Source of the DNA: a bacterium
GTDB taxonomy: Bacteria > Arandabacterota > Arandabacteria > Arandabacterales > JALGWA01
NCBI GenBank assembly: GCA_050125095.1
Contig: JASFEA010000067.1
Span: 1-17,793 of the forward strand
Length of the DNA stretch: 17,793 nt
Direction of reading: 5' to 3'
Part shown: in pieces, positions 1 through 17,793 of the stretch
Numbering within the stretch: position 1 is the first letter of the stretch
How the letters are laid out: each line of letters opens with the position of its first letter
The notes under the pieces: model-generated
Database searches by the model: none
What the model saw: only the letters and a program-made list of their open reading frames with translations
Told to the model about the DNA's origin: nothing
Position numbers and translations under genes: made by a program

Positions 1-1
1 G

Positions 2-979
2 CTCTGCACCGCCAGCGGCAAGGATGACGTTGAGATAGAGAAGAGCAATATTCTCCTCATCGGCCCCACGGGCATAGGCAAGACCCTGCTCGCGGAAACG
101 CTCGCCAGGTTCCTCAGGGTTCCTTTCGCGATAGTGGACGCCACGACTTTCACTGAGGCGGGCTACGTGGGTGAGGATGTCGAGAACATCCTCTCCAGGC
201 TCCTCCAGAGCGCCGACTATAATCTCTCGGCGGCGGAGAAGGGCATAGTCTATATAGACGAAGTCGACAAGATCGCTCGCAAGTCCGACAGCCCTTCGAT
301 AACAAGGGACGTGTCGGGAGAAGGCGTGCAGCAGGCGCTTCTCAAGATACTCGAAGGCACAATAGCCAACGTCCCTCCCCAGGGCGGGCGCAAGCATCCG
401 CAGCAACGCTTCATAGAGGTCAATACGAAGGACATACTCTTCATATGCGGCGGCTCGTTCGACTCCATAGACAGGATCATCGAGTCGCGCCTCAAGAGCA
501 GCACAATGGGCTTCGGCGCCCAGGTCACTGCCAAGAAAGACCGCAAGATCAGGGACATATTGCCGCTTGTCACGCCCGATGACATGCTTTCCTACGGCAT
601 GATACCCGAGCTTGTAGGAAGGCTTCCGGTAATCTGCACGCTGGACGACCTCGACCAGGACGACCTTACCACCATTCTCACGAAGCCCAAGAACGCCCTG
701 TGCAGGCAGTACGAGAGGATATTCGAGATCGAGGGCATCAAGCTCGACTTCGAGGACGATGCGCTCTGCACCGTGGCCACCGAGGCCATGAAGCGCAATA
801 CGGGAGCCAGGGGACTCCGCTCGGTGCTCGAAGAGAAGATGCTGGACCTCATGTTCGATCTCCCGTCAAGGAAAGACATCAAGGAATGCGTCATAACAAA
901 GGACTTCGTGCTCGGCAAGTCGGAGCCCGTTCTCAAGGAGAAGCGGCCGAAGAGGCGCAAACAGAAAGCCACCTCATAG
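2..979 (+). CDS. clpX: ATP-dependent Clp protease ATP-binding subunit ClpX (5' part outside window)
   Basis: Frame is open from position 2: [18 protein letters not shown] (Walker A), [17 protein letters not shown] (pore loop), [10 protein letters not shown] (Walker B), [18 protein letters not shown] loop, MGF (IGF-loop equivalent), TGARGLRS. Confidence 0.98.
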
Positions 980-1010
980 CCGCTTCAAGAGCCCGCGGGT
1001 CTGTCAAACC

Positions 1011-1583
1011 ATGGAAGTAGAATTCCTGGGCAGTTTCACGCGCTCCAATCTCCCGGCGGAGAAGCGTCCGGAGCTATGCGTAATCGGAAGGTCCAATGTC
1101 GGCAAATCCTCCTTCATAAACACCATGGTCGGTCGGAAGAACATCGCCAAGACCAGCTCGACCCCCGGAAAGACCCGCACCATCAACATGTTTCTCCTGG
1201 AAGGAAGGTTCGTGCTGGTGGACCTCCCCGGTTTCGGTTATGCCAGCGCGCCGAAGGCGGAGCGGAAGCGCTGGACGGAGGACATTGAGAACTATATAAG
1301 GGTGCGGTCAACCCTGAAGGCCGTGATACTGCTGGTGGACATGCGCCATTTCCCCGTCGCCATTGACCTCGACGCCATCGAGTGGCTGGAGGCCCTGGGG
1401 AAGCCCTTCCTCATAGTGCTCACCAAGGCGGATAAGCTAAAGAGGGGTGAACTCGCCAGGCGCGAGGCCGATATATATGGATTAGTGGGCGGGAAGGCAG
1501 TAGAATCCATCCGGTTCTCTGCGAAGACTGGCCTTGGAAAGAAGGAAGTCTGGAATTGGATCAAGAAAAGCCTGAACGCCTGA
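1011..1583 (+). CDS. engB: Ribosome biogenesis GTP-binding protein YihA/YsxC (EngB)
   Basis: G1 GRSNVGKSS, G2 SSTPGKTR, G3 DLPGFG, G4 TKADK, FSAK; position downstream of clpX is typical for this family. Confidence 0.96.
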   Translation: MEVEFLGSFTRSNLPAEKRPELCVIGRSNVGKSSFINTMVGRKNIAKTSSTPGKTRTINMFLLEGRFVLVDLPGFGYASAPKAERKRWTEDIENYIRVRSTLKAVILLVDMRHFPVAIDLDAIEWLEALGKPFLIVLTKADKLKRGELARREADIYGLVGGKAVESIRFSAKTGLGKKEVWNWIKKSLNA

Positions 1584-2743
1584 AGTTGTTTTCCCCAGGT
1601 CCCGTCAACTCGCCCCGGTTCGTGCTTGAGGCGCTCGAGCAGCCCCTCATTCACCACCGGTCGCCGGCTTTCTGCGCGGTCTATGATGACGTGACCGGCA
1701 AGGTGAGATCCCTGCTGGGGACCGCAGCGCCCGCCACCGTGCTGGCATCCTCGGCCACCGGGGCCATGGACGCGGTTGTGTCCAGCCTCTTTGCGGAAGG
1801 CGAAGAAGTCCTGGTGCCGGTGATGGGCAAGTTCAGCGCGAGGTGGGTGGATATTTGCCGCGCCTACGGGATAAAGACGCGCGTGATGGAGATCCCGCTC
1901 GGCCGCTCTCCTACGCCTGAGGACATTCGGTGGGACCTGGTCCAGCACGAAGGCATAGCCGGTGTTCTGCTCACCCATTGCGAGACGTCCACGGGCAGCC
2001 TGACCGATCTGGCCGGCATCTCCAAGGCCCTTCAGGGACTGGAGAAACCCGGTAGGGTCATCCTCAAAATCGCGGACTGCGTTTCGAGCTTCTGCGTGGA
2101 TGAAATCAAGATGGACGACTGGGGGCTTGACTGCGTGATAGCCGCTTCCCAGAAGGGGCTGCTGTCGCCCGCGGGGCTTTCAATCGTCGCCGTCGGCGGC
2201 AGGGCGGCCACGGCCATGGAGCGCGTGCCGCCGCGCAATTTCTATCTCAATCTCAGGAAGTATTTCGCCAGGACATTCAGGAGCTCTACTCCGTTTACAC
2301 CGCCGCTCGCGCTTTTGTATGCTGTTGGGGCCGCGGTCGACAGGATAATCGAGCTGGGTATCGAGGACGTGCTGGACTGGCAGCGGCGCGCGGCGCAGGC
2401 CGTGGTGGCCGCCTGCAAGGCCGCCGGCTTCTCGACGCTGGCGGAGATCCAGTCGGGTGCGGTCGTAGCCTTCGACGTGGGGAGCCGGGACGCGGAGGCG
2501 CTGTGCGGAGTAATGGAGGAGGTGCACGGCATTTACCTCGCGCGGGGGCAGGGTAATCTGCACGGCAAGGTGCTGCGCGTGTCTCCGATCGGGAAGACTC
2601 GCGCCGAACTCGTCGAATTCACGGTTGCCCTCCTGGAGACGGTTTCGGGGACGCCGAGGACGAATGAGATATTCGGCGTTCAGGTCTCCAAGGTAGTCAA
2701 GGAAGTGGAAGATTTACTCAAAGGACGGGATATTTGGGCGTAA
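1556..2743 (+). CDS. PLP-dependent class V aminotransferase (serine-pyruvate/alanine-glyoxylate or archaeal-type phosphoserine aminotransferase family)
   Basis: LFSPGPV N-terminus, HHRSPAF, THCETSTG, ADCVSS, AASQKGL (PLP lysine), TPFTPP. TTG start at 1556 with AAGGA upstream; an in-frame TTG at 1586 is an alternative start. Confidence 0.9.
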   Translation: MDQEKPERLKLFSPGPVNSPRFVLEALEQPLIHHRSPAFCAVYDDVTGKVRSLLGTAAPATVLASSATGAMDAVVSSLFAEGEEVLVPVMGKFSARWVDICRAYGIKTRVMEIPLGRSPTPEDIRWDLVQHEGIAGVLLTHCETSTGSLTDLAGISKALQGLEKPGRVILKIADCVSSFCVDEIKMDDWGLDCVIAASQKGLLSPAGLSIVAVGGRAATAMERVPPRNFYLNLRKYFARTFRSSTPFTPPLALLYAVGAAVDRIIELGIEDVLDWQRRAAQAVVAACKAAGFSTLAEIQSGAVVAFDVGSRDAEALCGVMEEVHGIYLARGQGNLHGKVLRVSPIGKTRAELVEFTVALLETVSGTPRTNEIFGVQVSKVVKEVEDLLKGRDIWA

Positions 2744-3996
2744 CATGCGTGATCGGGCTGCAGTGGGGGGATGAGGGCAAAGGCAAGGTGGTGGACGGCC
2801 TGTGCTGCGAGGCCGACATAGCCGTCCGTTGCCAGGGAGGGGCCAACGCCGGTCATACCGTGGTTGTAGGAGACCGGACTTCGGTCCTCCATCTCATTCC
2901 CAGCGGCATTCTAAGGGAAGACGTGCGTTGCATGATAGGCAACGGGGTGGTCCTGGATCTCGACCTTCTGGCGGATGAGATAGAGAGTCTTGAGGATACG
3001 GGACTCCGCGTCGCCGGCAGGCTCATGCTCTCCAACCGGGCCCATGTCGTTCTCCCCATACACCGGCGCATAGAGGCCGCAACCGAGGAGATCCTGGGAG
3101 ATGACAGAATCGGAACCACCATGCGCGGCATCGGGCCGGCGTACCGGGACAAGTACGGCCGATTCGGCATACGCGTGGGAGACATACTCTCGACCGACAG
3201 GCTTGCTTCCAGGCTGGCATTGCTGGCGCGCGTGAATCCCATTGCGGGAAACGCCCCCGAACTTGTCGATGAGATGATTGACTATTGCTCACGGCGCCTT
3301 GACCTCGTGCGGGAGATCGCCGGCGACGTGGAGGTTCAACTCGCGGCAAGTATAGCGCGGGATGAGCGGATCATGCTGGAGGGGTCCCAGGGATTCCTTC
3401 TCGACGTCGACTTTGGCACATATCCCTATGTCACGTCCTCCAACACGGGCGTGCACGGCCTCGTCGCGGGAGCGGGCATTCCGGTTTCGAGCGTCGACAG
3501 GGTGGTCGGGGTGGTCAAGGCCTATATGACCAGGGTCGGGAGCGGCCCGTTTCCCACGGAGATGGAAGAGCCCCATCAGAGCCTGGCGCGGGACGCGGGC
3601 AAGGAGTACGGCGCGACCACGGGCAGGCCGCGGAGATGCGGGTGGATGGACCTGGTGGCCCTCCGGTACGCGTCATCGCTCAATGGAGTCACGTCAATTG
3701 CCGTTACCAAGCTCGATACGCTCTCCCGCCTGGACAGGATAAGGGTCTGCCGGGAGTATGAGTGCGCCGGAAGCCGGGTCGACGCCTTCCCGGCGCGCCA
3801 TGAGGTCCTCGAGAAATGCGTTCCTGTTTACAGCGCGATGGAGCCGCTTGGGAACCTGGAGGGCGTCGGCCGCCTGGCCGACCTGCCTCAGGCGGCGACC
3901 TCGTACGTCGACATGCTTCTCAAGGCCTCTGGCGCCGACCTGGAGCTGGTCTCCGTAGGCCCCAGCCGCGATGCCGTGCTTTCAGCCCGGCATTGA
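2734..3996 (+). CDS. purA: Adenylosuccinate synthetase
   Basis: GLQWGDEGKGK, QGGANAGHT, IGTTMRGIGPAY, DFGTYPYVTSS, KAYMTRVGSGPFPTE, EYGATTGRPRRCGW, TKLD; TTG start overlapping the upstream stop. Confidence 0.98.
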   Translation: MGVTCVIGLQWGDEGKGKVVDGLCCEADIAVRCQGGANAGHTVVVGDRTSVLHLIPSGILREDVRCMIGNGVVLDLDLLADEIESLEDTGLRVAGRLMLSNRAHVVLPIHRRIEAATEEILGDDRIGTTMRGIGPAYRDKYGRFGIRVGDILSTDRLASRLALLARVNPIAGNAPELVDEMIDYCSRRLDLVREIAGDVEVQLAASIARDERIMLEGSQGFLLDVDFGTYPYVTSSNTGVHGLVAGAGIPVSSVDRVVGVVKAYMTRVGSGPFPTEMEEPHQSLARDAGKEYGATTGRPRRCGWMDLVALRYASSLNGVTSIAVTKLDTLSRLDRIRVCREYECAGSRVDAFPARHEVLEKCVPVYSAMEPLGNLEGVGRLADLPQAATSYVDMLLKASGADLELVSVGPSRDAVLSARH

Positions 3997-4021
3997 CTTG
4001 ATAGCCCCATTGCTATAAATT
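3993..4021 (+). promoter_or_regulatory. sigma70-type promoter for the tRNA
   Basis: TTGACT (3993-3998, overlapping the purA TGA), 17-nt spacer, TAAATT (4016-4021), 10 nt before the tRNA; TGcTATAAA also present. Confidence 0.7.
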
Positions 4022-4031
4022 GTGCACGGTC

Positions 4032-4107
4032 GGGCGTGTAGCTCAGTCGGTAGAGCACCTGCCTTTTAAGCAGGAAGTCCTGGGTTCGATCCCCAGCACG
4101 CTCACCA
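4032..4107 (+). tRNA. tRNA-Lys (anticodon UUU)
   Basis: 76-nt cloverleaf: acceptor GGGCGTG/CACGCTC, D arm GCTC..GAGC, anticodon arm CCTGC-CT TTT AA-GCAGG, T arm CTGGG-TTCGATC-CCCAG, encoded CCA. Confidence 0.98.
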
Positions 4108-4137
4108 CCTATTCCCTTCCCCTGCATTTCCACTGAA

Positions 4138-4205
4138 TGTGCATTTCAAGACCTGACCCCTGGCTGATGACCCCTGGTGGTTGTGCATTTCAAGACCTGA
4201 CCCCT
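4138..4205 (+). repeat. Two perfect 24-bp direct repeats TGTGCATTTCAAGACCTGACCCCT (REP/STIR-like)
   Basis: Copies at 4138-4161 and 4182-4205 (period 44); the spacer holds a further TGACCCCTGG, and a partial TGCATTTC lies at 4123-4130. Confidence 0.9.
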
Positions 4206-4234
4206 TGCGGTAATGCCCCAGGCTGGAATATGAT
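4205..4234 (+). promoter_or_regulatory. Possible sigma70 promoter of the kinase-activator gene
   Basis: TTGCGG (4205-4210), 18 nt, TATGAT (4229-4234); RBS GGGAGG at 4245-4250 before GTG at 4256. Confidence 0.45.
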
Positions 4235-4255
4235 GTAACCAACCGGGAGGTAGTC

Positions 4256-7200
4256 GTGCGTTATACGATTGGCGACCTTATCGGCACCGGCAGCTTCGGC
4301 CGGGTTCATGAGGCGCATGACGCAGCCGGGCGGAAATACGCGGCCAAGGTCGTTGACGCCGGCGACGAAGTCGGCCTTTGCCTTTTGAGGGCTCAGTACC
4401 GACTTCTTTCGGCGGCAGACCACCCGCGCGTCGTCACCGTCTACGACCTGGTTGAGGACGGCGACGGTGCCCCGCACCTGGTAATGGAGTACCTTGACGG
4501 CCTGTCGCTTGTCGACCACGTAAGAAAAGCCGGCCTCGAGAGTCTTCCCGGCCTGGCGATCCGGATACTTGATGGCCTGAGGCATATCCACAGTCTCGGT
4601 GGGATGCATGGCGACCTGAAGCCCGACAACATAGTTGTCTGCGGCGGTGAAAACGGTCATGACGTGAAGCTTGTCGATGTCGGTTTCGACAATGCCGCCG
4701 GCGAGAAACTTCCCAGGATACAGGGGACGCTTCCCTACCTGGCCCCCGAGGTAATCCGGTCCGATCCCGCAGACGGCAGGAGCGATCTGTACTCGCTCGG
4801 GGTCGTGCTTTATGAGGCCTTGACCGGAGCATGCCCCTTTGGGGGAAATTCTCCGAGAGAGATAATGAACAGGCACCTCGAGTTCACGCCCCCGCCGCCG
4901 GGTGTCGTCAGCGGCGACGTAGACAGCGCCTGGGACGATCTCGTAATGAGGCTTCTCAGCAAAGAGCCGACGCAGAGGTTTCCCGACGCAACAGCCGCGG
5001 CATTCGAAATAGGGCGGGCCTTCGGGGATATCGACCTGGTGGCAGGCAATCTGGCGCCGCCGCGGACTCTTGCGCATCTCTGGGACATGAATGGCGGGCT
5101 CGTGGAAGAAGCCATTCTGAGCAAACCCGGCAGGGCCGTAATGGTAGGCGGCGGCCGCCATGCGGGCGTTGCCAGTGTGCTCCGCAATGTCGGCGCGCGC
5201 TTGAAATCGCGGGGGGCCGGAGTCATATCAGTAACGCTTGGGGACAGCGATCCCCTGTCCGCCCAGGTTGTCCGATCGCTGGCCGGGCATGGCGCCGGGC
5301 GGCGCCATGCTCGAGGCGACCTGCCGACGCGCGTTTCGAATCCGGAGCTTTTCTCTCTCGACTCGCTGCTCGCGGACTACGACCTCAGCCTTGGCCGGAG
5401 GCATGCCATCATTATCCGGGCCGCGTCAGAAATCGACGGCGCCGGCCTCAGAGCCATGTCCGAGCTCGCCGCGGCCAGCAGCGATTTAGTCACCGTGGTC
5501 ATCGGCCTCGAATCGGAAAGAGGCGTGGCAGACGGACCGGTGGCTGAGGCCGGGGTGGAGTTCGTCCCCATGGCGACCCTGATGAGCGAGGGAATAGCCG
5601 ACATACTCCGACGTCAATTCGGCGTCACATCCGTCCCGGCCGAACTGCTGGAGGCGCTTGTAGGGAACACGCGCGGGAGCGCCTTGCTTCTCGAGGAAAC
5701 GCTTGCTGACCTGTGGCGTAGCGGAGATCTCGGCTATAAGATCAGCAATGACGTTCTGGAATTGGAGTGGACCAGCAGGGCAGCTCTACCCGATAGTCTC
5801 AAGCAGGTTATTGAGAATAAGGTAGGCGAACTTGACGAAAATGCAGTCCGGGTGGCCGGCCTTCTCGCTCTGGCCGGAGGCAGTCTTGAGCGCAGTATAA
5901 TCGCGGAGGCCGGCGACCACCATGGCTGGGAGCCCTACATATCCGAGCTCGTCGAGAGGGACCTTGTCGATGATGCGGGCGCCGGAATGCTGCGTTTCAA
6001 TCATGCCGTGACGCGCGGCGTTATACTCGAGCGCCTGTCACCCCAATGGGCAAAGGAGACGGCCGTCCGGCTCGCCGGGGAAATCGAGAAGGCCGGCATC
6101 GGCCCCGCCGATTCCTACAGGATCGGCTCTCTCTATCAGACTGGCGGCAGACCCGCCGACGCCCTTCCCCATCTGCTGAGGGCGGGAGACTACTTCGCCC
6201 GTTTCTCAGTTATGGACGCGACTCTGGCCTACGGTCGAGCGCTGGACTGCGCAGCGGCAGGCAAAGAGCGAGCCGAAATCGAGGAGAAGCTGGGCGACCT
6301 CAAACTCGTCGAAAGTGACTTTGATTCGGCGCGGGACCATTACGAGCGGGCGTCCGGTTACAGGCCGGAGGCCGCGAGGAAACGCGCCTGGGTCGCAGCC
6401 CTGGACGGCAAGTACGAAGAGGCCGAGGAGATGCTGAAAGGGTGTGAGCGGGCCGCGGAGAAGAGGGGGGACGAGATCGAACTGGCCAGGGTGCGCGTGG
6501 ACCTGGCCTACGTTTACGCCGCCCGGGGCAAGATAGAGGAGTCGCTCGGGGTGGTGAGCGGGGCACGCAGATTCTTCGAAGAGAGGCAGATGGCCTCCGA
6601 GGCCGGTCTGGCTGCTTACCGGGAGGGCATCACTCGCATGCGGGCGGGAAAATACGGCGCAGCCACATCCGCCTGGCAGGCGGCTGTATCCCACTTCGAA
6701 GCGGCGGGCGACCGCCGTATGGCCGCGCAGAGCCTGCAGGCCATCGGTTACGCCGGCAGAAAGCAGATGGATTACCAGAGGGCGAAGCAAAACCTCAAGC
6801 GGTCCCTTGAGATTTACAGCGATCTCAAGGGGCTTTCAACCATGGCGTCGGCTTCCAACACCTATTCTCTCGTGCTGCTCGAAATGGGCGACCTGGTGGG
6901 TTCAAGGGAGTTCGCCCGCGAAGCTCTGGAGTTCAACATGATGGCCGGCCTCAAGCGCGGCGTTGTGCTGGCCCGGATGTTGGCCGCCTTGATAGAGCTC
7001 GAGGCCGGTAATTGGCGGATCGCCGAAAATGCCCTGTCGGAGGCTCAGGGAGGCATTCCGCCGGAGGATCTCTACCTGAAGGCCCAGCTGCAGCGCTATC
7101 TCGCGATGGCAAAGATAATCTCAGGTGACAGGGACGGCGCATTGGCCCTGATAAAAGAGAGTCATTCGTCGGCGCGCCTCGCCGGTGACGAGGAAGGCAA

Positions 7201-9220
7201 GTATCAGGCCCTGCTTGAAAAGGCAGTGGCCCTTCTCAGGTTCGGCGATGCCGGTGAGGCGGCTGAGGCAGCAAGAGAGGCACTCGTTGGGTTCAGCACC
7301 GAGACGTCTCTGCTGCTCACCGCGAGGGCGCAGGCTCTCCTCGGGGAGGCGTTATGCGCGGACGGCAAGGTGGACGAAGGTTTTGAGAAACTCGAGGCGG
7401 CGCGGGCCAACCTGCTCCCGGTGAGCAGGTCGCAGCACATGGGAAGAGTGTTCAAGGCCCTGGCGCGGGCATCCTATCTGCGCCGGGATCACGCGACTTT
7501 TTCCAAGTATCTGGATGAAGCACTTGAGATATTAAGGGCGGCAGGGGCGCGGTACGATTTCGCCGACGCCCTGTATCTCGGCGGCATGGAGGCGATGCAG
7601 AGGGGCGGTTTCCTGAGGGCCCGTCACTACTTCGCCGAGGCCGCGCGTATTTTCGAGAGCCTTGAAATCGATGACCTCCGCGAAAAGGTGGTGAGAGCTA
7701 TGGAGGCGGTACCGAGCGGCGAGATTGAGGTGAAGGCGGTTCATTCCCTTAGCCGGATATCACAGGCCCTGATATCGAAGCAGGACCTGGACAGCGTGCT
7801 TAATGTCGCCATGGATCTGGCCATGGACTACCTGGGCGCGGACCGGGGAGTCCTTATGCTGGCAACGGGTTCAGACGGCGACATGGTAACGGTTGCCGAG
7901 AGAAAGATGGACGAGGAGTCTCTGCGCGAGGTAGCGGACATAAGCAAGTCCATTGTCGAATCAGTTCGTTCCACGGGTGAGCCGGTAATAGCCACCGACC
8001 TCATGGACGACCCGCGTTTCAAGGACAGCCAGAGCATTCGTACGCATAACATAATGTCGGTGATGTGCCTGCCGCTCATGCGCGACAGGCGTCTGCTCGG
8101 GCTCTTATACCTCGACACAAGAGGCATACCCACCAAGTTCTCGGACCTTGAAAAGGCCTTCGTAGAAGCTTTCGCCAATCAGGTCTCGCTGGCGACGGAG
8201 AACGCGCGCACTCTCGGCGATCTGCGCATCAGCATCGACAATATGAAGGCGCGCGCGGGTGAGAGGTATCGCTACAGCAATATAATCGGGCCGGGACGCG
8301 CCATGCAGGAGGTATTCAGACAGGTCGAGAAGGCCGCGCCCAGCGATACCAACATCCTGCTCAGGGGAGAGAATGGCACGGGCAAGGACCTCATCGCAGG
8401 CCTGATACACGAACTCAGCCCCCGCAAGGATGGGCCGTTCATCGAAGTCAACTGCCCTGCCATAGCCAAGGACCTCGTGGAGAGCGAGCTCTTTGGAATC
8501 GAGAAGAGCGTCGCGACGGGAGTTGCCCCGCGATCGGGCTTTTTCGAGCGTGCCAACGGGGGAACCATATTCCTGAACGAGATCGGCGACGTTCCGCTCG
8601 CCACGCAGGTCAGGATACTCAGCGTTATCGATAAGAAGGAATTCGAGCGCGTGGGCGGGACCAGGGTAATCAAGGCCGACGTGCGTGTAATCACGGCGAC
8701 CAATCGCGACCTCAAGCACCTAATCACAAAGGGCGCTTTCAGGGAGGACCTCTATTACCGTATAAACCATATTCAGATAGGACTTCCTCCCCTGAGAGAG
8801 AGGATGGAGGACCTGGACGATCTCATAGCACACTTCATAAAGGACTTCGCCGCAAAGAACTCCAAGTCGCTGAAGCGCGTGTCGGAGGAGGCCCACAACG
8901 TACTCCGGGCCTATTCCTGGCCCGGCAATGTACGCGAGCTCGAGCGTTGTATCGAGCGGGCCGTTGTTTTTTCCGACGGTAATGAGATCCTCATAACCGA
9001 TCTTCCGGAAGAGGTGATAAAGGGGGCCAGGACGGGTCAACGCAGTGTGAAGGGGAGTACGCTTCCCGAGATTGTCGCCGATATCGAGAAAAGCGTTATC
9101 ACCGAGGAGCTGGGAAGGACGAACTGGAACAAATCCAGGGCGGCCCGAAATCTGGGCATTCACGAGGCCACCTTGCGCAAGAAAATCAAGATCCACGGCA
9201 TAGCAAAATCCCCCAACTAG
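4256..9220 (+). CDS. Multidomain sigma54-dependent transcriptional regulator: Ser/Thr kinase, degenerate STAND-like NTPase, TPR repeats, GAF, AAA+ sigma54-interaction domain, Fis-type HTH
   Basis: Kinase: IGTGSFGRV, YAAK, HGDLKPDN, DVG, GTLPYLAPE, DLYSLGVVLYE. Ala-rich helical TPR region about 6100-7670. GAF: ISKSIV...DDPRF..SQSI...SVMCLPL...LGLLYLD. AAA+: LLRGENGTGKD, VNCPAI, ESELFG, FREDLYYR, WPGNVREL. HTH: WNKSRAARNLGIHEATLRKKIK. Confidence 0.92.
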   Translation: MRYTIGDLIGTGSFGRVHEAHDAAGRKYAAKVVDAGDEVGLCLLRAQYRLLSAADHPRVVTVYDLVEDGDGAPHLVMEYLDGLSLVDHVRKAGLESLPGLAIRILDGLRHIHSLGGMHGDLKPDNIVVCGGENGHDVKLVDVGFDNAAGEKLPRIQGTLPYLAPEVIRSDPADGRSDLYSLGVVLYEALTGACPFGGNSPREIMNRHLEFTPPPPGVVSGDVDSAWDDLVMRLLSKEPTQRFPDATAAAFEIGRAFGDIDLVAGNLAPPRTLAHLWDMNGGLVEEAILSKPGRAVMVGGGRHAGVASVLRNVGARLKSRGAGVISVTLGDSDPLSAQVVRSLAGHGAGRRHARGDLPTRVSNPELFSLDSLLADYDLSLGRRHAIIIRAASEIDGAGLRAMSELAAASSDLVTVVIGLESERGVADGPVAEAGVEFVPMATLMSEGIADILRRQFGVTSVPAELLEALVGNTRGSALLLEETLADLWRSGDLGYKISNDVLELEWTSRAALPDSLKQVIENKVGELDENAVRVAGLLALAGGSLERSIIAEAGDHHGWEPYISELVERDLVDDAGAGMLRFNHAVTRGVILERLSPQWAKETAVRLAGEIEKAGIGPADSYRIGSLYQTGGRPADALPHLLRAGDYFARFSVMDATLAYGRALDCAAAGKERAEIEEKLGDLKLVESDFDSARDHYERASGYRPEAARKRAWVAALDGKYEEAEEMLKGCERAAEKRGDEIELARVRVDLAYVYAARGKIEESLGVVSGARRFFEERQMASEAGLAAYREGITRMRAGKYGAATSAWQAAVSHFEAAGDRRMAAQSLQAIGYAGRKQMDYQRAKQNLKRSLEIYSDLKGLSTMASASNTYSLVLLEMGDLVGSREFAREALEFNMMAGLKRGVVLARMLAALIELEAGNWRIAENALSEAQGGIPPEDLYLKAQLQRYLAMAKIISGDRDGALALIKESHSSARLAGDEEGKYQALLEKAVALLRFGDAGEAAEAAREALVGFSTETSLLLTARAQALLGEALCADGKVDEGFEKLEAARANLLPVSRSQHMGRVFKALARASYLRRDHATFSKYLDEALEILRAAGARYDFADALYLGGMEAMQRGGFLRARHYFAEAARIFESLEIDDLREKVVRAMEAVPSGEIEVKAVHSLSRISQALISKQDLDSVLNVAMDLAMDYLGADRGVLMLATGSDGDMVTVAERKMDEESLREVADISKSIVESVRSTGEPVIATDLMDDPRFKDSQSIRTHNIMSVMCLPLMRDRRLLGLLYLDTRGIPTKFSDLEKAFVEAFANQVSLATENARTLGDLRISIDNMKARAGERYRYSNIIGPGRAMQEVFRQVEKAAPSDTNILLRGENGTGKDLIAGLIHELSPRKDGPFIEVNCPAIAKDLVESELFGIEKSVATGVAPRSGFFERANGGTIFLNEIGDVPLATQVRILSVIDKKEFERVGGTRVIKADVRVITATNRDLKHLITKGAFREDLYYRINHIQIGLPPLRERMEDLDDLIAHFIKDFAAKNSKSLKRVSEEAHNVLRAYSWPGNVRELERCIERAVVFSDGNEILITDLPEEVIKGARTGQRSVKGSTLPEIVADIEKSVITEELGRTNWNKSRAARNLGIHEATLRKKIKIHGIAKSPN

Positions 9221-9234
9221 TGGGTGATAACCCT

Positions 9235-9433
9235 CCGTACGATCATACGAGTCGTATAATCGTACGAATCTAATCTCATGGCAGAGGACTCATGCCCTCT
9301 TAAGCCAATGCCTGTATTAATCTTTTAAATTTCAATATATTACCTCTCCTAAACATGCTTCAATCGCTTCAGCACACCCGCTTTTGAGGTCGGATCGCCT
9401 TTTCAGGTTACGAATTCTCGTATTTCTGTACGA
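9235..9433. promoter_or_regulatory. Palindromic upstream activator sites (T/C)CGTA-N6-TACGA, three copies
   Basis: CCGTAcgatcaTACGA 9235-9250, TCGTAtaatcgTACGA 9252-9267, TCGTAtttctgTACGA 9418-9433, plus a TACGA half site at 9409. The first two form a 15-bp inverted repeat with one mismatch. Confidence 0.75.
9330..9342 (+). promoter_or_regulatory. IHF-like binding site (distal)
   Basis: TTTCAATATATTA, one mismatch to WATCAANNNNTTR, preceded by an A/T tract; lies between the two UAS clusters. Confidence 0.5.
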
Positions 9434-9487
9434 ATCCGACCGAATCCGCGCATACGGCCTGCTCCTATCCCATTTTATTTGCTTAAA

Positions 9488-9500
9488 TAACAACTAGTTA
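9488..9500 (+). promoter_or_regulatory. IHF-like binding site (proximal)
   Basis: TAACAACTAGTTA, one mismatch to WATCAANNNNTTR, with upstream ATTTTATTT tract; lies between the UAS and the -24/-12 promoter. Confidence 0.6.
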
Positions 9501-9532
9501 GCGATGCAAAAAACTCGGCCTTTTTCCCGCGC

Positions 9533-9548
9533 GGGAACGGAAGTTGCC
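9533..9548 (+). promoter_or_regulatory. sigma54 (-24/-12) promoter
   Basis: gGGAACGgaagTTGCc: GG at 9534-9535, exactly 10 nt, GC at 9546-9547; resembles the consensus TGGCACG-N4-TTGC. Confidence 0.72.
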
Positions 9549-9596
9549 TTTATATAGGGTGGAAGTGTGATCGGGAGCACGAAAAGGAGGGTTTTT

Positions 9597-9824
9597 ATGG
9601 TCAAGAAGAGCTTGGTATTGTTCCTCATATTGAGCTTTGTGACCGCATTGACTTTGTTAACGCTCACAAATGCTTGCTGGGCGGATGACGACGCTGCCGG
9701 GGAAGGTGGGGATCCCGGCCAGATCAATCCGAGCTGCGAGCCTGTCACCCCGACACCAATCATCCTCAAGTTATTCTGGTACGCGGTTGGTTTGGTAGCG
9801 GGGAGTCTTGCTGCCATGCTGTAA
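9597..9824 (+). CDS. 75-aa small exported protein with signal peptide, short acidic segment and C-terminal hydrophobic helix
   Basis: Strong RBS AAGGAGG ahead of ATG 9597, preferred over GTG 9567. MVKKSLVLFLILSFVTALTLLTLTNACWA|DDDAAGEGGDPGQINPSCEPVTPTP-IILKLFWYAVGLVAGSLAAML. Confidence 0.8.
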   Translation: MVKKSLVLFLILSFVTALTLLTLTNACWADDDAAGEGGDPGQINPSCEPVTPTPIILKLFWYAVGLVAGSLAAML

Positions 9825-9883
9825 ACCGGAATAGAGCCCAGGGGCAGGGTGGTGGTGTTGGGGTGCCGGGAGGTTGAGGTGAG

Positions 9884-10603
9884 ATGACAAGCAGTGATCC
9901 GAGGATGCAGCCAGTGCTGGACCTTATGAGGAAGGCCGCGGAATGCTCGGCGAATGTCCTTGTCGAGGGTGAAAGCGGGGTGGGCAAAGCCTATTGTGCC
10001 CGCCGGATCCATGAGGCTTCGGCTCGCAGCGAAATGGCCTATGACAGCATCTTCTGCGTGCCTGAGACGCGCGCAGGGGGTGAGGGCAGGAGAATCCTGG
10101 CCCGTCTCCAGGCCGCAGAGCGGAAGTGGGGAAGCATTTATGTACGGGGCGTCGACCTGCTCGATGCCGTCAGCCAGCGTATGCTGCTGGCCTATCTTGA
10201 TTGTAGAGAGGACAGGATCGCCTCCTGCAGGGATCAGGGCTCTTGGGCAAGGCTCATTTTTTCGAGCCAGAAGGACCTATTAGAGGAGTCAAGATCGGGG
10301 CGCTTCTTAAGCCAGCTCTACATGAGGATTTCGGTTGTGAGAATCAGGATCCCGCCCTTGAGGCAAAGGGACGCCGACATAGTGCCACTCGCCAGGTACT
10401 TCGTCGGGCTCTATTCGAAGCGGGAGTCCAAGCGAATCAGCAAGCTGAGTCGCGAGGCCGAGGCGATGCTTCGCCGGTCGGCATGGGATGGAAACATTCA
10501 TGAACTAAAGAATGTTCTTAATCGTGCTGTGGTCATGGCTAACGACGGGGACTCACTCGGCCCGCGCGATCTCAGCCTGGTATTACGACGCGCAAACACC
10601 TGA
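9884..10603 (+). CDS. Stand-alone degenerate sigma54-activator AAA+ domain protein (no sensor domain, no GAFTGA loop, no HTH)
   Basis: RBS GAGGTG; ANVLVEGESGVGK Walker A, RIHEASAR, GRFLSQLYMRISVVRIRIPPLRQR, WDGNIHELKNVLNRA; in-frame stop at 9875-9877 prevents an N-terminal extension. Confidence 0.85.
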   Translation: MTSSDPRMQPVLDLMRKAAECSANVLVEGESGVGKAYCARRIHEASARSEMAYDSIFCVPETRAGGEGRRILARLQAAERKWGSIYVRGVDLLDAVSQRMLLAYLDCREDRIASCRDQGSWARLIFSSQKDLLEESRSGRFLSQLYMRISVVRIRIPPLRQRDADIVPLARYFVGLYSKRESKRISKLSREAEAMLRRSAWDGNIHELKNVLNRAVVMANDGDSLGPRDLSLVLRRANT

Positions 10604-10659
10604 GTTCTTGACATTGAATTGGCGTCGGCGAGGGACATGGGTGTTCGCAGGGAGGACAA

Positions 10660-11052
10660 GTGTCCGAGCGTGACCAGATCGAAGAGTTAATGCACTTTCT
10701 TCTGGCGAACGTGCTGGTCAATTCACTTGAAAAGGACGGATTCGAAGTCAGGGCGGACCATATCGGTGGTCTCCGGGGCGCTCCTACGCCGGTCGATGGT
10801 CTGACCCCTGACATCGAAGCCGTCAAGGGTGATGAGACCAGGCTGATCGAGGTCGAGACCCCGTCGACCGTTGGGAGCGATGAAGCCAGGAAGCAGATCG
10901 CGGCCTTCGCGGGAAAGCCGGGAGTCAAGGCCTACCTGGCCGTTCCCTATGACAGTGTCGACGAAGCCCGCAAGCTCAGGGATGAGCTCGGGGTCGAGTT
11001 CAACATCATCCCCTGTTATCCCTATGTGAACTCCATCGGTACACCCGAGTAG
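10660..11052 (+). CDS. Small hypothetical protein with PD-(D/E)xK-like (restriction endonuclease-like) motif
   Basis: RBS GGAGGA before GTG; TPDIEAVKGDETRLIEVET followed by the helix EARKQIAAF and the strand AYLAVP. Confidence 0.7.
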   Translation: MSERDQIEELMHFLLANVLVNSLEKDGFEVRADHIGGLRGAPTPVDGLTPDIEAVKGDETRLIEVETPSTVGSDEARKQIAAFAGKPGVKAYLAVPYDSVDEARKLRDELGVEFNIIPCYPYVNSIGTPE

Positions 11053-11055
11053 GCG

Positions 11056-11082
11056 GCGCGGAGCGGGGAAGCCCGCCTGCGC
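11056..11082 (+). terminator. GC-rich hairpin directly after the stop codon (possible terminator or stabiliser, no U tract)
   Basis: GCGCGG-A-GCGGG GAAG CCCGC-CTGCGC. Confidence 0.35.
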
Positions 11083-11097
11083 GGGACAGGAAGTCCA

Positions 11098-11151
11098 GGG
11101 GTCTGGCCCCAGCAGCTCGCTCCGGAAGCTCGTTTAATGGGGTCAGGCCCC
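11098..11151. repeat. Pair of 13-bp near-palindromes GGGGTC(T/A)GGCCCC (REP/STIR-like)
   Basis: GGGGTCTGGCCCC 11098-11110 and GGGGTCAGGCCCC 11139-11151; same GGGGTCAG core as the reverse complement of the 4138-4205 repeats. Confidence 0.65.
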
Positions 11152-11319
11152 CTTATGTCCGCATCCCGGTGTTGCGTGGAATCCGGCTCAGGCGATGTCG
11201 GACGACTTCGAGCGGCGATGGGCGCCGCTGTCAAGCCATTGACATCCCTCGCGATCTTAGGGAGAGTATTTCCAGGAGGAGTCCCCCGAGTTTCGGTTCA
11301 AAACCGGGAGGGCCCGTCT

Positions 11320-12606
11320 ATGGAAGGCACCAGCACGTCACTCGTAAGAATTCTTCACGGCACCGCTGGCAGAGGCGGTCGCCGGACCGCACTATTGGGA
11401 GCGCTGTCAATGCTCTATCTGGCAGCCTCCATCTTCTCCGGCTGCGGCGATGGGGCATCGACAGGTCCGGGCGATCAGGAAAAGGCCTGGACTTTCATGT
11501 TCTATGACCAGGCGGATGCGCCCCTGGGCTCATATGATCCAATGGAGGACTTCTGCAGAAGGGTCGCCTCGGGCTCCAGCGTGGACTTCGTCGTGCTCAG
11601 GGACACCAACGGAGACTCGGCAAGAATCTGGCACGTGACGGACGCACATATTCCTGCTCTCTGCAAAGAACTCGGTGAAGTCAACATGGGAGACGGCCAC
11701 ACCCTTTTCGACTTCATCGATTACTCCAAGACGCACTATCCCGCCCGGAGGTATGTGCTGGCGTTCTACGGCCACGGCGGGGGATGGCGGGGCGCATGCT
11801 TCGACCGCTCGAGCCAGTACGACGCTCTTACAATGGATGAAATATCGTGGGCGGTGGGGAATGCCGGCGGCGTGGACCTCACTGTTTTCACCAGCAACTG
11901 CTTCATGGGGGCGGTGGAGTCGGCCTATGAGCTGAGGAACTGTACGGACATATACGTGGGCAGTGAGAATTACTGCGGCTATGCGTTCTGGGACGCTCCC
12001 ATGGAAGACATCTGCAATGCGATGCATGCAGATCCGGACATGTCCAGTGAGGAACTCGCGCGTTTCATTGTCGATGCGGTCTGGGCTCGCAGGGACATAT
12101 GGGTCGAGGAGGACTGGTATCAGAATCTCACGGTGAGCGCGGTCTGGGCGGACAGTCTTGCCTCGCTGGTCCAAGCGCTTGATGAAGTCGCAGGCGATTA
12201 CCTCTCATGCCCCGCCAGGCTGCACGCCAGAATCAGCTGGGTCTATTCTGCCATTTGCATGTTTGGAGAAGAAGTGGTCGACGTATATCATCTGGCGCAC
12301 TGCCTGCTGAAGGTGGAGGACTGTGACAGCACCCGGACGAGGCTCGAGACCGTCAAGGAGCGGCTCTTGGACTGCGTTCTAGCCGAACGCCACGATCCCG
12401 TCTGGAGCGCGTATGGCCTGACTGTGCTCCTGCCTTACAAGTCCGAGTATGGCTACTACTGCCCCGAATACGGCGCTCCCGAAACGGCTCTGGATTTCGC
12501 CGAGGACACGCGTTGGGACGAGTTGCTCGCGGCCTATCCCTATGATTTCCCGGATGTGCCGCTCCAGGGTCCACCGGCCAGTATCCCCGTGGCCACCGGT
12601 CCCTGA
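11320..12606 (+). CDS. Clostripain-family (C11) cysteine peptidase, predicted lipoprotein
   Basis: RBS GGGAGG before ATG 11320, preferred over 11137; hydrophobic stretch then IFSG|C lipobox-like site; KAWTFMFYDQAD, GEVNMGD, YPARRYVLAFYGHGGGW (catalytic His), NCFMGAVESAYEL (catalytic Cys), YVGSE. Confidence 0.88.
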   Translation: MEGTSTSLVRILHGTAGRGGRRTALLGALSMLYLAASIFSGCGDGASTGPGDQEKAWTFMFYDQADAPLGSYDPMEDFCRRVASGSSVDFVVLRDTNGDSARIWHVTDAHIPALCKELGEVNMGDGHTLFDFIDYSKTHYPARRYVLAFYGHGGGWRGACFDRSSQYDALTMDEISWAVGNAGGVDLTVFTSNCFMGAVESAYELRNCTDIYVGSENYCGYAFWDAPMEDICNAMHADPDMSSEELARFIVDAVWARRDIWVEEDWYQNLTVSAVWADSLASLVQALDEVAGDYLSCPARLHARISWVYSAICMFGEEVVDVYHLAHCLLKVEDCDSTRTRLETVKERLLDCVLAERHDPVWSAYGLTVLLPYKSEYGYYCPEYGAPETALDFAEDTRWDELLAAYPYDFPDVPLQGPPASIPVATGP

Positions 12607-12656
12607 AGGTGGCGGCGCTGCGGACGGCGGTGTCCTGACCCGGCCTGAGAAATCCC

Positions 12657-12690
12657 TGCCAGATTTCAGCTAGAACCTGCCACATTGGCA
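12657..12690. promoter_or_regulatory. Putative activator sites upstream of dnaK
   Basis: TGCCAgatTTCAG 12657-12669 and palindromic TGCCAcatTGGCA 12678-12690, 21 bp apart (two helical turns), about 100-130 bp upstream of the -24 element. Confidence 0.55.
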
Positions 12691-12737
12691 TGGGAAGCCG
12701 CTCAATGCATGCGCTGGCCCGAAGGGTCGAATCTGTT

Positions 12738-12750
12738 TAACCGGTTGATA
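12738..12750 (-). promoter_or_regulatory. IHF binding site
   Basis: Minus strand TATCAACCGGTTA, an exact match to WATCAANNNNTTR with adjacent A/T tract, between the putative UAS and the sigma54 promoter. Confidence 0.75.
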
Positions 12751-12789
12751 AATAAATCTTTATGCTGACGATATGAGCCATAAGGGCAC

Positions 12790-12805
12790 TGGCACAACGA
12801 TTGCA
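12790..12805 (+). promoter_or_regulatory. sigma54 (-24/-12) promoter of dnaK
   Basis: TGGCACAACGATTGCA, a near-perfect match to TGGCACG-N4-TTGCW. Confidence 0.88.
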
Positions 12806-12889
12806 TTGGATAACAAGCGGAACCAAGATAACGCAAATTCGGGCCGGTCCGCACTCATGCGGGCCTTGGCCGCTAAGGAGGAGATGAAA

Positions 12890-14827
12890 ATGGGTAAGAT
12901 CATCGGAATCGATCTGGGTACCACAAACTCATGTGTCGCGGTTATGGAGGGCGGCGAGCCTACCGTGATTACCAACCAGGAGGGAAGCAGGGTAACGCCG
13001 TCTGTAGTCGCTTTCACCAAGACGGGCGAGAGGCTGGCCGGGCTTACCGCCAAGCGGCAGGCCATTACCAACCCTCAGAACACCGTTTACTCCATCAAGC
13101 GGTTCATGGGCAGGAAGTTCGGCGAGGTTGAGTCGGAGATAGGCGAAGTGCCGTATGAGGTCGTTCAGGGCCCCAACGGTGACGCCAGGGTCAAGGCGGG
13201 CGGCAAGGAGTATTCGCCTCCCGAGATCTCGGCCATGATTCTACAGAAACTGCGCCAGACGGCTGAGGACTATCTCGGCGAGAAGGTGACGGACGCGGTC
13301 ATAACCGTGCCCGCTTACTTCAACGACTCCCAGCGTCAGGCGACAAAGGACGCAGGCAAGATCGCGGGGCTCAACGTCAAGCGAATCATCAACGAGCCGA
13401 CGGCGGCTTCGCTCGCCTACGGCCTTGATAAGAAAGCCAAGGATGAGAAGATCGCCGTGTACGATCTCGGCGGCGGCACGTTCGACATCTCGATTCTCGA
13501 GATAGGGGACGGCGTCTTCGAGGTTCGTGCGACCAACGGCGACACCCATCTCGGCGGCGACGACTTCGACCAGCGCATAATCGACTGGCTTGCAGAGGAA
13601 TTCAAGAAAGAGCAGGGAATCGATCTCAAGAGCGATCCCATGGCGCTGCAGCGCCTCAAGGAAGGCGCCGAACGCGCCAAGTGCGAGCTTTCGAGCGCGC
13701 AGGAGACGCAGATCAACCTGCCGTTCATCACGGCCGACGCCAACGGTCCCAAGCACCTTAACATCACGCTCTCGCGCTCCAAGCTCGAGCAGCTTGTGGA
13801 TGACCTGGTAGAGAGGACGGTGGGGCCCTGCAGGAAGGCGCTCGAGGACGCCAAGCTGAGCCCGAGCGATATCGACGAGGTCATCCTAGTCGGCGGGCAG
13901 ACCAGAATGCCGGCGGTGCAGGAAGCCGTTAAGAAGATCTTCGGCAGGGACCCTCACAAGGGCGTCAATCCCGACGAGGTCGTGGCCATAGGCGCGGCCA
14001 TTCAGGGCGGCGTGCTCGCGGGCGAAGTGAGAGACGTGCTGCTTCTCGATGTTACCCCGCTCTCCTTGGGCATCGAGACCATGGGCGGCGTCTTCACGAG
14101 GCTGATCGAGCGCAACACGACCATTCCTTCGAGGAAGTCGGAGATATTCACGACGGCCGCCGACAGCCAGCCGGGTGTCGAAGTTCACGTGCTCCAGGGC
14201 GAGCGCGAGATGGCCGCAGGCAACAAGTCAATAGGCAAGTTCCATCTGACCGGGCTGCCGCCCGCCCCGAGGGGTGTTCCGCAGATTGAAGTTACATTTG
14301 ACATTGACGCGGACGGGATATTAAATGTATCCGCCAAGGACCTCGCGACGGGTAAGGCTCAGTCGATCAGGATCGAGGCTTCGAGTGGACTTACCGAGCA
14401 GGAAATAGATAAAATGGTAAAGGACGCCGAAGCTCACGGTGCTGACGACAAGCGCAGGCGCGAGGAGGTCGAAGCAAAGAATCGAGCCGACCAGCTCGTC
14501 TATGAGACCGAAAAGAATCTCAAGGAGATGGCCGACAAGGTTTCTGCTGATGACCGGGCCAAGGTTGAGGCGGCCATAAGCCGCACCAGGCAGGCTCTCG
14601 AGGGTGACAACATCGAGGAGCTCAAAGCCTCGACGGACGCTCTCATGCAGGTGGCCGGGCAGGCTGCACAGGCCGCATATCAGCAGGCGGCGGGCGCCGG
14701 CGCCGGTCCGGGCGCCGGTCCGGGCGCGGGCCCGGGGCCGCAGGCCGGTCCTGCGGGAGGAGCCGACGAGCAGGCGCAAGGCGGCCGGGACGAAGCTGTC
14801 GATGCCGACTACGAAGTCGTGGACTGA
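12890..14827 (+). CDS. dnaK: Molecular chaperone DnaK (Hsp70)
   Basis: RBS AAGGAGGA, then [60 protein letters not shown]-terminal DADYEVVD. Confidence 0.99.
14693..14740 (+). repeat. Coding low-complexity repeat (GAGP)n in the DnaK C-terminal tail
   Basis: ggcgccggtccg 12-mer units encoding [16 protein letters not shown]. Confidence 0.7.
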
Positions 14828-14879
14828 GGCATCTAATCGACGGCTCCCGGTACGGACAGCTGAATAGCAGTGAGGTCAG

Positions 14880-15242
14880 ATGATGGAATGTCCTACCTGC
14901 GGGAGGACGATCGAGGGCGATACCTGTCCCTACTGCGGGGAGGAAGGATCGCTCGTCGATGCTCCGGAGACCGGATCCATTCCCAGCGAGGCGACCTCGG
15001 AGGTCTACACTTGCGACCACCAGTGGCAGGCTGATTTCATAATCAGCCTGCTCGAGTCTGAGGGGATCCCGGCCTACCAGGGGCCGAGTTCAACTCTCAG
15101 CGGGCTCGAGTTCCCGCCGGTGGAGACCTCGGGCGGCATATCGATTTACGTCGACGATGAGGATGCCGACCGGGCGACGGAGATCATCGAGTCCTCCAGG
15201 GAAGAGCTGGAGGAAGAAGCGGAAGAAGAGGAAGACGAGTAG
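14880..15242 (+). CDS. Zinc-ribbon plus DUF2007-like (putative prokaryotic signal-transducing) protein with acidic tail
   Basis: CPTC...CPYC; EVYTCDHQWQADFIISLLESEGIPAY...ISIYVDDEDADRATEII; poly-Glu C-terminus; RBS GAGGT. Start may be 14880 or 14883. Confidence 0.78.
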   Translation: MMECPTCGRTIEGDTCPYCGEEGSLVDAPETGSIPSEATSEVYTCDHQWQADFIISLLESEGIPAYQGPSSTLSGLEFPPVETSGGISIYVDDEDADRATEIIESSREELEEEAEEEEDE

Positions 15243-15250
15243 GGCGCCTC

Positions 15251-15955
15251 TCAATCTCTCCTCGTTGTCTCGAGGTTGAGAGGCAGCTCTATCCATGCTT
15301 CCACGGGTTCGGTCCCCCGCCGCGCCGGGCGGAAGCGGAACTGCATCGCCGCTTCCATTATCCGGTCATAGACCCTGCGGTCCGCGGGGGCGTTCGATAT
15401 TACAACCTCAAGAGGCCGCCCCCACTTGCTCACCAGAATCTGAAGCGTTATGGTCAGGTCCTCGAGGTCGAGATTTTCAACGGACGGCGGCACTATGAGA
15501 CTGGGCACCGGCGGGTAGAACCTGGGCTCTTCGACTACGAGGACACCGTCATCTCCGCCTCTGCCGGGAACGTCGTCGATCCGGTCCCCCTCTCCCGTGG
15601 GCTCGGGCCCCGCAGCTCCTCCGGCCGGTTCGGGCCGGTCCGGCGCGTCTCTTTCTTCGGGAGTCACGGTCTCCCTCAGGCGTTCCACGTACTCGGCCTC
15701 GGCCTCAAGAGGGGCGACTTCCACCTTGGGATTGGTGAGTAACTCCACCTGGGGCTCGGCTTCATCGATATAGATCACGTGGATGGCGAATTGTTCGAAA
15801 TTGGGCATGAGATCCGACGGCGGCCCCGAGCTCTCGGGCGACGTGCTCGGGAATAGAACCTCGTACATGCGCCCGGGAAGCAGCAGTATGGCCATATGCA
15901 GAATGACCGCGAGGACTATGTACTTCCACGGGGATGTGGTCTTCCTTCTTTTCAT
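15251..15955 (-). CDS. TonB-like energy transducer family protein
   Basis: N-terminal TM IVLAVILHMAILLL (conserved His), Pro/Glu-rich linker, C-terminal LQILVSKWGRPLEVVI...MEAAMQFRFRPARRGTEPVEAWIELPLNL resembling the TonB C-terminal domain. Confidence 0.75.
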   Translation of the reverse strand: MKRRKTTSPWKYIVLAVILHMAILLLPGRMYEVLFPSTSPESSGPPSDLMPNFEQFAIHVIYIDEAEPQVELLTNPKVEVAPLEAEAEYVERLRETVTPEERDAPDRPEPAGGAAGPEPTGEGDRIDDVPGRGGDDGVLVVEEPRFYPPVPSLIVPPSVENLDLEDLTITLQILVSKWGRPLEVVISNAPADRRVYDRIMEAAMQFRFRPARRGTEPVEAWIELPLNLETTRRD

Positions 15956-16048
15956 GAGCGCTGCCTTCTATCAGAACGGCGCTTTATCGAGCTCGACCTT
16001 CTATGGGTGTGCCCCCTTACAGGTGCGCACTTTAATGGATGCGACCTT

Positions 16049-17791
16049 CTAGAGCGTGAGCTCGGACGCGATGCCGAGCTCGGTCGACTGGCTCGTGACC
16101 GCTCCCGTCTCGACGTCCTTTATAAGGACTTCGACCTCATAGTATCCCGCAATCAGACTCGAGAGGTCAATTCCCATGACCTGGCTCGTTGTGCCGCCGT
16201 CGGTTCTCATCTCGTAGCCGCTCGCGAGCGACACGATTTCCGTGGTCGGCTTTATGCCCACGGTGCGCGCGAAGAATGACAGCAGGCGCTGCGTTCTCGA
16301 GCGCCGCTCCGGGATCCTGCGGAACACATAGCTGACCTCGAGCCTGCCCCTGCCGTCCTCCCCGGTGGCGATGTTGTAGGCTTCGAAGGCGATATAGGCC
16401 TTGCTCCTGGTCTCATACATCCGGGACGGGTTGGGCCGGCCCTCTTCGTCGAACCTGAGCTCGAGGTCGCTTATCTCGAGACTGTCCCCGAAGGCCCGCA
16501 CGTTAACGTCGCGATGCGTGAAGCCCACGGCGTCGTTCTGGTTGGAAGTGAGCGAGATTGCGAGCACGCCCTTGCCCGTCGGCACTCTCACGTTGAGCGT
16601 GTCTATGAGCGGGCAGGTCGTGAGGTAGATGGCCGTGGAGTCGGCGTGTATTTTGCGGGTCAGCGTGAAGTGGGAGACCTCATTATAGAGCGTGTCCAGC
16701 AGGGCCCCCTCGACGACGAATTCCCCCCTCGGCCAGTCGTATTCGCGGTCGAATACGAGGCCGTTGAAATCGCAGGCATAGGCGATCTTGAAGCGCGTCG
16801 ACCCGTCGGGCTCCATGAATGAAAGCCCGACGAGCTCCACCTTCATGAGTTTCTTGATGTCCTGCTCGTAGACCTCGGGTATGTTTTCCTCCATATACGC
16901 GTACCTGTAGGCCGACCAGTCGTACTCGTAGGGGAAGGAGTAGTCGCCGTTGAGGAACGTGTCCTCGAAGTTGAGAACGAAGCCGTCGTATACCCACATC
17001 CACCGCGGGCGTTCCTTTCCCATCCGGCTCGACCTGTAGCGCGACGCCTGCTCGGCGTAATCCTCGAACCGCGTCGTGAACGGCGTCGTCATCAGCCGCT
17101 CGGTCGGGTTCAGCACGTCGCCGGCGAATGTGTTGGTGCCGAAGGGGTCGTAATACCAGTTGAGCGGGCGGCCGTATCGGATGAAGACCTCGCCGCGCGT
17201 GGTGAGCGAGCCCGGCTTGTCCAGCCTGCGCACGTAGAAGTGGAAGTCCGAGAAACTGACCCGCGATAGATGTTCCACGAGCCTCTCGTTGACGCGCGTC
17301 GCGGGGTTGGGATCCCGCTTTCTCCAGAGCAGGATTGTGACCGAGTCCATGTGGCCCGGGTTGGTTTTGGCCAGCGCCCTGAGTTCGTCGCCCGTCGCGA
17401 TCACGTCCAGCGAAAGGTACCGCCGGCGCTGGGAGTCGGGCATGAGGCTGAGGGCCCTTGAGAAGGCCTCATAGGATGAGCCGAGTTCGCCCCGCTCATT
17501 GTAGGCCATGCCCATGACAAGATACGCGTCGGTGCCGAGGCTGTCGGAGGGAAGTCTCTCGAGGATCTTGACGGATGAGTCGGGCTGGCCGGTGTCGAGA
17601 TAGCAGAGGGCGAGATAGGTCGCCGCGTCGACGAAGCCGGGCTGGAAGCGCATGGCCCGCCTGAGCGACAGGTTAGCCTCCTGGAACTGGTCGGTCTGCC
17701 ATTCCTCGAAAGCCCTGTCAAGATGGGCGCGACCGAGCCTGAAATGCGGGTACGGCCTTCTGGGCTGGAGCTCTATTGTCTTCTTGAGCTG
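16049..17791 (-). CDS. TPR-repeat GWxTD-domain protein (5' part outside window)
   Basis: Frame open to the window end (QLKKTIELQPRRPYPHFRLGRAHL...); TPR-like helices; LWRKRDPNPATRVNERLVEHLSRV...PGSLTTRGEVFIRYGRP matches the GWxTD family pattern; beta-rich C-terminus ending in AGYYEVEVLIKD. Confidence 0.85.
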   Translation of the reverse strand, partial: QLKKTIELQPRRPYPHFRLGRAHLDRAFEEWQTDQFQEANLSLRRAMRFQPGFVDAATYLALCYLDTGQPDSSVKILERLPSDSLGTDAYLVMGMAYNERGELGSSYEAFSRALSLMPDSQRRRYLSLDVIATGDELRALAKTNPGHMDSVTILLWRKRDPNPATRVNERLVEHLSRVSFSDFHFYVRRLDKPGSLTTRGEVFIRYGRPLNWYYDPFGTNTFAGDVLNPTERLMTTPFTTRFEDYAEQASRYRSSRMGKERPRWMWVYDGFVLNFEDTFLNGDYSFPYEYDWSAYRYAYMEENIPEVYEQDIKKLMKVELVGLSFMEPDGSTRFKIAYACDFNGLVFDREYDWPRGEFVVEGALLDTLYNEVSHFTLTRKIHADSTAIYLTTCPLIDTLNVRVPTGKGVLAISLTSNQNDAVGFTHRDVNVRAFGDSLEISDLELRFDEEGRPNPSRMYETRSKAYIAFEAYNIATGEDGRGRLEVSYVFRRIPERRSRTQRLLSFFARTVGIKPTTEIVSLASGYEMRTDGGTTSQVMGIDLSSLIAGYYEVEVLIKDVETGAVTSQSTELGIASELTL

Positions 17792-17793
17792 CT

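What the first reader, a model, noticed from the sequence alone, without database searches (positions are those of the whole stretch)
4256..10603. Candidate self-contained sigma54 signalling circuit: giant kinase-TPR-GAF activator, own UAS, exported micro-protein and dead activator copy
Seen: a 1654-aa kinase/NTPase-like/TPR/GAF/AAA+/HTH gene is followed immediately by three (T/C)CGTA-N6-TACGA palindromes, two IHF-like sites and a -24/-12 promoter. Downstream are a 75-aa signal-peptide protein and an HTH-less degenerate activator domain. Established: bacterial enhancer-binding proteins (bEBPs) often regulate adjacent sigma54 promoters through UAS plus IHF bending, and in RRNPP quorum sensing a TPR regulator sits next to its small secreted peptide gene. 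Inference: the activator drives a peptide or surface signal that may be sensed by its TPR region, and the co-transcribed dead AAA domain provides negative feedback. I do not know of a characterised system with this layout.
Basis: partly seen in the sequence, partly recalled or inferred. Interest (0 to 1): 0.88.

Follow-up and report, generated by a model that had tools for sequence, protein, structure and literature searches.

The report
Kinase-fused sigma-54 activator with pseudo-ATPase operon
A giant kinase-fused gene activator of an uncultured wetland bacterium sits next to its own DNA sites and a special promoter that drives a tiny exported protein and a crippled copy-like ATPase domain, and the same three-part unit recurs in unrelated uncultured bacteria, so it looks like a real, unstudied regulatory module.

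Summary
The 1654-aa Pkinase/STAND-like/TPR/GAF/AAA+/HTH gene (4256-9220) is followed by three TCGTA-N6-TACGA palindromes, two IHF-like CAA-N4-TTA sites and a GG-N10-GC promoter. All motifs keep their positions in 11 of 11 loci of the order. The short AAA+ keeps Walker A but has lost the GAFTGA loop, Walker B, one arginine of the FRxDLYYR segment and the sensor II arginine.

New here: giant, small exported ORF and degenerate short AAA+ recur together in 4 of 20 sampled loci from other phyla, two with the same palindrome and the same HTH helix.

Most likely the giant binds the palindromes and controls this local sigma-54 operon, and the pseudo-AAA+ modulates the giant's ring. Binding is only weakly supported.

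Caveats: the giant's own loop reads SVATGV, not GAFTGA, and its Walker B is NE. Peptide sensing by the TPR region was not tested. The scan has noted the giant family before on other DNA. The pseudo-AAA+ partner appeared in none of those notes and in none of the six literature searches that returned results.

The parts
4256..9220 (+). Giant regulator, 1654 aa: Ser/Thr kinase (nt 4262-4981), STAND-like region with a degenerate P-loop, TPR array (about 6287-7669), GAF (7784-8194), sigma-54 AAA+ (8282-9040) and Fis-type HTH (9074-9190).
   Evidence: Pfam hits. Kinase catalytic residues K31, H118, D120, K122, D141, G143 and A163-P164-E165 are invariant in 32 orthologues. Single copy in 15 of 18 genomes of the GTDB phylum.
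8507..8524 (+). L1 loop motif SVATGV at the place of GAFTGA.
   Evidence: Alignment with 8 paralogues of the same genome that read GAFTGA, GAFTDA or GSFTGA. V1419, A1420, T1421 and G1422 are invariant in 32 orthologues. The same ATG-type loop is found in most giants.
8576..8581 (+). Walker B reads N-E instead of D-E.
   Evidence: FLNEIGD in the window and in the same-genus locus L034; FLDE or LLDE in the other 9 loci. NE in all seven of P0122-P0128: the motif script read NE in six, and P0128's printed sequence (YLNEIG) shows it in the seventh.
9235..9267 (.). Distal pair of 16-bp palindromes (CCGTACGATCATACGA and TCGTATAATCGTACGA), candidate enhancer (UAS).
   Evidence: The pair, or at least one copy of it, is conserved about 337-362 nt before the small ORF in 9 of 11 loci by exact pattern. 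Degenerate copies are visible in the alignment.
9330..9342 (+). IHF-like site 1 (TTTCAATATATTA).
   Evidence: A conserved CAA-N4-(G)TTA block in 10 of 11 aligned intergenic regions; L041 has a deletion there. Four HU/IHF-family genes are in the genome.
9418..9433 (.). Proximal palindrome TCGTATTTCTGTACGA, about 100 nt before the -24 element.
   Evidence: Present 157-187 nt before the small ORF in 11 of 11 loci.
9488..9500 (+). IHF-like site 2 (TAACAACTAGTTA).
   Evidence: A conserved CAa-N4-GTTA block in 11 of 11 loci.
9533..9548 (+). Sigma-54-type -24/-12 promoter GGGAACGGAAGTTGCC.
   Evidence: GG-N10-GC with TTGC, conserved in 11 of 11 loci. rpoN is present in the genome.
9597..9824 (+). 75-aa small protein: signal peptide (predicted cut after C-W-A, residue 29), an acidic and Pro-rich segment, and a hydrophobic C-terminal tail.
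   Evidence: Conserved in 11 of 11 loci with the pattern xFA|DG...PGDP..LPPG..LEPTP..LSDF followed by a hydrophobic tail. Codon-position pattern of differences. No Pfam or NCBIfam family. An RNA-library contig covers 9738-9882. The cleavage site is inferred by eye.
9884..10603 (+). 239-aa stand-alone pseudo-AAA+ domain of the sigma-54 activator type, without HTH and without regulatory domain.
   Evidence: Pfam. Model pLDDT 91.4, best fold match NtrC1 AAA+ at TM 0.81. Walker A GESGVGK is invariant. YEKGAFTGAV of NtrC1 is replaced by GEGRRILARL, D-E by R-G, R and D of FRxDLYYR by L and Q, and the sensor II R by H. A sharply bounded family of 67 clusters.
10660..11052 (+). 130-aa protein with a restriction-endonuclease-like fold, third gene of the unit.
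   Evidence: Between the short AAA+ and dnaK in 11 of 11 loci. A homologue follows the short AAA+ in the distant locus L112 (E 1.2e-7). Model pLDDT 87; weak fold matches to XisH (2inb, E 4.7e-4, TM 0.47) and Hjc. RNA-library contigs from 4 runs bridge 10603-10660.

Best explanation
This is a local sigma-54 regulatory unit. The giant protein integrates signals through its kinase, STAND-like/TPR and GAF parts. It binds the three TCGTA-N6-TACGA palindromes just beyond its own stop codon through its Fis-type HTH. With IHF-type bending it controls the -24/-12 promoter at 9533-9548. That promoter drives a three-gene operon: the 75-aa exported protein, the 239-aa pseudo-AAA+ domain and the 130-aa nuclease-fold protein.

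The pseudo-AAA+ can probably still bind nucleotide (Walker A is intact). It cannot hydrolyse ATP or touch sigma-54. Most likely it acts by joining or capping the giant's AAA+ ring, giving feedback on the activator, and negative feedback is the more likely sign.

Shown: the anatomy, its conservation, the uniqueness of the site cluster, the tracking of HTH helix and palindrome, the degeneracy of the short AAA+ and its recurrence with the giant in other phyla.

Inferred: DNA binding by the giant, dependence on sigma-54, co-transcription, and binding of the short AAA+ to the giant and its sign.
For: (1) Position. In 11 of 11 loci of the order the same motifs lie between the giant and the small ORF, while the rest of the spacer is not conserved.

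(2) The palindrome cluster is unique in the 91%-complete assembly. It never lies upstream of the giant (0 of 11).

(3) HTH and operator vary together. Giants with the helix IHE[AS]T[LV]RKK (own order, L111) or CSEGLIRKK (L112) have TCGTAC..GTACGA downstream. The Zixibacteria-type giant (ITEPTLRRR) has TCGTCA-N4-TGACGA before each of its two sigma-54 promoters. Two of the 17 other giants, both with unrelated helices, have one TCGT-N8-ACGA each (TCGTGAGGAAGGACGA in L117, TCGTGCCGAACCACGA in L120); neither is of the TCGTAC..GTACGA type, and the other 15 have none.

(4) rpoN and four HU/IHF genes are present.

(5) The unit recurs. Giant, then small signal-peptide ORF, then degenerate HTH-less AAA+ ORF is found in L069, L111, L112 and L114, that is 4 of 20 far loci with downstream DNA. 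In L112 an orf130 homologue follows as well.

(6) The short AAA+ is under selection. It is 43-90% identical across 52 sequences with 38 invariant columns, and its model has pLDDT 91.

(7) RNA-library contigs cover 9738-11048 and bridge the short AAA+/orf130 junction in 4 runs of at most 3 samples.

(8) Complex prediction of the giant's AAA+ (aa 1335-1600) with the short AAA+ gave weak support: score 0.48 against a best control of 0.00. That mark was reached by 58 of 80 solved complexes and 2 of 110 mismatches, but at 0.60 or under by only 7 of the 80 and by both mismatches. Runs agree in at least 89% of contacts and the partner's pLDDT is at least 83. Solved activator rings exist, so the pass may reflect likeness only.
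Against: - The giant's L1 loop is SVATGV, not GAFTGA, in 11 of 11 orthologues, and the window's genus has Walker B N-E. By what is known of PspF and NtrC (recalled, and the review passages seen), such changes usually abolish activation.
- The window's -24 element is GGG, not TGG.
- No experiment and no raw reads show a transcription start. Contigs cannot show one transcript.
- Only 4 of 20 far loci have the short AAA+. In 8 of the 20 (L107, L110, L113, L117, L119, L120, L124, L125) I saw neither a convincing promoter nor an exported ORF downstream.
- A profile of the 11 small proteins does not find the far small ORFs at significant E-values. The best were 0.035 and 0.17 among 3768 ORFs.
- The word-based search found no short AAA+ relative outside the order.
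- Synteny in the order extends to housekeeping neighbours (clpX, purA, dnaK), so linkage within the order alone proves little.
Confidence: 0.55

Rival explanations
1. Peptide signalling loop. The small protein is exported and processed, and it or a fragment is sensed back by the giant's TPR or kinase part, as in RRNPP quorum sensing. The pseudo-AAA+ damps the loop.
For: A small signal-peptide ORF lies directly downstream of giants in 7 of 20 far loci, against 0.44 of 20 in controls. It is fast-evolving, as signal peptides of such systems often are. There is a shared AD..DP..LPGD..PPG pattern between the own order and L118: 16 of 41 identical, E 9e-4 for that single comparison, chosen after looking.
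Against: The giant has no membrane segment and the peptide carries an export signal with a hydrophobic tail, so contact needs re-import or an unknown relay. No TPR-peptide prediction and no co-variation test was run. The TPRs belong to a STAND-type module, which usually serves oligomerisation. Homology of the small ORFs across phyla is not shown.
Confidence: 0.12
2. Envelope or export stress unit with Psp-like logic. The small hydrophobic protein is a membrane sensor or effector. The pseudo-AAA+ is an anti-activator that is held or released by it, as PspA is by PspB and PspC.
For: The layout resembles pspF next to a sigma-54 operon for an inhibitor and small membrane proteins (recalled). The frames of the small ORF and the short AAA+ overlap or abut in L069, L112 and L114. 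The locus lies between clpX and a sigma-54-driven dnaK.
Against: No PspA/IM30, PspB or PspC family hit in any ORF of the unit. After signal-peptide cleavage almost nothing of the small protein would face the cytoplasm. The neighbourhood of chaperone genes is general synteny.
Confidence: 0.12
3. The giant is not the activator of this promoter. With SVATGV and N-E it cannot remodel sigma-54. It occupies the palindromes as a scaffold or repressor, or acts on another polymerase form, and one of the canonical activators of the genome fires the promoter.
For: Loss of the F of GAFTGA and of the Walker B D. Activator-like proteins without GAFTGA that work with sigma-70 are known, such as VpsR, TyrR and Caulobacter NtrC (search listing and abstracts). 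The own genome holds 15 other activator-like genes besides the giant and the short AAA+; all 8 that were aligned have canonical loops.
Against: ATG-type giants are consistently flanked by conserved -24/-12 promoters: 11 of 11 own loci, two promoters in L069 and one in L114. Close relatives with canonical GAFTGA or GAFTDA (L111, L112) have the same palindrome and the same downstream genes. The loop length, the T-G and all other AAA+ motifs are kept.
Confidence: 0.15
4. The short AAA+ is a decaying remnant of a duplicated activator without function.
For: It has lost four catalytic or contact motifs.
Against: An intact frame in 11 of 11 loci and in 67 database clusters. Invariant Walker A and lid motifs. 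A confident fold. Found in RNA libraries. Independent recurrence beside giants in other phyla.
Confidence: 0.03

Closest known systems
NifA/NorR/FhlA-type enhancer-binding proteins (GAF - AAA+ - HTH_8)
   Same: The C-terminal 480 residues have the same domain order, with Walker A, sensor and lid motifs and a Fis-type HTH. There is an adjacent UAS, IHF-like sites and a -24/-12 promoter.
   Different: There are 1140 extra N-terminal residues (kinase, STAND-like, TPR). The L1 loop is SVATGV, not GAFTGA. Walker B is N-E in this genus.
STAND Ser/Thr kinases such as PknK of Mycobacterium tuberculosis, and MalT-type STAND regulators
   Same: Pkinase followed by an AAA_16-type module and TPRs.
   Different: The output here is a sigma-54 AAA+ and HTH module. 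The P-loop lysine is missing in this order.
FleT with FleQ of Rhodobacter (Cereibacter) sphaeroides
   Same: FleT is described as the only known enhancer-binding protein lacking both regulatory and DNA-binding domains (review PMC7175178, passage seen). It works in a hetero-oligomer with a full-length partner (search listing).
   Different: The protein here has no GAFTGA loop, no Walker B D-E, one arginine of the FRxDLYYR segment replaced, and the sensor II arginine replaced. It cannot be an activator subunit of the usual kind. It is also encoded in the target operon, not beside flagellar genes.
PspF with the pspABC operon; HrpR/HrpS with HrpV
   Same: An activator gene lies next to a sigma-54 operon that encodes a protein acting back on the activator's AAA+ domain together with small membrane proteins (recalled; HrpRSV title seen).
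   Different: No PspA, PspB, PspC or HrpV family member is present. The putative modulator is itself an AAA+ paralogue.
RRNPP peptide quorum sensing
   Same: A TPR-containing cytoplasmic regulator lies next to a small exported peptide gene.
   Different: The TPRs are part of a STAND module, and the output is sigma-54. The organism is an uncultured bacterium whose close relatives NCBI labels Candidatus Eisenbacteria. No binding or re-import evidence exists.
Unnamed database family Pkinase-AAA_16-TPR-GAF-Sigma54_activat-HTH_8 ('sigma 54-interacting transcriptional regulator' of Candidatus Eisenbacteria, Zixibacteria and others)
   Same: The giant is a member: 34 orthologous clusters and then many paralogous ones. 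Earlier notes of this scan describe the family beside sigma-54 promoters for tiny peptides or lipoproteins.
   Different: None of those notes, as shown, mentions a pseudo-AAA+ partner.

Membership tests
Bacterial enhancer-binding protein (giant) | Sigma54_activat AAA+ domain with Walker A | tested here: met
   PF00158 E 1.6e-59. GENGTGK.
Bacterial enhancer-binding protein (giant) | GAFTGA motif in loop L1 | tested here: not met
   SVATGV. xVATG[VI] in 11 of 11 orthologues, whereas all 8 aligned paralogues of the genome read GAFTGA, GAFTDA or GSFTGA.
Bacterial enhancer-binding protein (giant) | Walker B D-E | tested here: not met
   FLNEIGD in the window and its genus. D-E in the other 9 loci.
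Bacterial enhancer-binding protein (giant) | DNA-binding domain with nearby enhancer sites and a -24/-12 promoter; rpoN in the genome | tested here: met
   HTH_8. Motifs conserved in 11 of 11 loci. rpoN present. Binding itself is not testable here.
Bacterial enhancer-binding protein (short AAA+) | AAA+ fold of the activator type | tested here: met
   PF00158 E 1.4e-17. NtrC1 3m0e TM 0.81.
Bacterial enhancer-binding protein (short AAA+) | GAFTGA, Walker B D-E, both arginines of the FRxDLYYR segment, sensor II arginine, DNA-binding domain | tested here: not met
   Alignment to NtrC1 and to the giant. No HTH. The model shows a continuous helix 66-78 where L1 would be inserted.
FleT-type AAA+-only activator subunit | Lacks regulatory and DNA-binding domains | tested here: met
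   239 aa, AAA+ plus lid only.
FleT-type AAA+-only activator subunit | Works in a hetero-oligomer with a full-length activator | tested here: inconclusive
   Weak support only: 0.48 against control 0.00.
RRNPP quorum sensing | Small exported peptide gene next to a TPR regulator | tested here: met
   By position only.
RRNPP quorum sensing | Mature peptide binds the TPR domain after re-import | not tested
No co-variation analysis was done.
Psp system | PspA/IM30 inhibitor and PspB/PspC membrane proteins in the sigma-54 operon | tested here: not met
   No such Pfam or NCBIfam hit in the ORFs of the unit.
STAND kinase (PknK-like) | Pkinase with catalytic residues | tested here: met
   PF00069 E 3.4e-37. 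Invariant K31, D120, K122, D141 and APE. It is a non-RD type (HGD).
STAND kinase (PknK-like) | NOD/AAA_16 P-loop NTPase | tested here: inconclusive
   No AAA_16 hit in the window's protein at E<=0.01. A precomputed hit exists in orthologues. The Walker A lysine is absent from the consensus.
PD-(D/E)xK nuclease fold (orf130) | Fold and catalytic motif | tested here: inconclusive
   Foldseek XisH 2inb E 4.7e-4, TM 0.47; Hjc at E about 3e-3. Pfam Hjc is below its cut-off. P50-D51 and E64-V-E66-T are conserved, but no lysine stands at the usual place.

The most novel reading that the evidence does not exclude
Giant STAND-kinase sigma-54 activator, secreted mini-protein and pseudo-AAA+ form an ancient three-part signalling module that is spread over several uncultured phyla. 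The exported peptide is the signal (cell-to-cell or envelope-state). The kinase/TPR part reads it back, and the pseudo-AAA+ sets the gain by poisoning the activator ring. This would be a peptide-signalling circuit of a kind not described in diderm bacteria. It would run on an activator whose sigma-54-contacting loop has been rewritten (ATG-type for GAFTGA).
Probability: 0.12. Interest if true: 0.9.

Novelty: new variant of a known kind. Interest (0 to 1): 0.7.

Why it matters
Sigma-54 activators are a textbook case of AAA+ machines in gene control, and only one stand-alone AAA+ subunit (FleT) is described. Here a catalytically dead, loop-less AAA+ paralogue is encoded in the activator's own target operon, and this arrangement has been kept in several phyla. 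That would be a new way to tune an activator ring: a genetically encoded dominant-negative or capping subunit under feedback.

The unit also offers a compact test bed: one regulator, three 16-bp sites and one promoter. It could be used to ask what the large, unstudied family of kinase-STAND-fused activators senses. It could also show whether a natural F-to-A form of GAFTGA still works with sigma-54. If it does, GAFTGA-based filters used to count sigma-54 activators (as in PMC12316311, passages seen) miss a whole clade.

Tried and rejected
- A genome-contig scan with the short AAA+ returned only 6 ordinary activators of Acidobacteriota and Gemmatimonadota at 31-34% identity and no orthologue, so it gave no taxonomy.
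- The word-based protein search found the short AAA+ family only as 67 close clusters, then a jump to generic activators. The distant copies were found only by a profile run on ORFs next to giants.
- The giant's middle region (aa 260-1140) matched nothing outside the order in 201 genomes.
- A profile of the 11 small proteins gave no significant hit in far loci.
- The ESM Atlas gave only sub-threshold leads for the small protein: scores up to 0.87, small membrane or pilin-like clusters.
- Rfam found nothing in 9100-9950 at E<=1.
- The terminator scan found no convincing terminator between 9824 and 12606, and 7 terminator-like sites against 4.5 expected overall.
- RNA-library contigs left 8500-9737 and 11049-12900 without cover. 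This says nothing about expression.
- The idea that the small protein carries a PEP-CTERM-like sorting tag was dropped by eye: the tail has no basic cluster and the motif is not PEP. No search was made.
- A lipoprotein reading was dropped because the cysteine before the cut is not conserved.
- Zhang et al. 2009 on the GAFTGA phenylalanine (PMC2764435) is not held, so what I say about F85 variants is recalled.
- Literature searches for the architecture or for a GAFTGA-less stand-alone AAA+ partner found nothing relevant. Supplements of papers were not consulted.

Full report
**What is there.** The window is contig C67 of a 3.35-Mb, 268-contig assembly that is 91% complete. On the + strand lie a clpX-like 3' end, engB, a class-V aminotransferase and purA. 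Then come the 1654-aa giant (4256-9220), a 376-nt spacer, a 75-aa ORF (9597-9824), a 239-aa ORF (9884-10603) and a 130-aa ORF (10660-11052). After these follow a clostripain-family peptidase, dnaK and a DUF2007 protein.

Pfam reads the giant as Pkinase, TPR, GAF, Sigma54_activat, AAA_lid_14 and HTH_8. NCBI labels close relatives 'sigma 54-interacting transcriptional regulator [Candidatus Eisenbacteria bacterium]'.

CGTA-N6-TACG occurs three times in the window, all in the spacer, against 0.07 expected; 0 of 200 shuffles reach three. The 14-mer is at background level genome-wide (51 found, 26-43 expected). Only this contig has a cluster, and the six other near-consensus copies I inspected are single and lie in long ORFs.

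I fetched the orthologous locus from 10 genomes of the same order, covering two GTDB families. In all 10 the order purA - giant - small ORF - short AAA+ - orf130 - dnaK is kept. Because housekeeping neighbours are kept too, synteny alone says little. The spacer is more telling. When the 11 spacers are aligned, most columns are not conserved. The conserved blocks are:

- a distal palindrome pair;
- a CAA-N4-(G)TTA block (10 of 11);
- the proximal palindrome (11 of 11);
- a second CAA-N4-GTTA block (11 of 11);
- GG-N10-GC with TTGC (11 of 11, several reading TGGTATGCGCCTTGCAA);
- a short leader motif GCGATCGG.

rpoN and four HU/IHF-family genes are in the genome.

**The two downstream proteins.** The small ORF is present in 11 of 11 loci. 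It has a basic N-terminus, a hydrophobic core, an xFA|D(G) junction, an acidic and Pro-rich stretch (PGDP..LPPG..LEPTP) and a 14-20-residue hydrophobic tail without basic residues. Its codon differences are highest at the third and lowest at the second position in four of the six pairs compared; in window vs L034 the first and third positions tie, which fits a fast-evolving coding gene. It has no family in Pfam or NCBIfam.

The 239-aa protein is a stand-alone AAA+ domain of the activator type. Its model has pLDDT 91.4, and its best fold match is NtrC1 at TM 0.81. Aligned to NtrC1 and to the giant, it shows these features:

- Walker A is kept (GESGVGK, invariant in 52 sequences).
- GEGRRILARL stands where NtrC1 has YEKGAFTGAV, with about ten residues fewer.
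- R-G stands for the Walker B D-E.
- SSQ stands for the sensor I ATN.
- L and Q stand for the R and D of FRxDLYYR.
- H stands for the sensor II R.

It has no HTH. It is no closer to the neighbouring giant (32%) than to other paralogues (31-37%), so it is not a recent copy. In the 5.8-billion-protein collection its family is sharply bounded: 67 clusters at 177-515 bits, then 117 bits for ordinary activators.

**The giant is itself unusual.** Where eight paralogues of the same genome read GAFTGA, GAFTDA or GSFTGA, all 11 orthologous giants read xVATG(V/I). The same 'ATG-type' loop is found in most full-length giants returned by the database search, including ones labelled Zixibacteria. A minority of giants keep GAFTGA. 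In the window's genus the Walker B is N-E (7 of 7 clusters: six by the script, P0128 by its printed sequence). The kinase catalytic residues are invariant, while the STAND P-loop lacks its lysine.

**Beyond the order.** The GTDB phylum holds only 18 species genomes. The giant's middle region is found in 15 of them. Both the giant and the short AAA+ are missing from the two genomes of the third family, which are 96% complete.

I then took one Zixibacteria-type giant (P0204) to metagenome contigs and to 401 genomes. I fetched 20 loci with giants from genomes outside the phylum. One has no downstream DNA, so with the metagenome locus L069 there are 20 loci to read.

- **L069:** the giant is followed by TCGTCA-N4-TGACGA, AGGCACGCTTATTGCA and a 124-aa lipoprotein-like ORF. 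After an IS200-like gene comes a second set of the same palindromes, AAGGCACAATCCTTGCAA and a 69-aa signal-peptide ORF (..VLA|DGEGTGQPLPP.. with a hydrophobic tail). Overlapping it is a 276-aa HTH-less AAA+ ORF with GENGVGK and no GAFTGA.
- **L112:** two palindromes of the very type seen in the window (TCGTACGCCCGTACGA), a small signal-peptide or TM ORF, a 265-aa short AAA+ (E 4e-24 to the profile) and a homologue of orf130 (E 1.2e-7).
- **L111:** TCGTACGATCGTACGA twice, a 78-aa signal-peptide ORF and a 201-aa AAA+ remnant without Walker A.
- **L114:** TGGCACGTTCCTCGCG, a 109-aa signal-peptide ORF and a 182-aa remnant.
- **L108, L109 and L118:** a -24/-12-like element and a small signal-peptide ORF, but no short AAA+ that I could detect. 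L118's peptide aligns with that of L039 over AD..DP..LPGD..PPG (16 of 41 identical, E 9e-4 for the single comparison, picked after inspection).

With a fixed rule for 'small signal-peptide-like ORF', 7 of 20 loci have one within 1 kb downstream on the giant's strand. Nine kinds of control stretch have 0-2 of 20, with a mean of 0.44. Eight of the 20 loci show nothing of the kind, and some have other conserved neighbours.

The trio occurs with ATG-type giants (own order, L069, L114) and with canonical ones (L111 GAFTDA, L112 GAFTGA).

**Who binds the palindromes.** The HTH helix and the palindrome vary together. IHE[AS]T[LV]RKK (own order, L111) and CSEGLIRKK (L112) go with TCGTAC..GTACGA. ITEPTLRRR (L069) goes with TCGTCA..TGACGA. 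Two of the 17 other giants, both with unrelated helices, have one TCGT-N8-ACGA each, neither of the TCGTAC..GTACGA type; the other 15 have none within 700 nt. The sites are never upstream of the giant (0 of 11). This is the best available argument that the giant reads these sites and that its target is the downstream operon.

**Expression and binding.** Contigs of four wetland metatranscriptome runs (at most three samples) cover 9738-9882 and 9853-11048. They bridge the short AAA+/orf130 junction. Contigs cannot show a start or a single transcript, and DNA can be present in such libraries.

A complex prediction of the giant's AAA+ domain with the short AAA+ gave weak support: 0.48 against a best control of 0.00. 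The tool's calibration was 58 of 80 solved complexes and 2 of 110 mismatches at the mark, but only 7 of the 80, and both mismatches, at 0.60 or under. Contacts agree in at least 89% and the partner's pLDDT is at least 83. Because activator rings are solved, this may only reflect likeness.

**Reading.** I take the unit as a local sigma-54 circuit. The giant controls a three-gene operon through its own enhancer sites. The pseudo-AAA+ acts back on the giant's ring, most likely as a brake, since it lacks everything needed to hydrolyse ATP or touch sigma-54. The small exported protein is the physiological output or signal, and its role is open. The main weakness is the giant's own non-canonical loop and, in this genus, its Walker B. 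The steady company of conserved -24/-12 promoters, and the canonical relatives with identical sites and targets, argue that the ATG-type loop still serves sigma-54. That needs an experiment.

**Comparison and novelty.** The review PMC7175178 (passage seen) calls FleT the only known activator lacking both regulatory and DNA-binding domains. The protein here has that architecture but is catalytically dead and is encoded in the target operon. The circuit logic recalls pspF-pspABC and HrpRS-HrpV, but no member of those families is present.

PMC12316311 (passages seen) treats GAFTGA as invariant and filters activators by it. It also predicts sigma-54 promoters on dnaK and groEL in related phyla.

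Six literature searches found no description of the kinase-fused architecture or of a pseudo-AAA+ partner. Subscription papers and supplements were not searched.

Earlier notes of this scan describe the giant family at least eight times on other genomes, often beside a sigma-54 promoter for a tiny peptide or a lipoprotein. So the giant and its neighbour-target habit are not new to the scan. The pseudo-AAA+ partner, the three-gene unit across phyla and the tracking of HTH with palindrome are new.

Noticed in passing
window 12600-12804: dnaK (real start near 12899) has its own near-perfect sigma-54 promoter, TGGCACAACGATTGC, at 12790-12804. A -24/-12 element lies 77-136 nt before the dnaK start in 11 of 11 loci, preceded by TGCCA-N4/5-TGGCA-like repeats that differ from the giant's palindromes. 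The activator that serves it is unknown.
   Followed up: partly
window 8507-8524; proteins P0122-P0241: A large clade of kinase-fused activators has x[VTAI]ATGV where GAFTGA stands (F to A), yet still sits next to conserved -24/-12 promoters. GAFTGA-based censuses of sigma-54 activators would miss this clade.
   Followed up: partly
window 8576-8581: Walker B of the giant reads N-E in the window's genus only (7 of 7 clusters: six by the motif script, the seventh, P0128, from its printed sequence). The other loci of the order read D-E.
   Followed up: partly
window 11137-12606: A clostripain-family (Peptidase_C11) gene lies between orf130 and dnaK only in the window and in the same-genus locus L034 (2 of 11 loci).
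   Followed up: no
L043 (G010:C459), between the giant's stop and the palindromes: About 2.9 kb of extra DNA separates the giant from the palindromes, which stay with the small ORF's promoter. Its nature (mobile element or assembly fault) was not examined.
   Followed up: no
L069 11994-12497: An IS200-like ORF sits between two sigma-54 units that both carry the giant's palindrome. The first drives a 124-aa lipoprotein-like ORF, the second the small ORF plus short AAA+.
   Followed up: partly
L109, about 640-870 nt after the giant's stop: After a small signal-peptide ORF comes a 78-aa ORF that looks like a Fis-type HTH alone (..WDKAKTAEELGLTISELLNEMRKL..). It may be another kind of truncated activator piece.
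   Followed up: no
L107 and L119; L110 and L120: Other giants are followed by conserved larger ORFs: about 570 aa in L107 and L119, and about 485 aa in L110 and L120. The family therefore has several kinds of downstream partner.
   Followed up: no
window 9562-9578: A conserved leader motif G(C/T)GATCGG lies between the promoter and the ribosome-binding site in most of the 11 loci. Rfam finds no match in 9100-9950.
   Followed up: partly
window 16049-17653 (- strand): A 534-aa protein with TPRs and a GWxTD domain, and a 234-aa ORF with a weak TonB_C match, are conserved on the opposite strand downstream of dnaK across the order.
   Followed up: no

Follow-up and report, generated by a model that had tools for sequence, protein, structure and literature searches.

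In the PspF regulon of Escherichia coli, PspB and PspG are inner-membrane proteins of ~70 to 80 residues expressed from sigma-54 promoters, the predicted topology of PspG has two membrane helices and cytoplasmic termini, and the activator has very few targets, with small proteins forming the envelope output (PMC2763126). The small gene described here resembles those of PspB and PspG in the length of its product, in the predicted location of that product and in its class of promoter, and the locus shares with the Psp system an activator that appears to serve very few targets. In contrast to the two helices of PspG, the small protein has a predicted cleavable signal, an acidic stalk and one C-terminal helix, and whereas PspF is minimal and restrained by PspA, the regulator at this locus is a 1654-residue protein with kinase, TPR and GAF domains.

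The RRNPP systems offer a second parallel. Their pro-peptides (Phr, PapR, SHP) are Sec-exported and encoded beside the controlling TPR regulator, and those regulators, found in Firmicutes, have an HTH-TPR build and act at sigma-70 promoters. At the locus analysed here the gene for a small precursor with a Sec signal likewise adjoins a TPR-containing regulator, but that regulator is a sigma-54 activator, the cell is probably diderm, and the C-terminal helix of the peptide resembles a membrane span.

Annotation routinely overlooks small exported proteins, and regulators are known for few of them. In the present case a protein of 75 residues is paired with an activator that is among the most elaborate of bacterial regulators, and the arrangement of one regulator, one promoter and one micro-protein is kept across an uncultured order. 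This one-to-one arrangement makes the locus well suited to studying the purpose of a bacterial micro-protein and the decisions taken by a giant multi-sensor activator.

Conservation of the small open reading frame

The small open reading frame (ORF) lies within the window, by which we mean the whole stretch of 17,793 nucleotides that was analysed (Table 1). It is present as the first-pass annotation described it, in position and in sequence, and would encode 75 residues. A purine-rich ribosome-binding site occupies the matching position at all loci, and the homologues start at the position of the MVKK sequence. The alternative, longer frame from a GTG at 9567 has no ribosome-binding site, and its start codon would be only ~8 nt away from where the transcript is predicted to begin.

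Of 18 genomes of the phylum that were compared, 15 have the ORF, each as a single copy, equivalent to 15 of the 16 compared from the order; in the sixteenth the locus is interrupted by the end of a contig. In each of the 15 the frame is open over 69 to 76 codons. The dN/dS ratio lies between 0.22 and 0.57 in seven of the eight computable pairs and is 0.85 in one very close pair, with one pair saturated at synonymous sites. No other reading frame is consistently open across the loci, and an antisense ORF of 172 residues (9494-10012) was rejected as a gene because the antisense frames vary in frame and in length from locus to locus. A profile search of 1.84 billion protein representatives returned ~31 clusters of small proteins with the same build, together with two repeat-protein artefacts. 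Pfam and NCBIfam gave scattered single matches with E values of 0.002 or weaker for the window protein and all 45 members, and assigned them to no family. A profile search among the sequences of the PDB made one chance match (E 3.7). Judged by this pattern of conservation, the small ORF is a genuine gene and not a chance frame.

Promoter and transcription

As read from the upstream DNA, the small ORF is the first gene behind a sigma-54 promoter. A GG-N10-GC element with TTGC lies 55 to 78 nt 5′ of the start codon at all 15 genome loci and at a further metagenome locus (L045), rpoN was found in the genome, and in the window the transcript is predicted to start near 9559. The proximal enhancer palindrome is exact at 14 of the 15 genome loci, where it lies 104 to 119 bp 5′ of the -24 element, and has one mismatch at the fifteenth; it is also present at L045. 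Between palindrome and promoter is an IHF-like site, compared here with the IHF consensus WATCAANNNNTTR; the site has zero to two mismatches at 14 of the 15 loci and three at the other. Upstream enhancer, IHF-like site and -24/-12 element keep a fixed spacing at 16 loci, L045 included. The "elaborate promoter" noted in the first-pass annotation is a complete sigma-54 promoter. The exact palindrome occurs at four sites in the 3.35-Mb genome, two of them at the small ORF, and the enhancer sequence, which directly follows the activator gene, is essentially confined in this genome to the front of the small gene; the promoter seems to be the sole target of the adjoining giant regulator.

Two further conserved boxes flank the coding sequence, one in the 5′ untranslated region and one in the spacer to the next gene (Table 1). 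The spacer box, CCCAGGGGC, is not enriched as a genome-wide repeat (64 sites against ~90 expected), and across 9150-9950 Rfam returned only a chance match to a CRISPR repeat (E 0.98). In metatranscriptome data, contigs from four runs gave no coverage of 9597-9737, which is not evidence of absence; one library yielded two contigs, one over 9738-9882 at 100% identity and a second over 9853-11048, which reach only the last 87 nt of the small ORF and come from a type of library that can contain DNA.

Table 1. Positions of the small gene, its control elements and its conserved neighbours in the window.
Feature	Position	Strand	Remarks
Giant regulator, 1654 aa	4256-9220	+	Ser/Thr kinase, TPR, GAF, sigma-54 AAA+ and Fis-type HTH domains (Pfam, NCBIfam)
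Distal enhancer (UAS) pair	9235-9267	.	15/16 copy at 9235-9250 and exact TCGTA-N6-TACGA at 9252-9267
Proximal enhancer palindrome TCGTATTTCTGTACGA	9418-9433	.	115 bp upstream of the -24 element
IHF-like site TAACAACTAGTTA	9488-9500	+	One mismatch to WATCAANNNNTTR; ~45 bp upstream of the -24 element
Sigma-54 -24/-12 element GGGAACGGAAGTTGCC	9533-9548	+	GG at 9534-9535, GC at 9546-9547
Conserved 5′-UTR box G[CT]GATC[CG]G	9567-9574	+	At -30 to -45 in 11/15 loci; also in L045
Ribosome-binding site GGAGG	9586-9590	+	6 nt 5′ of the ATG
Small ORF, 75 aa	9597-9824	+	ATG at 9597, TAA at 9822-9824
Predicted signal peptide, residues 1-29	9597-9683	+	MVKK, 20-residue hydrophobic core, C-W-A; rule-based reading
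Predicted exposed segment, residues 30-54, DDDAAGEGGDPGQINPSCEPVTPTP	9684-9758	+	Acidic, proline-rich, 25 residues
C-terminal hydrophobic helix, residues 55-75, IILKLFWYAVGLVAGSLAAML, and stop	9759-9824	+	Predicted membrane anchor
Intergenic box CCCAGGGGC	9837-9845	+	Spacer between small ORF and next gene; exact in 14/15 loci, also in L045
AAA-only paralogue of sigma-54 activators, 239 aa	9884-10603	+	Pfam/NCBIfam; orthologues with 50-74% identity in 11 loci
PD-(D/E)XK nuclease-fold protein, XisH/Hjc-like, 130 aa	10660-11052	+	Weak Pfam Hjc match; orthologues in 11 loci

Neighbouring genes

The small ORF always lies between the 1654-residue activator and the AAA-only paralogue, and the order of activator, small ORF, AAA-only gene and nuclease-fold gene is conserved in 11 loci. 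Orthologues of the regulator, 43 to 64% identical, lie upstream of the small ORF in eight loci. The homologues adjoin the same activators; the first-pass annotation had named a lack of homologues in such a setting as a result against its reading. Throughout the order a single copy of the module occupies the same place in the core genome, with purA and dnaK on either side. In the two genomes of the sister family, searches for the small ORF, the middle region of the regulator and the nuclease-fold gene found none of them.

The regulator is the presumed activator of the small-ORF promoter. Its sigma-54-contact loop reads xVATG[VI] in place of the usual GAFTGA, and this non-canonical loop makes it uncertain whether the regulator or one of the ~14 other activators of the genome fires the promoter. 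The AAA-only gene starts 59 nt downstream of the small ORF, with which it is probably co-transcribed; its product lacks both a DNA-binding domain and the GAFTGA loop, and its Walker B pair is replaced. The locus links two departures from the usual sigma-54 machinery, an alanine in place of phenylalanine in the contact loop of the regulator and a probably co-transcribed AAA-only paralogue with no loop. The nuclease-fold gene is the third conserved gene of the presumed operon. AlphaFold modelled its product with a pLDDT of 87, and Foldseek matched the model to XisH (4.5e-4) and then to Hjc and NucS. A C11 peptidase is encoded at 11137-12606 and might have served for processing, but it was set aside as a part of the conserved module, as it follows the nuclease-fold gene in the window and in only one of the 11 loci of relatives that were examined.

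Architecture of the predicted protein

The Sec-type signal proposed in the first-pass annotation is borne out by all 20 aligned members, each of which has one to three Lys/Arg residues, a hydrophobic core of 14 to 20 residues and [CSTG]-x-A before D, G, E or S, in keeping with the n/h/c and small-x-Ala rule. By this rule signal peptidase I is predicted to cleave before D30 (C-W-A29|D30). A29 is invariant among the 20, while position -3 holds Ser, Thr or Gly instead of cysteine in three of them, all permitted by the signal peptidase I rule. Lipoproteins carry the pattern [LVI][ASTVI][GAS]-Cys with an invariant cysteine. A lipoprotein was rejected here, since the residue before the cysteine is mostly Pro, Val, Thr or Met and the cysteine itself gives way to Ser, Thr or Gly in those three members.

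The segment that would be exposed after cleavage consists of an acidic linker (residues 30-36) and a proline-rich core, G-D-P-x4-P-x-C-x-P-V-T-P-T-P (residues 37-54). Its net charge ranges from -3 to -9 among the 20 members, with four to eight prolines, and AlphaFold predicts disorder, with a mean pLDDT of 48 to 53 over two 10-residue blocks covering residues 31-50. The core is the most conserved part of the protein, which agrees with the conserved GDPxxxxP motif that the first-pass annotation proposed to look for. Across 45 sequences G38 is invariant, D39, P40, P45, P52 and T53 are each conserved in at least 90%, and mean pairwise identity is 0.50 in the core, compared with 0.24 in the signal, 0.21 in the acidic linker and 0.32 in the tail. 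The motif before the helix reads L-[ED]-P-T-[PA] or V-T-P-T-P. Greater conservation of the hydrophobic flanks than of the core, which the annotation had named as a result that would count against its reading, is seen only for the tail and only in a subgroup of 16 of the 45 sequences (0.77 in the tail, 0.56 in the core), where it suggests that the tail is functional and gives no argument for a spurious gene.

AlphaFold places a helix at residues 54-74. The tail is hydrophobic and has no basic end, as first described, although we count 21 residues in place of 20; it contains one lysine, with a mean Kyte-Doolittle value of 1.93, an Eisenberg hydrophobicity of 0.71 and a moment of 0.22. Tails across the family are 19 to 21 residues long (mean Eisenberg hydrophobicity 0.63, moment 0.20). 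Many hold 14 or 15 hydrophobic residues when the conserved Asp/Glu at tail position 4 or 5 is excluded, which is short for a membrane span, and the mean Kyte-Doolittle value is below 1.6 in 7 of 20. In a genus-level alignment of nine sequences including the window protein, six of the eight homologues have at least two acidic residues within the tail, so that the tail may instead fit into a groove on a protein or run parallel to the membrane surface, within its plane.

Proposed function and alternatives

On evidence that is comparative throughout, we consider it probable that the micro-protein, once exported, is retained by the inner membrane and is the first product of a sigma-54 circuit dedicated to it. 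When the activator fires, the small gene would be transcribed together with the genes for the AAA-only paralogue and the PD-(D/E)XK-fold protein. The 75-residue precursor would enter the Sec pathway and be cut by signal peptidase I after C-W-A29, leaving a product of 46 residues (43 to 49 across the family) whose C-terminal helix would anchor it in the inner membrane with the N-terminus outside. The 25-residue acidic, proline-rich stalk would then be displayed in the periplasm, where its G-D-P...P-T motif could dock an envelope partner. The tail probably also packs against a helix of the partner, because its sequence is conserved within subgroups, among them the ...MAMAFQLAL type, and includes polar or small residues. 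The AAA-only protein has neither the sigma-54-contact loop nor the Walker B pair, and could plausibly enter the ring of the activator as a feedback brake.

The interpretation offered in the first-pass annotation is supported in part: its export signal, conserved core and activator neighbours stand, while a sorting signal, a released signal peptide and a modified peptide are not supported. Of its three readings of the product, that of a tiny membrane-tethered ligand agrees best with the data. The signal region is one of the least conserved stretches of the protein, which makes a released signal peptide unlikely. No modifying enzyme is found among the neighbouring genes, and nothing supports a RiPP.

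An unlikely alternative, though the best of those considered, is that the protein stays uncleaved as a two-helix hairpin whose termini both face the cytoplasm and whose acidic loop is external, as is predicted for PspG, a small effector in a sigma-54 stress regulon. The predicted model, with two helices of ~20 to 26 residues around a 25-residue acidic loop, would suit this topology, as would the basic N-terminus. However, the small-x-Ala motif follows directly after the first helix in all 20 members, with A29 invariant, and there would be no reason for such a motif without cleavage. Nor is there any sequence relation to the Psp proteins: the Pfam models of PspB (PF06667) and PspG (PF09583) match neither the window protein (E up to 0.01) nor the 45 members (E up to 1).

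We hold it to be less likely again that the locus is a conflict or suicide module, in which a STAND-like kinase regulator responds to an insult by inducing a membrane-active peptide and a PD-(D/E)XK nuclease from a tight sigma-54 off-state. Sigma-54 promoters are silent without their activator, the kinase part of the regulator matches kinase models of defence systems (including a mad6-type model), the third gene has a nuclease fold, and the product is small and hydrophobic. Against this, the PADLOC matches were generic ones to kinase and activator domains, confined to the regulator and the AAA-only protein; neither the small protein nor the nuclease-fold protein had any. The fixed, single-copy position between purA and dnaK throughout the order would be unusual for a defence island, and a pore-forming toxin would not be expected to have a conserved acidic stalk that is exported.

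The TPR and GAF domains of the regulator bring to mind an autocrine or quorum-sensing pro-peptide that follows RRNPP logic, being released, re-imported and sensed by those domains to induce its own gene; we think this doubtful, and equally so the related idea that the peptide, or a hydrophobic C-terminal fragment headed by Asp or Glu, is sensed there after export and processing in a sigma-54 autoinduction loop with the AAA-only protein as brake. The peptide gene lies directly downstream of a TPR-containing regulator and is the first gene at what is apparently its only promoter, and the precursor has a Sec signal followed by a conserved C-terminal part that starts with Asp or Glu in most members. 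The cell, however, probably has two membranes, as a TonB-like neighbour suggests, the tail resembles a membrane span, the core is kept order-wide with no pheromone-like diversification, and the conserved module includes neither a peptide importer nor a processing protease. When a complex was predicted between the mature peptide (residues 30-75) and the regulator (residues 600-1170), the score fell under the mark, which counts neither for nor against binding.

It is improbable that the ORF acts in cis, its translation or export controlling translation of the AAA-only gene in the way that SecM, MifM and VemP govern secretion genes. An N-terminal export signal combined with a conserved proline-rich motif (with PPG in many members) would fit such a monitoring role, and the ORF ends 59 nt before the next gene, with the strongly conserved box CCCAGGGGC in the spacer between them. 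Known arrest sites, however, lie close to the stop codon, and here the conserved motif is 19 to 21 codons away from it. Members from the genus of the window lack PPG, the downstream AAA-only gene is not a secretion component, and RNAalifold found no consensus structure in the spacer, and so no conserved fold that would mask the downstream ribosome-binding site. The tail is also under sequence constraint, unlike a mere spacer. Motif position, downstream gene and RNA fold all speak against a translation-arrest peptide.

A C-terminal sorting signal of the PEP-CTERM or LPXTG kind on minimal cargo is scarcely credible: although a short conserved Pro/Thr motif (E-P-V-T-P-T-P, or L-E-P-T-P in relatives) stands just before a hydrophobic helix at the very C-terminus, as in those systems, none of the 45 members matches an NCBIfam CTERM sorting model at E up to 1, neither an exosortase (PF09721) nor a sortase (PF04203) is matched in the 91%-complete genome, and a profile of core and tail run against 60,934 six-frame ORFs of the genome finds only the small protein, a single carrier, with the next match at E 0.33. 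The resemblance to PEP-CTERM drawn in the first-pass annotation therefore failed on models, enzymes, tail carriers and basic cluster alike. The lack of an Arg/Lys cluster, which that annotation had itself remarked on, holds in all 20 members, whose tails have zero or one Lys/Arg and none at the end. An LPXTG sortase substrate was rejected on the differing motif, the missing PF04203 match and the missing basic tail.

Similarity to other small membrane proteins

By language-model features, the nearest clusters in the ESM Atlas are TrbC/VirB2 and DUF4134 pilins, with scores of 0.81 to 0.87, which by the standard of the tool amount to a lead and no more. Like type IV secretion pilins, the small protein is short, with a long signal peptide and a hydrophobic helix. 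It was rejected as such a pilin as it matches neither PF04956 nor PF18895 and has one helix after the signal, not two, and the window has no secretion-system genes.

Procoat proteins of the M13 gene VIII type consist of a signal peptide, an acidic periplasmic segment of ~20 residues and a hydrophobic helix near the C-terminus. The small protein shares this layout of signal, acidic segment and single hydrophobic helix, but without the basic, DNA-binding C-terminal tail of procoat, and its gene, with no phage genes nearby, keeps a fixed chromosomal position across the order.

Conservation of the small ORF

On sequence evidence, the small ORF directly downstream of the giant regulator gene is a genuine gene. 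The genome behind the window is metagenome-assembled (3.35 Mb, 91% complete), and the window is one entire contig of it, 17,793 bases long. Among 5.8 billion proteins, a word-indexed search picked out five relatives, 74-75 aa long and 65-72% identical. Six-frame searches located the small ORF in the two other genomes of the genus and gave a sister-family match at ~34% identity. With a profile built from 17 sequences, exactly one copy was found in 15 of the 18 genomes available for the phylum. The sole genome of the order that lacks it is 57% complete, and its contig starts inside the gene two places downstream of the small-ORF position, so the small ORF was not assembled there. Searches of two genomes of f3, a sister family in the same class but outside the order, found neither the small ORF, its 130-aa neighbor, nor the middle part of the regulator.

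Relatives keep the reading frame, a length of 69-76 codons, and a purine-rich ribosome-binding site (RBS). For seven pairs the dN/dS ratio fell in the range 0.22-0.57; a very close pair reached 0.85, and one further pair was saturated and yielded no value. Other frames at the locus, including a 172-aa antisense ORF, are not consistently open among relatives. An alternative, longer GTG start at 9567 is without a GGAGG-type site, and the relatives begin at the MVKK position.

When 1.84 billion cluster representatives were searched exhaustively with a profile, 33 proteins matched at E <= 0.001, 31 of which are 51-103 aa long with the same build as the micro-protein; the other two are repeat proteins, which we regard as artefacts. 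These results indicate a small, lineage-restricted family; no relative was found in Pfam, NCBIfam, PADLOC, or PDB sequences.

Features of the locus (nucleotide positions, or residues of the micro-protein where stated)
Feature	Position	Strand	Description
Giant regulator	4256-9220	+	1654 aa; Ser/Thr kinase, TPR repeats, GAF, sigma-54 AAA+, Fis-type HTH
Distal palindrome, 15-of-16 copy	9235-9250		examined in the window alone
Distal palindrome, exact copy	9252-9267		examined in the window alone
Proximal palindrome TCGTA-N6-TACGA	9418-9433		exact in 14/15 loci, one mismatch in the 15th; 104-119 bp upstream of -24
IHF-like site	9488-9500		0-2 mismatches to consensus in 14/15 loci
-24/-12 element GGGAACGGAAGTTGCC	9533-9548		GG-N10-GC with TTGC in 15/15 loci, 55-78 nt upstream of start codon
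Box G[CT]GATC[CG]G	9567-9574		~8-15 nt into predicted 5' untranslated region; in 11/15 loci and L045
RBS GGAGG	6 nt upstream of small-ORF ATG	+	
Small ORF	9597-9824	+	ATG to TAA, 75 codons
Signal peptide	residues 1-29		MVKK, 20-residue hydrophobic core, C-W-A
Middle segment DDDAAGEGGDPGQINPSCEPVTPTP	residues 30-54		
Tail IILKLFWYAVGLVAGSLAAML	residues 55-75		one Lys; helix ends the protein
Intergenic box CCCAGGGGC	9837-9845		non-coding; exact in 14/15 genomes and L045
AAA-only protein	9884-10603	+	239 aa; relative of sigma-54 activators, downstream of small ORF
Nuclease-fold protein	10660-11052	+	130 aa; AlphaFold model pLDDT 87; matches to XisH/Hjc/NucS, PD-(D/E)XK folds
C11 (clostripain-family) peptidase	11137-12606		
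dnaK frame	12773-14827		
234-aa protein	15251-15955	-	no Pfam match

Signal, exposed core, and tail of the micro-protein

The first-pass annotation had described a Sec-type signal, a short payload, and a hydrophobic C-terminus, and the translated product has exactly this three-part layout. Across 20 aligned members the N-terminus consists of 1-3 basic residues, a hydrophobic core of 14-20 residues, and [C/S/T/G]-x-Ala followed by Asp, Gly, Glu, or Ser, with predicted mature peptides of 43-49 aa. Their exposed part is 24-30 residues long, has a net charge of -3 to -9, and contains 4-8 prolines. The GDPxxxxP core that the same annotation had singled out for comparison among relatives is the family signature: the segment G-D-P...P-T-P is the best conserved, with a mean pairwise identity of 0.50 (tail 0.32, signal peptide 0.24, acidic linker 0.21), and among 45 sequences G38 is invariant while D39, P40, P45, P52, and T53 are each present in at least 90%.

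The final hydrophobic stretch spans 19-21 residues in the 20 aligned members and has at most one basic residue, never at the terminus. On the Eisenberg scale the tails average H 0.63 with a moment of 0.20, in the range of membrane spans, and an AlphaFold model built with the family alignment (mean pLDDT 67) consists of a helix at 3-28, a low-confidence coil at 29-53, and a second helix at 54-74. Asp or Glu occupies tail position 4-5 in most members. Eight genus-level homologues were aligned with the window protein, and in six of them tail positions 4 and 11, which share one face of the helix, are both acidic and precede a small-xxx-small pattern; the window protein has Lys and Gly at these two positions. 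A subgroup of 16 of the 45 members has a nearly fixed tail (...MAMA[FY]Q[LF]A[LF]), with an identity of 0.77 versus 0.56 for the core. These features indicate that the tail is more than a generic anchor.

Several other readings of the small ORF fare less well. That it is a SecM-like monitor ORF is unlikely: the motif is followed by 19-21 constrained codons, the downstream gene is not secretion-related, and a search for a conserved RNA fold found none. The suggested resemblance of the C-terminus to a PEP-CTERM sorting tag did not hold, as CTERM models matched none of the 45 members, no exosortase or sortase was found in the genome, the small ORF was the sole match to a core-plus-tail profile among the genome's 60,934 six-frame ORFs, and the tail has no basic cluster. 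A modified (RiPP) peptide precursor, also proposed earlier, finds no modifying enzymes nearby, and a released signal-peptide pheromone is contradicted by the signal being among the least conserved parts. We rejected a lipoprotein: the Cys at -3, invariant among the first 17 sequences, is replaced by Ser, Thr, or Gly in three additional genomes, substitutions allowed by the -3/-1 rule of signal peptidase I and not by the lipobox.

A sigma-54 control region upstream of the small ORF

The 376-bp gap between the giant regulator and the small ORF contains, by sequence, a complete sigma-54 control region whose spacing is kept in relatives, and rpoN is present in the genome. The IHF-like site was called against the IHF consensus. 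L045, a more distant metagenome locus that is 86% identical to family member P0023, has the same succession of activator-gene end, palindrome, IHF-like site, -24/-12 element, untranslated-region box, RBS, small ORF, and intergenic box. The 3.35-Mb genome has just four exact copies of the palindrome, where its composition predicts ~1.7, and two of these lie at the small-ORF promoter; the activator that reads it would therefore have essentially one target, this promoter.

Three points favor the giant regulator as the activator of the small-ORF promoter: adjacency, its HTH domain, and the fact that the palindrome is unique to this spot. Its variant loop, however, leaves doubt. Near residues 1415-1422 the GAFTGA loop that contacts sigma-54 is replaced by xVATG[VI], with Ala at the key Phe. 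This variant is conserved in the eight orthologues with a readable loop (8/9 sequences examined, two of them partial), and at least 11 other activator paralogues in the same genome have G[AS]FT[GD]A. In the window's genus the Walker B motif of the giant regulator reads N-E in place of the usual D-E.

A conserved gene neighborhood

In relatives' loci the genes run in the same order as in the window (purA, regulator, small ORF, AAA-only gene, nuclease-fold gene, dnaK), with dnaK following the module in every locus long enough to show it. The AAA-only protein, 50-74% identical in 11 loci, is without a DNA-binding domain and a GAFTGA loop insertion; its Walker A motif is intact, and its Walker B acidic pair is replaced by Arg-Gly or similar. 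Truncated activators that cooperate with full-length ones are known, as for FleT with FleQ. The AAA-only protein is a likely candidate for a modulator that would join the activator's ring, and it may be a poison or modulator subunit that acts as a brake. The nuclease-fold protein has conserved D-I-E...E-V-E-T residues and its fold is assigned with confidence; by sequence its family, with 36 relatives at >= 51% identity, is confined to the lineage.

The intergenic box lies 13-35 nt past the small-ORF stop and is kept although the proteins on either side share only 35-50% identity. It is no genome-wide repeat, and a search for a conserved RNA fold found none. No convincing terminator was found between the small ORF, AAA-only, and nuclease-fold genes, which may be co-transcribed. 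One metatranscriptome library has a contig covering 9738-9882 without a difference and a second covering 9853-11048, and three further RNA libraries have contigs with parts of the two downstream genes. These contigs, from libraries that can contain DNA and with the first 141 nt of the small ORF uncovered, hint at transcription of the region.

Proposed mechanism and relation to known systems

An activator, more likely the giant regulator than a different one, would assemble on the palindromes; IHF would bend the DNA, and sigma-54 polymerase would open the promoter near 9559. The micro-protein, encoded first on the transcript with a strong RBS, would be exported by Sec and cleaved after Ala29, leaving a 46-aa product whose C-terminal helix would hold it in the inner membrane. 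Its acidic, proline-rich stalk with the G-D-P...P-T motif would then face the periplasm and meet a putative partner.

In the way it works, the nearest known case is PspB and PspG of the E. coli PspF regulon. These small proteins of the inner membrane are likewise the output of a sigma-54 activator that serves very few targets (PMC2763126). The micro-protein has no sequence relation to the two, and its predicted topology differs. Literature searches on sigma-54 activators with kinase domains and on the candidate phylum listed no such module. Exported micro-proteins with a single membrane span are a familiar class of molecule, but this family is undescribed and the circuit unusual.

Other genes in the window

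The C11 peptidase probably carries a lipoprotein signal (...F-S-G-C), and its gene is an insertion between those for the nuclease-fold protein and DnaK. We rejected it as part of the module, as it precedes dnaK only in the window and in one of 11 relatives' loci, that of another genome of the genus. In the 234-aa protein, a single membrane helix at the N-terminus and a middle part rich in Pro and Glu precede a C-terminal domain that is conserved; identity is 30-68% in five loci. This layout looks TonB-type, a sign that the organism probably has two membranes. In the dnaK frame, matches to the DnaK models start only after ~40 extra N-terminal codons, so the true start is probably near codon 40.

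Follow-up and report, generated by a model that had tools for sequence, protein, structure and literature searches.

A degenerate stand-alone sigma54-type AAA+ protein that probably modulates its neighbouring kinase-fused activator

Heteromeric bEBP rings are rare, HrpRS, FleQ/FleT, RedR1/2 and the VnfA paralogues being the examples, and their subunit rules have so far been probed mostly with engineered mutants. The closest known analogue of the gene analysed here, mini-AAA, is FleT of Rhodobacter (Cereibacter) sphaeroides, which is described as a stand-alone sigma54-type AAA+ protein with neither an N-terminal regulatory domain nor an HTH, whose promoter depends on the partner bEBP FleQ and which acts by forming hetero-oligomers (PMC10084136, PMC11999139, PMC7277832). 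FleT is described as a positive co-subunit, which speaks against damping by a protein of this type. The HrpR/HrpS heterohexamer of Pseudomonas syringae, RedR1/RedR2 and the VnfA paralogues are also described as mixed rings of paralogous bEBP AAA+ domains (PMC10084136, PMC9542535). Unlike mini-AAA, each partner in these rings is a complete activator that retains its HTH and its motifs, and none is reported as a dedicated catalytically dead subunit.

Damping of a bEBP by direct contact with the AAA+ domain is described for PspA on PspF and HrpV on HrpS (PMC10084136). FleN, acting on FleQ, and NifL, acting on NifA, are likewise described as bEBP anti-activators. None of these four proteins is an AAA+ homologue, whereas mini-AAA is the motor domain itself in degenerate form. 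The pspA gene is transcribed from a PspF-dependent promoter, which results in negative feedback. Loss of the residues for sigma54 action, as in mini-AAA, is also described for the GAFTGA-less bEBP homologues VpsR, TyrR and Caulobacter NtrC, which keep DNA-binding and sensory domains and work as ordinary transcription factors; mini-AAA has neither kind of domain. VpsR is a PDB and fold match of mini-AAA, and TyrR an NCBIfam match below the cut-off. LAP1/LULL1 with Torsin and the clamp-loader delta-prime place a degenerate AAA+ subunit beside catalytic ones and may donate an arginine finger, but they belong to unrelated families and to eukaryotic or replication contexts. We know of no non-catalytic AAA+ partner of that sort for sigma54 activators. 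A search of the open-access literature found nothing on a pseudo-ATPase with AAA+ and sigma54, and searches on kinase-TPR-GAF bEBPs and on HTH-less or GAFTGA-less inhibitors gave no description of the mini-AAA family.

Mini-AAA (P0001) occupies positions 9884-10603 on the forward strand of the window, the whole 17,793-nucleotide stretch of DNA that was analysed, and encodes a stand-alone protein of 239 aa that Pfam, alignment and fold identify as a degenerate sigma54-type AAA+ domain plus lid. The preliminary description had presented it as an uninterrupted ORF with a good RBS and without regulatory domain or HTH, and these points held: the frame contains zero internal stops, GGGAGG stands at 9868-9873, 10 nt 5' of the ATG, and Pfam finds no receiver, GAF or HTH_8 domain. 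The only Pfam matches are Sigma54_activat (PF00158; residues 3-154, 64.3 bits with a cut-off of 20.2 bits) and AAA_lid_14 (PF25601; residues 160-236, 66.8 bits). The protein ends 3 residues past the lid match. An HTH is absent also in a few known activators. An AF2 model (pLDDT 90.8) has its best fold matches in NtrC1, PspF and ZraR, with TM-scores of 0.73-0.84, and the closest solved relatives are NtrC1, ZraR, LuxO and PspF. Identity to the AAA+ domain of the neighbouring activator, which reaches 200.8 bits on the Sigma54_activat model, is 30% (E 4e-29). A comparison across the genome gives 30.6% for the neighbour and 27-35% for other bEBPs, so the neighbour is no closer than these.

The motifs were examined in an alignment of 44 family members with the genome's own 16 canonical bEBP AAA+ domains, and each of the departures noted in the preliminary description was borne out. 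Walker A is retained as GESGVGK (residues 29-35; 9968-9988) and is invariant in 44/44 members save Ser31, which is at least 90% conserved; the residue following the P-loop Lys is variable. The ESELFG/GAFTGA loop is gone, with a 12-column gap relative to canonical ESELFGHEKGAFTGA in all 44 members (around 10064-10081), and in the model a continuous helix runs across residues 66-78 of the L1 region. The Walker B site (10136-10156) reads IYVRGV at residues 85-90, and across the family the Asp-Glu positions are occupied by R/K and G/D. The switch Asn is replaced by Phe57 and the sensor I ATN by SSQ (10259-10270). In the SRH (10304-10330), the canonical FREDLYYRL segment reads FLSQLYMRI (residues 141-149), with FRED changed to FLSQ and the first SRH Arg to Leu142, while the second arginine, R148, is kept and aligns with NtrC1 R299. 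Sensor II (10490-10507) reads GNIHEL in place of GNVREL at residues 203-208, its Arg being replaced by His206. W-x-GNI-x-EL and PPLR are invariant in the 44 members, at least 90% of which have H206, F57, SSQ and R148. Each altered motif is thus either invariant in the family or conserved to at least 90%, far beyond chance.

The roles of these residues in canonical bEBPs are described in a review (PMC7175178): R299 of NtrC1 (R168 of PspF) touches the gamma-phosphate in trans, the Walker B residue E108 and the switch Asn link hydrolysis to L1 and L2, and GAFTGA of L1 makes the sigma54 contact. Of the features of a functional bEBP, mini-AAA has the AAA+ core plus lid and Walker A; it lacks GAFTGA, the Walker B Asp-Glu and switch Asn, the first SRH Arg and sensor II Arg, and the HTH. 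Without these motor residues it cannot itself act on sigma54. As far as can be read from its residues, mini-AAA is a pseudo-ATPase with an ancient origin in a bEBP AAA+ domain, and the pattern fits a nucleotide-binding ring subunit unable to hydrolyse ATP or touch sigma54. Judging by the P-loop, it would bind ATP.

Many lost catalytic motifs, and a Pfam score of 64 bits beside the 200 of the neighbour, could mark the remnant of a decaying activator duplicate without function. The selection and conservation results refute this reading, to which we assign next to no probability. In line with purifying selection, dN/dS is 0.089-0.172 in 7/7 pairs (dN 0.046 and dS 0.47 in the least saturated), comparable in scale to the 0.09-0.19 of the neighbouring activator. 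The relatives carry a stand-alone protein of 237-269 aa at the same position, not a full-length activator. Neither of two outcomes that the preliminary description had named as refuting, a full-length canonical activator in close relatives or neutral evolution, was observed. One family-level copy is present in 15/16 analysed genomes of the order, in all 15 of which it is stand-alone with an intact frame of 241-289 codons; in the single genome without a match, only 236 bp separate the end of the activator gene from a contig end. The derived motifs do not vary among members 44-90% identical, synteny is kept, and contigs from RNA libraries cover the gene. There is thus no relaxed selection, frame decay or patchy presence.

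The family comprises 66 proteins (P0003-P0068) of 181-269 aa with E values from 1e-133 to 1e-46, and the first match outside it is a canonical bEBP at E 1.8e-28. In the phylum's other family, mini-AAA is found in 0/2 genomes; the kinase-fused activator and mini-AAA both occur in the order, and neither was found in the 2 class-level relatives. A tree of AAA+ domains recovers the mini-AAA family as one clade (support 100) with a long stem of 1.35 and ordinary internal branches, and gives it no sister group. Duplication of the neighbouring activator finds no support in this tree. A search for longer family members (420-2000 aa) gave none above 125 bits, which is weak evidence of absence. A profile search of 1.84 billion representatives returned family-like matches only for P0055, P0068, the fragment P0166 and P0169. 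The higher-scoring long proteins considered as family fusions owe their scores to two or three tandem AAA+ domains added together, and so they are not mini-AAA fusions; their domains are canonical except in P0160, with two GAFTGA-less ones. The pattern GESGVGK proved too general for finding related loci, the 80 matches listed all being canonical bEBPs of 30-37% identity, and metagenome contigs searched with the distant member P0169 gave 3 short spurious matches and no context for the P0169 lineage.

The presumed partner of mini-AAA is a giant activator of 1654 aa encoded at 4256-9220 on the forward strand, in which Pfam identifies a Ser/Thr kinase, TPR, GAF, the sigma54 AAA+ domain, a lid and a Fis-type HTH. 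It is the sole HTH-bearing bEBP of the locus, and the genome carries an rpoN gene. In the L1 loop of the activator, SVATGV stands in place of GAFTGA, with VATG invariant in an alignment of 9 sequences. Activator orthologues of 38.9-64% identity, two of them cut by contig ends, lie directly upstream of mini-AAA in 10/10 related loci, and the gene order is identical throughout: the activator of about 1650 aa, mini-AAA and a 130-aa protein (ORF130), upstream of dnaK.

Between the activator and mini-AAA, a sigma54-type -24/-12 element, P1 (GGGAACGGAAGTTGCC, 9533-9548, forward strand), precedes a small ORF, mini-AAA and ORF130. In the window it departs from the consensus at 3 positions; in the 11-locus alignment its GG and TTGC are invariant, and 7/10 related loci have an element with at most 2 mismatches. 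The loose pattern (up to 3 mismatches) is not enriched in the window, with 55 matches versus 61 expected, and the weight therefore rests on the perfect site described below and on cross-locus conservation. Upstream of P1 are three dyads of the form CGTAY-N4-RTACG. Two are tandem, enhancer-like inverted repeats at 9236-9249 and 9253-9266, forming a putative UAS, and the third, CGTATTTCTGTACG at 9419-9432, lies about 100 bp upstream of the P1 -24 element. The core of this proximal dyad, TCGTA...TACGA, is nearly invariant in the 11 loci, in 9 of which a distal dyad lies 164-167 bp away. This intergenic region contains one to three such dyads in all 11 loci, and none occurs elsewhere in those loci. 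Genome-wide there are 15 matches versus about 11 expected, and the only cluster of three is at this locus. A candidate IHF-like site, TAACAACTAGTTA (9488-9500, forward strand), has one mismatch to WATCAANNNNTTR, which we take to be the IHF site consensus, and the 11-locus alignment shows conservation at its CAA and TT columns. A scan for sigma70 and terminator consensus sequences gave nothing informative. We infer that P1 depends on the neighbouring activator; placement of mini-AAA in a sigma54-type operon adjoining that activator would give a feedback architecture.

The dnaK gene (12890-14827, forward strand; Pfam HSP70, 911.8 bits) starts at the ATG at 12890, with an RBS AAGGAGG at 12876-12882, and its product has an EEVD-like C-terminal tail, as seen by comparing C-termini in 11/11 loci. 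A perfect -24/-12 consensus, P2 (TGGCACAACGATTGCA, 12790-12805, forward strand), ends 84 nt before the start. It is the sole sigma54 match with 0 mismatches in the window and one of 11 in the genome, and in 10/10 related loci dnaK is directly preceded by the same element with 0-2 mismatches. About 100 bp upstream of its -24 element is a second, different dyad, TGCCACATTGGCA (TGCC-N5-GGCA, 12678-12690), which is conserved in the 11-locus alignment. The genome contains 76 such dyads versus about 99 expected, and that of dnaK alone has a sigma54 site of at most 1 mismatch no more than 300 bp away. As this dyad differs from those at P1, it may be that P1 does not respond to the activator at all. 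The combination of a kinase-bEBP, two sigma54 promoters with distinct dyads and a DnaK with an EEVD-like tail suggests sigma54 control of chaperone expression.

Mini-AAA is apparently expressed. Two metatranscriptome contigs from RNA libraries, X5 (1205 nt, 9853-11048) and X8 (372 nt, 10416-10787), cover it, and mini-AAA and ORF130 are spanned by single contigs from two runs; such contigs may include DNA, and transcript start, strand and unity cannot be read from them. The regions 8800-9667 and 11404-12922 are free of RNA-library contigs, gaps which prove nothing.

Mini-AAA probably modulates the neighbouring kinase-fused activator. The preliminary description had proposed that it binds nucleotide and co-assembles into the activator ring to poison it; nucleotide binding and ring fit agree with the residue pattern, and for co-assembly itself the complex modelling with the activator's AAA+ domain speaks weakly in favour. 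Modelled with activator residues 1335-1600, mini-AAA scored 0.42 (runs 0.39, 0.42 and 0.47), and the best of 3 controls scored 0.01. The mark applied is reached by 58/80 solved complexes and 2/110 mismatched pairs, and scores of 0.60 or less include only 7 of those 80 solved complexes, together with both passing mismatches. Contact agreement between runs was at least 78% and partner pLDDT at least 83. Because bEBP rings have already been solved, the pass may simply mirror likeness to homo-oligomeric bEBP structures.

The mechanism that we favour, tentatively and with real doubt, is that mini-AAA is a sigma54-blind subunit which binds ATP without hydrolysing it, joins the ring of its neighbour and damps the activator as feedback. 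Produced under a sigma54 promoter of the activator locus, mini-AAA would insert into or cap the AAA+ ring through ordinary protomer interfaces, unable either to hydrolyse its bound ATP or to engage sigma54. An ATP-locked, loop-less position in the ring would break the cycle of hydrolysis and remodelling, and the outcome would be negative feedback on the activator, hence on the mini-AAA operon and possibly on dnaK. The logic would be like that of PspA on PspF, except that the activator would be held back by its own dead paralogue. A precedent is RedR, whose inactive forms are described as blocking the active partner inside hetero-oligomers (PMC10084136).

The same ring could instead need mini-AAA, as FleQ uses FleT: a required or specificity-changing structural subunit of the kinase-bEBP hexamer. 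Its overall effect would then be a positive one or a class switch, and not simple inhibition. The activator alone might then fire P1 through the CGTAC dyads and a mixed ring act at the dnaK promoter with its TGCC-N5-GGCA dyad. Like FleT, mini-AAA stands alone and its gene lies in a sigma54-type operon apparently tied to a bEBP, here the adjoining activator; FleT, as described, lacks the NTD and HTH, is expressed in dependence on FleQ and forms hetero-oligomers with it that recognise promoters of another class (PMC11999139, PMC10084136, PMC7277832). The locus offers two conserved sigma54 promoters and two dyad types to one HTH-bearing bEBP, at least 90% of members keep R148, the trans Arg-finger equivalent, so that a neighbouring catalytic subunit could still hydrolyse, and the complex model bears on this role too, with the same reservation about solved rings. 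The analogy is purely architectural, and the two proteins differ in phylum, partners and regulons. Where FleT, itself described as an EBP, shares in activation with FleQ, mini-AAA cannot add activating capacity, since it lacks the L1 loop and the hydrolysis residues; it has no DNA-binding domain and hence no evident route to altered enhancer choice, and the RedR precedent is one of inhibition. On balance we regard such a co-subunit role as unlikely. We are similarly doubtful of a bolder version, in which the ATP-locked dead subunit enters the kinase-TPR-GAF-bEBP hexamer and either times out the response or re-targets it from the CGTAC-dyad to the TGCC-dyad dnaK promoter, a pseudoenzyme-driven enhancer switch in a sigma54-based proteostasis circuit; there, the TPR domain of the activator may additionally read the EEVD-like DnaK tail.

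A partnership mainly with ORF130 and not with the activator ring seems improbable to us, and would draw on the adjacency of the two genes in 11/11 loci with a spacing of 25-56 nt and on the contigs that span both. ORF130 (130 aa, 10660-11052, forward strand), which lies directly downstream of mini-AAA in 10/10 related loci, has a PD-(D/E)xK nuclease-like fold (model pLDDT 88.1) with E24, D51, E64 and E66 invariant but no Lys after them, that is, a DNA-enzyme fold without the catalytic Lys. Among its 36 homologues, just one carries a precomputed Pfam domain. It is also the more conserved of the two proteins, with near-relative identities of 77-93% (P0122-P0149; one more at 72%) versus 67-90% for mini-AAA. 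The pair might be a nucleotide-sensing AAA+/PD-(D/E)xK couple, with ORF130 binding the CGTAY-N4-RTACG dyads, which are restriction-site-like palindromes, as a repressor or anti-enhancer and mini-AAA regulating ORF130. AAA+/PD-(D/E)xK pairs do exist, and one of them, McrBC, is a weak fold match of ORF130 at rank 41. The other fold matches, to XisH, NucS/EndoMS and Hjc, are likewise weak (E about 1e-3, TM about 0.5) and DNA binding by ORF130 is hypothetical; moreover, the sigma54-activator type of the AAA+ domain and the tie to the kinase-bEBP are left unexplained.

As a ring subunit, mini-AAA would be a natural, strongly conserved probe of heteromeric rings, in which the P-loop and the trans arginine are kept and the cis-catalytic residues and sigma54 loop are lost. 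It could show how many active protomers are needed and how ATP-locked positions affect the hydrolysis cycle, and pseudoenzyme paralogues would join the known controls of enhancer-dependent transcription. The locus is a compact, testable circuit from an uncultured candidate phylum that brings together a eukaryote-like kinase-bEBP fusion, two sigma54 promoters and distinct dyads.

Two further elements lie between P1 and mini-AAA. The 9-mer CCCAGGGGC (9837-9845, forward strand), between the small ORF and mini-AAA, is identical in 11/11 loci; this 9-mer/leader region has no Rfam match and no significant fold (z = 0.12). The small ORF itself (75 aa, 9597-9824, forward strand) is preceded by an RBS AAGGAGG at 9584-9590 and has no Pfam or NCBIfam match. 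Its signal-peptide-like N-terminus, followed by a GDP motif and a hydrophobic C-terminus, makes it a putative exported peptide. A homologue with an ATG start is present in 8/11 loci, and the other three have GTG at the aligned position.

The open reading frame at 9884–10603 (+) runs without interruption for 239 amino acids, with GGGAGG 10 nt 5′ of its ATG, and encodes a protein hereafter called mini-AAA. Pfam matches comprise a sigma54-interaction AAA+ core (residues 3–154, 64.3 bits) and lid (residues 160–236, 66.8 bits) and nothing else; receiver, GAF, PAS and HTH_8 domains were not found by Pfam. The preliminary description of an uninterrupted frame with a ribosome binding site (RBS), without a regulatory domain or HTH, is thus borne out. 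NCBIfam returned only sub-threshold matches, to many equivalogs of bacterial enhancer-binding proteins (bEBPs, the sigma54 activators), and the closest solved structures by sequence are NtrC1, ZraR, NtrC4, LuxO and PspF. AF2 models the protein with confidence (pLDDT 90.8, pTM 0.84), and the top fold matches are NtrC1, PspF, ZraR, LuxO, FlrC and VpsR (TM 0.73–0.84). Descent and fold place mini-AAA in the sigma54-activator AAA+ superfamily; the functional features that define an activator, namely GAFTGA, Walker B, sensor II and HTH, are missing.

The altered motifs were compared by aligning 44 members of the mini-AAA family with 16 canonical bEBP AAA+ domains from the same genome. Walker A is retained, as GESGVGK against the canonical GExGTGK. 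The switch asparagine motif NCAA is replaced by FC (Phe57), the L1 loop ESELFGHEKGAFTGA by a 12-column gap, Walker B FLDEIGE by YVRGVDL, sensor I AATN by FSSQ, the SRH segment FREDLYYR by FLSQLY(L/M)R and sensor II GNVREL by GNIHEL, and no conservation is seen at L2 (EFxRVGG in the canonical domains). All motif strings quoted earlier for the protein were found exactly as given. In a BLASTP alignment, residues 8–230 match the AAA+ domain of the neighbouring 1654 amino acid kinase-TPR-GAF-AAA+-HTH protein (4256–9220 (+); hereafter, giant activator) with 30% identity (E 4e-29) and a 14-residue gap in mini-AAA opposite ESELFGIEK...

Among 5.8 billion proteins searched, 66 were family-level relatives of 181–269 amino acids (E 1e-133 to 1e-46), after which the next matches are ordinary bEBPs, from E 1.8e-28. 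Among the 44 aligned members (43–90% identity to the query), G29, E30, G32–K35, P157–R160, W201, G203–I205 and E207–L208 are invariant, and F57, S127–S128, Q144, R148 and H206 are shared by at least 90%. Computed pair by pair (NG86), dN/dS lies at 0.089–0.172 in 7/7 pairs, the least saturated of which has dN 0.046 and dS 0.47; values for the locus neighbours are comparable (0.09–0.19 for the giant activator, and 0.06–0.17 for ORF130, the highly conserved 130 amino acid protein encoded at 10660–11052, always 3′ of mini-AAA). The homologue search and dN/dS had been named beforehand as means of separating selection from decay, and both speak for selection: the derived motifs are themselves fixed, which at the sequence level is a selected state, and a decaying remnant is ruled out. 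A remoter member, P0169 (254 amino acids, 37% identity), carries substitutions of the same kind. A search for longer relatives found no proteins of 420–2000 amino acids at family-level score, which speaks weakly against their existence.

A tree that also took in nine giant-activator orthologues and the genome's 15 other AAA+ domains places the family in a single clade (SH-aLRT 100). Its stem is long (1.35 changes per column), its internal branches are of ordinary length, and no sister group is resolved. Together with the identity of mini-AAA to all bEBPs of its own genome (27–35%; 30.6% to the giant activator), this suggests that an old duplication gave way to a burst of change, with constraint setting in afterwards.

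Of the 18 genomes of the phylum covered, 16 belong to the order, and 15 of these have one copy each at family level (at least 327 bits), with open frames of 241–289 codons in every case; no such copy was found in the other family (0/2). The one genome of the order without a match is 57% complete, and its activator gene stops 236 bp from a contig end, beyond which the region downstream is missing from the assembly. Neither the kinase-fused activator nor mini-AAA was found in the two class-level relatives. All ten related loci share the order purA, kinase-TPR-GAF-AAA+-HTH activator, mini-AAA, ORF130, dnaK and a DUF2007 protein. A C11 (clostripain-family) peptidase gene at 11137–12606, between ORF130 and dnaK, occurs in the window and in the only same-genus locus examined (L093), and was not found before dnaK in the other nine.

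A highly structured spacer of 660 bp separates the activator from mini-AAA and is conserved across 11 loci (the window and its ten relatives). Two tandem dyads CGTAY-N4-RTACG (9236–9266) are followed by a third, proximal one (9419–9432), and the distal-to-proximal distance, 164–167 bp in 9/11 loci (window 9236–9432; L093–L101), suggests that the nucleoprotein geometry is fixed. The genome as a whole has 15 copies of the dyad where about 11 would be expected, and the sole cluster of three is at this locus. A putative IHF-like site (9488–9500) precedes a predicted sigma54-type −24/−12 element (9533–9548) whose GG and TTGC are invariant in the 11 loci; rpoN is present in the genome. The first gene of the predicted operon is a conserved 75 amino acid ORF with an RBS (9597–9824). 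Its N-terminus looks like a signal peptide and its C-terminus is hydrophobic; it also has an acidic stretch and a GDP motif, and no family match was found for it. Between its stop and the mini-AAA RBS lies the 9-mer CCCAGGGGC (9837–9845), identical in 11/11 loci, in a region with no Rfam match or significant RNA fold.

Within the window the sigma54 consensus is matched perfectly just once, by TGGCACAACGATTGCA at 12790–12805, 84 nt 5′ of dnaK (12890–14827, with its true start at 12890). The genome has 11 such sites in all, against about three expected by our own arithmetic from base composition. The element recurs upstream of dnaK in 10/10 related loci with 0–2 mismatches, so chaperone expression in the order appears to depend on sigma54. 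A distinct conserved dyad, TGCC-N5-GGCA (12678–12690), lies about 100 bp upstream of the dnaK consensus. The locus as predicted thus holds two sigma54 promoters, two types of dyad (enhancer) and a single HTH-bearing bEBP. DnaK ends in ...AV[D/E]ADYEVV[D/E]-COOH in 11/11 loci (window 14792–14827; L093–L102), resembling the EEVD tail of eukaryotic Hsp70; since the giant activator carries TPR repeats, feedback from DnaK to these is conceivable.

Contigs of four metatranscriptome runs match the region with at least 95% identity, and dnaK pieces occur in all four. Run X5 gave a 1205 nt contig over mini-AAA and ORF130 (9853–11048, 47 differences), which is no proof of one transcript, and a second at 9738–9882; run X8 gave one of 372 nt (10416–10787). 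RNA libraries may contain DNA, and the contigs give no strand, start or level.

The L1 loop of the giant activator (residues 1418–1423; window about 8507–8524) reads SVATGV for GAFTGA, with Phe changed to Ala, and VATG is invariant in nine orthologues; such a loop is atypical of a functional sigma54 activator. Its kinase domain (4256–4990) has HGDLKPDN, with Gly for the Arg of the HRD consensus, and DVG for DFG; the Asp, Lys and Pro of the former and the Asp and Gly of the latter are invariant in the nine orthologues.

In bEBPs, the L1 GAFTGA contacts sigma54 and promoter DNA, the Walker B Glu and switch Asn couple hydrolysis to the loops, and R299 of NtrC1 (R168 of PspF) reaches the neighbouring subunit's gamma-phosphate in trans (PMC7175178). 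Aligned with NtrC1, mini-AAA retains precisely the P-loop and R148, the counterpart of R299, and has lost L1 and all cis-catalytic residues. We tentatively favour the possibility that it damps the giant activator, because a protomer locked on ATP and devoid of the loop should interrupt the cycle of the ring and because inactive partners poison RedR hetero-oligomers (PMC10084136). Mini-AAA would take a ring position, hold ATP without turnover and complete its neighbour's site, adding no remodelling loop; as its gene follows a sigma54 promoter that belongs to the locus of the activator, accumulating protein would feed back on the activator. Complex modelling with activator residues 1335–1600 gave 0.42 (runs 0.39, 0.42 and 0.47; best of three controls 0.01), with at least 78% contact agreement and partner pLDDT of at least 83. 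The mark used was reached by 58/80 solved complexes and 2/110 mismatched pairs, and it was reached with a score of 0.60 or less by only seven of those 80 and by both passing mismatches. The model lends weak support, and its score may merely reflect likeness to solved bEBP rings.

A positive or promoter-switching co-subunit like FleT seems rather unlikely; it is suggested by FleT having no HTH and depending on its partner for expression, and by the FleQ/FleT hetero-oligomer recognising a different promoter class (PMC10084136, PMC11999139, PMC7277832). A function centred on ORF130 is improbable; in its favour, ORF130 has a predicted PD-(D/E)xK-like fold in which E24, D51, E64 and E66 are invariant and the catalytic Lys is lacking. 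Its relatives are named 'Holliday junction resolvase' by JGI.

The likeness of mini-AAA is to PspA and HrpV in presumed feedback role, to FleT in architecture and genetic logic, and to the GAFTGA-less homologues VpsR and TyrR in lost sigma54 contact; unlike all of these, mini-AAA appears to be a stand-alone, catalytically dead paralogue. A literature search confined to open-access papers turned up no account of a family of this kind. Placing dnaK under sigma54 is in itself not new, since a published regulon survey predicts promoters of this class for the genes of DnaK and GroEL in some phyla (PMC12316311).

The long high scorers of the profile search, considered as mini-AAA fusions, proved to be tandem AAA+ proteins, all canonical save P0160. 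In this unrelated 567 amino acid protein from the representative search, two sigma54-type AAA+ domains stand in tandem, both without GAFTGA and both retaining LDE and GNVREL; it is a further kind of sigma54-blind AAA+ architecture.
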